DNA of 64,000 nucleotides from a virus (taxonomy: Duplodnaviria > Caudoviricetes), in the IMG/VR virus record IMGVR_UViG_2061766007_000342, positions 96,001 to 160,000 of that record. The stretch is one strand, 5' to 3'. A model generated the notes under the pieces. It was not told the origin of the DNA, did not search any database, and saw only the letters and a program-made list of their open reading frames with translations. The position numbers and the translations under genes were made by a program. Position 1 is the first letter of the stretch; every line of letters starts with the position of its first letter. Below are positions 1-64,000 of the stretch, piece by piece.

Positions 1-16
1 ATGATGAGGTGGTATC

Positions 17-547
17 ATGGCAAAGATTAACTTAGATCTTGATCCGAAGTCATTGAAGATTGAATCATTCCAAGAAGATGATAAAACCAAATACCGCGTG
101 ACACTTGCGATATCGGAAGATGAGAATAATACCATTACGATTGAAGATGATGGTTTATACTCTGAAGGAGATCCAGCAACGGTTGGTATGAAACTTGATG
201 TTCCACAAATTCATGGTGGTATTCGTGTTGGGTATTTTTCACAATGGAATACCAATCGTGAAAAACATAATGAAACACGCGTTTCATGTAATGGTATTGT
301 TCATCGCACATGGACCGCAGATGATGAATATGGTACCAACTTACGTGGAAAGAATGACAATGATGTATTTCGCGGTGTAACTGGTGCTCCTGAAGGTGAA
401 GAGAATCTTGATGTAATTTTACCCGGAGACTTTCTTCGTGTTCCTAAAGGTAATAATACATTTGATTATTACATCATCACTCAAGTTAATCAGAACGATC
501 GTATTCAAAGCGTCTCATTATTGATTACGAGAGGTGGTGGACACTGA
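17..547 (+). CDS. hypothetical protein, probably virion-associated
   Basis: 176-aa ORF with GAGGTGG SD; stop overlaps the next start; no recognisable family. Confidence 0.6.
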   Translation: MAKINLDLDPKSLKIESFQEDDKTKYRVTLAISEDENNTITIEDDGLYSEGDPATVGMKLDVPQIHGGIRVGYFSQWNTNREKHNETRVSCNGIVHRTWTADDEYGTNLRGKNDNDVFRGVTGAPEGEENLDVILPGDFLRVPKGNNTFDYYIITQVNQNDRIQSVSLLITRGGGH

Positions 548-942
548 TGAATGTTATCGGTAATTATACAATTAATATGCGATATGATCCGCGTGTATTG
601 GAACTTGTTGAAGTTGAATATACGACTGATCCTGGTAAAAAGCATAAAGGCTTTCAATTACGGTTATCCAAAAAGGATAACAATGGTTTACAATTCGACA
701 ATGAAGGACACTTGATTGCAATACCAAAGACTTCAGAAGATGCAGGTTATGCTGTATATTATCCAGGTAATGGTATTCAGTCCAATCCGGATTTAACTAC
801 ATATGATCCCATTCAAACCATTCGTTGTAATTCATCTGTATCACGTGTTAAGAGTGGTGATCCTTTACCGTCTAATGAAGGAGTAAATACATTTGATCTC
901 GTTCAAGAAATTCTTCATAGATTGGAGAGTGAACAAACGTGA
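547..942 (+). CDS. hypothetical protein
   Basis: 131-aa ORF translationally coupled on both sides. Confidence 0.6.
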   Translation: MNVIGNYTINMRYDPRVLELVEVEYTTDPGKKHKGFQLRLSKKDNNGLQFDNEGHLIAIPKTSEDAGYAVYYPGNGIQSNPDLTTYDPIQTIRCNSSVSRVKSGDPLPSNEGVNTFDLVQEILHRLESEQT

Positions 943-2015
943 CGATTCCCGCAATATGTTTTAATCTGTATGATGGATTATACTACACCAACGTTGAATC
1001 AGAACAAACTGAACCATCATTTGCACATAACCAAATCACAATATGGGCTCAAGAAACAGATTACTTGAAATTGACTGATACGGGCGTATGGGTTGGTGAT
1101 TTGAAAACAATCAAACAACCCGAACCGGATCCAGAACCAAGTGGTGATGATAATGAACAAACGAATGAATCATCGTCAGAAGAATCATCCAATAATGATT
1201 CAGAAGGTGAATATCCCGAATTAGGTATTGGTGAATTTGGTGGTGCTAATCCCAAGATTGCAAATTCCATATACACAATCAAATTCATCAATAAGAATGC
1301 AAAGTTTTATTCCATTGATGACCAAGACCATATCACACCATATCCATCTTCAAAAGAACAACCAAAGATTGGATACTGGTACACCATCATGGAAGAACGA
1401 GTGATTGATAATAAACGTTATGCACATTCATATGGCGGTTGGTGGTGTGAAGTTCCGTTGGATAAAGATACACCTGTAGAACCAGCGGAATTAATTCCAT
1501 TGAAAGGGTATGACGATTGGACAGTTAATCAGTTCAATTCTGTGACATCTATCAAAACAAATCCAGATGTTGTACAGCTTATTTATGCAATGGCAACACA
1601 TCGTATCATTGCACGTTCCAGTACAGGTGTATCTGAACACACCACTGTTGTCAAGAACAAAGTAGATATACTGAACGAATTGAATTGGTTATACAGACTT
1701 GGTATGACCAATCCGGTCACATATCATTTACGTAAGAATGAATTCTTGATGTTTATCACATATACAAATCATCAACCACCTGCATATGATTTGACTTCTG
1801 ATACATTTTCGGAATTAACAATGGATCATCGTCGCGAATCTTGTGAGAACTTAGAACGTAATCCAACTGATAATGCAACTGTGAATGCAATATTTATTAT
1901 CGAAGATATTACATACACAGATAATCAAATCGGTAAATTCCCAATTACAGATATCAAACTTAGATGTTTCTGGACAGATGGAACGATTGGTGAACCAAAT
2001 CAGTTATTACAATAA
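939..2015 (+). CDS. hypothetical protein with acidic P/E/S-rich linker
   Basis: 358-aa ORF; GTG start overlaps the upstream stop; PEPDPEPSGDD low-complexity tract. Confidence 0.6.
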   Translation: MTIPAICFNLYDGLYYTNVESEQTEPSFAHNQITIWAQETDYLKLTDTGVWVGDLKTIKQPEPDPEPSGDDNEQTNESSSEESSNNDSEGEYPELGIGEFGGANPKIANSIYTIKFINKNAKFYSIDDQDHITPYPSSKEQPKIGYWYTIMEERVIDNKRYAHSYGGWWCEVPLDKDTPVEPAELIPLKGYDDWTVNQFNSVTSIKTNPDVVQLIYAMATHRIIARSSTGVSEHTTVVKNKVDILNELNWLYRLGMTNPVTYHLRKNEFLMFITYTNHQPPAYDLTSDTFSELTMDHRRESCENLERNPTDNATVNAIFIIEDITYTDNQIGKFPITDIKLRCFWTDGTIGEPNQLLQ

Positions 2016-2035
2016 TAAAGGAGTGAGTATTCATC

Positions 2036-3328
2036 ATGAATATGAATATATCAGATTTTTTGTCATTGAATGATAAAACTTCAATCAATGATAATACAAG
2101 CCATGGTATTCATGGTCATGTCACGATTTATCGTCGTAACAAAACAACGGGTGAGAAGACATTCTGGTATGAGGATGATAATGTCATCTCCATCTCTGGT
2201 ATGCAAACAATCTTAATGAAGATTCTGAATTTACATCTGGATTCTTACCATTCAAATGATCGGTCTGATAATCGTGGACGTGATACCAATCTGGTGATTC
2301 CAGATTTGAATGAGAGTCTCGGTATTGGTACATCACCAACAAATTATACTACAATGGAAGAAGACATTGCTGCCGATTATTTCATCCAAGGATTTATGGT
2401 TGGTACTGGTGGTGATGGTGAGGATACCATCTCTGTTAAGAATACAAACTATTCGTTTGTCAATCTTCGTCGTCCAATACCATTCCAGCAATCCAATTCA
2501 CTGGATCCTTCTATTGCCGGTAAGTATTGTGGTGTATATCAACCGACCAATTCCTCAATCAAGAGTTATTACATCAAGAAATTTGATGAACTCCCACACA
2601 TCTATCATTCATGGTGGGTTGATGGTCAACGTTGGGATTACGTCGATCCGGTTGTTCCAGAGGATCTTGGTCCAAACTCCCAGAATGGTACCGGAAAGAC
2701 CAATCGTATTGAAACATATGCCGAATGCAAGTTAAGTATCGATGAATCCGATTGTAAGCAGTTCTTTGAGAATGCTGGTAATAACGAACCCGCAAAGCTG
2801 AGTGAACTTGGTTTGGTTGCATTCGATACAACGGTTGGTTCACGTGATACATTGGAACGTATGTATCAGCGTCAAGTAACAGAGATGCTGAATATCATTT
2901 ACAATGATTCACGTAGTTCTACAGCGGATAATGTTGTCAAAGCATATGCAGAGAATATCATCAACTTGATGACGGAAGCATTTTCAGAAACGTTTGGTGT
3001 TACCACCCAACCAAATCTGAATGAATTCCAAACAACATGTTCGGATATTGTTGGTACTGCAGGTGCATTGAATTACAACGTATTGAAGCTGGCATTCTCT
3101 AATGAGAATAATATTGGTGTAACTGCATACTACAATCAAGATGGTGATTATCAGTATGAGACTGATAAGTTTATGCTTTATCTGAATGATACATCAGATC
3201 AATCCATTGCAAAGCTTACGAATGCAGAAGCACAGCGTATCAAGTTGATCACATATTACACGTTCAATCCAATTCCATTGGAAGAGAACTGTGAAATCTT
3301 GATTGATTACAGATTATATGCAAATTAA
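2036..3328 (+). CDS. putative baseplate/tail-associated structural protein
   Basis: 430 aa; pattern HGHVTIY...NVI...GFMVGTGG...LSELGL...YYTF..I......I.YRLY resembles baseplate/tail-fibre attachment proteins (recognised by eye). Confidence 0.5.
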   Translation: MNMNISDFLSLNDKTSINDNTSHGIHGHVTIYRRNKTTGEKTFWYEDDNVISISGMQTILMKILNLHLDSYHSNDRSDNRGRDTNLVIPDLNESLGIGTSPTNYTTMEEDIAADYFIQGFMVGTGGDGEDTISVKNTNYSFVNLRRPIPFQQSNSLDPSIAGKYCGVYQPTNSSIKSYYIKKFDELPHIYHSWWVDGQRWDYVDPVVPEDLGPNSQNGTGKTNRIETYAECKLSIDESDCKQFFENAGNNEPAKLSELGLVAFDTTVGSRDTLERMYQRQVTEMLNIIYNDSRSSTADNVVKAYAENIINLMTEAFSETFGVTTQPNLNEFQTTCSDIVGTAGALNYNVLKLAFSNENNIGVTAYYNQDGDYQYETDKFMLYLNDTSDQSIAKLTNAEAQRIKLITYYTFNPIPLEENCEILIDYRLYAN

Positions 3329-3345
3329 TTCAATAAGGTGGTAAT

Positions 3346-3924
3346 ATGTCAGATATCAATCATGAAAATGTAAAAAAGATGGAGTCGGAATATTCCGACT
3401 CCACTCTTGCAAATGTTGCGAAAGCTGTTGGTTATGTAAATCATATTGGTTGGAAAACGGTTAAATTTACAATCAACAAAGAACCAAAACCTTCACAACG
3501 TCCACGTTTGTCTGGATATCGAGTATACGTTCCTGGAGCTGCAAAGAATACTGCATTCTTTTCTCGCGAAGTATTACCAACGCTTGGTGGATTATGGATT
3601 GATAAACCATGTAAAGTTAAAATGGATTTATACATACACACACCAGCTTCATTTACAAAAACACAAAAGTTGTTAGCAGAAATGAAAATTATTCGTCCAT
3701 GGGTACATTGTGGAGATCTTGATAATTACGAGAAAGAAGTATTAGACGGAATTGTTGGTAATAAGAAACGTGGTCACAAAGGATGCATGTTGGATGACTG
3801 TATCGTGATAGACATGGAGTCTCACAAGTATTATTCACAAACTCCAAGAACTGAAGTGATTATTACATTCATGGATAGAGTTCCCAAAGCAATCTATAAT
3901 GTAATGAAGTTCTATAAGGGATAA
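3346..3924 (+). CDS. rusA: RusA-family Holliday junction resolvase
   Basis: PKPSQRPR near the N-terminus, GDLDNYEKEVLDG, DDCIVID and KYYSQTPRTEV match the RusA motif pattern. Confidence 0.85.
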   Translation: MSDINHENVKKMESEYSDSTLANVAKAVGYVNHIGWKTVKFTINKEPKPSQRPRLSGYRVYVPGAAKNTAFFSREVLPTLGGLWIDKPCKVKMDLYIHTPASFTKTQKLLAEMKIIRPWVHCGDLDNYEKEVLDGIVGNKKRGHKGCMLDDCIVIDMESHKYYSQTPRTEVIITFMDRVPKAIYNVMKFYKG

Positions 3925-4021
3925 GAGACTCAATCATAAGGGGATTTTGTGCAACTTGGACTGGTCTCCACATGTTGTATGAATTCTTGAACTTATAAAA
4001 TACACAAGGAGTTGATTATAA

Positions 4022-5830
4022 ATGGCTGATAATGAGCTGATGAAAAATGGCTTAGTTAATAAAGCGATTGAAAAAGCTGGTATTGATCCGCCTGATGCGG
4101 AAGAAATTGCGAAAGCTGGTGTTCTTGGTAAAGGTACATTTGACAGGACGATCAACAAATTCATCAAAGGTGCTAAAGGAAATACTTCCGTCATTGGTAT
4201 GGCAACGAAGAATACGTTTGAATTCCCCGTATTCGTATCTTCATCCGTACCACTTGATTATGCAGAATCAACATGTGAAATTCTCGAACAGGTTTATGCA
4301 TCATATATTCAGATGGCAATCTCCATGAATCCGATTGTTGATGCGCGTGATCTGAAGAAGGGTGGTTTCTTAAGTAACTTTAAAACGAACACCACCAAGT
4401 ATCTTGAGTATGCAGAGGAACCATATGAGTTTGATTCGTGTCATAATGAGATTCGTGTCGACGATACCATTTGTGAATTTGATATGATGTCAATTGAAGA
4501 TGACGATGCAAGAGTGATTAATGAATTCTGCTCTTATGAACCGTTGTCTGAATTCGATCATTTCTTCAACGAAGCTGCATCAAATGGAAATGTTCATAAT
4601 AATATTGTTGGTAAAGACGGATTGTCTGAAAAGCAATATATGGATGTATTTGCTCCAGGTGGCTCCCAAAATCAACAACAATTTGCAAGAGCACATGAAG
4701 GCTGGCTGAGATATCAGCGTCTTCTTAATGAAGTAAAACAAGATGCAGCTGATTCGAAACTTACTGAAAAGCAAAGAGATACGTTTCAAAAGCAAATTGA
4801 TAACTTCGAAAAGAGTATTGAAAAAGCCAATGAAGAGATCAAGAAACTTAAGGATGAAAATGTAATCGCTCCGAATCCGTTGGATCTGGATACTGATAAA
4901 CTCACTGTACATCAGAAGAAAACATTCGCTGATGCAGAGAAGGCACTGCTTGACTTGGAAAAAGCTGAAGCTGATATTGGCAAGGATAAGCTTGGTAAAT
5001 CATATGGCGACGAAGTTGCTGCACGTCGTCTCAAGGCAAGTGCGGAAGCGAATCTGAAACAGACTGAACTCAACCTTGCAGCAGAGCGTCTTCAGCGTGA
5101 ACGTAATAAAGATGCACGTGAAAGAACATTGATCAAGGGTCCAGAAATCATGGATGAGTCTAAGATCAACAAGCTCAATTCCATGAAGCCATTGATGATG
5201 CGTGTTCAGCTTCGTGTTCAATCGAGAACAGGTCAAATTACAGAGTATCCTGTAGAGTTGATTTGTGGTGTTAAAGTACATTGTCGTGTCGTTGATGCTA
5301 ATGTACTTCCGGAAGTTGCAAAGTTCCCCATTAAGGATATGAATCCATTGACCAGAAAGGTTAAGTGGAGAGCCGGTGAGTTAAAGTTCTTCAAGGATCT
5401 GTTATTCAATATCAAGGAGAAGAAACAATCCGCAATTGATGCACGTGATCCATCCAAGAAATGGTATCGTCGTTTGTATGCATTAGCTCATCAGAAGGGT
5501 GATTCTTTTGTAAGTAAAAATATCTCCGGTAATCCACGTACTGGATTAATTCCAAATGCATCCATTATCATGACACAGAATGATGTTGAAATGATTAAAT
5601 CTGAAACGGAGATTGATTTGTTGAAGGGTTCAACCGGTTGCAAACTGTGTCGTGAAATGTTCTTGATGGCACTTGTTGTTATTGATCAAGATCGTGAGTC
5701 TGTTAAGTTATTAATTCCGGATCTCGGTAATGATTATGATGTTAAGTCAATTGCATCCATCAACAAGAAGATTGCTGAGTTGAGTACCGCTGGTGCAAAG
5801 ACTCGTGATATCTTTAAGCTGTTGGGTTAA
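4022..5830 (+). CDS. putative virion (internal head) protein with central coiled coil
   Basis: 602 aa, coiled-coil middle, FFNEA candidate maturation site; AAGGAG SD. Confidence 0.5.
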   Translation: MADNELMKNGLVNKAIEKAGIDPPDAEEIAKAGVLGKGTFDRTINKFIKGAKGNTSVIGMATKNTFEFPVFVSSSVPLDYAESTCEILEQVYASYIQMAISMNPIVDARDLKKGGFLSNFKTNTTKYLEYAEEPYEFDSCHNEIRVDDTICEFDMMSIEDDDARVINEFCSYEPLSEFDHFFNEAASNGNVHNNIVGKDGLSEKQYMDVFAPGGSQNQQQFARAHEGWLRYQRLLNEVKQDAADSKLTEKQRDTFQKQIDNFEKSIEKANEEIKKLKDENVIAPNPLDLDTDKLTVHQKKTFADAEKALLDLEKAEADIGKDKLGKSYGDEVAARRLKASAEANLKQTELNLAAERLQRERNKDARERTLIKGPEIMDESKINKLNSMKPLMMRVQLRVQSRTGQITEYPVELICGVKVHCRVVDANVLPEVAKFPIKDMNPLTRKVKWRAGELKFFKDLLFNIKEKKQSAIDARDPSKKWYRRLYALAHQKGDSFVSKNISGNPRTGLIPNASIIMTQNDVEMIKSETEIDLLKGSTGCKLCREMFLMALVVIDQDRESVKLLIPDLGNDYDVKSIASINKKIAELSTAGAKTRDIFKLLG

Positions 5831-5857
5831 TCATAATACGAAAGTTGGTGAATTATA

Positions 5858-6886
5858 ATGTCATTGTTAAATAAAACAGAAAAAGATGTTGACAATAAAG
5901 TCATGTCGATTATTGTCGAACTTGATCATATTTACGGCAACAAGAGTACCGATGAGTACAAGATGCATGGCGATATCACTCGTGCTAAAGTGTATTCCGG
6001 TATTGAGAATATGCTTGCAAATTTATCTCAGCTTAAAACATTCCCAAAGAAGGATGCTGCTGAGCTAAAGAATATGTTCAATGCATTACATCGTCCCATT
6101 TATAAGCAGATGGTGGCGGAATTTCTTCATAAACATAATGAACGTAATTCTATATTCACAGCATTGTTTACCTGTGGATATCGTGTGTTGGTTGCTGAAT
6201 TGTCACGTATTTTTGCATCAACGGTTGCAACAGAAAAGGGTCTTGTATATAAACCTGATCGTATTTCTCGTAATGCAAATGCTGCAAAATTCATCAAAGC
6301 ATTTAATGTAAATCTGGATAAACAGGTTGATGATTATATCAGATCCAGTCATAAGAAGTCTGAACTGCAGATCAAGCAGGAAGCTTATGTCTACCAAGAA
6401 GCTGGTGTACTTGGTACAATTGCTGCGAATGTTGCTGGATGGATTACCAGTAATGAAGTTATTGCATTCTTAACAGACCTGAATGGTTTGTTGGATGAGA
6501 TCTTTGGTAAGTATAATCAGTTCAATCCAATCTCTTATATGAATTATGTGTTGACTGATCATTATGATAAGAATGTTGCTGCATTCTATGCAACCAAGGA
6601 TCTGTATGAAGAAACCTTGAAAGCATATCAAGAGTATATGAAGCTTCCTTCGCTGGATCGTCGTTCCAAGATTGAATCCAAGTACATGAAGAACTTGAAG
6701 AAGTATAACATCAAAATGGATAATCTCCGTGCTAAGATTGCACACTATGATTCACGTGCACAAGTTGAAGCCAAGGAGAATGCTAAGAATATTACTTCTT
6801 CTCCATCAACAACATCAACAACATCAACTGATAATACCAACACTTCTGGTGGTGGTAATGATTCGGATAACGATCTCGATTGGTAA
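5858..6886 (+). CDS. putative virion protein
   Basis: 342 aa, IKQEAY and VYQEAG motifs, S/T-rich tail, followed by a hairpin. Confidence 0.5.
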   Translation: MSLLNKTEKDVDNKVMSIIVELDHIYGNKSTDEYKMHGDITRAKVYSGIENMLANLSQLKTFPKKDAAELKNMFNALHRPIYKQMVAEFLHKHNERNSIFTALFTCGYRVLVAELSRIFASTVATEKGLVYKPDRISRNANAAKFIKAFNVNLDKQVDDYIRSSHKKSELQIKQEAYVYQEAGVLGTIAANVAGWITSNEVIAFLTDLNGLLDEIFGKYNQFNPISYMNYVLTDHYDKNVAAFYATKDLYEETLKAYQEYMKLPSLDRRSKIESKYMKNLKKYNIKMDNLRAKIAHYDSRAQVEAKENAKNITSSPSTTSTTSTDNTNTSGGGNDSDNDLDW

Positions 6887-6893
6887 TATGATT

Positions 6894-6917
6894 GTGTGGG
6901 GCTATATAGCCCCACAC
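6894..6917 (+). terminator. GC-rich palindromic hairpin
   Basis: gtgtggggctatatagccccacac, a perfect inverted repeat just after a stop codon. Confidence 0.7.
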
Positions 6918-6999
6918 TTTACATCTTTTTTATATGAACAAATCTATATATTTACTTCGGAATGGTAATATAATATCATAGAAAGGTAGGTGATAACAA

Positions 7000-7413
7000 T
7001 TGATGCTTCCATATCGAGAATATATCGAAATATTGTGTGTGGGATTATTACAATATTACAAGACATTCAAACATATTACTGACGATGACTTTCACAAAGA
7101 AGAACGCATTATCATGCAATTTGCAAATGAAATGATTGATGAATTAAATACAAGATTTCCATATTCTAAGGGAAGTATTCATTCAATTGGTTTATTTGAA
7201 ATTCCATATGAAGTTATTTCAACTGAGATTGATGATTTACAAGGTGTCGCATTTGGTACAGAGTATATCCAACTATTAGTAAAGTTCATTTCTATGATGA
7301 ACTGGAAAGTTCCGAATGCTTATATTATATTATCAATCAATGTCATACCATTTGATGGATTGACCATTACACACGGAATGATCATTCATTATTTTGATAT
7401 ATTTTATAAATGA
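7000..7413 (+). CDS. hypothetical protein
   Basis: 137-aa ORF with AGGTAGGTG SD. Confidence 0.55.
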   Translation: MMLPYREYIEILCVGLLQYYKTFKHITDDDFHKEERIIMQFANEMIDELNTRFPYSKGSIHSIGLFEIPYEVISTEIDDLQGVAFGTEYIQLLVKFISMMNWKVPNAYIILSINVIPFDGLTITHGMIIHYFDIFYK

Positions 7414-7483
7414 TGCCGTTAATATAACATTGATTCTAATACAAATGTCCAAGCATTCTCTATGATAACAATCTAAAATCAAA

Positions 7484-7687
7484 ATGGTGGTGAATCAAAT
7501 GTTTAATATTTCTATTCTGGATGAGAATCACAAACACGTCGGCGATCTAATGACAGCTTCTATTGAAGAGATAAAGCGATTACTGGATAAAGGAATGATT
7601 GTCATCAATCAAATGGATCATACTGAAATCACACATGAAACATTAATGAACATGACCGGTGTTTCAGATGGTATGATCCAAATGTAA
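7484..7687 (+). CDS. small hypothetical protein (likely start ATG 7499)
   Basis: GGTGGTG SD in front of the internal ATG. Confidence 0.5.
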   Translation: MVVNQMFNISILDENHKHVGDLMTASIEEIKRLLDKGMIVINQMDHTEITHETLMNMTGVSDGMIQM

Positions 7688-7809
7688 TATCATTTCAATA
7701 CGGCATCATGATTTTTCTTTTATTACACATACATATTGTTTTGGTGTATGAGGCATCACCAGCAATGTGATGTTTACATATAAAAATTACATTAAGGAGG
7801 TAATCAGAT

Positions 7810-8253
7810 ATGATTACGACAAAGGGACATTCCATCGCAGCTGTATGCGAATGGGCAAACAAGGCAGTCAACAACAAGAACGGTGACACTGCAGAGATCC
7901 AGACTGCATTCCGTGAGACTCTGAAGAAGGGTATCAAGCGTGCCGGATATCCGTCTTGTGAAGCAGAACTCGGTATCATTGATGAGATCAGTGATTTCGA
8001 TGTAACTCCGATGGCAGAGCAGCTTCCGAATGTGATCATGAAGTACATGCAGGATGAGAGCCGTGCAATCAATCTTCCGGCACCTGACGGCAACACCGCA
8101 CCTGCAACACTGAAGATGATTCATCGTGAAGAGAAGACTCGTACTGGTATCATTCAGATGGGTGAGCACAAGGGTGAAGAGTATTCTTCCACAACTGCTG
8201 CGCATGATGAGTATGCACTGAAGCAGCATACTGATGAATTCAAGAAGAACTAA
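7810..8253 (+). CDS. possible HU/IHF-like DNA-binding protein, probably highly expressed
   Basis: Perfect AAGGAGGT SD and strong codon bias; C-terminal TLKMIHREEKTRTG...GEEY...AAHDEYALK resembles the HU beta-arm. Confidence 0.45.
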   Translation: MITTKGHSIAAVCEWANKAVNNKNGDTAEIQTAFRETLKKGIKRAGYPSCEAELGIIDEISDFDVTPMAEQLPNVIMKYMQDESRAINLPAPDGNTAPATLKMIHREEKTRTGIIQMGEHKGEEYSSTTAAHDEYALKQHTDEFKKN

Positions 8254-8266
8254 TCATGTATAATGG

Positions 8267-8303
8267 ATATCCCCCGCATATGCGGGGGATATGTTTTTTT
8301 TTA
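8267..8303 (+). terminator. intrinsic terminator between convergent genes
   Basis: atatcccccgcatatgcgggggatat palindrome followed by a long T run. Confidence 0.85.
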
Positions 8304-8549
8304 TTTTTTGTAAATGATACGACGCAAATGATCGATGAATTCATTCAAATGATATGTATCATATGATGTTAATTCATCCAGTTGATCTGGTGTAAGAGTA
8401 ACCCATAACTGAGTTTTACAAGCTTCATATAGAATTTGTTCATTACGTTCTTTGGATAACAATGGATTGTAAATCACCGTATTTAATGCGGTTGGTACTC
8501 CGGTAATGTCATCAATACAGATGAATCGTTTGTCACTGGCTGTCAGCAT
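8301..8549 (-). CDS. hypothetical protein
   Basis: 82-aa ORF, AGAAGG SD, overlaps the upstream zinc-ribbon ORF. Confidence 0.5.
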   Translation of the reverse strand: MLTASDKRFICIDDITGVPTALNTVIYNPLLSKERNEQILYEACKTQLWVTLTPDQLDELTSYDTYHLNEFIDHLRRIIYKK

Positions 8550-8703
8550 GGGTTATACCTTCTTTCGTTTTATATTGTTCTTGAGACTTGCTTATAACTT
8601 CCGATATGATTGGAATCGGAGTTACTAACGGTTTACAGAATTCACACTTTTCACCAATATCCAACGTTGCGCCACAAGTTGGACAGATTTCATAATCGTA
8701 CAT
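8533..8703 (-). CDS. small zinc-ribbon protein (56 aa, not in the ORF track)
   Basis: Hand translation begins MYDYEICPTCGATLDIGEKCEFCKP, with two CxxC pairs; GCGAGG SD. Confidence 0.65.
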   Translation of the reverse strand: MYDYEICPTCGATLDIGEKCEFCKPLVTPIPIISEVISKSQEQYKTKEGITHADSQ

Positions 8704-8744
8704 AAACAAAACCTCGCTTTCATAATATCATTTTATTTTAGGAG

Positions 8745-11700
8745 ATGATTAAATTGGCATTGAATATTGATTCAGTTCAGAATTATGCGGTCGTTCCACA
8801 ACGTATTCGTCTTCCACAAGACAAAGAAGGAAGTGTTGTTTTCTTAATGACAGATTCCTTCGAATACGATATTGAATTGATCAAACAAATTCCACAACCA
8901 AAGATGGATTACAAAACGTTTGCATATCCGTATCGTTTAATGACAAAGATTGGTGGTCGTCCATTGCGATACTTAATTATGCAGAATGAATACATCAAAA
9001 AAGTTAACTACGTGAACTTACAGAATCAAAAGTTACAACCACGTTTAACAATGTTAACATATCCATATCCAACCACAGTCAAGCAGAATATATACGTGTC
9101 CATGAGTGATTTGTGTAAACGAGTCAATGAACGTTTACATGGGTTAAGCACCACGTATCTGAAACAAGCATTCTCCCAAATCTTTGGTGATATCTTCCGT
9201 CCATTTTCCTTTGGATTAAAGAAGAAAACAATCGTCATCGATACAAAGCGTTATAAGATTTACAAAGATCCAAAGTTAGAAATGTTAAAATATGACTTGA
9301 TCAATGGTTTATTGGCAACTTATCTGATATTGGACGAGACACGTCGTCCACATTTGGATTATGTATTGATATTCAAGACACCGGATGCAGATTTCAAGTT
9401 TGATTTGAAATTGTTTAATATGTCTGATATTCCACGTTTACGAGCAATGCTTAACAAGTTTGGTGTGGAATCTCTGATCAAGGATGAAGAAGAAACGACT
9501 CCATCCAATGACGAAGATGAAACATCAAATGAAGAAACCTCTGATGAAGAGAAAGCAAATATCGTTGCAGCAAATGCAGTTGAAGATAAGAAAGAAACAA
9601 CAGAACTTCGACATGATGATGGTGTCAAGATTACAGAAAAGACAATGGAACTTCAGAAGTTACAGATGTCTCATCAATCTGTCATTAAATCCTTACAAGC
9701 TTCCATTGATAAGATTTCTTTATCTAAGAAAAGCAACGACACTGGTATGGAAGATACCAATGATACATTGGATCAATCTAAGAACAATCAACAGCAATTG
9801 TATGATGCCAAAGCATTCGATATCAATGCTTCGTTGATGCAAAAGATTAATCTGAATCCGGTTACGAACAATGAGAAACTGGTAAATGATATCACACCCG
9901 ATAATGCAAATCCAGTTGAAAAACAAATCATTCAGCAAGCAGCCAAGAAGCTTGGTAACGATGTTACCGCACCAAATATTGAAGATGTCAATCGTACCAT
10001 TACCAATCCACGTGAAGAAAAGCTTCGTAACCAAATTGGTCAATTGAAGTTGAATAATGTTACATTCGACAAATTGACATCCGTCAATGATGTACCGAAA
10101 CCAAAAGCAATAAAACCATTACACTTAACAACCACATCTCGTCCGGCATTACGTGCAACTGGATTTACAAATATCGCAAAAGAATATGAAGAAAAGTTGT
10201 TGGATCGTGATATTGTCGCAACATTGATGAACTTATCCAAACCAACTGATGGATTCTATGTAACGAATGTTGAAGTTACTGATATTTCCACATGTGTTAG
10301 CTTATTAAATAACTGGAAAGTTTCATTGAAGAATAAACAATCCGGATTAACTTCAACTGTCAACATTGTTGTTCCACAGCTGAAGAATGGTCGTTACTTC
10401 TATAATGGAACATGGTATTCCATTGACAAGCAAGACTTTCCGATCCCAGTATTAAAGATTGATTCCAAGACTGTCATGATCACTTCTAACTACAATAAGA
10501 TTACAGTTGCTCGATATGATACAAAGTCATTGATTGATGTAACTGCAATGCTCAAGACAGTCAATAAGTTGGAAGATGAAACTGGTAAGAATCGTTATGT
10601 ACGTCCTGGTTCATCTGTGAATGCGAACTCACATTACATGTCCACAATTGAATATGATGAATATGCAAAGGTTTGGTATTCTTTTACCATTCGTGAAAAG
10701 AACTGTGAAATTGTCTTTAACAGAAATGATTGCTTGAAGATGTGGCAGTTTGTTGCAGTCAAGGATAATGAGTTCTGTTGTGGTATGATTGATAATGTAC
10801 CGATTGTATTGAATACAGAAACTGGATTGACACGTCGTGGTATTACATTAACCGAAACCATTCTGGAAGTATTACCACCAGAAGTACAACAGACTTACAT
10901 CAAGATGAAGCCCGGCAAGACAGCTATGTATTCTACCATTCGTATCGGAGGTACTGTACCGTTGGGTGTTGCGATTGCAGCATGGGAAGGCTTGTCTTCA
11001 TTATTGAAGCAATCCCGTTGTAAGTACCAATTCGTCGATTCTAAATTCCGTGACCCACATTACATTATGATTCCATTCAAGAATAAGTCATTGGCAATTG
11101 AGAATCATATCGGAAACCAATTGTTGTTCAATGGCTTTTATCGTATCAATACCAAAGCATACAATATTGAAGATTTCGAAACACCGATCATGGAATCCAA
11201 TTCCGTGTTTGTTGATATCTTTAATCAGTTATTTTTCTCACAATATTCCCAGTTAACAACATTCATTACCTATTACAACTTCTTTATGGATGCCATCACA
11301 TATGATGTATGTAATCATTACAACTTACCAAACACATTGGTTGGTTTATTGATTTATTCATCGAATTTGTTGATGGACAACTCTGCCATGAGTGAAAGTA
11401 ATGCTTCGTTGTATCGAATTCGTTCTTCTGAGATTATACCGGCAATGATTCATTATCACTTGGCGGTTGCAATGTCGAACTTTAACAACCGTACTGGATC
11501 ACGTGCACGTGCCAACAAGCTTACATTTAATCCAAATTGTATCATGAAGGAATTGACTGATACACAAACGATCAAGACATTAACAGCATTGAATCCAATG
11601 GTGGAATTACACGCACGTGAAACTGTATCCAAGAAGGGATTCCGTGGTGTCAATAATGATCGTGCATTTACCGAAGCACGACGTTCATTTGATGAAACGA

Positions 11701-13058
11701 TGGTTGGTAAGCTTGCGATATCATCTCCGAACAGTGGTAATGTTGGTATTGCACGTCAATTGGTTGCAGATCCCAAGATTGAATCGGTACGTGGTTATAC
11801 ATCAACTGCTGATATCAATACAGATTATGATGACTTACAATTGGCTTCCTTCTCAGAATTGTTAACACCCGGATCAGTATCACGTGATGATGCAATCCGT
11901 ACCGCAATCGGTACATCACAAACTTCACATACGGTATCCACTGCAGATGCACAACCAGTATTGATTTCCAATGGTATGGATGAAATTGTACCTGCATACT
12001 TGACTGAACAATTCTCTGTTATGGCAGAAGAAGATGGTTCTGTAATTGAAATAAACGATGGTTACATGATCATTCAATATAAGTCCGGTAAAAAGAAAGC
12101 TGTTAACATTGGACACAAATATGGGTTCAACGATGGTGGTGGTTTCTATGTGGATAATAAACTGATACCAAATTTTCAAGCCGGTGACAAATTCAAACAA
12201 GGTGAAATATTGGCATATCATGAAAAATTCTTCTCCAAGGATTCCACTGGTCAAGTACGTATGAATGTTGGACCGTTAGCAAAGGTTGCATTCATGGGTT
12301 GTTATTCAACATATGAAGACGCCGGTGTTATGACCACCAAAATGAGTAAACGTTTGGCGACAAAGGTCACTATGCGTGAAGTCATCAAGTTGGATTGTAC
12401 TGACGACATTGAAAAGATTGTCAAAGTTGGTGATGAAGTTGAAGTTGGTGATCCGTTGGTAACATTCGGATTAGGTGGTACTGGAGACAAATCCGTTGAT
12501 AACTTCTTACGTGCATTTGGTGGAGATGAAGATGACTTTAAACGTACCATTGATGCAAAGCATGCTGGTACCATTGTCAGTGTCATGATTTATACCAATA
12601 AATCTATGGACAAATTATCTCCGTCATTGTTCAACATCGTGAATGGTTATTTTACTGAGAATAAAAAGAAACGTAAGATCTTGGATAAGTATGATAAATC
12701 CAATGCTGTGTATAAGCTTGATACATTGTTTGAATTACCAACAGAACCATTGAAGACTCCATCCATCAAAGGTATCAATACGGATGTATTGATTGAAGTG
12801 TTCATTGAACATGAAGATGATATGTCCGTTGGTGATAAACTGACAAACTACTCATGTATGAAACAGATATGTTCGGAAGTGATTCCCGAGGGTTTGGAAC
12901 CATATGCAGAATCCAGACCCGATGAAGAGATTTCTGTATTCCAAGCACCATCTTCAATCTTAAAGCGAATGGTTCCATCTGTTGTTATCACAGCAGCTGG
13001 TAACAAAGTCTTGATTAGTTTGAAGAGATCTATTAAAGAAATATGGGAAAATGGTTAA
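8745..13058 (+). CDS. phage multisubunit RNA polymerase beta-like subunit (probably virion RNAP, phiKZ gp178-type)
   Basis: SPNSGNVGIARQL, RDDAIRTAIGTSQTSH, YSTYEDAG and VGDKLTNY...RMVPS correspond to conserved RpoB regions; ends before the RpoB C-terminal GQRFGEME block, as in split phage RNAPs. Confidence 0.9.
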   Translation: MIKLALNIDSVQNYAVVPQRIRLPQDKEGSVVFLMTDSFEYDIELIKQIPQPKMDYKTFAYPYRLMTKIGGRPLRYLIMQNEYIKKVNYVNLQNQKLQPRLTMLTYPYPTTVKQNIYVSMSDLCKRVNERLHGLSTTYLKQAFSQIFGDIFRPFSFGLKKKTIVIDTKRYKIYKDPKLEMLKYDLINGLLATYLILDETRRPHLDYVLIFKTPDADFKFDLKLFNMSDIPRLRAMLNKFGVESLIKDEEETTPSNDEDETSNEETSDEEKANIVAANAVEDKKETTELRHDDGVKITEKTMELQKLQMSHQSVIKSLQASIDKISLSKKSNDTGMEDTNDTLDQSKNNQQQLYDAKAFDINASLMQKINLNPVTNNEKLVNDITPDNANPVEKQIIQQAAKKLGNDVTAPNIEDVNRTITNPREEKLRNQIGQLKLNNVTFDKLTSVNDVPKPKAIKPLHLTTTSRPALRATGFTNIAKEYEEKLLDRDIVATLMNLSKPTDGFYVTNVEVTDISTCVSLLNNWKVSLKNKQSGLTSTVNIVVPQLKNGRYFYNGTWYSIDKQDFPIPVLKIDSKTVMITSNYNKITVARYDTKSLIDVTAMLKTVNKLEDETGKNRYVRPGSSVNANSHYMSTIEYDEYAKVWYSFTIREKNCEIVFNRNDCLKMWQFVAVKDNEFCCGMIDNVPIVLNTETGLTRRGITLTETILEVLPPEVQQTYIKMKPGKTAMYSTIRIGGTVPLGVAIAAWEGLSSLLKQSRCKYQFVDSKFRDPHYIMIPFKNKSLAIENHIGNQLLFNGFYRINTKAYNIEDFETPIMESNSVFVDIFNQLFFSQYSQLTTFITYYNFFMDAITYDVCNHYNLPNTLVGLLIYSSNLLMDNSAMSESNASLYRIRSSEIIPAMIHYHLAVAMSNFNNRTGSRARANKLTFNPNCIMKELTDTQTIKTLTALNPMVELHARETVSKKGFRGVNNDRAFTEARRSFDETMVGKLAISSPNSGNVGIARQLVADPKIESVRGYTSTADINTDYDDLQLASFSELLTPGSVSRDDAIRTAIGTSQTSHTVSTADAQPVLISNGMDEIVPAYLTEQFSVMAEEDGSVIEINDGYMIIQYKSGKKKAVNIGHKYGFNDGGGFYVDNKLIPNFQAGDKFKQGEILAYHEKFFSKDSTGQVRMNVGPLAKVAFMGCYSTYEDAGVMTTKMSKRLATKVTMREVIKLDCTDDIEKIVKVGDEVEVGDPLVTFGLGGTGDKSVDNFLRAFGGDEDDFKRTIDAKHAGTIVSVMIYTNKSMDKLSPSLFNIVNGYFTENKKKRKILDKYDKSNAVYKLDTLFELPTEPLKTPSIKGINTDVLIEVFIEHEDDMSVGDKLTNYSCMKQICSEVIPEGLEPYAESRPDEEISVFQAPSSILKRMVPSVVITAAGNKVLISLKRSIKEIWENG

Positions 13059-13066
13059 TGTGATAT

Positions 13067-13090
13067 ATTGGGGCGCATATGCGCCCCAAT
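13067..13090 (+). terminator. palindromic hairpin
   Basis: attggggcgcatatgcgccccaat perfect palindrome. Confidence 0.7.
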
Positions 13091-13093
13091 TAC

Positions 13094-13107
13094 CACGAAA
13101 CTGTAAC
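13094..13107 (+). promoter_or_regulatory. candidate late (nvRNAP) promoter
   Basis: CACG-AAACTG-TAAC; matches a motif recurring at operon starts and resembles the AR9 late consensus AACA-N6-TA. Confidence 0.55.
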
Positions 13108-13132
13108 CCTTATTACGACAGGAGGTATATAA

Positions 13133-16100
13133 ATGGTCATTAATTACAATGATTGGTTTTATGAATTCCATCGGTATTTAACCGGATCGAGAAATGGAAA
13201 TGTTTCATATAATGATACCAATTATGCAAATATACAAGAACAATTACAACGTTTGATTGAAACCCATTCCACATTAATCAATGAACAACCATGTGGTGTG
13301 GTTGGTAATCAGTATGGCTTTGAACGTCTCGTTCAATTGATGGAGAAGTCTGGATATACATTTGAAGACATCAATGCTTCATTAACCAATACATATGAAC
13401 ATTCCATTCGTCAATCCATGAGCCGTCAATTGGTCAATACACATGCGATTGTATATCACACGAAACGGTTACAATCTCATTATGCATCCGGACAGTATTA
13501 CTTGATTGATCTACCATATGATCAATTGAGATTTGGTGGTGAACGTGATGAGTTCATTCGTCAACGTTTCCAGTCGTTAAATCATACGGATGACAAACGT
13601 TTCTTGGACATTGAAGAATTCTCATTGAGTGAATACACCAAGATCCTGAAGTGTGCATTCATTGTATCTGTTAATGGATTAATTTGTAATGATGTGAAGA
13701 TCGGTTTCAATGATCATGGATTAAAGTTCCATATCGGCTATTCAGGTTCAGATGATGCTGAAGTCATCATTTACAAATTGGACAACTGTATCGTTTGTCA
13801 ATCTACACTCAGTATTGGTCAATTGAAATTGTACACCGACGAAGATGGTTATATCTCTATTCCCAATGTATTGATCAATGTACGTGGTGATGATGCAAAA
13901 CGTGCTGCATGGAGACATGCTATCTTAAATATACACGGTGTTGGTTTCCGTAATGTACCAACCATTCCCAACTTTGGTTCATTTACACGTGATGGACGAT
14001 TAACCATTGCCCATATGCAACCATCAACCATGACGGAATTACAACGTGTCGGTGCACGTGATATTACCATTGTTGCATATGTTCCAAAATATTTCCACGA
14101 AATTGGTTCCATTTATCCTGCGGCAAATTACATGGATATGATGCGAACATCCGATGTGTATACCGATATGGATAACATTGTCAAAGGAACCAATCACCGT
14201 AAAGTGGTAACTTCTGGATCATTAGAAGCATTACAAATGGATCGTTGTACACCGCCCATTTGCATTGATCGTGATTATGATACCGGATTTGAAGATGTCA
14301 TCACGTGTTGTTCCATGCGTAATATATTGATGCCATATAAGGATACATCCATTGCAACGTTAAGTGATGCTATCTTACATGGTAATACAAAACTGAATTC
14401 TTATGATCAATATGCCATTAACATTCAACCCGTTGTGAAGACATTACATCGTGAATTGTTACCGTATTATCGTACCTATTACAATGGATGCATGTTAATA
14501 TCGTTAACCGATAATGAATCCAACATGCAACGGTTTACGGATTTTATGTCGGCATTGTTTAAGTTTGGACGTTTAACAGAATCTGACTTTATCAATCAAG
14601 GATGGAAGCAATACATCAGTCGCGACTTTTATTCCATCTGGTATGCAGACATGGTTACACAACTTACAGCACCATTTGTGGATAATGAAGTATTGTCCAA
14701 TTTTATTGGATTGAAGAATGTTATTAAACGATTCTACGAAGATACAAATCCGTCCACACAATACAACCAGAATGTTTCTGAACAATGTTTCATTTCATTG
14801 CGTTACAGTCGTGATCGAAATTGTTGGGTATTCGCATATCCATCCATCAAACACTTCCATGGTATTGGAAATACATTCTATATCAATTCGGAATTAAATG
14901 GTGATGAAGTATTCAAGTTCTTTGTATTGTATTCTGATAATATTGGTTGTGGTGATACAGACATTGATGATGGTTATGATATCGAAACCGTTTTAGATTA
15001 CGATAAATTCATGACCGAGTTGGAGAAGCATGTTGGATTTGTACGATATTGGCATGTGGAAAATAAGCTCATGAAGTTGTCCAAATTAATGTATAATCGA
15101 TATGATAATGAAACCGTTGTCAATGTTATTTCCAAAATATTGAAACGTAAAATCGATGCGTTTGAACTGTTGGATGATTATGATTCAGAATTGCAATATG
15201 ATAATGGTAACAAAACTACATATGGTATTGATACTTATACGGAAACTTCTGAACAAGCACCGTTCATATTGAATGTGATGTTTTATGCATTACAAACATT
15301 GAATGGTTCAACGGATATGCTTCAGAGTTACTTTTATCGAACATTGACAAATCGTTTATTTACACCGAGATATATTGATTACAAAATGCTCGGTGTATTG
15401 GATGATCGTTACTTACAACCGGTCAATTTGTCTGGTGCTGTGAAAGCATGCGATTCTTACGATAACACAAAATCCAATTACAATCGTTCATCCACACGTT
15501 GTATGTATTATGGATTACCGTATGTATTTTTGAATGATAACGTTGTTCACATTGATAACTTGTACAACTGGGTTGCACGTTCGGAATCAATACAGACTGG
15601 TGATAACAACTATTATCTGATCAATGATACTGGTGCAATTGATACATCATATTGGATTACACCATTGGGATTATATTCACATGAGTATGTTCATCATTAT
15701 GCAGACTTTGTTCATATGATCACAAAGTTCATTTGTTGTATTCGTGATTACATGAGTTATTTGTTGACGAATTACAAAACAGCATATGATCAACGTATCA
15801 TTTGTAAACAAGCAATCAAATCCATCAATGAGAAATTGAATGATATCAAAGACTTTTACAATGGATTGGATGCATTGGCAAAGAGTCATATTCGTAATAT
15901 GTATAATCACATTGTGGATGATTATCCATATGAAACGATATTGAACCATTTGATTGATGCAACGGATGATTCGGTTAAGAACGAACATTATTATGGTGGA
16001 TCGGTATCCAATCCATCCTATACACAACAGCAATCCAATTGGTTTACATCCACCATCAAAGCAACATATCTCAATACAGGATTCCATGAGAATACATTAT

Positions 16101-19100
16101 ATCGTATTCGTGGTTTGTATATCCATTTCAAAGAGAATAATAAAAAACAAAATGCATTCCAATACAAACAATGGTTGAATCGCAATACGTACGATTCATC
16201 GTTCTTATTGAATGATTTGTATCAAGCGTATACCAAATCGAATGGTACCATATTACCACAATACAATCAAATGAAGAAACGTGCAACACAATTCATTTCC
16301 ACATCCGATGAAATCATTCGTCAAAGTCACATGGCGGTTTATGATCAAACGATGCGTGAATTGGAAGAAACCAACACGACTTACTTGCATGACATGGAAG
16401 TATATTGTGCCAATACCATTCGTGATAAGATTTATGATTTGTATATCATATCCGAGATTGTTGGATTTGATTACGGTAATGGAAATGCATATGAACCAGC
16501 ATATATTGTGTGGACAGCAACACGTGATGCACATTTCAATTGTCCATCCACAACCAATCCCACGTCATCAACCGTTAACATTACCTTGGTACCGGTTGTT
16601 GAGCGTGATGGTAATAATTACAATTATATTGTATCTGGAGTACGTAAACCATGTGAATATTTCTTTTTTGATGGAAATGAAATCAACGGTTGTTCATTCA
16701 AAGTATATGATCCAACCGGTACATTGATCAAAACGGTTAATGATATTACCGTACGCTTTGAACGTGTTTCTTCCACAGGTTGTTTGTTGAATGATGTGAA
16801 AATGATTCCCAATGTTGGTGATGTGAACATTACATTTGAAAACAAACACGAAGACATGTCCATCAATACACGAGATGACATTGTCAATGATAAACATAAT
16901 GAAACCCATTACGAGTTATTGGTGTCCAACAAATTCAATATCATTGACAAGTATTCGGAATTGATATTGAATCCACGTATAATGCTTCAAGGTTCACAAG
17001 ATGTTTTATACATTGATCCACAAAAGTTAAATCGTATGGTATTTCATGAATATTCCAATATTCATAAACCCCAGATTTATCTGAAACCCGTACAAGTATT
17101 ACATGTAGAAATTGATGACGAGACATTGAATGCCACATCCGTTAAGGGACGATTCACCGTCGGACAAACCATTTACATGGTACCGAACGAATATCCATCG
17201 TATACATTCGGTGCAACGATTACTGCAATTGATCATTCTCGTTCACGTGGTATGTTGGAAGCTAAAATTGATCCACGTTCCACGAAATGGTTTACGATCG
17301 ATGATAACGTATTGACCGCAAAGTTTATGTCAGAACCCATCACATGTACGGTATTGGATGAAAACTTGTCAAATTTCTTGGATGAATATAATGGAACGTA
17401 TAATATGTTTTATAATCCATCATTTGATTATGATATGCAATATGCTGATGATGACTTTGATGGAATGTTATCCGTACCTGGTGATCCAATCTTTGTACAA
17501 AACAATGCGGAATATGTGTACACGCGGTTGTCGTGGATGTTCCCCACAGAAGTACAGAATCGATTCATTGATGATGCACATAAACAATGGAATTTCCGTT
17601 ATGTGGGTGCATCCAAGATGGACGATGCGGAACATAATTCCATTTATATTTCATGCGTAAATCATAATTGGTCAACATTATCATTGTCACAGTTGTATCC
17701 GATATTACGTTCGGAACCAAATGATCATACAGTATGGGACAAAGAAATTCAAACATATAATGAAATCATTCATGATCAGTATGAACCACGCTTATCCCAA
17801 ATCATGGCATTGTATCAAACGGCACAATACAATTATGAACATGCCAAAACGGATTATGAACGTAAACAGTATTCATTGGAAATGGCATCATTAATGGATA
17901 AATACAATATGGTGATGTCCGATATCAAACGTTTGAAGTCATACATTGACGAACAAGAACATGATACGACTTGGTACAATGTGGATTCGTATGACGCCGC
18001 AATGAAGTATATCCAAAATGGTCGTGCAAAACCATTGTCCACATATATTCCCGGTATCTTCGATATGGAATATACGGATTCTTGTAATTTGTTATTGTAT
18101 GATTGGGAACACAAACAATGGATTGATCCATCAACCTATGATGTCATAAAGAATGGTATGGATGAATATTCAACCACGGATCGTATATGGGATTATACAA
18201 CATATTTCGTATTAAGATTCTTGCGGATACGTCCATTGGATGGTTTCCCGAATTCCAAACGGATCTTGATCTATGTTGCATATCCAACATCCGATGTATA
18301 TGATTCCATTCCAATCAATGCTCCTGAATGTAAAGTGCGTTTCAAACCATTGTTATCCATTGATAAATCACGTCGTAATGTGGAGTCCATATACGACGAT
18401 GTATCCATTCGAAAACATATTGATTCTGGTGAGTCGTACTCCATCATGAAAGCAGATATTGTTCCATTGGATGATGGTTCCTTTACACAAGAATGCATTC
18501 ATATCATGCGTGATCCGCATTCTGGTAAGTTACCATATACACCATCCGTTCGTTACAAAGACATTGTTGTGAAACAATATACATGGTCATTTGATTATAC
18601 CAATTTTGATTTGTATGTTCGTATTCCATTCCCGAATACATCAACATTTGCACAAACCAAATATCATATTTATGATGCAATCATATCCAAACCAATCAAT
18701 CATGTGATTCCGAATGAAACTGTTTCATTGATCTGTGTACAGAATACACCATCGACGAATAAATATTTCAATGGTAACATTTCTAATATCACATTCACGG
18801 GTGTGATTAACAATGATGGAACCTCAATCAATATTATGGATTCTTCCATTCCGTTATATCGTTCTGGATCATTTGTTACGACAATTCCGCATTCATACAA
18901 GTATCATTCTAATGGTGGATTGATCATTGTCAATGTGAATGTTGGATCCGATACCATTATGAATGATACCAAACAATGGCTTCATATCACGGATCCATAT
19001 CGGTTATTACCAAATGAATTTGTATTGGTTCCTCATAACATGCAATCTTTAGGATCAAACACACCAATCACCATTCAATTCGATACCACATACAATTCGA

Positions 19101-20200
19101 ATATGGATGATATTGTATTGGAGGATAATTCCAATCTTAATAATCCATATGAGTATTACTTCAATACACAATCACAACATCGTTATCCAATCTCAACCAT
19201 GCACGATAATTCACCAACATACAAACGATTGACAATTGATCAACAAACAAATCCCAATGTGCAATTGATCAAATCCAATCATTTGCATGTGTGTCGTTAC
19301 TTTGCATCACATATTCCATCAAACGGATTCATGGATGTAACCGGATTTGTTCCAACATCATTGTCACGTGATCGATATGAGTTCTGGGTAAATGGACGTT
19401 ATCTGAACAATACATCAAATCTTATCATCTTATCACCAACATCATTCCAATTGATGAATCTAACTTCATTGAAGAATTTTGAATTGATTGAATTGGTGGA
19501 TGATTACAATGATACTACATTAACCAATAAAGATTCTGTTTACATTGCATCCGATGGAACAACATATTCTTCTTATACAGAAGCATTACAACAGCAATCA
19601 ATTGTTCAACAAACACTTCGTTATACCTTCAATACATATCCACATCAGCATACACCGTTGCAGAACTATTCCAAAGTGTATGTGTCCAATCCGAATAACT
19701 TGGATTTGGAAGAAGACATCTTAGATGGATTAATTACAACCGGTATGATTGAACCGGATTACAATGAAATAAATCATGTTCCAACAATCAATGAAGTTCC
19801 GTTGTATCATCCAATCTTAGATGATTTTGGTATGATAGAAATGGATGTAACGGATATGATTCCTTTGTATGATAACACATACAAATTGGAAGCATTAACG
19901 GATCCATTCTTCCCAATGACACATCGCGATGAAACCATTATTCCAAATAATGAATACTTAGTGATTCATGTGGAGCACAATCCCGATGGTTCATTTACAG
20001 TGTATACATCAGGAACATATCACAAATCGTTCATGATGTATTTATCAACATCCATTATTGGTAATATTGCGAATGTTGATAATACGCAACTTGTCATTCC
20101 ATGTGTACGTGCCGGTGTACGCATTCATATACCAAACACATATCATGGATTGTTCATTCATGTTACAATGGACGATTACACACCAATGCAATTGTTATAA
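13133..20200 (+). CDS. very large putative virion structural protein (2355 aa)
   Basis: Uninterrupted ORF with AGGAGG SD, behind a late-type motif; Y/N/D-rich; no catalytic motif recognised. Confidence 0.6.
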   Translation: MVINYNDWFYEFHRYLTGSRNGNVSYNDTNYANIQEQLQRLIETHSTLINEQPCGVVGNQYGFERLVQLMEKSGYTFEDINASLTNTYEHSIRQSMSRQLVNTHAIVYHTKRLQSHYASGQYYLIDLPYDQLRFGGERDEFIRQRFQSLNHTDDKRFLDIEEFSLSEYTKILKCAFIVSVNGLICNDVKIGFNDHGLKFHIGYSGSDDAEVIIYKLDNCIVCQSTLSIGQLKLYTDEDGYISIPNVLINVRGDDAKRAAWRHAILNIHGVGFRNVPTIPNFGSFTRDGRLTIAHMQPSTMTELQRVGARDITIVAYVPKYFHEIGSIYPAANYMDMMRTSDVYTDMDNIVKGTNHRKVVTSGSLEALQMDRCTPPICIDRDYDTGFEDVITCCSMRNILMPYKDTSIATLSDAILHGNTKLNSYDQYAINIQPVVKTLHRELLPYYRTYYNGCMLISLTDNESNMQRFTDFMSALFKFGRLTESDFINQGWKQYISRDFYSIWYADMVTQLTAPFVDNEVLSNFIGLKNVIKRFYEDTNPSTQYNQNVSEQCFISLRYSRDRNCWVFAYPSIKHFHGIGNTFYINSELNGDEVFKFFVLYSDNIGCGDTDIDDGYDIETVLDYDKFMTELEKHVGFVRYWHVENKLMKLSKLMYNRYDNETVVNVISKILKRKIDAFELLDDYDSELQYDNGNKTTYGIDTYTETSEQAPFILNVMFYALQTLNGSTDMLQSYFYRTLTNRLFTPRYIDYKMLGVLDDRYLQPVNLSGAVKACDSYDNTKSNYNRSSTRCMYYGLPYVFLNDNVVHIDNLYNWVARSESIQTGDNNYYLINDTGAIDTSYWITPLGLYSHEYVHHYADFVHMITKFICCIRDYMSYLLTNYKTAYDQRIICKQAIKSINEKLNDIKDFYNGLDALAKSHIRNMYNHIVDDYPYETILNHLIDATDDSVKNEHYYGGSVSNPSYTQQQSNWFTSTIKATYLNTGFHENTLYRIRGLYIHFKENNKKQNAFQYKQWLNRNTYDSSFLLNDLYQAYTKSNGTILPQYNQMKKRATQFISTSDEIIRQSHMAVYDQTMRELEETNTTYLHDMEVYCANTIRDKIYDLYIISEIVGFDYGNGNAYEPAYIVWTATRDAHFNCPSTTNPTSSTVNITLVPVVERDGNNYNYIVSGVRKPCEYFFFDGNEINGCSFKVYDPTGTLIKTVNDITVRFERVSSTGCLLNDVKMIPNVGDVNITFENKHEDMSINTRDDIVNDKHNETHYELLVSNKFNIIDKYSELILNPRIMLQGSQDVLYIDPQKLNRMVFHEYSNIHKPQIYLKPVQVLHVEIDDETLNATSVKGRFTVGQTIYMVPNEYPSYTFGATITAIDHSRSRGMLEAKIDPRSTKWFTIDDNVLTAKFMSEPITCTVLDENLSNFLDEYNGTYNMFYNPSFDYDMQYADDDFDGMLSVPGDPIFVQNNAEYVYTRLSWMFPTEVQNRFIDDAHKQWNFRYVGASKMDDAEHNSIYISCVNHNWSTLSLSQLYPILRSEPNDHTVWDKEIQTYNEIIHDQYEPRLSQIMALYQTAQYNYEHAKTDYERKQYSLEMASLMDKYNMVMSDIKRLKSYIDEQEHDTTWYNVDSYDAAMKYIQNGRAKPLSTYIPGIFDMEYTDSCNLLLYDWEHKQWIDPSTYDVIKNGMDEYSTTDRIWDYTTYFVLRFLRIRPLDGFPNSKRILIYVAYPTSDVYDSIPINAPECKVRFKPLLSIDKSRRNVESIYDDVSIRKHIDSGESYSIMKADIVPLDDGSFTQECIHIMRDPHSGKLPYTPSVRYKDIVVKQYTWSFDYTNFDLYVRIPFPNTSTFAQTKYHIYDAIISKPINHVIPNETVSLICVQNTPSTNKYFNGNISNITFTGVINNDGTSINIMDSSIPLYRSGSFVTTIPHSYKYHSNGGLIIVNVNVGSDTIMNDTKQWLHITDPYRLLPNEFVLVPHNMQSLGSNTPITIQFDTTYNSNMDDIVLEDNSNLNNPYEYYFNTQSQHRYPISTMHDNSPTYKRLTIDQQTNPNVQLIKSNHLHVCRYFASHIPSNGFMDVTGFVPTSLSRDRYEFWVNGRYLNNTSNLIILSPTSFQLMNLTSLKNFELIELVDDYNDTTLTNKDSVYIASDGTTYSSYTEALQQQSIVQQTLRYTFNTYPHQHTPLQNYSKVYVSNPNNLDLEEDILDGLITTGMIEPDYNEINHVPTINEVPLYHPILDDFGMIEMDVTDMIPLYDNTYKLEALTDPFFPMTHRDETIIPNNEYLVIHVEHNPDGSFTVYTSGTYHKSFMMYLSTSIIGNIANVDNTQLVIPCVRAGVRIHIPNTYHGLFIHVTMDDYTPMQLL

Positions 20201-20208
20201 AAAATAAT

Positions 20209-20232
20209 ATGGTGGGGCATATGCCCCACCAT
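20209..20232 (+). terminator. palindromic hairpin
   Basis: atggtggggcatatgccccaccat followed by ctttcttt. Confidence 0.75.
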
Positions 20233-20440
20233 CTTTCTTTAAATTGCCTAATTTACCCCCGCGCAATTTGTATACCTTACATGTCTTTATCTCTTATCTT
20301 TATTCTATCTTTATCTTTTATTCTTTATATAATATATAATATACGTAATATCTTATAACTCACGTCAATTAAACATGATATATTCAGAATTTAAGAAAAA
20401 TAGAAAACGTATCTTTAGTATGATTTATACTTTATAAAAT

Positions 20441-20455
20441 TATATAATTAATATG
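20441..20455 (+). promoter_or_regulatory. candidate early (virion RNAP) promoter
   Basis: TATATAATTAATATG; exact copy at 57516-57530 (-) and a 13/15 copy at 49624-49638 (-). Confidence 0.55.
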
Positions 20456-20573
20456 GATAAAAACGACAGTATTTTTATCCATCATCAAGGTATTATCGTA
20501 TCTCATCACAAGAATACGAAACATACATTCGGTCATTCGACCGAAATAATGATAATGAAGAAGGTGAAAAATA

Positions 20574-21155
20574 ATGACTGTTGAAGAGGCAAAAGCATTG
20601 ATGACTCCAACAGCCATATCCCATCTCAAGGATATGGTTTCGGAGAATATCATCATCGATACTTCCAAGAAATCTGCATGTGATATTATCATGGCAGCGA
20701 TGTGTAAGGCGGTTGAAACGGATGTCATTCACAAGACATCACTCAACCAGCAGTTTGTCAATGTATTGAATTCATCCACAAATACGATATCACAAACGAA
20801 GTTGGGTGACTTCTTAGCATTGATGAATCAGCGTCAACCAAATATTGCATGTGTGATTACACTGTGGAAGCCGGATATGTCGGAAGTTATGGAGGAATGG
20901 ATCTTCAAAACCCCTAATCCTACCTTCAATAAGACGTATGAATACGTCGTTGACACGTTTCATATCACCCCCGATGTTGTACGTCGGGAATTGTCCAAGG
21001 TGTTGAAACCAACCATCGCAAACAATGTTGCACAATTCACAATGAAGTATGCAACATCCCCAAATAAGGATGAATTGGTTGTATCCATCACCACCATCAC
21101 GAGGTTGGTAAATATGGTCAATCATATCATCACTTGTGAATTCAAGGAGATATAA
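20574..21155 (+). CDS. hypothetical protein (possibly early)
   Basis: 193 aa, GAAGGTG SD. Confidence 0.6.
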   Translation: MTVEEAKALMTPTAISHLKDMVSENIIIDTSKKSACDIIMAAMCKAVETDVIHKTSLNQQFVNVLNSSTNTISQTKLGDFLALMNQRQPNIACVITLWKPDMSEVMEEWIFKTPNPTFNKTYEYVVDTFHITPDVVRRELSKVLKPTIANNVAQFTMKYATSPNKDELVVSITTITRLVNMVNHIITCEFKEI

Positions 21156-21157
21156 CC

Positions 21158-21805
21158 ATGGCTGTATTAGACGGATTGATGGCATGTATACGTAGCATGC
21201 CATCCTATGAACAAATCATTCTATTAACCAATTTACGTTTATCCAGGTTCGAAGACAAGACATGGATTAAACGTATCAACAAAACCATCAAGGTTTGTGA
21301 TAAAGATGGACATATCTTGACAAATCCTTTGATGGATACCAATGGCATTTATCCCAAGGAAAGAGATTACGTGGATGACTATCGTATCATCTTTCGTGAG
21401 ATTATGCAAATGACAATCGAAGAGACATACAACTTCGCAGAGATGGGAGTACAAGTCACATTTGTTACTCATCTCAACAAGAAGGAATGGGATCGTCATG
21501 TACGGGTAATCTGGAATGATTACATCATTGCAGAACATAGTTCCGCATCGAAACCGTTGTCTGCATATAATGAACCATTCATTGGTTACAAAGTGATGTC
21601 AACTTTTGTCAAGAATCTCAATAAACGAAATATCAAGTATGCATTTTCATGGCTAAATGAGAATGAGACATTGATTGTACGTTTTCCAAACATGAAGAGT
21701 GTATGGGTTGACAGATCTAATGAACATCATCGATTGTTCATTGCAAATAACGAACATGGCATGGGCCCATACAATACAACAGAGGCATTACACGAGATCA
21801 AATAA
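21158..21805 (+). CDS. hypothetical protein
   Basis: 215 aa, AAGGAG SD, coupled to the upstream gene. Confidence 0.6.
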   Translation: MAVLDGLMACIRSMPSYEQIILLTNLRLSRFEDKTWIKRINKTIKVCDKDGHILTNPLMDTNGIYPKERDYVDDYRIIFREIMQMTIEETYNFAEMGVQVTFVTHLNKKEWDRHVRVIWNDYIIAEHSSASKPLSAYNEPFIGYKVMSTFVKNLNKRNIKYAFSWLNENETLIVRFPNMKSVWVDRSNEHHRLFIANNEHGMGPYNTTEALHEIK

Positions 21806-21811
21806 TAAAGA

Positions 21812-21841
21812 ATATGGACGGGGCAAACGCCCCGTCCATAT
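21812..21841. terminator. hairpin between convergent genes
   Basis: atatggacggggc-aaac-gccccgtccatat with a downstream T tract. Confidence 0.8.
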
Positions 21842-21886
21842 GTATTCTTTTTTGATGTGTTAACGTGGAACTCGTTAAACAATCGA

Positions 21887-23275
21887 TCAAGAAGACTTCT
21901 TCTCGATACCAACCTTAGACTTGGTATCATCTGCCTGATGCAGGTAGCTGGTAGTAACCATTGTAGAAACGTTAGCTGTGGTCAGAGTATCAGTCAGAGT
22001 ACCAGCTGCAATGGTAATATCGTTCATAGTCGGATTACCGAAGGATACATCACTGAGAAGTGCGGTACCACCAGTTTCGGTACCGTTGATAATAGATGCA
22101 GTACCAGTGGTAAGAGTATCAGTCAGAGTACCAGCTGCAATGGTGATGTCACCCATAGTCGGATTACCGAAGGATACATCCGAAAGCAGAGCAGTACCAC
22201 CAGTTTCGGTACCATTGATAATAGATGCAGTACCAGTGCCAAGAGTATCGGTCAGAGTACCAGCTGCAACGGTGATGTTACCAGCTGTCGGATTACCGTA
22301 GGTTACGTCGGACAGAATAGTCGTATCAGCACTTGCTGCAGTGCTGTTAACCAGTGTTGCATCACCCGGAGTAGCTGCAGTGAAGGTCAGAGTCTCAGTC
22401 GTTGCATTTGCAGACAGAACTACACCCTCGGTAGCGAACTTAGCATTGTGACCGTATACGTTGGTCGGGGTCTTAGTACCCTGAGTAATGGTAGGACCAG
22501 CGATAGTACCAGTAACATCAACACCCGTATCCGTTACAACAGTAACATCATGAGCATACTTATTAGTCGGGGTCTTAATACCCTGCTGGATAGTAGGTGC
22601 AGTGATAGTACCAGTAACATCAACGGAAGTATCAGTTACAACAGCAACATCATGTGCATACTTATTAGTCGGGGTCTTAGTACCCTGAGTAATAGTTGGT
22701 GCAGTGATAGTACCGGTAACATCAACAGAAGTATCCGTTACAACGGTACCAGAAGCGGCAGTGATTACTCCGGTACCACCTGCAGCAGTGGAATTAATTG
22801 TAACAGCACCAGATGCAGTTACAACCTCGGAAGCAGTCTGAAGATCGGTTGCGTCGAGCCATGCCAGCTCACCGAAGTCCTCAATGTTAACTTCGCCGAA
22901 GAGGTTCCACTTACCAGAAGTACCGCCGGACCAGATGAACTCTCTGTCCTGCTTAGCTGTCGGAGAATAGCTCTCCTTGCGAACGATAACGATGTCGCCA
23001 TCTTCTGCAGTAACAGTATCAGCCATACCAGAGATATGGATCGGATTGGTAGTACCACCGTCAGTGAGTGCATCAGTACAAATACCGATGAAGTGTACAC
23101 CACCGCTGATGGATTCAAGAATCGACTGGATCTCACCACGAGCCATTTCGTCGCGGACATTGAACTGCAGAGTACCCTCACCAGAAGGATTCGGGACATT
23201 CAGCACCGAAATAAACTGTTCAGAAGCATGAGCACCACCAGCGCCACGATCTTCCCAATTGTAAGAAGTTGCCAT
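21887..23275 (-). CDS. T/G/A-rich repeat-containing virion/fibre protein
   Basis: 462 aa; about three 33-aa VVTDTSVDVTGTITAPTI.QG.KTPTN repeats and about three 40-aa GNPT..DITIAAGTLTDTL repeats; GAAAGGA SD. Confidence 0.7.
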   Translation of the reverse strand: MATSYNWEDRGAGGAHASEQFISVLNVPNPSGEGTLQFNVRDEMARGEIQSILESISGGVHFIGICTDALTDGGTTNPIHISGMADTVTAEDGDIVIVRKESYSPTAKQDREFIWSGGTSGKWNLFGEVNIEDFGELAWLDATDLQTASEVVTASGAVTINSTAAGGTGVITAASGTVVTDTSVDVTGTITAPTITQGTKTPTNKYAHDVAVVTDTSVDVTGTITAPTIQQGIKTPTNKYAHDVTVVTDTGVDVTGTIAGPTITQGTKTPTNVYGHNAKFATEGVVLSANATTETLTFTAATPGDATLVNSTAASADTTILSDVTYGNPTAGNITVAAGTLTDTLGTGTASIINGTETGGTALLSDVSFGNPTMGDITIAAGTLTDTLTTGTASIINGTETGGTALLSDVSFGNPTMNDITIAAGTLTDTLTTANVSTMVTTSYLHQADDTKSKVGIEKKSS

Positions 23276-23292
23276 AAATGATCATTCCTTTC

Positions 23293-24036
23293 TTAAATAA
23301 AAAATGTAAGAGTTTCATCATCCGGTTCCGATGATGGTTTTACTGAAACTTTGTTGTTCCAGTATTCTTTTTCTTCCGTGGATACAGTTTCAGAGTCGTT
23401 CAAGAATGGTAGTTCAACCACTTTATGGACGCCATCACCATACTTCATCCCCGGAATGGTTACGCCATCTACAGTCTTGTGATCCGTATAGACGTATAAT
23501 GTATCCTTCTTGGAAATAAGATCAGGTTGTGCATTCCAACCAGCAGTAGTGTTAGAATAGACTTCCTTTTCACCACCGGATCCTCCTCCAGAAGAAGCTG
23601 TGAATGGTAAGTTGGACAACAGCGTTACACCATCGCCAACTTTAATTCCAGGTACTGATCGACCAACATCATCGGTTGTATAATCCGTGTAAACGTACAT
23701 AACGTCTTTCTCGGAAATCAATGATGCTTGTTGATCCCATTCAGCGGTAGTACCTGATACAACATATGTCTTTTGAGGTGTTGAACCACCACCTCCACCA
23801 CTCCATGGTGGGACATATTCGGAGAAGTAATCACCAAGATTGTTTAAGTTGATAATACGTTTCGTATTTGAATCGTACATCCAAACTTCAGAATGTTGTA
23901 TCAAGCTTAATATCTCGGTGAGACTTATCATATATCCCAACTGTGGAGATTCACGTGAGACGGGTGAAGGAATCCAACGGACATTGTTGTAGATGTGTCG
24001 AGAATAGATGTCGACACTTATCTTTTTATCAGCCAT
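23293..24036 (-). CDS. tail-fibre-related protein with two Mtd_N/hyaluronidase-N-like repeats
   Basis: Two copies of TTA.W...LIS.KD..YVYTD...PG.K.GDGV; ATG 24036 follows an AAAGGTGGTG SD. Confidence 0.6.
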   Translation of the reverse strand: MADKKISVDIYSRHIYNNVRWIPSPVSRESPQLGYMISLTEILSLIQHSEVWMYDSNTKRIINLNNLGDYFSEYVPPWSGGGGGSTPQKTYVVSGTTAEWDQQASLISEKDVMYVYTDYTTDDVGRSVPGIKVGDGVTLLSNLPFTASSGGGSGGEKEVYSNTTAGWNAQPDLISKKDTLYVYTDHKTVDGVTIPGMKYGDGVHKVVELPFLNDSETVSTEEKEYWNNKVSVKPSSEPDDETLTFFI

Positions 24037-24199
24037 CCATCTGATCACCACCTTTAAAAGTAATTATTTATCGGTGTTAATATAAATGATATGGGATAAA
24101 ACTTACATTAAGCATTATTACCGGATTTGGAGATCCAGCAATGCAATAAATGTTAGTATCATATTATTGAATCAACAAAATTGATTATATGTTTGTCTT

Positions 24200-24229
24200 T
24201 ATGACGGGGGATACTCATCCCCCGTCATA
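24200..24229 (-). terminator. hairpin
   Basis: atgacgggggat-actc-atcccccgtcat. Confidence 0.7.
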
Positions 24230-24262
24230 TGTTAACTGATATTATTCATACATTTCATTATC

Positions 24263-24307
24263 TTATTTTGATTCACCCAAGTGACCTATGTCAAGACAAA
24301 TTTTCAT
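24263..24307 (-). pseudogene. N-terminal stub of an Amidase_3-type endolysin
   Basis: GAGGAAG SD then MKICLDIGHLGESK*; matches the typical KIxLDxGH start of N-acetylmuramoyl-L-alanine amidases. Confidence 0.55.
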
Positions 24308-24332
24308 GGTTTAACTTCCTCGCGAATTCGTA

Positions 24333-25835
24333 TTATGTTACAATCGTTCCGGTAAATTTAACCCAAGGCCCCCAGGTATTTGAGGTATAATTCTTCATGT
24401 AGATCGAATTGCTATTGGATCCTTGCCCCTCATACGCAATCAGGGTTATTGTTGCGGACGAATACCTCATGATTTGGTACATATATCGTTTTCCAGTTTC
24501 CGGCTTATCCGACCCATAACTAGAACCATGACTTGCAAAGTGTATACCATTCGGCATAGAAACAGCATAGTCAAGTATACTCCCGGTCAAAGGACTATTT
24601 TGATTAATTTTTCCTTCATACAACTCACGGTTTGTCGGAGCATAGGGCGTAAATGCCGTTGAAATTGCGTAGTCTTCGGCGGTACAAATCATGGGCTTAA
24701 AAATCAAATTACTTACTGTTACCCCAGCATAAACAATGATTGCAACTCTGCAGGCTGCCGAAGGAACATCATGAATCGTAGATCCGCCTCCTATATCAGA
24801 TGCATAATTAGTGTATGAACCAGAATTCAGCTGAAATGCGAGTCGATACTTTGATGAACTGCCTCCGTTTGGACATCCAGTCAGTCTACATCCGTTATAG
24901 TTAGGCGCTGTATCGGCCGGTAGAATATTGAGATAGAATGCAACGAGTGAAGATGTGTTGTTAGTACCATCCACAGACACAGTTCCGTCATCGTTTACGG
25001 TAAAAGTCACCCCGTTGATTGTCTGTGATGCCGCTGCGATTTTTAACAAATTCTTCGCCCCAGCATCCACAAGCCTAGGAACAGGTCTAACGTTTTGTGT
25101 AAGTTCATAGTTTGATTTTGCATAAGGTACAAAATCAGGAGAGATTGCGTAGTCAGTGGCGGTGCAGATCATGGGCTTGAAAACGAGATTTGATGCAACA
25201 TAACCATTCTGGAAACGGACTGTCGGTCTGATGTACCACTGTTTTAAAAGAGTAAATGAAACTCCAGCCCCGTAGTCTATCTTATTATTAAATAGCAAGT
25301 AATCTTTTCCATCTGTTGAGGCATATACATCAAACCTATACGTTGTATCGCTTCCGTTTGCAGGGCAGCCGGATAGAACATAATCTCCAGGTGGTAGAAG
25401 CAACTCCCCGAAGGATGCTCTCGAAGGTGTTCCAGTTGCTGTACCAGAGGCACTTGCGATCCCATCTTTTGCAACATATGAAATGCCCTGATACTCCCAA
25501 GTCCGGTCACGAACATCCAGCAAATTCTTCGCCCCAGCATCCACAAGCCGTGCGATCGGCGCTTGAACCGCCTTATTCTGCACCGGATTCGTGCTTGTGC
25601 TGCTGAGAGCCGTATCAACGTCTGACGTGTTCAGCTTTTCGGACAGAGCCGTTTCCACATCACCAAAGCTGTCAATGTTCGTCCCATCCTTGATTGCTGA
25701 AATTTCATCATAATATTCAGCAACCTTACCAAGTGTTGAAGCAATATTTACAATTTCGGCTTCATCACTTTGAACAAGTGGTTGAAATTGAGATGCTTTC
25801 GATATTTGAACATTTTCAATCATAAATTTACTCAT
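24333..25835 (-). CDS. tail fibre / receptor-binding protein with a duplicated beta-rich module
   Basis: 500 aa; two RLVDAGAKNLL...FKPMICTA.DYAIS..F.PYA..N.EL modules; C-terminal knob-like region ending WGPWVKF; GC-richer, atypical codon usage. Confidence 0.7.
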   Translation of the reverse strand: MSKFMIENVQISKASQFQPLVQSDEAEIVNIASTLGKVAEYYDEISAIKDGTNIDSFGDVETALSEKLNTSDVDTALSSTSTNPVQNKAVQAPIARLVDAGAKNLLDVRDRTWEYQGISYVAKDGIASASGTATGTPSRASFGELLLPPGDYVLSGCPANGSDTTYRFDVYASTDGKDYLLFNNKIDYGAGVSFTLLKQWYIRPTVRFQNGYVASNLVFKPMICTATDYAISPDFVPYAKSNYELTQNVRPVPRLVDAGAKNLLKIAAASQTINGVTFTVNDDGTVSVDGTNNTSSLVAFYLNILPADTAPNYNGCRLTGCPNGGSSSKYRLAFQLNSGSYTNYASDIGGGSTIHDVPSAACRVAIIVYAGVTVSNLIFKPMICTAEDYAISTAFTPYAPTNRELYEGKINQNSPLTGSILDYAVSMPNGIHFASHGSSYGSDKPETGKRYMYQIMRYSSATITLIAYEGQGSNSNSIYMKNYTSNTWGPWVKFTGTIVT

Positions 25836-25875
25836 ATAAACACCTTCTTTTTGTTTTCATTGATTTATACTATCA

Positions 25876-26016
25876 TTATTCATATACTTCACCGACAATT
25901 TCGAAATACTCTTCCGGTGTAATCCATTTGCCAACAACGTTGTATACCTTTTGCTTCGACCACAACCCGGAGTCATAGTAATTCTTTACCTTATAAAAAT
26001 TCTTAGAATGTTCCAT
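25876..26016 (-). CDS. XkdX-family small protein (46 aa, not in the ORF track)
   Basis: Hand translation MEHSKNFYKVKNYYDSGLWSKQKVYNVVGKWITPEEYFEIVGEVYE with GGAGG SD; YY..GLW...V...V.KWIT.EEY.EI.G is the XkdX pattern. Confidence 0.85.
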   Translation of the reverse strand: MEHSKNFYKVKNYYDSGLWSKQKVYNVVGKWITPEEYFEIVGEVYE

Positions 26017-26040
26017 AATGGTATATCCTCCACATTATCA

Positions 26041-26313
26041 TTATACATCAAGATCAACATCCGTCATTGCTGCAATGTAATCAATATTTGCAGTATTGAT
26101 TTCTTCACAATAGATTGCATAATCAGCATGAGACAGCTTGGCTTCTTCGTACACATATACGGTACGTGTAACCGGTTCACCTTCACCAATATCATCAGTG
26201 CGTTCAACCTCACGTATATTACGACGAATATATACTGTGGTCGGAGAAGAATCCATGTCTAATTCTTCTGGATAAGAGTCAGACTCAGAATTATAAAATG
26301 TCAAAGTAATCAT
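26041..26313 (-). CDS. acidic tail-fibre-associated protein of the type usually found before XkdX
   Basis: 90 aa ending ANIDYIAAMTDVDL; ATGA overlap with the RT stop. Confidence 0.65.
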   Translation of the reverse strand: MITLTFYNSESDSYPEELDMDSSPTTVYIRRNIREVERTDDIGEGEPVTRTVYVYEEAKLSHADYAIYCEEINTANIDYIAAMTDVDLDV

Positions 26314-27434
26314 ACGACAGACACTTCCTTTCGTGGTTGTTGTAATAATGAATTTAAATACTTAGAATGGCGTGACACTATGTCACGCATTGCTTTCAAA
26401 TGTATTTTATCTTTAATGTATTTAACAAAATATCGTGTACAATCAATGTGCGACAATGAACCAAATCGTGATAACATTTGTGTGGATACATACCAACCGG
26501 GATGTTTATTACACAAATAATATTTACGATGGATATGATTCGCCTTACGACGAATCTTATACAACGTTCGTTTTCGTAATGTAGTTCGATTTCGATAAAA
26601 TTTAAATCCCATGTAATCGATACATCGACCATGTCGATTACCATCATCAAATAAAAACAATTGATGATTTCTTTTTACCAATAATCCATAGTCATATAAT
26701 AATACATCGTGTGTTTTATAAATGATATTACGTAAATGATTTTTATTGAAATCAATTAATACGATATCATCCATATATCGCATCACAAATGGAACATGAA
26801 AGAATTGTTTTAACATGTAATCAAAATATGTCAAATACCAATTGGCGAACCATTGTGATGAATAAAATCCAAGTGGAATTCCAATTTCTTCATTATCATA
26901 AAATATAATCCTATGAATAATTTTTAAAAATCGATAGTCGTGTATTTTATTTGATAACATTGTCATCAGTATACGTCGATCAATATGTTCAAAGAATTTA
27001 CGAATATCGAACTTATACACATACATTCGTTTATGTTTATTTTTACAAATGAAATGTTTTATGATTTTACGTCCATAATTTGGACCTTTGTTGGGAATCG
27101 ATGCACATGAATGTGGATAATAATGTTTTGTGAATATTGGTTGTAAAAGCTTTACAATCATATGTTGAATAATTAAATCTGGCATAAATGGTGGGCGTAA
27201 AACAATTCGTTCTTTATTGCATGTATGTTCATGAATTTTTACCGGTTTGATATATTGTGGCGAAAATGATTCATTCTCAATAATCCCATATAAGTAATCC
27301 ACGTAATAGTCGATATGCTTCAACACATGTCTTACATCAGTACGACGGGTTTTATGTTTTGCAGCATCGATAATGTTTTGTTTGATAAATTCTTTGTCAA
27401 GCATCTTTTCAAACAAATGATTGTACGACTTCAT
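26310..27434 (-). CDS. DGR reverse transcriptase
   Basis: KERIV..P...DLIIQH, KFDIRKFF, GIPLGFYSSQWFAN (the SQ signature of DGR RTs), RYMDD and IDYMGF; adjacent TR/VR pair. Confidence 0.96.
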   Translation of the reverse strand: MKSYNHLFEKMLDKEFIKQNIIDAAKHKTRRTDVRHVLKHIDYYVDYLYGIIENESFSPQYIKPVKIHEHTCNKERIVLRPPFMPDLIIQHMIVKLLQPIFTKHYYPHSCASIPNKGPNYGRKIIKHFICKNKHKRMYVYKFDIRKFFEHIDRRILMTMLSNKIHDYRFLKIIHRIIFYDNEEIGIPLGFYSSQWFANWYLTYFDYMLKQFFHVPFVMRYMDDIVLIDFNKNHLRNIIYKTHDVLLYDYGLLVKRNHQLFLFDDGNRHGRCIDYMGFKFYRNRTTLRKRTLYKIRRKANHIHRKYYLCNKHPGWYVSTQMLSRFGSLSHIDCTRYFVKYIKDKIHLKAMRDIVSRHSKYLNSLLQQPRKEVSVV

Positions 27435-28581
27435 TATGTTGATAATCCTTTCTGTTGAATAGTATCTTCATTAATTGTTCGATTTCATTATTTTTGACAT
27501 ACTCTGATAAATTAAAATGTTTATCACGAATTTGATCCAATATAGATATAACTGAAACTGAGTCAACGATACAGTGTTCTATTTCCGATCCATATTGAAT
27601 CAAATGTTTTCGAAATGAATTGTGTATCAATTGTAAATGATTTCGATAATATGTTGATGTATTTGGTAACGCAATAACATTATAGTTCAATAAGTAATAT
27701 CGTGCAATGTTACGTGTTAATTCATCAATTGCATTGCGTAACTGTTGAATCTTTAAATAAACACATTTGCATTGACGTGTATATTTATCGGATAAACGTT
27801 TAATTGATGCAATTAAAGATTTGATATGTTTTGACACACCATACTTCAATCCATCAGAATCTTTACAAACAATAAGCTTTTTCAAAGATGTAATATCATC
27901 AATTCCAATTACATGTTTCGGGTATTCACCCGGTTGATACATTTGATGAAATACGATGTTCTTGAAGAATATACTATCATATTCAGTCGTTGTATCATCT
28001 TCATATTGATACAATAACGTTGCATAATATTTAGAATCGAATGATTTAATAATTTTGACATTCACATATTTGAATGTAACACCATATTCAAGTTTGTGTT
28101 TGTTCATTGTTTGTAATATGGAATTTACCGGTAATTTCAATGCTTCAACGTTACCAAGATGAGGTAATGTTACTGTATAATGTCCATTGTCGTTCTTCTC
28201 GGTATTGAATTTAACAATGAATTTGTTATCACGATCAACATATGTGTCTGGTATACCAGCATTACATGAATGATATTTCGGGAACATTTCAAATATTAAT
28301 TGATTACGACGATGAATCATATTATGAAATGCTTCATCAATTTTATGTTTTGATTCACATAATAGATATTGTGGAATCTTCTTCATCCACGGATGTTGTT
28401 CAATCACGTCACGAATTGTGACGGATGATAATGAACGTCCATCTGTTCGAATATATTCATCACGATGTAAATGATTTATTGTATTATAAACCTTTCTACG
28501 TGCATCCATTACCAAATGAATATATCGACGTTGATGAATATTTGGAAAGATTCGCACTCGATATGTCTTATATCGAGTCAT
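27409..28581 (-). CDS. TnpB (IS200/IS605 OrfB)-family protein, predicted nuclease-dead
   Basis: YKTYRVRIFPN..Q...ARRKVYN, HPWMKKIP, FPKY, VTLPHLG.V, KYYATL and VIGID (RuvC-I) present; expected RuvC-II Glu position reads VIALPN; no zinc finger or RuvC-III; ATG 28581 after a GGTGGTG SD; overlaps the RT start by 26 nt. Confidence 0.75.
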   Translation of the reverse strand: MTRYKTYRVRIFPNIHQRRYIHLVMDARRKVYNTINHLHRDEYIRTDGRSLSSVTIRDVIEQHPWMKKIPQYLLCESKHKIDEAFHNMIHRRNQLIFEMFPKYHSCNAGIPDTYVDRDNKFIVKFNTEKNDNGHYTVTLPHLGNVEALKLPVNSILQTMNKHKLEYGVTFKYVNVKIIKSFDSKYYATLLYQYEDDTTTEYDSIFFKNIVFHQMYQPGEYPKHVIGIDDITSLKKLIVCKDSDGLKYGVSKHIKSLIASIKRLSDKYTRQCKCVYLKIQQLRNAIDELTRNIARYYLLNYNVIALPNTSTYYRNHLQLIHNSFRKHLIQYGSEIEHCIVDSVSVISILDQIRDKHFNLSEYVKNNEIEQLMKILFNRKDYQHNEVVQSFV

Positions 28582-28689
28582 GGTTGTAATCACCACCAAT
28601 TATTTATTTACGACAAAATTTAAGCGTCATATATCGTTTTATTCCGATTATACTTATCAACATATTATTCTTACGAATAATACATCTCA

Positions 28690-29020
28690 TGCAACACCGT
28701 TTCGACATGCTACTAAGGTGCTTTTGTCAGCATCATTTTTTCCAAGGGGAATGGATTTTAGAACGCAATAAAATACGAAAAACCGCACATGGATAATCAA
28801 TAAGCCTTCCATGATGCATGAGATTTAAGGAGAGGCACCAATGTTCCAGTTGGAGTTCGACGCCGTATTGTTCAGATTGACGTACCAAGCGCCACAGTTG
28901 GACCCATTGTTGGAATTGCCTCCACAAATAGCGGGCGTTCTAAAACCCAAGTTATGATTTCCATCGTTTAAGTTTACAGCAAACTTGTTTTGCTTATACC
29001 CCACCAGTTCCTGCGGGGTT
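28690..29020 (-). ncRNA. DGR template RNA (5' leader + TR + spacer); boundaries approximate
   Basis: TR is bracketed by complementary 14-mers (28935-28948 and 28753-28766); downstream CCCCTTGGAAAAAAT...GCACCTTAGTAG...CGAAACGGTGT resembles DGR spacer elements. Confidence 0.7.
28829..28933 (-). repeat. DGR template repeat (TR)
   Basis: 105 bp, ungapped against VR; ten AAC/AAT codons in the target frame; all 18 mismatches are at TR adenines. Confidence 0.97.
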
Positions 29021-29098
29021 TTATGTGAATCAAAACAATATTATTTATCGTTATAACACGAGAGTTCACGAAATATACAACTCACAACTCAAAAAACG

Positions 29099-29130
29099 CC
29101 AGAGGGAGGAGATGTATCTCCTCCCTCTGG
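29099..29130 (-). other. perfect hairpin/cruciform downstream of VR (homing element and/or terminator)
   Basis: ccagagggaggagat-gt-atctcctccctctgg, 15-bp arms, followed on the minus strand by cgtttttt. Confidence 0.7.
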
Positions 29131-29206
29131 ACTCCCACCTCTCTGATTTACGAGCACCAATGAAAGAACGTCCAGCAATATACATTACTGCTGACCACGA
29201 GCGCTC

Positions 29207-31276
29207 TTATTCAACGGGTGCAATTAAGTATGGAGAGGCACCAACGGCCCAGTAGGAGCTCGACGCCGCAGCGTGCAGAGAGACGCACCAAGCGCCACAG
29301 TAGGACCCATAGCCGGAACTGCCTCCACAAACAGCGAGGTTTGTTTGTGAGTTATTAGTATAGTAGTAATCACAAGTATATTTTGATGCAGAACCGGTTG
29401 ATCCAGTTGCAGTAGGAATACGACCCCAAGTTGCACTATTTGCTATTTGCCAGCCAGTGGCTGGCAAGGTAATGCCAGTAACAGTACCTTCAGCAGACGT
29501 CGTATATGGAGCAGTCCACTTAACTCTTACCGAACCACTAACATTCCAAAGACCAAGGCATCTGTCCCAACGTTTACCCCACCAATCTTCGATATAGAAT
29601 ACTTTAACAGGTTGATTTGACGTCGTAAATCCAGCAAATTGTCCAGCAGTATCAAGATACCCCGTATCATGCCATCCATATTGATTACCAGATGGAACAT
29701 CACTTGCAGCTGAATTATAACCATTTTCATTGCCACGACCAAATGCAGTTTGTGTATCATCATGACAACTAATCATCAGAAGCATAATGTTCAGCCATAC
29801 TCTATGTGCGAAATCGCAGATACTCCATCTTGGCCCATTCTGTTGTGCAGCATATACCTCACCTGTTGTACCAACCGCACCACCTGCACATTGTGTGTTA
29901 TTCTGAATGGATAATGTTGATGTCGATGGTTTACCAGATGCACCGCTTAAACTTCTCAATTTGCCATTATAGTAGCTTCCTTTATACATCGGATAATACA
30001 ATTTAGATGCCATCGTTCCATCTGGTCGATAATATGGATATGCATGGAAATCCTCATCAACCTGATAATCTGCAATCTGATAATATTCATAATCATTATC
30101 TTCCCATGCTTTGATCCAAATCATACAATCAAAGACAGACATTGCATTACCGTCATAATTCACATTGGCAACATCAGATAGGGTTACACCATCAGATTTA
30201 TAGGCATGATTTGTTTTTGATAACTGATAATCAATTGCACCTCCGGATGTTACCATTGCTGGGTAGTTATTCTTAACGAAGAATAATCCACCCCACGATC
30301 CAAGATTCACTTTACCAGTATTATCCAATCTAGCGGGTGTAAAACCCACTGCCATATCGGTATATGTTACGCGTGTTGCTGGATCGGAATTATTCTTATC
30401 TACTTTACATCCATAAATAACACCTTGTGGTGTTGCTGGTGTATTATCCAGATCATTATAATCACCGGTAAATGCAACCTTCTTGATGTTCCCATAATGC
30501 TCATTCAAATACCGCATCTGAGCAGCTAATGAATCTGATATGGGTTTATCTGTCAGATCATTATATGATCCAGAGAAAGCAGTCTTTTCCAATTCATACA
30601 TATATTCAGTCAATGTATGATTATCAAATGCCGGTTTTGGTGATGCATCATTCGTTGCAGCATAATATGCTTGCGGTGCAACTACTGGTGAAAAGACAAC
30701 ACCACTCATTGTGGTATTTGCTTTAATCATGATACAGAAGCATTGTGTATCATATGCAGAGTTGATCGTCTGGTTTACAATACCAGAATTACAGGTTGTA
30801 GAATATGCAGTAGGAATGGTTGCTTGATCATCCGCAAGATAACCAAGGTATGAATAAAACGTAGAAGAAGAACCAGTTTGAGAACCATGTCCAAAAAATA
30901 CATCCACATCAGATGGAGTCGGGAATTGGAAATACACGATAACATCATTTGTGGAAGAACCACTGATTGTCAATGATCCAGTTCCTTCAATATCATATTC
31001 TGCTGTAATACCAGTATCCAGATAACCGGTAGATGCATTTACAACATTGATTGTTGCAATTGGTACTGCACAGTTGACATTATTACCAACAATGGTATTG
31101 ATGTCATTCATGACTTGATAAACCGCATTAGATGTGATTGGATTATTACTATCAGCGGTTGGTGTGGTATCCATATTAACACCACTAACCAGTTTATCCT
31201 GTTTATACTGATTGAGAAGTGTATGATAGTCAGCAAGTCTACGCAGACTAATAAACTTTTCTTCAGGCGTAAGCAT
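29207..31276 (-). CDS. DGR target protein: tail fibre/adhesin with a C-terminal C-type-lectin-like variable domain
   Basis: 689 aa; VR encodes AVCGGSSGYGSYCGAWCVSLHAAASSSYWAVGASP at the C-terminus; IEDWWG..W motif; YNDL..KP fibre repeats. Confidence 0.9.
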   Translation of the reverse strand: MLTPEEKFISLRRLADYHTLLNQYKQDKLVSGVNMDTTPTADSNNPITSNAVYQVMNDINTIVGNNVNCAVPIATINVVNASTGYLDTGITAEYDIEGTGSLTISGSSTNDVIVYFQFPTPSDVDVFFGHGSQTGSSSTFYSYLGYLADDQATIPTAYSTTCNSGIVNQTINSAYDTQCFCIMIKANTTMSGVVFSPVVAPQAYYAATNDASPKPAFDNHTLTEYMYELEKTAFSGSYNDLTDKPISDSLAAQMRYLNEHYGNIKKVAFTGDYNDLDNTPATPQGVIYGCKVDKNNSDPATRVTYTDMAVGFTPARLDNTGKVNLGSWGGLFFVKNNYPAMVTSGGAIDYQLSKTNHAYKSDGVTLSDVANVNYDGNAMSVFDCMIWIKAWEDNDYEYYQIADYQVDEDFHAYPYYRPDGTMASKLYYPMYKGSYYNGKLRSLSGASGKPSTSTLSIQNNTQCAGGAVGTTGEVYAAQQNGPRWSICDFAHRVWLNIMLLMISCHDDTQTAFGRGNENGYNSAASDVPSGNQYGWHDTGYLDTAGQFAGFTTSNQPVKVFYIEDWWGKRWDRCLGLWNVSGSVRVKWTAPYTTSAEGTVTGITLPATGWQIANSATWGRIPTATGSTGSASKYTCDYYYTNNSQTNLAVCGGSSGYGSYCGAWCVSLHAAASSSYWAVGASPYLIAPVE
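29232..29336 (-). repeat. DGR variable repeat (VR)
   Basis: Differs from TR only at adenine positions (18 of 25 TR adenines changed). Confidence 0.97.
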
Positions 31277-31300
31277 AATGAAAACCCTCCTTTATAATAT

Positions 31301-32758
31301 TTATGACACAACGGTATTGGATGTATAATACGTTGTATTGATTGTGGGTGTACCAGTAAATGTACCTCCAGTGCCGGTGAACATATTACTCAAATTACCT
31401 GAACTACCAGTACCAGTTCCACTTGTAGGAATACGATATGGTGTTTGATATGCACCCGTCTGTGTTGTAGAAAGTTTAATATTTGTACAACCGGTGAACA
31501 TATATTGGTAGCAATTACTTACCAACGTTCTTGCAGGTAATGCGGGTATTGTAGTAAGAGATATACAATTCTTGAACATAGTGTTGTAGCAATTATTTGC
31601 CAATGTTGTTGCAGGTAATGCAGGTGCTGTAGTAATAGATATGCAATTATTGAACATATTAGCATAGCAACTACTTGCCAATGTTGTTGCAGGTAATACA
31701 GGTGCTGTAGTAAGAGCTGTACAATCACTGAACATACCACTGTAGCAACCAAGTGCCAACGTTGTCGCAGGTAATTTAGGAGCAACAGTAAGAGATGTAC
31801 AACCATAGAACATACCGCTGTAGCAATAATTTGTCAATGTTGTTGCAGGTAATGCAGGTGCAACAGTAAGAGATGTACAACCATAGAACATACTAGAACA
31901 ACAATTACTTGCCAATGTCGTTGCAGATAATGCAGGTACATTAGTAAGGGATGTACAACCTTGGAACATACTAGAATAGCAATTACTTTCCAATGTTGTT
32001 GCAGGTAATTCAGGAGCAACAGTAAGGGATGTACAACCTTGGAACATACTAGAACAGCAACCAACTGCCAATGTTGTTGCTGGTAATGCGGGTATTGTAG
32101 TGAGAGCTGTACAACCATAGAACATGCTAGTGTAGCAACCAATTGGCAATGTTGTTGCTGGTAATTCAGGAGCAACAGTAAGAGATGTACAACCATTGAA
32201 CATATTAGCATAGCAATTAATTGCTAATGTTGTTGCAGGTAATTTAGGTGCATTCGTAAGAGATGTACAACCAATGAACATATAATAGTAGCAATAATTA
32301 TCCATTGTTGTATTTTCAGGATCTTCATAATCCAATAATGTTCTAATATCTCCATTACATGCAATTGTACCAGTTGTTGCAAATACAAAAGATGAATAAA
32401 CGGAAGATGATGATGGTATTGCTGAAATGTGAGTATTGTTTTTACCTCTTAAATACAACACATTTCCTGTACCGGAAGAAATTGCGGTACTGGATGAACC
32501 ATCCCATTCCGTCCAAGTTGTTTTATTCGTGGAATATTCAATTGTACCATTCCATTTCTTACCAGTAAGGGTTTTCAATGTAAATGATTCCGTTCCAATA
32601 AATGTAAGATATGGACCTTCGAACAAACCGTATATGTCACCATATGACGCTTCATCGATTTTATGAACAGCTTCAGCATCTTTAATTGCATATAACACAG
32701 GACTATTACCAGTGGAATCAGATACCTGTGAAATATACAATTTCTCATCATTTGGCAT
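31301..32758 (-). CDS. leucine-rich-repeat (BspA-like) surface/virion protein
   Basis: About ten tandem 26-aa repeats APxLPATTLAxxCYxxMFxGCTSLT; AAAGGAGG SD. Confidence 0.85.
   Translation of the reverse strand: MPNDEKLYISQVSDSTGNSPVLYAIKDAEAVHKIDEASYGDIYGLFEGPYLTFIGTESFTLKTLTGKKWNGTIEYSTNKTTWTEWDGSSSTAISSGTGNVLYLRGKNNTHISAIPSSSSVYSSFVFATTGTIACNGDIRTLLDYEDPENTTMDNYCYYYMFIGCTSLTNAPKLPATTLAINCYANMFNGCTSLTVAPELPATTLPIGCYTSMFYGCTALTTIPALPATTLAVGCCSSMFQGCTSLTVAPELPATTLESNCYSSMFQGCTSLTNVPALSATTLASNCCSSMFYGCTSLTVAPALPATTLTNYCYSGMFYGCTSLTVAPKLPATTLALGCYSGMFSDCTALTTAPVLPATTLASSCYANMFNNCISITTAPALPATTLANNCYNTMFKNCISLTTIPALPARTLVSNCYQYMFTGCTNIKLSTTQTGAYQTPYRIPTSGTGTGSSGNLSNMFTGTGGTFTGTPTINTTYYTSNTVVS
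31490..32300 (-). repeat. 78-bp coding tandem repeat array
   Basis: Recurring aatgttgttgcaggtaat...agatgtacaacc...gaacat units with a 78-nt period. Confidence 0.85.
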
Positions 32759-32948
32759 ATGATTACCTCCTTTAGGATTAAATTTTTTATAAATTTATTA
32801 CATATCAAGGATGTTAAAAAAGTGTATCGAGCATCTGTTCATACTTGATTAGAATAAAAAAATATATAATGATAGCCCCCATTACGGGGGCGATCATATT
32901 ATTATATGCGAACCATATGTTGCTTTTCGATACTGATCACAAGTGCTC

Positions 32949-33575
32949 TTAATTATCAGCAGGCAAGTTTAAGATCATTTGATACAGTTCATGATTTGAT
33001 GGAGCCCATGGTGCAAATGATGGTGATATTTGATAAATTGCTTTATCACAAATCATTGGATGAAAGACAACATCATTTGTGAAAGATACGCCAGATTTAA
33101 TTACAATTTGAACAGTTGCTGATGGATCATTGAACTCTGGTGCATTCGTAATATCACCGGTATCAATTACATCCAGATTTTGTTGAATTGTCATGTAATA
33201 AGAATCAATTGATCCATTTTGTATGCAACCGGAAAGTGTTAATGTTGCTTGTGTTGGATTATTAACAGTACCAAGTGTAATAGTAACATCATTCTCAGCA
33301 GTTCCCGACACAGTTACAGTGCCATTGATATGTGAAAATGTGTAAGTGATACCATCAATTGTTATTGGTTGTTCATCCGGTTCAACCAATTTCAGTTTAT
33401 TTTTACAACTGACATCAATGAGGTGTGTAAGACTTTCTTTCTGATAAATTGTTTCAGCAACACAGCGTGATAGTTTACCGAATGCTGTCGATATATTCTC
33501 ACCAGATATCAATGGTTCCAAATTCATTGATGGTGTAAAGTCAACATTCAATTTGATATTGACATTCTTTGACAT
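32949..33575 (-). CDS. tail-fibre-related protein with the same beta-rich module as 24333-25835
   Basis: KNKL...GITYT...GTVTVSGTA...LSGC..GS...FHPMICDKAIYQISPSFAPWAPSNHEL. Confidence 0.65.
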   Translation of the reverse strand: MSKNVNIKLNVDFTPSMNLEPLISGENISTAFGKLSRCVAETIYQKESLTHLIDVSCKNKLKLVEPDEQPITIDGITYTFSHINGTVTVSGTAENDVTITLGTVNNPTQATLTLSGCIQNGSIDSYYMTIQQNLDVIDTGDITNAPEFNDPSATVQIVIKSGVSFTNDVVFHPMICDKAIYQISPSFAPWAPSNHELYQMILNLPADN

Positions 33576-33624
33576 AATGAATTCACTCCTTTCGGATTAA
33601 AAGTTATGAATCGGTTTAATGATG

Positions 33625-33652
33625 ATGTGTGGGGGATTCATCCCCCACACAT
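33625..33652 (-). terminator. hairpin
   Basis: atgtgtgggggat-tc-atcccccacacat. Confidence 0.7.
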
Positions 33653-33678
33653 ATCACACATCGGGATGTTGTTAATGA

Positions 33679-34266
33679 TTACAGTGTGCAAGTGAACGTG
33701 ATGTCACTGAACGGAGTCCATACACCATCACCCGTCAGTACGGAATCCACATCCGCAGTGGTTGGTGCCGGTGCATAACCCGCAGTACCATTTGCAGCAG
33801 CTGTCAGCGCATAGTAAGTATCCGTTGCAAACGTCGGTGCAGAATCACCGGTGACGGCGGAATACTGACCCGTTGCGGAATCATACGTGAAGTAGTTGGT
33901 GTAATTGGTTGTCCAGTCATCAGGCTGTTCGGTCAGAAGCGTGTAAGTATCTTCTGTTGCACCAACGAGAGTCTTTGCAGACAGTACAGCCTCGTCGATG
34001 TCGAGATTGGAACCAACCTTGATACCACCAAGAGTGATGTCGGTTGCTACTGGAATGTCGGTAGAATCAACGTTCGCTGCAATGTAGTCCAGTTCAGACC
34101 AGGTGTGTACACCATCACCGATCTTGATCTTAGTCTGACCGGTTGTCAATACTTCAACACCAAGCAGACCCTTCTCAAGAACGACGCTTGCAACATCAGC
34201 TGCCGCCCACTCTGCGGTTGTCTTCACAACCTGAAGCACGCGTACATTAACATTTTTTGCTGCCAT
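33679..34266 (-). CDS. Mtd_N-like tail-fibre protein
   Basis: KTTAEW...VLEKGLLGVE...KIKIGDGVHTWSELDY; AT..TLGGIKVG fibre motif. Confidence 0.7.
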   Translation of the reverse strand: MAAKNVNVRVLQVVKTTAEWAAADVASVVLEKGLLGVEVLTTGQTKIKIGDGVHTWSELDYIAANVDSTDIPVATDITLGGIKVGSNLDIDEAVLSAKTLVGATEDTYTLLTEQPDDWTTNYTNYFTYDSATGQYSAVTGDSAPTFATDTYYALTAAANGTAGYAPAPTTADVDSVLTGDGVWTPFSDITFTCTL

Positions 34267-34314
34267 ATAAATCGCTCCTTTATAATGGAATTTTATTTAT
34301 GAAAACGCCACTCA

Positions 34315-36021
34315 TCATATATGAGTATGAATCGTGGAATTGTCATCAAGTTGACGATCAATGATATGATAGTCATTCGTATCCGAATTCCAAATATATG
34401 TCTCGCCTTCGGAAAGATCAATATACATTTTATCGATTTGTCCTACAGCGGGGAATGCTGCTCGATTGATATAGAACTCAGCTTCTTCTGCCTTGGAGAT
34501 ACGTTCGTCAAATGTTTGAACGGTTGTTTCAACAGCATCAACTCGATCAACACACGACTGTGTGGTGGATTGTACATCAGCAATGATGGTATCATACCCA
34601 GATACAGTTTCAACTGCGGTATCAACCTTGGTATCCATTGCAGACACTTCATCTTCCACATGAGCAAGACGTTGCATTACGGATTCCAATGTAACATCAC
34701 CGTCAATCACCAATGGAACGATATCACCGTTATTGATATGAACAGCGATTGCTTCATCACCAGTTGTGAATTCATTCTTCACTTGATAAAGCTGACCAAT
34801 CTCCGTCCATGTCAACTGAGAACGCACGTAAGTTTCATTTGGACGATACTTGTGAATTGCCAATGGAATATTCTCCAATGCAGTTACACGTGCTTCCAAT
34901 GACGTCAAACGTTCATTAATCACAGTCAAGTTTGCATTGAAGATGTTTTGGAGATTGGTAATGGATGTTGCATTCGTTGTAATTTCAGTTTGATGTTCAT
35001 TCAATGTTGCATTGATTGCATCAAACTTTGCATTCATCAGTTCCAATTGCTGTTGTAACAATCCAACCGTTTCTTCCAAGGTTGTAACTTTATCTTCCAA
35101 AGTCTTGATACGAGATTCCGAAGGTTCATAAATAGCATTCCAAATACCATATGTTTGATTTACACAAATCAAATTCGAAGTAAATGCAGTAAATGATAAA
35201 CGAAGCCGTGTGGTAATGTTTGCTTGAAATGGGAATGTAACATTCACGTCACATGTTGCCAATAATAATGTATCATCATGCGGACATGCTTCGATGGTAT
35301 CATGCTGCAATACAATCGTTTGATTGTTATTTGTCCATTGATAATACGGATTATATCCGTCCGGACAATGTGACGGAGTATCAATGATATCAACCCACAG
35401 CTCAATACGATTGATCACGAGTCGATACAATCCACCATAATCATATGCAGGAATGTTATCAACAAACACACCCTTGATAGACTGTAGGAAGAAGTCACGA
35501 ATATCCGTATAATGTAATGCGATATCAAATGTGGATACATCCAATGCACGTTCATCAACGACTCCACCCATATCATCAAAGATGGAATAATACATACGGA
35601 ATGTGAGCTTGGATTTAATCAACGGAATACCATTGGTATATTCACTGGCATTCTGTCCAATACACTTCTCCAAGTATTCTTCCAATACAACATTCTTATT
35701 GATTGCATCCACAAAGTTAAACTTTGCAGCCAGATTGATACATGACGCATCAGGACGTTGGGTAATTCTCGTTTGTACATTCTCCGAGAAGTTGATCACG
35801 GTCCCATACTTCAGGTAATATGAATCAAATAAGAACGGATTGTAATTGGTCAATACAAATGCGGAACCAATGTATGGACCGTTTACCGGTAAATGAGGAT
35901 GTGGAAACCCTTTATGTTCATGATAACAATCATGACCATATGAATCATGATAACACGGTACAGGTGGTGGCGGTGGTGTCGGTCGACACATGCACGGTGG
36001 TTGTTGTTTATGGTTATACAT
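34315..36021 (-). CDS. putative structural protein with a Pro/His/Cys-rich N-terminus and coiled coils
   Basis: 568 aa; heptad stretches; C-terminal FPAVGQIDKMYID...YIW motif seen in fibre proteins. Confidence 0.6.
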   Translation of the reverse strand: MYNHKQQPPCMCRPTPPPPPVPCYHDSYGHDCYHEHKGFPHPHLPVNGPYIGSAFVLTNYNPFLFDSYYLKYGTVINFSENVQTRITQRPDASCINLAAKFNFVDAINKNVVLEEYLEKCIGQNASEYTNGIPLIKSKLTFRMYYSIFDDMGGVVDERALDVSTFDIALHYTDIRDFFLQSIKGVFVDNIPAYDYGGLYRLVINRIELWVDIIDTPSHCPDGYNPYYQWTNNNQTIVLQHDTIEACPHDDTLLLATCDVNVTFPFQANITTRLRLSFTAFTSNLICVNQTYGIWNAIYEPSESRIKTLEDKVTTLEETVGLLQQQLELMNAKFDAINATLNEHQTEITTNATSITNLQNIFNANLTVINERLTSLEARVTALENIPLAIHKYRPNETYVRSQLTWTEIGQLYQVKNEFTTGDEAIAVHINNGDIVPLVIDGDVTLESVMQRLAHVEDEVSAMDTKVDTAVETVSGYDTIIADVQSTTQSCVDRVDAVETTVQTFDERISKAEEAEFYINRAAFPAVGQIDKMYIDLSEGETYIWNSDTNDYHIIDRQLDDNSTIHTHI

Positions 36022-36045
36022 AACTTATTCACACTCCTTATGTGT

Positions 36046-37329
36046 TTATTTTAATTTGAGAATGTATTTAATAATGTATATGATAATCGGAGTCCATAGA
36101 TATAACTCCTTAGCATCTGCATTATCAAATAACTGATCTCCGGTATACAATGATAACTGATTGAGTTTGGTTAACTTACCATGTATGAAGTCATGTAACA
36201 AAGATACATAGTCATATCGTTTCAAATAATAATGACGTGCATAACATTCGTTACAACGTTCACACATTCTACATTTGTCCATGGTACATGTACGGATATC
36301 TTGTTCATTATATAAGATATCATACACACGATCCGGGAAGTATTTCATTGCTTCCGCTTTAGGACACCATGGTGGGTTCCATAACATTACATCCACATCC
36401 GTTCCATACATACGAAATGTGGAATCTGGATATTCAATACCTTTTATCGTATGATACTTAAATTGTTCAAGATAACGTAATGGCGCATCACGTTCAATCC
36501 ATTTGTACGGTGATGCTTGATAATATGATTCCAATTCACGTTCATGACATTTATCTGGATTGAGTACAATGTTATGTGTTGCATTATCCTTAATCATGAC
36601 TGCATTACGATACATGAAATAATTTCCACATAAATCAAATAATGTTTGACCATTCAAATGTAACAGGTAACAGTTATGTGTTTTATCATAGAATCGTGAA
36701 TTGTAATTCTCAATCATGTCATCTACCATACGAATGATACGAGATCGATGGTTGTAATCTTCAATACCAATAACCGGTGTTAAATCTTCACCACCAATCG
36801 TTTGTAAGTCGGTGACATATGTACCCACGGTTTGTTTTTCAACAAACTGAATCTCATCCGGATTGGTTGAGAATAAAGCATATGTAATCTTGTATGAACC
36901 ATCTGTGTTTAATCCATCTTGGGATACTTGTGTAACACGGAAGATGTGGTTCATGTGAATGTGATTAATGATGAAGAAATCATTCTCTTTTGGCTGTATG
37001 GTAGATGGTATAATATACGCTTCTCCTTGGAGATTGTAATTACGTACATTGGTAGTTGATGCTTGTGATTCTTCGGGACTAAATGGTGTAAATCCAATCA
37101 ATGGTAGATCTATTATCTTATCAAATCTTAATGGTGAATCTGGACCCAATGTTTGATACATCGTATCTGTTCCAAGTGATGTGGATGTATCATGATCATT
37201 GATATTGTAATATGTTACTAATGTACGTCCTGAACCAGTGTACTTGTTCAATCTTGAATGTAAGTACATATCGAACTTATACATCTGAGAATCCACGAGT
37301 GATTGTTCATCATATACTAACTGTGCCAT
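36046..37329 (-). CDS. putative virion structural protein
   Basis: 427 aa; first gene of the minus-strand operon, behind late-type motif 37386-37399. Confidence 0.55.
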   Translation of the reverse strand: MAQLVYDEQSLVDSQMYKFDMYLHSRLNKYTGSGRTLVTYYNINDHDTSTSLGTDTMYQTLGPDSPLRFDKIIDLPLIGFTPFSPEESQASTTNVRNYNLQGEAYIIPSTIQPKENDFFIINHIHMNHIFRVTQVSQDGLNTDGSYKITYALFSTNPDEIQFVEKQTVGTYVTDLQTIGGEDLTPVIGIEDYNHRSRIIRMVDDMIENYNSRFYDKTHNCYLLHLNGQTLFDLCGNYFMYRNAVMIKDNATHNIVLNPDKCHERELESYYQASPYKWIERDAPLRYLEQFKYHTIKGIEYPDSTFRMYGTDVDVMLWNPPWCPKAEAMKYFPDRVYDILYNEQDIRTCTMDKCRMCERCNECYARHYYLKRYDYVSLLHDFIHGKLTKLNQLSLYTGDQLFDNADAKELYLWTPIIIYIIKYILKLK

Positions 37330-37403
37330 GTTATTATCACTTCCTTTGTATATGTGAATTTCAATATGTAATAAAACATATTTGAGTTATTGATTCGTGG
37401 TTG

Positions 37404-37427
37404 GTATACGGGGATATCCCCGTATAC
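37404..37427. other. perfect palindrome between divergent genes
   Basis: gtatacggggatatccccgtatac. Confidence 0.7.
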
Positions 37428-37565
37428 AATGATTAATTATTTATTAATAGAAAATATGTATTATTGATATGGATTGAATAACCATGTAATGTACATTCAT
37501 TGAAAGGGCGGTGGTTGATCATGGTTTTCTTCAGTCTTTAATAAATATTATAATAATGAAGGAGA

Positions 37566-38822
37566 GTGTTTGTTATGAATGAAAAAGATGAAATCGTTAT
37601 GAATGATGATGACGATTATGTGTACACATATGACATTGAAGAAATTGATGAATGTGTAGACAAGATTAATCGTGGTATCATTCCCGCAATGTTGGATGAC
37701 GCAATGAAAGCAGATATCAAGCATCGTGCAATGGAACTGAAACGAATCATCGATGAAGAAATGGATGATGAAGAAATTGGTTTATCACGTGCACGAATGT
37801 TGGCAAACAAGATTGAACAAAACAAACGTAAAGCAACCAAACGTGACGTATTAGTGATCCAATTAACGGATGAACAACGTAATGAAATCCATCAACAAAT
37901 GGATGGGGTTGTCGTACGTGACAATTGGCGTTTACGTTATCACAAATCCGATGACGAGATATACGATTCGGCGGAACGTAAATCCATTTATACTCGTTTG
38001 AGTAAATTACAAAAGCAATATTATCACGTGGATGAATGGATTGATGCAATGAAAACCATCATGGAAGCGGTGGAATATTCTTTGGATCATGACTATCCGA
38101 TGTACAATCATGACACAGTTGTTGAGATGTGGAACTCGGGTAAGATTGCATTCAAATATTGTCCAATTCCACAATTGTTCACATCATGGACAACCATGGT
38201 GACTGACCCGGAAACCCTCAAGGGTATTATGTGTGGTGAAATCACCGTTGAAACATCTTCGGATAAATTGGCGAAATCGAAACCGAAACGTGATCGTAGT
38301 GAACGTGTTGGTATTGTATATGATTACGCGGTTGTGGATCCGGGTGAATTCAATGCAATGCGTAATGCACATTTGGCGGGTTATGATACACCGGTATCTC
38401 CGATTATACGGGCAATGCGCGGAACATTCAATCGATTCTCGTTACCGGAAAACAATTACTTCGTATCCATGTATAATGATAATAGTAATGATGGTAAACG
38501 TGAAATGCCGATGTCGTTTGATTGGTTGGCGGATGGTGCCGGTAAAGAATACTTCCGTTTGGTCAATGGCAAAAAAGAAACCACGGATGATATTGTGGAT
38601 TTTGTGGCGGAATGTAACAATCGGGAGCTTGGTCCACAATTCCGAAATGGTATGGGAGAATTCTTGGATTCAATGTCACGTTCACCTGAACAAAATATGG
38701 TTGGCGGTGGTGGTGCGGATTTGTTATCATATAATGCAATCCCATCTGAATTGGAACAAGTAAACGAAAAAGAAATTGCTTTGGAGAAAGCAATCATGGA
38801 TCAAATGATCGTGATTCAATGA
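37566..38822 (+). CDS. hypothetical protein
   Basis: 418-aa acidic ORF with AAGGAG SD. Confidence 0.65.
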   Translation: MFVMNEKDEIVMNDDDDYVYTYDIEEIDECVDKINRGIIPAMLDDAMKADIKHRAMELKRIIDEEMDDEEIGLSRARMLANKIEQNKRKATKRDVLVIQLTDEQRNEIHQQMDGVVVRDNWRLRYHKSDDEIYDSAERKSIYTRLSKLQKQYYHVDEWIDAMKTIMEAVEYSLDHDYPMYNHDTVVEMWNSGKIAFKYCPIPQLFTSWTTMVTDPETLKGIMCGEITVETSSDKLAKSKPKRDRSERVGIVYDYAVVDPGEFNAMRNAHLAGYDTPVSPIIRAMRGTFNRFSLPENNYFVSMYNDNSNDGKREMPMSFDWLADGAGKEYFRLVNGKKETTDDIVDFVAECNNRELGPQFRNGMGEFLDSMSRSPEQNMVGGGGADLLSYNAIPSELEQVNEKEIALEKAIMDQMIVIQ

Positions 38823-38961
38823 TAATGATACAATGGTGTAACATAAATGCCATTGTGTCGTTTATGTTGATAGCTTGATGCGGATGGATTGATGGGGTGT
38901 GACGTTAATCCAAATGATGCATGGGCAACCTCCTATATGTAATGTCCGATACATACAACGA

Positions 38962-38983
38962 TACCGCCCCAACAGGGGCGGTA
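38962..38983. terminator. hairpin between convergent genes
   Basis: taccgcccc-aaca-ggggcggta. Confidence 0.65.
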
Positions 38984-39001
38984 CGTGTATCGGATATTGT
39001 T

Positions 39002-39790
39002 TTAATTCAAATATCGAGAATAACCATCGATGTTTGTTTTTTGTTTGAACAAACGATCCATTTGTACAATGCAATATTCAATAATTGCTTTGTTGAGTGC
39101 TTGTTCGGTTGTAATGGATTCATGATGTGTAACGGCTTCTTGAACAATGGAACCACACATACGAATGATCTTGGATTCGGTTTTGGGTTCTTCGGTGTTA
39201 TTGTTTGGATCATCCTTCTGTTCATTGGACTGTTTGATCTTTTCATCAACATCACTGAAGTCGGTTGCATCATTGGAATTGGTGATTTCTGAAGAAACTT
39301 CTTCAACGATATCACGTGATACTTTGTCACGCAAACGACGTCGGAACTGTTCGTACGGTTCGTTTTCATCACATGCTTCCAACAACTCTTTGGTCTTTAA
39401 CGCGGCTTCTTGGATGGTATCCGGAACGTTCTTGGTGCGCTGTACCTGTTCAGCAACTTCATCAACCTTGTTGTTGATTTCTTGAATGATGGATCCGAGC
39501 AATGGTGAACGTAATGCATCACAACTCTTTGTCAGATAATCATAACAAGAGCCGTTGTAATTGGTGTTGATATGACGCATAATGGAAGCATCAATCATAC
39601 CATCCAAATCTTTGGTTTCATCATGCATCATTGCCGAGATAATATCCTTCAAAACATTTAATGACATCTTCTCCCGAAAATCTGCCTTGTTAAAATTCAC
39701 AACGGAATCTTTTGATAAATGTGTTTTATCCGGATTGGAATCATCGGTATCATGAATGATGTCATTTAATAAATTCTTGATATCTGCCAT
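39002..39790 (-). CDS. putative virion/head protein
   Basis: 262 aa; repeated IQEA/VQEA motifs; AAGGTAGGTG SD. Confidence 0.55.
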   Translation of the reverse strand: MADIKNLLNDIIHDTDDSNPDKTHLSKDSVVNFNKADFREKMSLNVLKDIISAMMHDETKDLDGMIDASIMRHINTNYNGSCYDYLTKSCDALRSPLLGSIIQEINNKVDEVAEQVQRTKNVPDTIQEAALKTKELLEACDENEPYEQFRRRLRDKVSRDIVEEVSSEITNSNDATDFSDVDEKIKQSNEQKDDPNNNTEEPKTESKIIRMCGSIVQEAVTHHESITTEQALNKAIIEYCIVQMDRLFKQKTNIDGYSRYLN

Positions 39791-39807
39791 TGTTTATTTC
39801 ACCTACC

Positions 39808-41913
39808 TTATTCATTGATAATGATACCAAACTCATTGGTGGTACAATCCATTGCTTGTTCCATGGTAACGGGTTTGGATGCATCACACATTTCACCAAT
39901 CTTCTTGGCATGCTTTGCAAAGTTAATCAACGCTTCCTTGACTGGTTTCTTATTCTCGGTTGCTGTCGGATTATGTGCAAACTTCATCCGCAGATTGGTT
40001 AACACTTGATTGTATGCATTGATTGCAGACTTTTCTGCATCGTTTAATGAACCCGACTTGGAAGCATCGACCAAACAATTGTTCAACTTCTTGCTCTCAA
40101 CACCAAACTCTTCAATCAGCTGTTTGATGGACGGCTTGTCATTGTTCAATGTTGCCAAACAACGCTTGGTTGCAACATTGATACGGTTCTTGATGGAATT
40201 ATCCACTGCATATTCGACAGTTGCATCTTCATTGGTATCATTACCCAAACCATCACTCAAGAAGTCCTTCAGCTGTGCAATTGACATTCCCTTGAGCTTG
40301 TCTTCACCCTTCGCGAGTAAATCATCAATGGACATATCATCAATATTGTCCATGGATCCACCATTGAATTCCGAATCACCACTATCATCAGAATTCAATT
40401 CATCGTTGACCGCATTCATGTCCGTGGAAGATTTGTCCAAATCACCAGTCACATCAGGTGTATCGAAATTATCAGTAGAACCCATATCATTGGATGTATC
40501 CGCAGACATATCAGGTTCCAAGTTATTGACATCTTCCGATGAAGCAGCATCTGTTGAACCTGAATCCAGATCCAGCTTTACATCAGGATTGGAGTCAAAT
40601 GTCGGAGCAGCATCCATTCCAAGATCTACTGGATCTTTATTGGCATCATTGGATACCTTTGCTGCAATTGCATCGGATACATTATTCACAGCTGCCGGTT
40701 TTGCATCAGCATCAACCTTGGGTGCATCTGCATCTGCATTTGTATTATCTCCACCAATATCACCGCCGAGATTTGCATCTGCGCCTGCGTTGATATTTGC
40801 ATCCACCCCAGCATCATTTGTATTTGTGGAACCTTCTGCTGGAGGAGTATCGGTATTGTCGCCACCACCGAAGTCAATGGCTTCTTGGTAATATGTCGGT
40901 TCATCATTACCCCACCGAGACGGGATAATGGTTTCATGATACGACTCTTGTACGGTTGGATTTTTACCCTTGAATGATAAGTTCATTGACTTAATCTTAT
41001 TGGCGTCAAACTTTTCTGCAGGACGTTCCATTTTAACATTCTTGAACTCGTCAGTATCAATTTCACCGAGCTTGGACTTACGAACCTTGGACTCGGGAAT
41101 ACCCCATGTGATGTAAATGTCTTCGCCGTCTTCGATATCGAACTGGACAACGACACGATATTCACCATTGTACTTGGGAACAATCAATGCTTTCGGTGTT
41201 GCTGTATCCCATACTGAACCTTTGACCGTGAAACCTTGCTGTTGCATAATGACACGTAATGGTTCATTGATATATTTGAACACCTGAAGATTCTGGGCAA
41301 TGGTAATTGCATGCAATTGATTGATGTTGATCTTATCATTTGATGTGACTTCAAAACCAACGGGAAGCTTTGCAATGTAATCACCTGTACCATACTTACC
41401 GAAGTTCACGGTAACGAAACGCGGTACACGTTCATCATTGATATTTAAAGTATCATTGCCAAACAAACCTTCTTGAATGACATATTCCATATATGCATCA
41501 TAACGATCGGTTGCATGTTTGGTTACACGTTCAACGAAATGATTCTCATCTTCACGTGGTAACTTGGTGATGGAATTGTATGCCTCCTGATAGAAGTCAT
41601 CGAATGTCTTCTGATCTTCGTACACATGTTCCATTGCGGTAATATCACCAGGGATATCCATCAAACGATTGCTTGTGATAGACATCTCCAAAGAATCCAG
41701 TTCAATGTCTTCATCCAATGGAATATCGAGAATCGGTCTTTCGCGATATGCATTCGCTCCCTCCATCGTCAGATCAGACATGTCGTCAAACATCTGCATG
41801 CATTCCATGATGGTATCATCCATCTGATCATCACTTGATGTGATGACTTCATCATGTTCATTCACAACTTGCTGTTGCTTTAATGCAATCTGCTGCTTAA
41901 TGTATTCGAGCAT
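39808..41913 (-). CDS. acidic putative internal head protein
   Basis: 701 aa; D/N/A-rich low-complexity region; FYQEAY, VQESY and YYQEAI motifs. Confidence 0.6.
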   Translation of the reverse strand: MLEYIKQQIALKQQQVVNEHDEVITSSDDQMDDTIMECMQMFDDMSDLTMEGANAYRERPILDIPLDEDIELDSLEMSITSNRLMDIPGDITAMEHVYEDQKTFDDFYQEAYNSITKLPREDENHFVERVTKHATDRYDAYMEYVIQEGLFGNDTLNINDERVPRFVTVNFGKYGTGDYIAKLPVGFEVTSNDKININQLHAITIAQNLQVFKYINEPLRVIMQQQGFTVKGSVWDTATPKALIVPKYNGEYRVVVQFDIEDGEDIYITWGIPESKVRKSKLGEIDTDEFKNVKMERPAEKFDANKIKSMNLSFKGKNPTVQESYHETIIPSRWGNDEPTYYQEAIDFGGGDNTDTPPAEGSTNTNDAGVDANINAGADANLGGDIGGDNTNADADAPKVDADAKPAAVNNVSDAIAAKVSNDANKDPVDLGMDAAPTFDSNPDVKLDLDSGSTDAASSEDVNNLEPDMSADTSNDMGSTDNFDTPDVTGDLDKSSTDMNAVNDELNSDDSGDSEFNGGSMDNIDDMSIDDLLAKGEDKLKGMSIAQLKDFLSDGLGNDTNEDATVEYAVDNSIKNRINVATKRCLATLNNDKPSIKQLIEEFGVESKKLNNCLVDASKSGSLNDAEKSAINAYNQVLTNLRMKFAHNPTATENKKPVKEALINFAKHAKKIGEMCDASKPVTMEQAMDCTTNEFGIIINE

Positions 41914-42003
41914 GTGAAAACGCCTCCTTGTGATTGATAATAAATTTTTTGAATAGTTATATTCTTATGATGAACGATTGGATACCCAATCGTTTCATTG
42001 ACA

Positions 42004-42150
42004 TTATAAAACAAACCCAAATGTTTCCAAGAAGATATCTGCCACCATTTCCGGAGACAGTTCAACAATACCAATGTCTTCCAGTGTCATATCTCCTTGG
42101 AGTTCGACATCATTGATAGTGGGTTTGTTTTCCAGATCATTGTAGTCCAT
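42004..42150 (-). CDS. 48-aa protein consisting of a YNDLENKP.IN.VEL.G fibre-type motif
   Basis: ATG 42150 after a GGGGGTG SD; MDYNDLENKPTINDVELQGDMTLEDIGI... Confidence 0.55.
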   Translation of the reverse strand: MDYNDLENKPTINDVELQGDMTLEDIGIVELSPEMVADIFLETFGFVL

Positions 42151-42201
42151 ATGATCACACCCCCAATGAAACTTTATAAATGAAAGCGAGGTTTTGTATG
42201 A

Positions 42202-44127
42202 ATGCAAATTGTGGAAGAATACATTGAAGAAACCCACAGAATGTACATGCGAATGCATCCCGATGTTGATTCGTCCAAAGTATTGGACATCATACGTCGA
42301 AATGTCATGGAATCATTCTGTGATATTCCATGTGACATGGATAACAACATGACCCACGTACGGTATTCCACTACCATGACCAAAGTATTTGAATGGATGG
42401 ATGATCGTCAACCGATCATATCAGGTAATGCAACATTCTTCAAACAACATTCTGAATACTTGTCACCGACTGTATTATTCTTGGAGACCGAAGGAAACAA
42501 TCGTGGTATTCTTAAGAAGAAGATGTACACATTTAACCCGGATTCCATCGAGTACAAGAACTTGAACATTGGTCAAGGTAATGTGAAAGTCATCATGAAT
42601 GCAGACTATGGTGGTTCTGGCACCACCATGTCACCATTCTATTCTGTATACATTCCACCGTCTACAACTGGTAGTGCCAAAAATATGACAACGACCTTAA
42701 TCTGTTGTCTCGAAATGTTATCCGGTAATACCAACAAATGGGCACAGTTCAATGGTATCAATGAACTGTATGATTTCATTCGGATTGTGTTGACAACCGA
42801 CATATCGAATCGTGAATTGTTTGGTGGTTCTTTTACGACGGAACAAACAACAAATCGTTTGTTATCCATGATGCATCATCCGTCCATGTCGGATCGTCGT
42901 CAATTGACAAAATACATTGACACATTACCACAGTCACAAAAGAATCAATTGATGATGGCATATAATATGAAGCTTGTATTAAAAATGTATCTCCCACATC
43001 ACGTGGAATCGGTCATGAATTACTTAAAACCACATCGTATTGATTTCACACAAAACATGACGGATGATACCGTCTTCCAAGCAGGATTTGGTGTTAAGAT
43101 GCCGCCTGAGATTGAATCAGACATGCGGTACATTGTCAAGATGGTATTGGATAATTGTGTATATCCGTATATTGTCAATGATGGTGAAGCACGTGCTGCA
43201 TCCATGACACGTTTGATGGTATGTGTTACAGATACCGATTCATTGATGGTACATTTTGCACACTTCTTGGATGAGTTCCAAGCACACGTGGATAACTTCC
43301 GTGATTCTTGCTTGATTGCATCGGCATTTGGTATGCGACTCATTGTTGAAGGTGTCATTCCTAAGATGGTGGAAAACATTACGTCGTATTGTGGTATCAA
43401 AGACAAATATTATCGTGACAAGTTCATCTTCAAGAATGAGTACACATTCTTGGCAATGTCATTGTTTGCCAAGAAGATGTATTCTGCATCATGTCTCGTT
43501 CAAGAAGGAAATCTGCGTAATATCCACAAAGTATCCGTAACAGGATTATCCTTCAAGAAACGTGACTCGGCGGAATTCTTGGAACCGATCATGGAACGGT
43601 TACATGACGCATACGTACTGACACCAGAACGAATCAATGTTGGAGCATTGTTGGATGAATATCAAACGTTACGTGAAAAGCTACTTCCGTTGGTAACCAA
43701 AGTGACTGCATATCACAAAGTACAAACGGTCAAGAAAGCAGAAGCGTATGAGAAGTCCAAGACATTACCCGCACAGATTCGTGGATCCATTATTTGGAAT
43801 AACATGTTCCCGGACGAAAAGATACTACCGATGGATCGTGTATTTGTTATTCCATTATCATTTAAATACATGGAGCAACATCCCAATCCAAAGATTACAC
43901 AACTCATTCAATTGTTATCCATTGAAGATCCGGATCATAAGAAGGATCCGTATATTAGTTTACCAGATAAATATGATGAAATCCCAGAATGGTTATCCAA
44001 TGCAATTGATCCTGAGTTCTGTGTGGATAAGTTATTGACACCTTTCAAACAGTTGTTGGGATTGTTCGATGTGGTATTGGTTGATACACGTGGTGGATGC
44101 ACAGCAGCACGGATGATATACATTTAA
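42202..44127 (+). CDS. family-B DNA polymerase, polymerase half of a split phiKZ/AR9-type enzyme
   Basis: Motif B KVIMNADYG, motif C VTDTDS, KKMY and GLSFKKRD; no exonuclease motifs or motif A seen in this ORF. Confidence 0.88.
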   Translation: MQIVEEYIEETHRMYMRMHPDVDSSKVLDIIRRNVMESFCDIPCDMDNNMTHVRYSTTMTKVFEWMDDRQPIISGNATFFKQHSEYLSPTVLFLETEGNNRGILKKKMYTFNPDSIEYKNLNIGQGNVKVIMNADYGGSGTTMSPFYSVYIPPSTTGSAKNMTTTLICCLEMLSGNTNKWAQFNGINELYDFIRIVLTTDISNRELFGGSFTTEQTTNRLLSMMHHPSMSDRRQLTKYIDTLPQSQKNQLMMAYNMKLVLKMYLPHHVESVMNYLKPHRIDFTQNMTDDTVFQAGFGVKMPPEIESDMRYIVKMVLDNCVYPYIVNDGEARAASMTRLMVCVTDTDSLMVHFAHFLDEFQAHVDNFRDSCLIASAFGMRLIVEGVIPKMVENITSYCGIKDKYYRDKFIFKNEYTFLAMSLFAKKMYSASCLVQEGNLRNIHKVSVTGLSFKKRDSAEFLEPIMERLHDAYVLTPERINVGALLDEYQTLREKLLPLVTKVTAYHKVQTVKKAEAYEKSKTLPAQIRGSIIWNNMFPDEKILPMDRVFVIPLSFKYMEQHPNPKITQLIQLLSIEDPDHKKDPYISLPDKYDEIPEWLSNAIDPEFCVDKLLTPFKQLLGLFDVVLVDTRGGCTAARMIYI

Positions 44128-44143
44128 TATTTTATTCAGGAGA

Positions 44144-44683
44144 GTGATTGTTATGTGGCAAGAGTTTTATGATTGGATTGAAAAGTATAATGGATGCACA
44201 TATGATTTGACAGACGACCTCCGTCAAATCTCCGGTGATGAAATCTTTATCAATCCGATGGGATGGAAGATCAATGTACAATCCATATTGGAATCATTAG
44301 ATGAAATGGTAGATATCATTGATGCTCACAAGAACGAAGTAACGGATGTATTTCCTTCGTATATTGCATTACGCAATTTCGTCATTGGTGAAACCATGAC
44401 ATCATTGATTGAAGTCATTAATTCCATCAAACAGAAATTACACATTGAACCAACCAATATCAACAATGTGGATACGTTTTCCGATCATATGTTGAACTTG
44501 TATGAATTGGTAAATGCTGTATCTGTATACTCATTGGAACAGTTATCCAAGATGGATTGGTTCGATGAATTCGAAGAAGATCATGATAACTTCTTCGAGA
44601 AAGAGTTTGGTCTGGCGAAACAAGACCTGACCAATATTCATTTTGTCGTAAACGATATTATTCAACTTTACGAAGACGAATAA
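44144..44683 (+). CDS. hypothetical acidic protein
   Basis: ORF directly after the polymerase gene, AGGAG SD. Confidence 0.6.
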   Translation: MIVMWQEFYDWIEKYNGCTYDLTDDLRQISGDEIFINPMGWKINVQSILESLDEMVDIIDAHKNEVTDVFPSYIALRNFVIGETMTSLIEVINSIKQKLHIEPTNINNVDTFSDHMLNLYELVNAVSVYSLEQLSKMDWFDEFEEDHDNFFEKEFGLAKQDLTNIHFVVNDIIQLYEDE

Positions 44684-44738
44684 TATTGTTTCGAAGGTAT
44701 ACCTTTATATACTATATTTTACTCTTTAAGGAGGTTGA

Positions 44739-45329
44739 GTGTTTATGGCATTCATGAACAACAATGGTTTCAACAACCAGAACAATCAGCAGCAGGGTGA
44801 CAAGCCCAAGACAAACTTCAACATCGGTAAGCTACATGGTGAAGACGGTATTATGAACGTAACCATGTGGGTGTCCGATAAGAAGAGCATCTTCACGATC
44901 TTCTCCATCAAGCAGGCAATTGGTAAGGATCCAACTACTGGTACAAACGTGTATGAGCAGAAACAGCCCAAGGAGCTTCCGAGAATCTTCATGAATCCGA
45001 CGAAGCTGGAGACTCTGCTTGCAGTCATGAATGAAGTAACTGATCCGGGTACAGTAAACTTTGTACTCGAAGGCAAGTCCAATCTGACAATTCAGGGTGG
45101 TGGTAACACTGTTAAGTTTACCATCTCTGATAAGCAGCTTGGTGAGCGTACCATCACATTCAAGAGCACGCAGTTTGGTACCAAGAACCTGTTCCCTGAG
45201 TGGAACATGCTGAAGAAGTACCTCGAGGTATGCGATAAGAAGGTTATCTACAACAATTTGGATCCCGATGAGTTTGGTATGGTAATGGGTTCCAACGATG
45301 ATGCTACGGATGACAATCCGTTGGTATAA
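44739..45329 (+). CDS. highly expressed protein, possibly ssDNA-binding
   Basis: AAGGAGG SD, strong codon bias, beta-rich core, acidic tail DDATDDNPLV, located in the replication block. Confidence 0.4.
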   Translation: MFMAFMNNNGFNNQNNQQQGDKPKTNFNIGKLHGEDGIMNVTMWVSDKKSIFTIFSIKQAIGKDPTTGTNVYEQKQPKELPRIFMNPTKLETLLAVMNEVTDPGTVNFVLEGKSNLTIQGGGNTVKFTISDKQLGERTITFKSTQFGTKNLFPEWNMLKKYLEVCDKKVIYNNLDPDEFGMVMGSNDDATDDNPLV

Positions 45330-45964
45330 TGATTGATCTGTCATTTCTCGGGAAAGATGGATTGATGATTCAATATGAAGATGTCATCAGTGTCATGGGA
45401 TTCAATATAATCCGATACATGATTAACAATGACAAATGTACACCAGATATGAAGAGGATGTCCCTAGAGGACATCCTCTTGAAATATCTGAATCGCGATT
45501 CATATGACATCGATTCATGGATTAAAAAAGAATTTGGTTTGGATTTCCATCATTTGGATGCTCGCAACAGTCTCCACATGGTAATCCCCAACTTTGTATA
45601 CGCATACAAAGTATTTCAAGAAGCCAAAAAGCAGAATATTCCAAATTTATATGTTTATTCTAATGAATACTATCCGGGTATTGAGAAGCTGTTACCGTCA
45701 TTTGAAGTAAAAGAATTACAATATGTGCATGGGGATTTACTCCCCATACTCAAAGACAAACCAAACATAACTTATATCACTTCTAATCCCGATAATATTC
45801 GTCAATGTTTAAATATTATGACACCATTTGTGTTGACAATTGTAGATGACTTTATTTATATAAGCGACATCGTGAAAGACAAGATTGATCAACGTTTACG
45901 CGATCAGGGTAAGTTTGTCTATTACACTGGAATCTTGAACGGTGGATTGACAAATGTAAAATGA
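45329..45964 (+). CDS. hypothetical protein (possible degenerate HAD-like fold)
   Basis: 211 aa, coupled to the upstream stop (TAATG). Confidence 0.5.
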   Translation: MIDLSFLGKDGLMIQYEDVISVMGFNIIRYMINNDKCTPDMKRMSLEDILLKYLNRDSYDIDSWIKKEFGLDFHHLDARNSLHMVIPNFVYAYKVFQEAKKQNIPNLYVYSNEYYPGIEKLLPSFEVKELQYVHGDLLPILKDKPNITYITSNPDNIRQCLNIMTPFVLTIVDDFIYISDIVKDKIDQRLRDQGKFVYYTGILNGGLTNVK

Positions 45965-45998
45965 CATCATTGTTACTTTAAACACGTTAGGAGGAGAA

Positions 45999-47648
45999 TT
46001 GAAAATGGGTAAGAAGAAACCAGACGTGATTAACAAGTCTTTGATTTACGGGTATGATGAAGAAGCCGAATACACATACAATGTGAATCATGGAACCGTA
46101 TATCCGTACAATGGATTTCCAACCGGTGCAGATGGACGTAAGTACAAGAAGACACGCTTCATTCGATGGGAACCAATCCCGGAAGATATTATCGTCCGTC
46201 ACACTGGATCACAGATCCGTGTTAACTGGGAGGCCGTGTTGCCGGGTCAAGTCATTGATGACAACATCACCGTCTTTCAGTTGAGAAGTAAACGATTGGA
46301 GATCCAAAATCTGATTTGTGAACAGATTAATTTCTTCACAGCATTGTATGATGACGACAATGATCTGTTAACAAGTATGCTGATTGCCAAGTATAAAACA
46401 GATTCGCAGTTGTACACCATTGCACGATTTGATGAATTCTACAAAGACATTTATGACACGTTGTTCCCACCCCAGACCATGGATAAAATCATCAAGATGG
46501 TTGATGAGAATAATGTTGGTGATAATGTCATTGGATTGTTCCCGGAAGAAATGTTGAATGACATGTATCGGGTTTCTTTCATGATCAAGATCATGCATAT
46601 TTATGTTGAACACTTTATCATCTCAACGGGTAATTCACCGAAAGACTTGATTGAGATGTTTGCAAAAGCATTTAAATATGTCATGGACAAAGTAAACGAG
46701 AACATGTACATTCGTTTGTATAACTACGTGAACAAGAATGTTCTTCAGTGTATCTCATCGAATTCTAATATCTTCGAGATGCGGGCTGTAGAAGGTGTTA
46801 CAGCACCCGGTACAACACAATCCATCATGCACAAGACATTACTTTGTGAAGGATTGATCAAGCTGACATTCGCTTCTGAATGGGACTCATTGAACAAACG
46901 CCCAACGTTCTCATGTGTTGGTTTGATTAAATCGGTTGTATCACGTGCAACCCAGTTAACCAGAAAAGTCCAGTTGAGATATTCACTCGTTAATGTTGAT
47001 GATGATATTTCCCAGTTGTTATCTGATTCAATCTCATCAAATGCACCAATCTCCGTGATTCGTTCTTTCAATCCCGGAGAATATCAAGCAATGTATGCAG
47101 ACCTCAATATCATTCTTGGTCGTGTGATTCTGGCGACAGACGTATCACCCGTCGAATTTTATTTACAGAATCTGATTCAGATGAACGACTTGTCGAAGAT
47201 ACTGGTGTCGACTGTGTTGTACAATGAGTTCCATTCTTCATTAACAACTGATACATTATCCATGAAACAGAAGTGTATGTTGTTGCTGTATGTTCGTAAA
47301 CGTGTTATGGACATTTATGGATTGTCCGAAAGTGACACTGTCTCTAATCCATTGATCAATCTGTTGATGGGACGAATGGCTTCAACATCGACACGTACAT
47401 TGACTGCAAAGGATATGAATAACATCAAGAAGTATGTGCGTTTGAACAACTTGCGTGAATACTTATTATCAGAGAAGAATGTCAATGTATATGTCGAGAA
47501 AATCATTCAAGCGGTCATGACACAATATACAATTGTCAATCATAATGATCCGTCGTTGTTGGGTGTTGAGTTGGTATATGATGCCAATGAAATGACATTC
47601 AGCATTCTGGATATGATTGTGTCATTGTTTGAAACCATGCATCGTTAA
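45999..47648 (+). CDS. non-virion RNAP promoter-specificity (sigma-like) subunit, AR9 gp226/phiKZ gp68-like
   Basis: Predominantly helical 549 aa; NDLLTSMLIAKY, EFYKDI and IIKMVDEN resemble AR9 gp226 as recalled (not aligned computationally); directly upstream of the beta' N-half. Confidence 0.65.
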   Translation: MKMGKKKPDVINKSLIYGYDEEAEYTYNVNHGTVYPYNGFPTGADGRKYKKTRFIRWEPIPEDIIVRHTGSQIRVNWEAVLPGQVIDDNITVFQLRSKRLEIQNLICEQINFFTALYDDDNDLLTSMLIAKYKTDSQLYTIARFDEFYKDIYDTLFPPQTMDKIIKMVDENNVGDNVIGLFPEEMLNDMYRVSFMIKIMHIYVEHFIISTGNSPKDLIEMFAKAFKYVMDKVNENMYIRLYNYVNKNVLQCISSNSNIFEMRAVEGVTAPGTTQSIMHKTLLCEGLIKLTFASEWDSLNKRPTFSCVGLIKSVVSRATQLTRKVQLRYSLVNVDDDISQLLSDSISSNAPISVIRSFNPGEYQAMYADLNIILGRVILATDVSPVEFYLQNLIQMNDLSKILVSTVLYNEFHSSLTTDTLSMKQKCMLLLYVRKRVMDIYGLSESDTVSNPLINLLMGRMASTSTRTLTAKDMNNIKKYVRLNNLREYLLSEKNVNVYVEKIIQAVMTQYTIVNHNDPSLLGVELVYDANEMTFSILDMIVSLFETMHR

Positions 47649-47671
47649 CATACTGAGAAAGAGGTTGTAAA

Positions 47672-49060
47672 ATGATTATTAAGAGATTGAACATGGAGCA
47701 TGAATACTTCTCGGATATGATTATGAAGAATGGATTTCATATTGAGAATGATGATCCATATGCTCCTATTGATCCACAAGCATTAACGAATTCTTCCAAG
47801 TTCACGGATTGTGAATTCCGTTGTGATTGTGGTGCATTTATCGGTCAAGACATTATCGGACAAAAGTGTCCGATATGTCATTCCGAAATTATGCTGCATT
47901 CATTAAACTTCAATTACACTGGCTGGGTATATCTGGGTAATCATAAAGTCATTACACCTTCTTATTACTTCCTGATCAAACGATGCATTGGTAATAACAT
48001 GCTGAAGTTTATTCTGGGAGACTATAAAGAAGATCGTGATCGTAAATACTCTGAGAATGATACCGAGTTTGATGAACGTCAAAAGCAGAAGAAGCGTGGA
48101 CGTGTTGCTGCAAATGATATCAATGCGATTATCAAGAAGATTCCTAAGAACAAGCATAAGTACAAGGGAATCGGATTCGATGAATTTGCAAAACACTTTG
48201 AAGAAATCATGATTGATTGTTGTCCAAAGCCGAAACAATCTGATCTGGAAATATTGTTGAAAAATAAAGATGATGTGTTCACTTCACACATTCCGATTTA
48301 CTCAACTGCATTTCGTCCTGTTAATACCACATCTGAGTCACAGTTCTATCCAACAATCAATCGTTGGTTGACCAAGATTGTTGCATTGCAGTTTCAACTT
48401 CGTCATATGGAATTCGAAGATGAAATCAAAGCTGCATTGAACTGTATTCAGAATAACTGGTTGGAAGCTTGTACCCATCTGATTGATAATGAGATGGGTA
48501 AAAAGACAGGTTTCATTCGTTCAGAGATTGTTGGTGGTCCGTTCCAGTTCTCTGCACGTGCTGTTATCACACTGGATCCGTTATTGAATATCAATGAAAT
48601 TGCAGTTCCCTATAACATGTTACTGGGAGCATACAAATATAAAGTGGCTCACATGCTGTCAACACGGTGTCAAATGACACTGGAAGAGAGTTGTCGATTC
48701 ATTGATGAGAATGAACGCGATCCAATGGTTGTGAAGATGCTGGATGAAATCGTTGACAAAGGTGTTTGGTGTGTCATGTTACGTGAACCAACAAACAACT
48801 TAGCTTCAATTGAACTGGTAAAAGTAAAGTATTACAAGTTCGAAGAAGCGGATGATACTGTATCACTGACCATTGAACCATTGGCTGGATTGAATGCTGA
48901 CTTTGATGGTGACCAGTTGGATTATTACTTCTTGGATGAATTCGGATTTGAATGCTTTAAACCATTCATGTATTCGTGTATGATGAACTATGTAACGGGT
49001 GACGTTCAACTGTCACTGCGTGAATGGTTCGCAATCTGTGCCGGTAGAATGACCGAATAA
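47672..49060 (+). CDS. RNA polymerase beta' N-terminal half (probably non-virion RNAP)
   Basis: Zinc-binding CDCG...CPIC, GKKTGFIR, FSARAVI, LREPT and catalytic NADFDGD. Confidence 0.93.
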   Translation: MIIKRLNMEHEYFSDMIMKNGFHIENDDPYAPIDPQALTNSSKFTDCEFRCDCGAFIGQDIIGQKCPICHSEIMLHSLNFNYTGWVYLGNHKVITPSYYFLIKRCIGNNMLKFILGDYKEDRDRKYSENDTEFDERQKQKKRGRVAANDINAIIKKIPKNKHKYKGIGFDEFAKHFEEIMIDCCPKPKQSDLEILLKNKDDVFTSHIPIYSTAFRPVNTTSESQFYPTINRWLTKIVALQFQLRHMEFEDEIKAALNCIQNNWLEACTHLIDNEMGKKTGFIRSEIVGGPFQFSARAVITLDPLLNINEIAVPYNMLLGAYKYKVAHMLSTRCQMTLEESCRFIDENERDPMVVKMLDEIVDKGVWCVMLREPTNNLASIELVKVKYYKFEEADDTVSLTIEPLAGLNADFDGDQLDYYFLDEFGFECFKPFMYSCMMNYVTGDVQLSLREWFAICAGRMTE

Positions 49061-49067
49061 AACAAAA

Positions 49068-49102
49068 AAAAAAGAACCCCGCGTGATGCGGGGTTCTTTT
49101 TT
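49068..49102. terminator. bidirectional intrinsic terminator
   Basis: A-run gaaccccgc-gtgat-gcggggttc T-run between convergent genes. Confidence 0.88.
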
Positions 49103-49134
49103 ATCACCTTCTTTCTTTTTATTCGGACTGATGA

Positions 49135-49551
49135 TCAATGCGATGCCGTTTCCATCGCAATATCATCATCATCCTCATACACAATGTGCTCATTGGTGAG
49201 CACTGTGATGAGTTCATACATAACGTCCTCCATATAACCATCATCGACATAGTGACGGTTAAACGATCTAAAGAACGCTTCCTTCCCTGTCATAAGGAAG
49301 GCCATGCTTTTCTGGATTGATTCCAGTGTAAGCTTCTTACCATCATGGCCGAAATGGATCACACCATCAGTAGAGTTGTAGTCGATGGAAATCTCCACGG
49401 TTCCATGGACATAACATCCACCCTCATTGACGGTATGAAGTGATGCCTTCAGATACTCGTCGATTGCGCTGATGAGCGCATCGATTCCTCGTACCTTGAA
49501 AATGAGGTCATTGGTAAGCTTGCTGCTAGCCATGTTAATAGAAGTATTCAT
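49135..49551 (-). CDS. hypothetical (possibly early) protein
   Basis: ATG 49551 after a GAAAGGA SD; early-type motif at 49624-49638. Confidence 0.6.
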   Translation of the reverse strand: MNTSINMASSKLTNDLIFKVRGIDALISAIDEYLKASLHTVNEGGCYVHGTVEISIDYNSTDGVIHFGHDGKKLTLESIQKSMAFLMTGKEAFFRSFNRHYVDDGYMEDVMYELITVLTNEHIVYEDDDDIAMETASH

Positions 49552-49749
49552 AATAAACTTTCCTTTCTGGGAGCATAGAAAACTCCCTGACGAATTGGAA
49601 GTAACCCTTTGTTCCTTCCTATACACTTTAATTATATATTTTTAAATATTTCAAAATAATAGAAACCATTACCAAACGAGATTTTAACTTTGTTGGCATA
49701 CATATTTAATATGTGTCGACTTTGAAATTTATCACATAAGGAGTATATC

Positions 49750-52700
49750 ATGATGGACAATATGAAACCTGTTGATGCTGTCAAGTTCACGTATAGTAGT
49801 GGATTTAAAGAAACATGTGAATCCTTGATGAAGACATTTGACCATAGCATGGAAGAACTTCACAAGGTAGTCACTGGAAGAACAACTGCACCAGATGAAT
49901 ATGCAGTTTGTAATTCCGAATACAAATTCCGTTATATCAGTCCCGAGAACATTGCTGAATATGTATCAAATTTAATCAAGGTATTGGAGATGCAGATGAT
50001 CGGTCCAAACGTAACCGATGTTGAAAGGTTCTCAGTAGAAAGTGCTTGTAGATTCGTTGGTGAGAATGATTGTGATCCATTTAAGTGGGGAACGATTAAT
50101 GCCAATGGAACATATACAAGAGATGATATGGGACTGAATGATTTAGTTGTATACTGTCAGAATGAATTTTTTGAACATGTAACGCTGAATCGTTTTGAAA
50201 TGAATAAGCGTCGTGAATTCATCAAGAAGGATTATGACAAGTTAAATGGGATTCATTTCTCTGCGAATGTTCGTAAAATGATCGATGCAATTCCGAACTT
50301 AATCAAGAAGACGAACTTTGTGAATATGGAATACACAGAACGACGCGCCATTGAAACATTCGTCGAGAATTTTGTATTGTTTGCAATTACATTGAACATT
50401 GCAACATGTGCTTCAATGATCATGTACTGTGTTCCTAGAAGTACCTATAACACTGCATTACAACATCATCCCATGAAGGTTGATGATAATTCATTACTTG
50501 ACAATGAATACTTCAAAGAGAGTGTTGACACAACTGCAAACAAACCTGTCTATGTTCTTGTAATGGATACTCACTCCAAAACAAGTATCCCGATTAAAGC
50601 ATGGACTCATTCCAAGTATATGCATGCTTCATTATCATTGGATCCAAATCTGGATCATATGTATTCATTCACCATTCGTAAAGATGGTTTCACTGTGGAG
50701 GATCTTCGTCATGAGCCAGAATTCTCCAAGGCAGAAGGTGCAATTTATGCTGCATATGTAACCAATCAACAGTTCTCCAAATTAAAGCATTATCTGGAGA
50801 AGATGGAGAAAGAAACCAAAAAATCCGATGGTGAAAATACTGCATACAATTGGGATTTAATTAAAAACATCTTAACATTTAAAGATGTAAATGATTCTGA
50901 TGATTACCATCAGATTTGTACATCATTTGTCAATAATATCTTCAAGGTAATTGATGTGACATTGACAGATAAGAATATTGCAACTGCAGAGGATATTCAT
51001 AAATCATGCGTATTGAAATCTGATCAGTTCTTCAAGGTGTTTGATGGTAAACTGACACTTGCAGATCCGGAAGATATCAAACGCAATGTTGAAATGAATG
51101 CTCACAAGGCAGAGTCCAAAACAATCAATGAATATGTCACCGAGTGTTGTCTGTTAAAGACAAATAACATTGTATGCAAGAACAAGATCCCATTCAATAT
51201 CAATATGAGGGACATTGTTCTTCAAGATATGCATCCAAACTTCAAGGATACTGTATCTGCAATCAATTTCATTATGAAAGATACACGTTCTCCATTTGCA
51301 CATCTGATCTGGAAATATGGTTCAATCAATCTTGATAATCAGAAGATCAATCCAGACATGATCGTTCGTATGTTCCTCGGACATCCGTGTTGTGCATGTG
51401 ATACGTTCTCGAACTATGCTAAAATGTACAATGACATTGATTTCCATACGGATGTCAATTGGCTTGACAAGATCACATACGGTGATATTTATCAATCTTC
51501 CAATTATCGCGCTGATGCTATGGGTAATGATCATAAACATCCGATCCAGATTACATTGGAAATGTTGTATAAAATGTATGGTGATCGTCGTTGCAAGACC
51601 AACCAAGATCTTGCGGATAATATCGAAATTGTTGGTGACGCAATGATTGGTATTGCACGCATCTACAAGGATTGTGGTATTGAGAACTGGGAATTGGTAC
51701 GTGATATCTTGGCTGTATTTGGTGAGATCATGACCAAGTGCATGATTCGTTTGTATAATAATCATATGGCAATCATTGTTGTATCTGATGATATGGACGA
51801 TACCATGATTCCTGGTTATATGTACACGGAATCATTTGTCATGGAAGCAGATAATACCAAACCAACTGTAACGGTTACAAACAAAGACGCTGTATCCAAT
51901 AAAGGTAACTCTACTGGAAAGCAGTTATTTGCCAAGGGTAAAGAATTCTTAAAGCAATCATTAACAAAGTTTTCTGGTTGGGTAACAGATGCATTGGCAA
52001 AGGTTCCTCAGAAGTTTGTAGATGTCCATAAGGCAGAATCAAACTGGATCGCGAAACATAAGGATCTTTCATCAAAGATCGGTACTGAGATTGGTTCTGC
52101 ATTTTCACCACATGTTGAGAACTGGCCTGCATACAAGATTCCGTTGAATGAATTGACAAGTGCCAATGTTAGCATCAAGAATGTTATCGACAAATATGTT
52201 CAGAACCCTTCACAGAACTTCGATGCGAATACAATTCGTAAAGAATTCTACGATCAGTTCCCTGCATTAAAGGGTCAAATTCAAGTTGGTGATCCCAATA
52301 AAGAAGCTGAAGCAATCTCCAATTATGTTTTGTACAGTAATCCAAATGTTACAAATGAAGAGAAATTCTTGAAGCTTCAACCTGGTGATCAAGCATCATG
52401 GCAGTCTGCATGGAATAATCTGTGCAATGATATTGAAAAGACGCCCGATGCATTAAAGACTGCTGCTAAAAAGATCAGCGACGATTTAAACCAAGCTTCT
52501 AAGGACGTTCTCGGTCAAGTCAATAAGCTTAAAGAGAATAAGTCTACTGAACAAAAGACTGAAACCAAACAAGAGTCTTATGCTGATTCTGTTGTGAACT
52601 ATGGTGATTTGTTTACTGAAGCTGAAACGGATACACCTCCGGCACAAACTGATGAAGGATCCAATAAGACTACAGCAAACGCTCAAACTTCTACAACAAA

Positions 52701-53004
52701 TTCTAACACAACAAACGGTCTGTCAGAAACACAGTTAACAACAATGAACAATGCATTGACTGAACTGTCTAAAGTATGGGCTGTGAATACGATCAATGCT
52801 TTGGCAAATAAGTTCTACAGAACTTCGTACAATCTGTATCGCGACTTGGTAAATGCATATCAACAGTCTGGTGGTAAGTTCACTGATCAGCAACAACAGA
52901 CTCAGAATAATGCTAATAATACAGAAACACCACAGACTGCTGAAGAAGTTGTAGACAGTGCAGCCGATTCATCACAACCACAAGGTCAGTCTAGTAATCA
53001 ATAA
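49750..53004 (+). CDS. large putative virion protein containing a permuted papain-like (NlpC/P60 superfamily, YaeF/YiiX-like) domain
   Basis: SKYMHASLSLD...MYSF...YNW...QICTSFV, with His preceding Cys; flanked by FKES and VMEA motifs; late-type motif 49675-49688. Confidence 0.65.
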   Translation: MMDNMKPVDAVKFTYSSGFKETCESLMKTFDHSMEELHKVVTGRTTAPDEYAVCNSEYKFRYISPENIAEYVSNLIKVLEMQMIGPNVTDVERFSVESACRFVGENDCDPFKWGTINANGTYTRDDMGLNDLVVYCQNEFFEHVTLNRFEMNKRREFIKKDYDKLNGIHFSANVRKMIDAIPNLIKKTNFVNMEYTERRAIETFVENFVLFAITLNIATCASMIMYCVPRSTYNTALQHHPMKVDDNSLLDNEYFKESVDTTANKPVYVLVMDTHSKTSIPIKAWTHSKYMHASLSLDPNLDHMYSFTIRKDGFTVEDLRHEPEFSKAEGAIYAAYVTNQQFSKLKHYLEKMEKETKKSDGENTAYNWDLIKNILTFKDVNDSDDYHQICTSFVNNIFKVIDVTLTDKNIATAEDIHKSCVLKSDQFFKVFDGKLTLADPEDIKRNVEMNAHKAESKTINEYVTECCLLKTNNIVCKNKIPFNINMRDIVLQDMHPNFKDTVSAINFIMKDTRSPFAHLIWKYGSINLDNQKINPDMIVRMFLGHPCCACDTFSNYAKMYNDIDFHTDVNWLDKITYGDIYQSSNYRADAMGNDHKHPIQITLEMLYKMYGDRRCKTNQDLADNIEIVGDAMIGIARIYKDCGIENWELVRDILAVFGEIMTKCMIRLYNNHMAIIVVSDDMDDTMIPGYMYTESFVMEADNTKPTVTVTNKDAVSNKGNSTGKQLFAKGKEFLKQSLTKFSGWVTDALAKVPQKFVDVHKAESNWIAKHKDLSSKIGTEIGSAFSPHVENWPAYKIPLNELTSANVSIKNVIDKYVQNPSQNFDANTIRKEFYDQFPALKGQIQVGDPNKEAEAISNYVLYSNPNVTNEEKFLKLQPGDQASWQSAWNNLCNDIEKTPDALKTAAKKISDDLNQASKDVLGQVNKLKENKSTEQKTETKQESYADSVVNYGDLFTEAETDTPPAQTDEGSNKTTANAQTSTTNSNTTNGLSETQLTTMNNALTELSKVWAVNTINALANKFYRTSYNLYRDLVNAYQQSGGKFTDQQQQTQNNANNTETPQTAEEVVDSAADSSQPQGQSSNQ

Positions 53005-53022
53005 GAAAGGAGCGATAACATC

Positions 53023-55152
53023 ATGAAGAAATATACCAAAGAAGAGATTGAGAAAGTCATTAATGAGTCTCCTGACATGATCAGTGCTTTGGAAGCTGTT
53101 GGTGCAATGTATGGTATTCCATCTACAAACATGATGGCTCAACCCGGATTGAAAACGATTCGGGTTGAGGGAGATACCATTACTGCTCCAGCTGATGCAA
53201 AACCCAATACCAAAGCAATTGTATGTGCAATTGGTGCGGTACTTGATCAGATCTCACAGCGTGTCAATGATAAACTGGATAACTATCAATCGAAAAACAT
53301 CGTCAAGGGACAGATCGATGACAAAGTATCGCAGATGTCAAACCCCAGTAAGGGTAAAGTCATCAGTCATCATACATTGAGTGATGGCTCTGAAATCATC
53401 GTATATGATTCCGGTTTAGTAGATATGCCTCATACGGATGAAGCTCGTATGAAGATTGCTGAATTACGTGCAAATGGTGAAATCCCCGAAGCGAATACAC
53501 GTCCATTCAATGATGCAAAGGAATATGTGAAACCCGGCTACTTCTCTAAGGAAGATGATATTGCATTAACTCCCGAAGAGTTACGTAAGTATTCCTCTAA
53601 TGATCCGACACCGATCGACATTGCTGATGAGATTGATGAATCAGATATGCATTTGGAGATGTGTGCTCGATATGGCGATACGGATCACTTGGGTTATGAT
53701 ATCTTCCAAGAGATGGGATTTGACTTTATTCGTATCACAGAATCATTCGTCAATGAAACTGCTAAAAATAAAAAGAATGAAATCACATCTGCAGATATCA
53801 AGCATATGAAGTTTGATAACAAAGAAATCACCAAAGCAATTCAATGCTTTAATATTGCACGTAATGAGCAAAGCAAGCTTGGTAAGGGTAAGTTTGATAT
53901 CAAACAATTCATCGAACATCCTAAATACAAAGAGGGTGTTCGTCACTTGGAGAACCAGTTTGATTGCCAATTGGCAATCTGGTGGAGACATGATGACGAC
54001 GAGCCGGATTCAAATCAAGCATTTACTGGGATCTATTATGATATGCTTGCACAGAAGCTTACCATTTCTAAGAGTAAGGGCTTCCAGCTTGGTGGACTTC
54101 CCATTCAGATCCATATCATCAACAAAGCAATTGATGAAGAGATGACAAAGAAAGCCAATACAAAGTTATTTGGACAATTTATGTGTGCTACCTTGTGCCA
54201 TGAAATTTTCCATAACATTGCAAATGCATTACGATTGAACAATGGTATGTTTGCATTTACATTGACATCTGCTATGTCTTTAGCAGAAGGAACAGATGAC
54301 ATTAAGAAGAAACGTGCTATCTTCAATCAGTATGCTCTTACATTACAGAAATCTACCAAGGGTCCGATCAATGCATTACAGCGTAAGAAGCTTGTTGATG
54401 ATTTGTGTAAAGCATCTGCAATTGCAACGAACGCAAAAGCATTAAATGAATTACAATCCAGCATTAATACGGATTCAAATGCTGCTTCTGCAGAAATTGA
54501 TCGGTTGATTAATGCGCTTCAGCGTAAATATGATGACAATATTAAGATTCATGAGAAGCTGATGAAGAAGGGTAAAAAATTTAATCCGAAATCATCATCT
54601 GCAATGTTGGTCATTGGAGTAATTCTGACATGTACAATCATCGGTATGCCGATTGGTATTCCAATGATTCTAAACTCCAGTGATCTGGCATATGCTTACA
54701 TGAATAAGTATAACTCATATCTCAAGAATCCTAACAAGGAAGAATACTATTGTGATCTGTTTGCAGCAATGTATAATCTTCCGATTAGTTTCACAATTGG
54801 TGAAAAGAAACGTGAGTATACTGCAAATGATGCACGTTCTGATGCACAACTTCAGAAGCTTGTAACGATCGAATCCAAGGTTTACACATTATTCCAATCT
54901 AAGTATCCGACATTGAGTGAGCGTAATCACACTGCTTATACAACTGCAAAGAATATTCTTGATAGTGGTGTAAAACTCCCCAAGGAGTATAAGGAATATT
55001 GTGATTGGATTGTCAAGAACTATTCTAGGATGGAGAAGACTGATATCGATACCAATTATCGTTCTCAGTCATTTGATCCAAATGAAGCGAAGGATCTTGA
55101 TAAACACTTACAGAATCTGATTGACAATAACAATATTGCTTTAACGAAATAA
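53023..55152 (+). CDS. zincin (M48-like) metallopeptidase-domain protein
   Basis: CHEIFH (HExxH), EEYYCDLFA (third ligand), YPTLSER and a hydrophobic segment MLVIGVILTCTIIGMPIGIPMIL. Confidence 0.75.
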   Translation: MKKYTKEEIEKVINESPDMISALEAVGAMYGIPSTNMMAQPGLKTIRVEGDTITAPADAKPNTKAIVCAIGAVLDQISQRVNDKLDNYQSKNIVKGQIDDKVSQMSNPSKGKVISHHTLSDGSEIIVYDSGLVDMPHTDEARMKIAELRANGEIPEANTRPFNDAKEYVKPGYFSKEDDIALTPEELRKYSSNDPTPIDIADEIDESDMHLEMCARYGDTDHLGYDIFQEMGFDFIRITESFVNETAKNKKNEITSADIKHMKFDNKEITKAIQCFNIARNEQSKLGKGKFDIKQFIEHPKYKEGVRHLENQFDCQLAIWWRHDDDEPDSNQAFTGIYYDMLAQKLTISKSKGFQLGGLPIQIHIINKAIDEEMTKKANTKLFGQFMCATLCHEIFHNIANALRLNNGMFAFTLTSAMSLAEGTDDIKKKRAIFNQYALTLQKSTKGPINALQRKKLVDDLCKASAIATNAKALNELQSSINTDSNAASAEIDRLINALQRKYDDNIKIHEKLMKKGKKFNPKSSSAMLVIGVILTCTIIGMPIGIPMILNSSDLAYAYMNKYNSYLKNPNKEEYYCDLFAAMYNLPISFTIGEKKREYTANDARSDAQLQKLVTIESKVYTLFQSKYPTLSERNHTAYTTAKNILDSGVKLPKEYKEYCDWIVKNYSRMEKTDIDTNYRSQSFDPNEAKDLDKHLQNLIDNNNIALTK

Positions 55153-55159
55153 CAAAAAA

Positions 55160-55183
55160 GAACCCCCGCATATGCGGGGGTTC
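55160..55183. terminator. palindromic terminator between convergent genes
   Basis: gaacccccgcatatgcgggggttc with an upstream A run. Confidence 0.8.
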
Positions 55184-55200
55184 CTTGTTAACATTGTTTG

Positions 55201-56016
55201 TTATCTGGTAGCAGCAGTAATCTGGCGTTTCGAAACCGAAACACCGCATTCCTTCATGATAACGCGAGCGATGTCACGTTCTCCCATGTTCTTGGCATAA
55301 CGGACGATCGCATAAACATCCTTGCTGTCAGGATTACGACGAGACTTCTTCACATTGAAGATCTGGTACATGGTGATGTCATCGATCTTCATCTGCAGTA
55401 CATTGTGAGTCTTAGCGATATCGTCCTTGCATGCACGTAACGTGGTATCGATAATGCACTTTAACTGTGCATCATAGTTCATTGCTTCCCAATCTACATC
55501 GGAGACATGAACCGGCTTCGGAAGCACACCGTCATAGGAGATAGAAACAGTAGCATTGGATTCTTTGTTGACAGAATCATTGAAAGCCTGGAGATCCGCC
55601 TCACTGAACTCACTATCTTCGGATACAACTACTGTCGGATCAACTAACGGAAGCTGCTCCTCCTTAACTGTTGCAGCTTTGGACGATTCATTCTTGTTCT
55701 TAGTCTTTTCAACAACAGGTTTCTCAACCGTCTTCGGCTTGGGAGTGACAATCTCAAACTTCTTCTCCATAACCGGAAGAGACTCGTTTGTGGGAGTCAC
55801 TCTGATGGGAGTATCACGTACATCTAACATACGGCACACCTTATTGAACTTGGGTGCAGAATCAGGATCCAACACCTCAAGTACAATACGGATCTTGTCC
55901 GTTGTCAGGCAGCTGTCGGTCAGCTGCTTTGAGAATTCTTCGACCATGGAATCGATCATATCGACCGTATCCATAATCTTTCCTACATGTTCGATACTTT
56001 CTTGCATCTTGTTCAT
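55201..56016 (-). CDS. hypothetical protein, paralog of 56040-57266
   Basis: Shares VL.VLDPD and DIT...FNVK blocks with the upstream gene; AAGGAGG SD. Confidence 0.7.
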   Translation of the reverse strand: MNKMQESIEHVGKIMDTVDMIDSMVEEFSKQLTDSCLTTDKIRIVLEVLDPDSAPKFNKVCRMLDVRDTPIRVTPTNESLPVMEKKFEIVTPKPKTVEKPVVEKTKNKNESSKAATVKEEQLPLVDPTVVVSEDSEFSEADLQAFNDSVNKESNATVSISYDGVLPKPVHVSDVDWEAMNYDAQLKCIIDTTLRACKDDIAKTHNVLQMKIDDITMYQIFNVKKSRRNPDSKDVYAIVRYAKNMGERDIARVIMKECGVSVSKRQITAATR

Positions 56017-56039
56017 TGTAATGAACCTCCTTCATATAT

Positions 56040-57266
56040 TTAAGAGACTGCAGTATTTGCCTGCAGTCTCTTATAATCATCATAGTCCTGATTGTACTGG
56101 ATGATCTCCTCACGAGTGATGGTAACACCAAGCTCCTTATTGAGAATATCCATAATCTCGGACGGCTTTACAATACCAGCAGAACGCTGGAGATTGACAC
56201 AAATAACACGGACGTCATTGTCAGTTACTGTTGCAATCTTCCGCTTTACCTTGAAACAATCCAAGATTGTAACAGGATATGGTGTCGCACGGAAGTGCAG
56301 AAATGTCTGTAACGTGTGTAGTTCCAAACGCTTCAAGACGTGAGCGATCTTGTCATCATCATCCGACATATCGGAAGGACGACGTACAACCGGTGAACCA
56401 CCTTCACGTGCAACACAACCATTCTTCCGTGCAAGCTTCCGAATGACATGGAACTGTGTTGCATCAATGATGATGTCACATTTGTCTCTCATGACACGAG
56501 AGATTGCTGGAATGTCATAGTTGTATGTCGGAGCGATCGAACGAACAACAACGGAAATGTCGTCCGTCTTGATGGGCTGACGCCGTGCTTCGGCATCATA
56601 CTTAACGTTGAACACATCAAAGATGGTTATGTCATGATTCTTTGCATTGACAACATCAAATGCACGACGGATGGAACCACGCTCGGAATCCAGTGTTCCC
56701 TTGATATATGCTGTTACATCAGCAGAAGGCATAACGATTCCAAGAATCGGTACATCTTCTTCTTTCTCTACTTCGGTTGTCTTTGTGACAGCACCTTCAA
56801 CGAGAATGAACTCACGTCCATCCTTGGTGAAGTAATTATCCGTAATATCAGTCCACTTGGACTTGTTGCGGATATTCGACAGCACATACTTGGTTACCTT
56901 GATACCATTAGCAGCACAATAATCCAATGTAGACTGGTAACCAAATCCACATTCTATCATTGCCCTACAGATGGCATCGATGTCATAAGTGTCGGCTACT
57001 GTTGTTTGCTGGATCCCATTGTCTTCGTTAGGTGTTGCTTCAACTGATGTAATGGTAGGGATATTGATTTCTGTGATGATTGATGTAACAGGCATCATCA
57101 GATTCGCGATGTTGTCCATTTTCGTAACAACATCAGGATCCAATACACTCAGTACGGATCTGACATCGTTGACGGTGATATCATTACCGTCTAACTCGGA
57201 AATAGCTTCGGTCATGTCATTGACCACCTGAGAGAAACGAGAGATTACTTCAAACTTTGCATTCAT
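56040..57266 (-). CDS. hypothetical (possibly early) protein with a repeated helical domain
   Basis: ATG 57266 after an AAGGAGG SD; two T(I/M)..(V/C)F.VK repeats. Confidence 0.7.
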   Translation of the reverse strand: MNAKFEVISRFSQVVNDMTEAISELDGNDITVNDVRSVLSVLDPDVVTKMDNIANLMMPVTSIITEINIPTITSVEATPNEDNGIQQTTVADTYDIDAICRAMIECGFGYQSTLDYCAANGIKVTKYVLSNIRNKSKWTDITDNYFTKDGREFILVEGAVTKTTEVEKEEDVPILGIVMPSADVTAYIKGTLDSERGSIRRAFDVVNAKNHDITIFDVFNVKYDAEARRQPIKTDDISVVVRSIAPTYNYDIPAISRVMRDKCDIIIDATQFHVIRKLARKNGCVAREGGSPVVRRPSDMSDDDDKIAHVLKRLELHTLQTFLHFRATPYPVTILDCFKVKRKIATVTDNDVRVICVNLQRSAGIVKPSEIMDILNKELGVTITREEIIQYNQDYDDYKRLQANTAVS

Positions 57267-57545
57267 TGCAAATTCCTCCTTAAGATGTTTTGATTTTGTT
57301 AAATAAACATTGATTATAAAACAGCCACACTGAGTGAATACACGATTGATGTATTGGTACTGCATCAATCTTGGTCGGGTTTCGGATGAGTTTCAATTAA
57401 TCAAATGCGATTATTCACAAATGATGATACTACCATTAGTATCGGGGATGTAGATTTCTCCCATGAGTTATCACCTCCAATGTAATATTTGCATTTTCAA
57501 CTTGGTGTGGTTGTTCATATTAATTATATAAATACATAAAGATGA

Positions 57546-57567
57546 AATCCCCCAAACATGGGGGATT
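57546..57567. other. hairpin between divergent promoter-like motifs
   Basis: aatccccca-aaca-tgggggatt, flanked by the early-type motif (-) and the late-type motif (+). Confidence 0.6.
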
Positions 57568-57616
57568 CATAATTTGACGTTTCTTTAACTTTTAATCCAT
57601 AAAGGAGTGATTCATA

Positions 57617-59563
57617 ATGGCTGAACAACAACAGACATCAAACACTGCAATGATTAAAACTGCAGTTGATCGTATTTTACAAACTGACGCAGATAAGTTG
57701 ACAAAGACTTTCTTGGAGGAAATGTTTGCAGGTTATCATGATAGGGAAACGGGACGTTTCATGCCACCAAACTTCAAACCCACAATGAAGTTCACATTAA
57801 CCAAAGACATGTATCCATATGTCAAAGAACCCACAGAAACGACACTTGGTAAGTTAATCATGAATCGTTATTTGTTGGAACGAACTGGTGCAATCAAGTT
57901 CATTGGTTATTGGAATAAACCAATTAACAAGAAAGCATTGGAAGCATTGAACACCGAAATCAATAATCTCGTTGTAAATGATCAATTGACAACGACCGAT
58001 CTGTGTAATTATATTGACTCACGTGATCGATTGGGATTTTGGTGTGCTGCATTCTTATCAGTATCTATTACACCTGCATTATTGGCTCCTATGGATAATG
58101 TCAATAAACGTAAAGCAGAATTGTTTAAACAATATAAAGCAGAATTGACATCCGACAATCCCGTTATACAAGTTATGACAACTAACAAGATTGAGAAAGA
58201 GCTCATGGGGATTGTTCGTGAGAACTTATCACATGATACCGGTTATGATTTGTATGCCTCCGGAGATGGTAATTTGGACAATAACTACAAAACCATCAAT
58301 GTCATGCGTGGTGCTGTATATAATAACATCTCCAAGAAGTATTCCGTTGTTGACCACTCACTGATGCAAGGTATTACCAAATATGATATTCCCGCATTTG
58401 CAAACTCCGTTGTTGCTGCAGCATATCCTTCTGCAGTTGGTACTGCTGATGCAGGTTATACGTCCAAGATTATCATGGCATTATTACAGTCGGAAAGTAT
58501 TAATCCAAATCCAGAATCCGATTGTGGAACAGAATCCACGATTCCGGTTATGGTTACAAAGCGCAATAAACAATACCTCATATTCCGTTATATCAAAGAA
58601 GGAAAGAATAAGAAGTTAACGACATTACACAACATCGATGATTATGTTGGTAAAGTCATTAATCTGTATTCACCACAGTGTTGTTGTAATGATCCAATCT
58701 GTGGTAAGTGCGCTGGACGTGTATTCTATAATCTGGGTGTAACTCGTATTGGTCTGTTGAGTTCTCAGATTACACAGAAGATGTTGAATATTAAACTGAA
58801 ATCAAAGCATGACTTGTCACAGAATGCAGGTATTGTTCCTCACGAGATGACATTCTTGGATGCATCTAAATTGTATGAAGTAACACCTGATGGTTATTTA
58901 AAAACAAATGCGAATTTGAAGCTGTTTATTCCCAAGATGACAGAGGAAATGTTCAATAACTATGAACGTGAAGCAACATCCGTATCAACGTTTGGTGTTA
59001 TGCCTGCAAAGTTCTATGATAAGAATGGTAATGTTGTACAATCTACATTATTGATTATTCCTGCTCAAGTGGATCTGAAGTTGTATGAAGAACCACAAGA
59101 GACGCAAGATAACATTATCATCTCATATGAACCTGGAGCAATTGTTACATCATTGAGTATGCAGAAGAATATCAAGAATGTTGAATACTTCATCAACAAC
59201 ATTTACTTGAATTCCAAAGTACCGTTAATTCCGTATAAGCTGATGACAGATATGATGTTCCGTTGTTTGGAATTAAATGGTATGGACTTGACTGGTCCGT
59301 CTATTACATATGAACTGTTGGCACGACGTGTATGCAGAATCGGTGATACCAATAAACCATTTGCATATGCATATGGTAAACAACCTGGTATCGATCAGAT
59401 GTCTTATACGAAACTGGCATTCCGTGAAGCTGTACAACGTGCTGGTGTACTTCAAGGTGTACTATTCCAAGATATTTCTAATTCCATGAACATCGGTTTG
59501 GCACAAACGTTGAATGGTGAACAACCAACGTTTACACCACTGGAGGAATTGATCCGAGTATAA
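57617..59563 (+). CDS. RNA polymerase beta' C-terminal half (probably virion RNAP)
   Basis: TTLGKLIMN, bridge-helix TADAGYTSK, DCGT, SPQCC...ICGKCAG zinc site, trigger-loop-like TQKMLNIKLKSKH; late-type motif 57576-57589. Confidence 0.9.
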   Translation: MAEQQQTSNTAMIKTAVDRILQTDADKLTKTFLEEMFAGYHDRETGRFMPPNFKPTMKFTLTKDMYPYVKEPTETTLGKLIMNRYLLERTGAIKFIGYWNKPINKKALEALNTEINNLVVNDQLTTTDLCNYIDSRDRLGFWCAAFLSVSITPALLAPMDNVNKRKAELFKQYKAELTSDNPVIQVMTTNKIEKELMGIVRENLSHDTGYDLYASGDGNLDNNYKTINVMRGAVYNNISKKYSVVDHSLMQGITKYDIPAFANSVVAAAYPSAVGTADAGYTSKIIMALLQSESINPNPESDCGTESTIPVMVTKRNKQYLIFRYIKEGKNKKLTTLHNIDDYVGKVINLYSPQCCCNDPICGKCAGRVFYNLGVTRIGLLSSQITQKMLNIKLKSKHDLSQNAGIVPHEMTFLDASKLYEVTPDGYLKTNANLKLFIPKMTEEMFNNYEREATSVSTFGVMPAKFYDKNGNVVQSTLLIIPAQVDLKLYEEPQETQDNIIISYEPGAIVTSLSMQKNIKNVEYFINNIYLNSKVPLIPYKLMTDMMFRCLELNGMDLTGPSITYELLARRVCRIGDTNKPFAYAYGKQPGIDQMSYTKLAFREAVQRAGVLQGVLFQDISNSMNIGLAQTLNGEQPTFTPLEELIRV

Positions 59564-59571
59564 AAAATAAC

Positions 59572-59594
59572 ACCCGCCCCGTGATGGGGCGGGT
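59572..59594. terminator. hairpin between convergent genes
   Basis: acccgcccc-gtgat-ggggcgggt. Confidence 0.75.
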
Positions 59595-59603
59595 ATCAAT
59601 GAA

Positions 59604-60626
59604 TCAATAAATCTCCGTACAATTATCAAACAGATTTTTCGTTATTGTACCTGCCGAAGCGTGGACGTGTCCACCACAAAGTCCAAGATCATTGAAATAT
59701 TGTTTAACCAATTTTTCACAATCTGCTCCACCCTCTCGAGAATAGAAAGTGTAACGCCATTCATTCGGTTTTGTCTGGGAGAACTTGCAAACGAAGTCAT
59801 ACTTCTCGAATGCTTCACCAAACAGTCGAGAATTACCCGTCGGACAATTAACGGCAATGCCATGATAATCACCAATGGTAACTTCAAACGCATTGTACAT
59901 AACGGACTTGTACATGTTCTCCTGATACTTGTAAATCAGTTCACCCTGATCGATAATGTCATATGCACGTCTGGGTCCTTCGTATAACAGTTCATTCCAG
60001 AATTCCATGTTCAGTGGATGACGTGTATCTTTATCCTGGATAGTCCATGCTGATGCAAAGAACTTACTCTCTGGAAGAGAGTGTCTCCAAACATCATTAT
60101 CATCGATCATTCGGATTGCTAACGGAATACCAACAACACGAATGTTATCCGTATCCGGATAGAATGCAACCTGTCCAAGATCTGGTGACAGATCAAATGG
60201 AACATTCATGGGATCCTGTCGTTCTTCATCATTCATGCATGCATAAACCCATGTCAGCATACAACCTGAATACTGAGTTGTGAAGAATCTGACAACATGT
60301 TCATCAAACATTGCTTTATCTTCGGTAGATAATGCTTGATAGAACTTATCACCTGAAATGTGATGATCAATATGAACAATCTTCATACCTGCAGTAATTG
60401 CTTTCTTGATGGTATCAAAGATTGTCTGATCAAGTGCCAAGTCAACAATATACAAAGTATCATTCTCTTTAAAGAATGTCTCTTCATCTTTAATGTTGAC
60501 AATACCATTATGATTATACTCGATGAAGTGATCTGATGTAACAGTGTCAAACACGGAGCGAAGCTCCGTGTTGACGATTGCTGCTGCACCATATCCATCT
60601 GCATCGAAATGATGAATACAACGCAT
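59604..60626 (-). CDS. DHH-family phosphoesterase
   Basis: H.DADG, IVDLA, HIDHH and GGHVHASA motifs. Confidence 0.9.
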   Translation of the reverse strand: MRCIHHFDADGYGAAAIVNTELRSVFDTVTSDHFIEYNHNGIVNIKDEETFFKENDTLYIVDLALDQTIFDTIKKAITAGMKIVHIDHHISGDKFYQALSTEDKAMFDEHVVRFFTTQYSGCMLTWVYACMNDEERQDPMNVPFDLSPDLGQVAFYPDTDNIRVVGIPLAIRMIDDNDVWRHSLPESKFFASAWTIQDKDTRHPLNMEFWNELLYEGPRRAYDIIDQGELIYKYQENMYKSVMYNAFEVTIGDYHGIAVNCPTGNSRLFGEAFEKYDFVCKFSQTKPNEWRYTFYSREGGADCEKLVKQYFNDLGLCGGHVHASAGTITKNLFDNCTEIY

Positions 60627-60628
60627 AA

Positions 60629-61246
60629 TTATTCCTCCTGTGTTGGCGCAGTTGTTTCTTCAACAACCGGAAGCGGATTCTGTTCGGTTTCTGTATTGAT
60701 TGCGTCCATGATATCATTGAAGCTGCCGGTGATATCCATGTCCGTACCATTACGCATGATATCATCCAGAATCGATGATGTATCAATTGAAGTTGCCTTT
60801 TCAATACGAGCATGTGCAATGATGGAAGTTGCAATGAAGATTGCATCTACACACATCATGATGGCACGCTCATAATCAGTTGCATCTGCACGAATGGTAT
60901 AGTCAAGCTTCGGCAGTCCCAGATTCTCCAAGAAGCTGTGTGCATTCTCGAGAACGGATGCAACCGCATTGTCACGTGCACCCTTGGTCTCATCGGAATC
61001 ATATGACATATGCATGATATCATATACCATCGACTTGAGTGTTACGACATTCTGTTCCAGCTCGGGGATATGGTTGTAAATATCATCCCAATCCATAGCC
61101 ATGATGTCAATGGATACGCCGGTACCAACCAACAGATCAATGTCCAGTGTCGGAGACTGTTCGTCCTCATCAACATTGTTCATCATTGATGCATCGTTGA
61201 TATTAACCTCTTCCTTTACTGCTGTGGTCATGTTCTGCTCGTCCAT
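60629..61246 (-). CDS. hypothetical acidic protein
   Basis: 205 aa, GGAGG SD. Confidence 0.6.
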   Translation of the reverse strand: MDEQNMTTAVKEEVNINDASMMNNVDEDEQSPTLDIDLLVGTGVSIDIMAMDWDDIYNHIPELEQNVVTLKSMVYDIMHMSYDSDETKGARDNAVASVLENAHSFLENLGLPKLDYTIRADATDYERAIMMCVDAIFIATSIIAHARIEKATSIDTSSILDDIMRNGTDMDITGSFNDIMDAINTETEQNPLPVVEETTAPTQEE

Positions 61247-61263
61247 GTTTGAAAACCTCCATT

Positions 61264-61473
61264 TTAAATATTTGATTCTTTGAACGTTACGGGATCGATG
61301 TATGTTACCTTAATCCCGAGACGTTTCATGACTTCAATAATCCGACTTTTGATTGTCGGTTTGGGAATTTTTTGTTCAAGAACTTTACGTTGAACAATTG
61401 TTCCACCATCAATCTTGATCTCTTGGTTATGTGCACCGAGGATCTTCATGTATTCTTCATCATACTTGCTCAT
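61264..61473 (-). CDS. small hypothetical protein
   Basis: 69 aa, GGGGGTG SD. Confidence 0.5.
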   Translation of the reverse strand: MSKYDEEYMKILGAHNQEIKIDGGTIVQRKVLEQKIPKPTIKSRIIEVMKRLGIKVTYIDPVTFKESNI

Positions 61474-61535
61474 GATCTCACCCCCATAATAAACAGTGGA
61501 TTAATCTATTGGTTTTAAACCAGAACAGGAGCGCG

Positions 61536-61970
61536 ATGTTTATGTTAGAATTCTCTATTGCAACCATATCCATTTTTGTTGGTGTGTTAAACGAACTTGT
61601 GAAATGGATCTCACACAAGTGCTTTAACTATGACATCAAGAAGTACATCCCAATCTTTAGTATTGGATTTGGATTGATTCTCGGTATCGCTTGTTATTTC
61701 ACACCAAACATTGATATGGGTAAAAATTTGTTAGAAGCAATCTTCATTGGTATTGCTTCTGGTGGTAATGCTGTTGGTTTCCATCAGGTTTACAAACAGC
61801 TTACCAAGTCTAATGGTATCATCGAAAATGTTACATCTGATAATGATGATGATGATGAAACAACAAACGATGATACTGATATCGACATTCCAGTTGATGA
61901 AACTGAAGTTGTTGAAGAAGTCGCTGATGTTGAAGAAGATACATCAAACGATTATGCCGAAGACGAGTGA
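61536..61970 (+). CDS. holin-like membrane protein with an acidic tail
   Basis: Three hydrophobic segments, KKYIPIFSIGFG, GIASG..AVGFHQVYKQ; late-type motif 61492-61505. Confidence 0.7.
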   Translation: MFMLEFSIATISIFVGVLNELVKWISHKCFNYDIKKYIPIFSIGFGLILGIACYFTPNIDMGKNLLEAIFIGIASGGNAVGFHQVYKQLTKSNGIIENVTSDNDDDDETTNDDTDIDIPVDETEVVEEVADVEEDTSNDYAEDE

Positions 61971-61978
61971 TGAAAAGG

Positions 61979-62002
61979 TGGTGGGGGAGTAATCCCCCAC
62001 CA
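61979..62002. terminator. hairpin between convergent genes
   Basis: tggtggggga-gtaa-tcccccacca. Confidence 0.7.
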
Positions 62003-62010
62003 AATCATCA

Positions 62011-62241
62011 TTATTCTTTGTTGACAACTAATTGACCGTTCTCAATGACACAATAGTCCGGAGCGAGAATGTCATCTCGACCAAACTCGTCCGACAGCTT
62101 CTCTAAGAAATTCCAATGGAAGTAGTTCCTAAAGATTTGTCGTTGTGTACGTGTGATCTTTACTTCACGTCCGGTAGTGTCATATACGGATACGTGATTA
62201 TCGTTGATAATGATTTTCTCAATTTGTTGATTCTTCTTCAC
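62011..62241 (-). CDS. small hypothetical protein
   Basis: 76 aa, GAAGGGAAG upstream. Confidence 0.45.
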   Translation of the reverse strand: MKKNQQIEKIIINDNHVSVYDTTGREVKITRTQRQIFRNYFHWNFLEKLSDEFGRDDILAPDYCVIENGQLVVNKE

Positions 62242-62270
62242 AGCTAAACTTCTTCCCTTCGTATTAAATT

Positions 62271-63131
62271 TTAATTATTTACTAAATATGCATCCAAGTA
62301 ACTTGGGAGTGCATAACATTCCGAAACGGAATTACAGAAGACATCGATGCGTCCAGATTTGCATCCACAATCTTCCAATGTATAAGTCCCCAATCCGTCG
62401 ATACGGATCTGGTCTCCATACTTCAGTCCAAGATTATTCATCTGGGACTTGTTCATTGCAATGGTACGGCCAGATTGAGGCCATGTGCCAGATGCTGTCT
62501 TACAACCAGTTGCAACATAACCAGTGATACGGAAATTACCAAGATATGTTTCATCATCATTTACCGTTGTCGTTGTTGTTTCCGTCGTAGTTGTTTCCGG
62601 CTCTGTCGTTGTTGTGGTTGTTGTCGTGGTTGTTGTCGTTTCCGTCGTGGTTGTAGTTTCAGTTGTTGTTGTAGTTGTTGTTTCGGTTGATGTAATCACA
62701 ACTGTTTCTGCAATAATCGGTTCATCAACAACCAAAGCTTCTGCTTGCTGAATAATCGGATGATTCTCAACAAGCTGTACAACCGGCTGTGTGGTACTTT
62801 CGGCGATAACGATGTATGTTTCGCCATTGGATACAATTGTCTCAATTTCACGAGACGTTGTCACACCAGTTGTCGTTGTGATATCAGTCGTTGAAGTATT
62901 ATCCGTTGTCATAGATGTAACATCGGTTGATGTTGACATCACTGTGGTGGTTGATACATTTGCTGTATCATCAGTGATAACAACAAGGTTTTCTTCAACT
63001 TCTGCTTCCACTGCAGTACGGTTCAGTCTTGACACAATACCAACCGCAATTGCAATGATGGCAACAATCGCAATTGTTGCAATGACATAAATCCTAACGT
63101 GGTTTTTCTCTTCATTAAACATTTTACTCAA
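62271..63131 (-). CDS. membrane-anchored 3D-domain (cell-wall-modifying) protein with a Thr-rich linker
   Basis: N-terminal TM, T/E-rich stalk, FRITGY...TASG...TIA...YG..I.I.G.G.Y..EDCG....RIDVF. Confidence 0.85.
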   Translation of the reverse strand: MSKMFNEEKNHVRIYVIATIAIVAIIAIAVGIVSRLNRTAVEAEVEENLVVITDDTANVSTTTVMSTSTDVTSMTTDNTSTTDITTTTGVTTSREIETIVSNGETYIVIAESTTQPVVQLVENHPIIQQAEALVVDEPIIAETVVITSTETTTTTTTETTTTTETTTTTTTTTTTTEPETTTTETTTTTVNDDETYLGNFRITGYVATGCKTASGTWPQSGRTIAMNKSQMNNLGLKYGDQIRIDGLGTYTLEDCGCKSGRIDVFCNSVSECYALPSYLDAYLVNN

Positions 63132-63418
63132 ATCTCCTTATTGATCATTTCATTGGGGGTAGTGCTTAACCGATGATGACGGATTTCATCATACGGGTGA
63201 CCATAACCTTTCTTGTCACGATTGTAATCAATTTGATTCAATTTCTTTGAAGAGCTGTGAAAGATTCACCAATGCTTCTTTTTATATGTAATGCATTGGT
63301 ATTTTTCTGTTACACAACTTCGGGGTAATGAGTTGTCAACATTTTACAGTTGACATCGAATTGAAATTAATATGATTTCATATTCGATATAAGATGATGA
63401 AAGGATGTGCCATAAACA

Positions 63419-63940
63419 ATGGATAAAATTCTGGAACTTCTGGTGGCGATACTTGGTTCAGGAGCAATTACAACAATCATTGCATCGCTTCTCAGTAAAC
63501 GGAAATACAATGCCGAAATCGATCAATTAAAACAACAGATCGATGCTGCACGAACAGATGATCGTATCAAGATCGATGAACACATTCAAGCACAGTTTAT
63601 GGAGATTGCTGATGTGTACAAGGAACAAACGAATCACTTTAAAGAAGAGATTGTTGAACTTCGTAAACAGAACTCTTCATTGATTCGTCAAATCACCGAT
63701 TGTCAGAAACAGATTAACGATCTGAACAATGACATTGATCAATTGATGTCATGGGTTGTGTATGATGCATTGCATTACCAAAAGTGGCTAGAGAAGGAAT
63801 TGTTGAAAGCGAAACCTGATGTTCAATTTCCAGAATACAGAAAATTACCAAAGTTTGTATCGGAACGAATTGCTCAATACTTGGAAACGAACAATACGTC
63901 AACCGATGTAGATGATATTCTTGAACATATTGATGAGTAA
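63419..63940 (+). CDS. N-terminal TM plus coiled-coil protein (possible lysis accessory)
   Basis: LLVAILGSGAITTII followed by heptad repeats. Confidence 0.55.
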   Translation: MDKILELLVAILGSGAITTIIASLLSKRKYNAEIDQLKQQIDAARTDDRIKIDEHIQAQFMEIADVYKEQTNHFKEEIVELRKQNSSLIRQITDCQKQINDLNNDIDQLMSWVVYDALHYQKWLEKELLKAKPDVQFPEYRKLPKFVSERIAQYLETNNTSTDVDDILEHIDE

Positions 63941-63950
63941 CATGCGATTG

Positions 63951-63974
63951 TTGTGGGGGTTTCATCCCCCACAA
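63951..63974 (+). terminator. hairpin
   Basis: ttgtggggg-tttcat-cccccacaa. Confidence 0.65.
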
Positions 63975-64000
63975 TGATCGTGTTGTTTTTCATATTCAAG

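Follow-up and report, generated by a model that had tools for sequence, protein, structure and literature searches.

A predicted nuclease-dead TnpB gene and an omegaRNA-like module within an Avd-less DGR cassette of a large phage

A retroelement cassette of the DGR type in a large phage carries, between its template repeat (TR) and its reverse transcriptase (RT), a gene for a predicted nuclease-dead derivative of TnpB (dTnpB) and, directly 5′ of the DGR RNA, a short omegaRNA-like module. The arrangement is a new joining of two known systems, DGR and dead TnpB. The gene has very probably been domesticated in some way, and the role that we tentatively favour, at somewhat less than even chances, is a TldR-like, RNA-guided autoregulation of the DGR transcript. 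The window analysed (64,000 nucleotides) is part of a phage record of 258 kb, 96% complete. Its minus strand presents the order target with variable repeat (VR), hairpin, omegaRNA-like module, TR, spacer, 390-aa ORF and RT; for target, hairpin, TR, ORF and RT, coordinates agree with the order proposed in an earlier reading of the sequence alone. The features are the following.

29207-31276, minus strand: DGR target gene, 689-aa tail protein (phrog_5302 tail protein, E 1.4e-60), with the VR at its 3′ end
29229-29336, minus strand: variable repeat (VR), differing from the TR at TR adenines
29099-29130, minus strand: GC-rich post-VR hairpin with a 14-bp stem and a T run, DGR target hairpin / terminator
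28979-29018, minus strand: putative minimal omegaRNA scaffold, made of a stem (28999-29018) and a pseudoknot
28963-28978, minus strand: putative guide of 16 nt, positioned by analogy with ISDra2, opening an AT-rich linker of 24-34 nt
28935-28948, minus strand: 5′ arm of a long-range, cPRT-Stop-like duplex closing the TR, paired with 28753-28766 in the fold
28826-28933, minus strand: template repeat (TR), from the TR/VR comparison
28680-28766, minus strand: 3′ duplex arm and DGR spacer RNA, like Rfam RT-18
27409-28581, minus strand: predicted nuclease-dead TnpB derivative (dTnpB), 390 aa, pI 9.3, from HMM, fold and alignment
26310-27434, minus strand: DGR reverse transcriptase, 374 aa (RVT_1; phrog_1423, E 3e-74), YMDD intact in the alignment
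26041-26313, minus strand: small acidic gene, 90 aa, 3′ of the RT in nearly all relatives

The cassette is a DGR of the Avd-less type, with both an adenine-specific TR/VR pair (19 mismatches, 18 of them at TR adenines) and an intact DGR-type RT, which carries the YMDD and SQ motifs and is placed among DGR RTs in the tree. In a near-identical strain, the TR differs by 1 base and the VR at 13 sites, 12 of which correspond to TR adenines. The DGR was therefore active while carrying the 390-aa ORF, and this comparison of two strains indicates that its activity is recent. From the TR downstream, the RNA is of normal DGR type, with a long duplex closing the TR, of the kind described as cPRT-Stop (10.1101/2023.10.23.563531), and an RT-18-type spacer; the Rfam RT-18 match at 28680-28766 has an E of 0.03, below the gathering score, which is exceeded in three relatives. 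Hairpins like that at 29099-29130 stand after the VR in relatives as well. The ORF and the RT overlap by 26 nt, both have a GC content of 29.7% and both are rich in His, Ile and Lys, as had been read from the sequence. Behind the RT, a homolog of the 90-aa acidic gene is found in 182 of 187 loci, with or without dTnpB, and is thus not specific to the dTnpB system.

The 390-aa protein matches HTH_OrfB_IS605 above cut-off, and the TnpB model NF040570 with an E of 5e-13, below the cut-off of that model. Its AlphaFold model (pLDDT 79, pTM 0.48) is closest, among PDB structures, to TnpB-omegaRNA complexes (E 3e-14), then to Cas12f. TM-scores are low (0.35), probably owing to mispositioned lobes in the model; an Atlas model aligned across residues 1-389 with a TM of 0.69. 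In the protein, the RuvC-II Glu is changed to Pro, the RuvC-III Asp and the zinc finger are gone, and the RuvC-I Asp is retained. Compared to intact TnpBs, all members of the dTnpB family have lost the RuvC-II Glu, the zinc finger and the RuvC-III Asp, and 4 of 6 keep the RuvC-I Asp, so the family is predicted to be nuclease-dead. The TnpB identity and the pattern of kept and lost residues, both proposed in the sequence-only reading, are borne out by profiles, alignment and the fold of 27409-28581. So is the absence of tnpA, since no TnpA was found above cut-off in the 96%-complete genome. The dTnpB gene is single copy, occupies the same site in all carriers and has no signs of mobility. The place where IS605 elements have their full omegaRNA and right end, 3′ of tnpB, is taken by the RT. 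Family members are basic (pI 9.3-9.7), and their best-conserved part is the WED/REC half (27-38% pairwise identity, versus about 20% for the C-terminus). An intact TnpB of the same genome (C1:59269-60420) was discarded as parent, being 18% identical and outside the dTnpB clade; P0134 proved to be a usual, intact TnpB with no DGR around it, and P0133 a repeat artefact.

Word-index homolog searches with dTnpB recovered the protein itself or one relative, and the family was obtained only via RT neighbours and exhaustive phmmer. Each of the closest RTs (P0009 and P0011-P0014, 50-65% identical) has a dTnpB homolog directly upstream, and the phmmer matches P0128 and P0131 each sit before an RT. The gene was found at the same position in all 7 lineages checked within one RT clade, whose RTs are 46-68% identical, a count in which two lineages have only the gene end on the contig and from which P0010, an RT inside the clade on a 1.4-kb contig, was left out. 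Carriers form a single RT clade (SH 99) against 31 non-redundant outgroup DGRs, all 31 of which lack dTnpB. In most of these, some 110-170 nt separate the TR from the RT that follows it, gap values that run about 60 nt high, with nothing in between, and the sister clade of the carriers is likewise without insert. Two subclades, identical for all three, are seen with the RT, with dTnpB and with the upstream RNA.

Selection was estimated in three unsaturated comparisons, which gave a dN/dS for dTnpB of 0.42, 0.37 and 0.36 (p 0.05, 0.12 and 1e-4), against 0.17-0.27 for the RT. These ratios, of about 0.4, indicate that dTnpB is under purifying selection. Between lineages it is 23-35% identical, compared to 46-61% for the RT, and it evolves about twice as fast; its frames are full-length at this identity although synonymous sites are saturated, and a neutral simulation preserved the frame in 0 of 1000 runs at 0.35 changes per site. 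As carriers share flanking genes with the source genome, we conclude that there was one acquisition in related phages rather than repeated recruitment. In one relative (L022), the target is 87% identical, the RT 60% and dTnpB 31%, a hint that cassette and target were exchanged independently of each other, dTnpB remaining with the RT. Taken from these sequence comparisons, dTnpB is not a stray insertion. The sequence-only reading of a domesticated dead TnpB staying with its DGR is supported by the linkage in seven lineages of one RT clade, the congruent subclades, the dN/dS values, all below 1, and the TnpB fold.

The second component is the RNA module. In 6 of 6 lineages, those with sequence upstream of the TR, a hairpin like the 5′ stem of Firmicutes IS605 omegaRNAs stands 84-98 nt before the TR. 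The module lies directly 5′ of the DGR RNA, is 40-50 nt long with most middle stems missing, and its scaffold keeps a fixed distance of 24-34 nt to the duplex arm. The earlier statement that the nearest structured RNA is the DGR RNA itself was therefore wrong. A stem profile built solely from 28 intact IS605 omegaRNA stems gives the module hairpin the top rank in 5 of 6 loci; as two post-VR hairpins of outgroups obtain high scores with it too, the stem alone is no proof. Loop 29007-29010 pairs with strand 28981-28984 to form a pseudoknot. The 4-nt loop finds a complementary 4-mer 27-37 nt downstream in all six lineages (24 of 24 cells paired), with compensatory changes in 2 of the 4 pairs, in an alignment that was not fitted to the structure. 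Its register is the same as in intact IS605 omegaRNAs, and in the ISDra2 omegaRNA the pseudoknot ends 2 nt before the guide (PMC10097598). The combination of stem and pseudoknot, a pattern defined post hoc from the six module sequences, occurs elsewhere in one outgroup family (5 of 74 loci), with a genome background of 0.017 per 200 nt.

A full-length omegaRNA covariance model misses the module (best E 7), whose scaffold is half the normal length, an Rfam search of the locus gave no omega family match, and exact-pattern scans for the mini-scaffold yielded no further copies. We nevertheless regard an omega origin of the module as probable. Two other signals were set aside: a 17-nt complement between 29021-29037 and the ORF is absent in relatives and was treated as chance, and a tnpB remnant upstream of the scaffold in L027 was a weak match, on the wrong strand, that disappeared with a profile.

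The putative guide is wholly different between lineages. Within the genome it matches perfectly at one place, its own DNA, and no other good target was found in this genome or in related phage loci; the best match in trans in this genome is an 11-nt seed, about what chance would give, and its flank differs. Matches close to the VR did not rise above shuffles, so the R-loop at the VR suggested previously is not supported. The last five scaffold bases are TTTAT in 3 of 6 lineages, TTTGC in this window, and TTTGT and TCTAT in the others. Firmicutes TnpBs and TldRs use TTTAT and TTTAA as TAMs (10.1101/2023.11.30.569447), and related elements have TTGAA or TTTAA at their left ends; intact elements avoid a site in their own DNA because their right end is not a TAM. 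Residues at the TAM-reading positions of ISDra2 TnpB (K76, F77, Q80, T123) are changed in dTnpB, so its TAM is not predictable.

The autoregulation that we tentatively favour would have arisen as follows. On a single occasion, in an ancestor common to the carrier phages, an IS605-type element would have inserted into a tail-fibre DGR without Avd and been domesticated there; its TnpB would have lost the nuclease and retained the RNA- and DNA-binding lobes, and its guide RNA would have shrunk to a core of stem and pseudoknot, now the 5′ leader of the DGR transcript. The likely origin that we infer is a pair of copies of the same IS605 element, one on each side of the TR, of which one shrank to its RNA and the other to its gene. 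RNA binding, guide boundary, TAM, self-binding and repression are likewise inferred steps of the model: dTnpB would load on the mini-scaffold and bind the guide's only perfect match, which lies immediately downstream of the scaffold, with the last five scaffold bases serving as TAM. Bound with its TAM end toward the incoming polymerase, it would block elongation into the TR, dTnpB and the RT, and so set a negative-feedback limit on mutagenesis.

Several observations count for this autoregulation. Linkage to the RT, selection, fold, catalytic residue loss and the conserved RNA module are directly supported, and the conserved linkage with congruent subclades, the dN/dS values and the open frames, as well as a stem and pseudoknot present in all six lineages and rare in outgroups and genome, are as it would have them. 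Guides without resemblance from one lineage to another, and without a second good target in the phage DNA examined, are expected of a self-target. TTTAT scaffold ends match Firmicutes TAMs in half of the lineages, and TldRs block elongation from a 5′ UTR in one strand geometry only, which equals that at the self-site. Against it count the TTTGC pentamer here and TTTGT and TCTAT elsewhere, together with the changed TAM-reading residues; TTTAT, moreover, could simply reflect C-to-T drift, in a cassette rich in AT, of the right end that such elements usually have. The half-length scaffold missed by the full omega model and the post hoc definition of the pattern also weigh on this side. Of the options raised in the sequence-only reading, cassette regulation and binding of the DGR RNA are thus live, with the mini-omega module as candidate site, and the R-loop at the VR and the Avd stand-in are not supported.

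Alternatively, dTnpB on the mini-scaffold may be an RNA clamp, that is, it may protect the 5′ end of the DGR RNA as a cap or help that RNA to fold, without any functional target in DNA, the "guide" being an ancestral AT-rich linker. In favour of a clamp, scaffold and DGR RNA adjoin one another, the distance to the duplex arm is kept at 24-34 nt, a comparable AT-rich linker is present in outgroups that have no scaffold, guides are unconserved and the protein is basic. We hold this to be unlikely all the same, as the best-conserved half, WED/REC, is the one that reads DNA and heteroduplex, and outgroup RTs function without such a cap. It is quite unlikely, in our estimate, that a chimeric RNA of mini-omega guide and DGR template is held by dTnpB on cassette DNA beside the VR, gating or positioning retrohoming; if true, this would be an RNA-guided DGR class, with one among the smallest natural TnpB scaffolds. 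A related and improbable role is that of a tether in cis, with dTnpB at the same self-site as in autoregulation, its guide still joined to the TR RNA, anchoring the RT-template complex about 250 bp from the VR. One transcript can hold scaffold, guide and TR, and the self-site is near the VR in all lineages; yet guides of TnpB and TldR normally undergo trimming, to a length of 9-16 nt, which would sever the link, the guide has no complementarity to the VR region itself, and outgroup DGRs diversify their VRs without dTnpB.

A classical TldR acting in trans, with a guide aimed at a promoter of the host or a remote one of the phage and with the DGR as mere source of the transcript, appears distinctly improbable. 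Known TldRs, phage-encoded ones included, do repress promoters with short seeds, and the guides here are AT-rich, like promoters, but they share no sequence between lineages, unlike TldR guides, and the best match in this genome is the chance-level seed mentioned above. We give just as little weight to a slowly decaying IS remnant whose frame is open only through translational coupling with the RT. In all lineages the ORF runs into the start of the RT or right up to it, it evolves at about twice the rate of the RT, and its carriers are all related phages, hence a single event; selection nevertheless acts at the amino-acid level (p 1e-4 in the most informative pair), the fold is retained, and the pseudoknot is co-retained with compensatory changes, which coupling alone does not lead one to expect. 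A clean deletion would, besides, restore the ancestral TR-RT cassette, and none was found within the clade.

Absence of Avd is ordinary in this DGR. No bAvd or four-helix-bundle match was detected in the 96%-complete genome (profiles PF22296 and TIGR02436), which extends to the whole genome what had been read from the window. Close outgroup DGRs are TR-RT cassettes with neither dTnpB nor Avd, and with no room for avd between TR and RT. They match the Architecture A of Wu et al. (PMC5758913), a term for TR-RT cassettes lacking Avd, and the same authors report an entire lineage devoid of avd; the RT lineage thus works without either protein, and dTnpB is an addition, not an Avd replacement. That dTnpB binds the RT as an essential accessory in place of Avd, as its basic charge, position next to the RT and congruent tree might suggest, is very improbable indeed, since sister and outgroup RTs lack both the gene and Avd at this place, the Avd-independence of the lineage is published (PMC5758913), and the fold is unrelated to Avd.

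Avd-less DGRs of Architecture A1 / Lineage 3 in the same paper (PMC5758913) share with our cassette the target-TR-RT order, an adenine-specific VR, the lack of avd, a post-VR hairpin and an RT-18-type spacer RNA; added here are a TnpB-derived gene of 360-400 aa and the omega-like RNA module. Known DGR accessory classes are Avd, HRDC, MSL and CH1 only. TldRs are nuclease-dead TnpB repressors associated with fliC, oppF or csrA (Wiegand et al., 10.1101/2023.11.30.569447). Like them, dTnpB has a decayed RuvC triad, no zinc finger, no tnpA or IS ends and a stable link to a non-transposon gene, and one TldR clade is phage-borne. Unlike them, its partner is a DGR, its putative guide RNA precedes the gene instead of following it and is joined to a retroelement RNA at the 5′ end of the latter, its scaffold is 40-50 nt versus about 97, its guides show no conservation, and a search of phage DNA gave no distal promoter target. 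By analogy, dTnpB would work most like a TldR, and it is a candidate member of that group.

With the IS200/IS605 TnpB-omegaRNA of ISDra2 (PMC10097598), the cassette shares the protein fold and a stem-loop with the pseudoknot register 2 nt before the guide; it differs by the lost nuclease residues, by RNA and gene set apart in reversed order, by the missing middle RNA stems and by the lack of mobility signs. The intact D-E-D triad, zinc finger, 3′ omegaRNA with right end, and tnpA or multiple copies that mark IS605 TnpB elements are lacking in dTnpB. Exapted inactive TnpBs (Altae-Tran et al., PMC10691335), found with RpoE, SpoIIE, flagellin and DppD, are similarly immobilized, inactivated and attached to a partner gene, the main text of that paper mentioning no RT or DGR association. 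A full-text literature search, in which subscription papers were thinly covered, found no description of TnpB or TldR together with a DGR.

This would be a further independent domestication of TnpB, and the first found tied to a retroelement. DGR activity tracks TR and RT transcription (10.1101/2024.11.15.621889), and the cassette bears on how DGRs are switched down and how their cDNA reaches the VR: it holds a candidate built-in regulator that is open to direct tests, since 3 kb contain protein, RNA, RT and target together. The scaffold of 40-50 nt, if working, would define the minimal RNA needed by the TnpB fold, a point of interest for compact RNA-guided binders and for tools of programmable mutagenesis by DGRs. 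For the phages themselves, the finding suggests that the template RNA of a cassette hypermutating a tail protein has come, in this group of large phages, under the control or escort of an RNA-guided protein.

Besides the predicted nuclease-dead TnpB derivative (dTnpB) of the DGR cassette, two other TnpB sequences were found elsewhere in the phage genome (G000 C1):
C1:59269-60420, minus strand, unrelated TnpB with an intact triad
C1:35917-36078, plus strand, TnpB fragment

No omegaRNA was detected behind the intact gene with the full-length omegaRNA covariance model.

In all dTnpB carriers checked, the GC content of RT plus dTnpB (window 26310-28581) was 28-35%, and that of their loci was higher, 34-40%. 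The RT of one assembly (L035:1665-2789) was in two pieces of 198 and 168 aa, next to an intact dTnpB, which reflects either a true inactivation or an assembly error. A 6-9-bp hairpin, weak in the window, adjoins the 5′ side of the stem of mini-omega, the putative minimal omegaRNA scaffold, in four lineages:
L036:~50-68
L039:~265-287
L028:~4443-4468
L027:~4468-4489

Upstream of the DGR target, tandem repeats encode a leucine-rich-repeat-like protein, and their number varies among strains (protein of 485 vs 352 aa):
31434-32357, tandem repeats of a 78-nt unit

Among outgroup DGRs, which lack dTnpB, second copies were seen of a VR-like sequence (L096:11674-11783) and of a TR-like sequence (L075:3469-3732).

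Downstream of the RT, two small genes follow in the window:
26041-26313, minus strand, small acidic gene directly after the RT (counterpart at L283:4569-4832)
25876-26016, minus strand, XkdX-family gene, 46 aa

The window DGR is set in a tail-fibre/chaperone-type operon. Of 187 related DGR loci, 182 carry the small acidic gene behind the RT, even one that is flanked by portal and protease genes. Its product could be a tail-fibre chaperone (XkdX comes next in the window) or the true accessory, possibly CH1-like (CH1 being a known DGR accessory class), of this Avd-less lineage.
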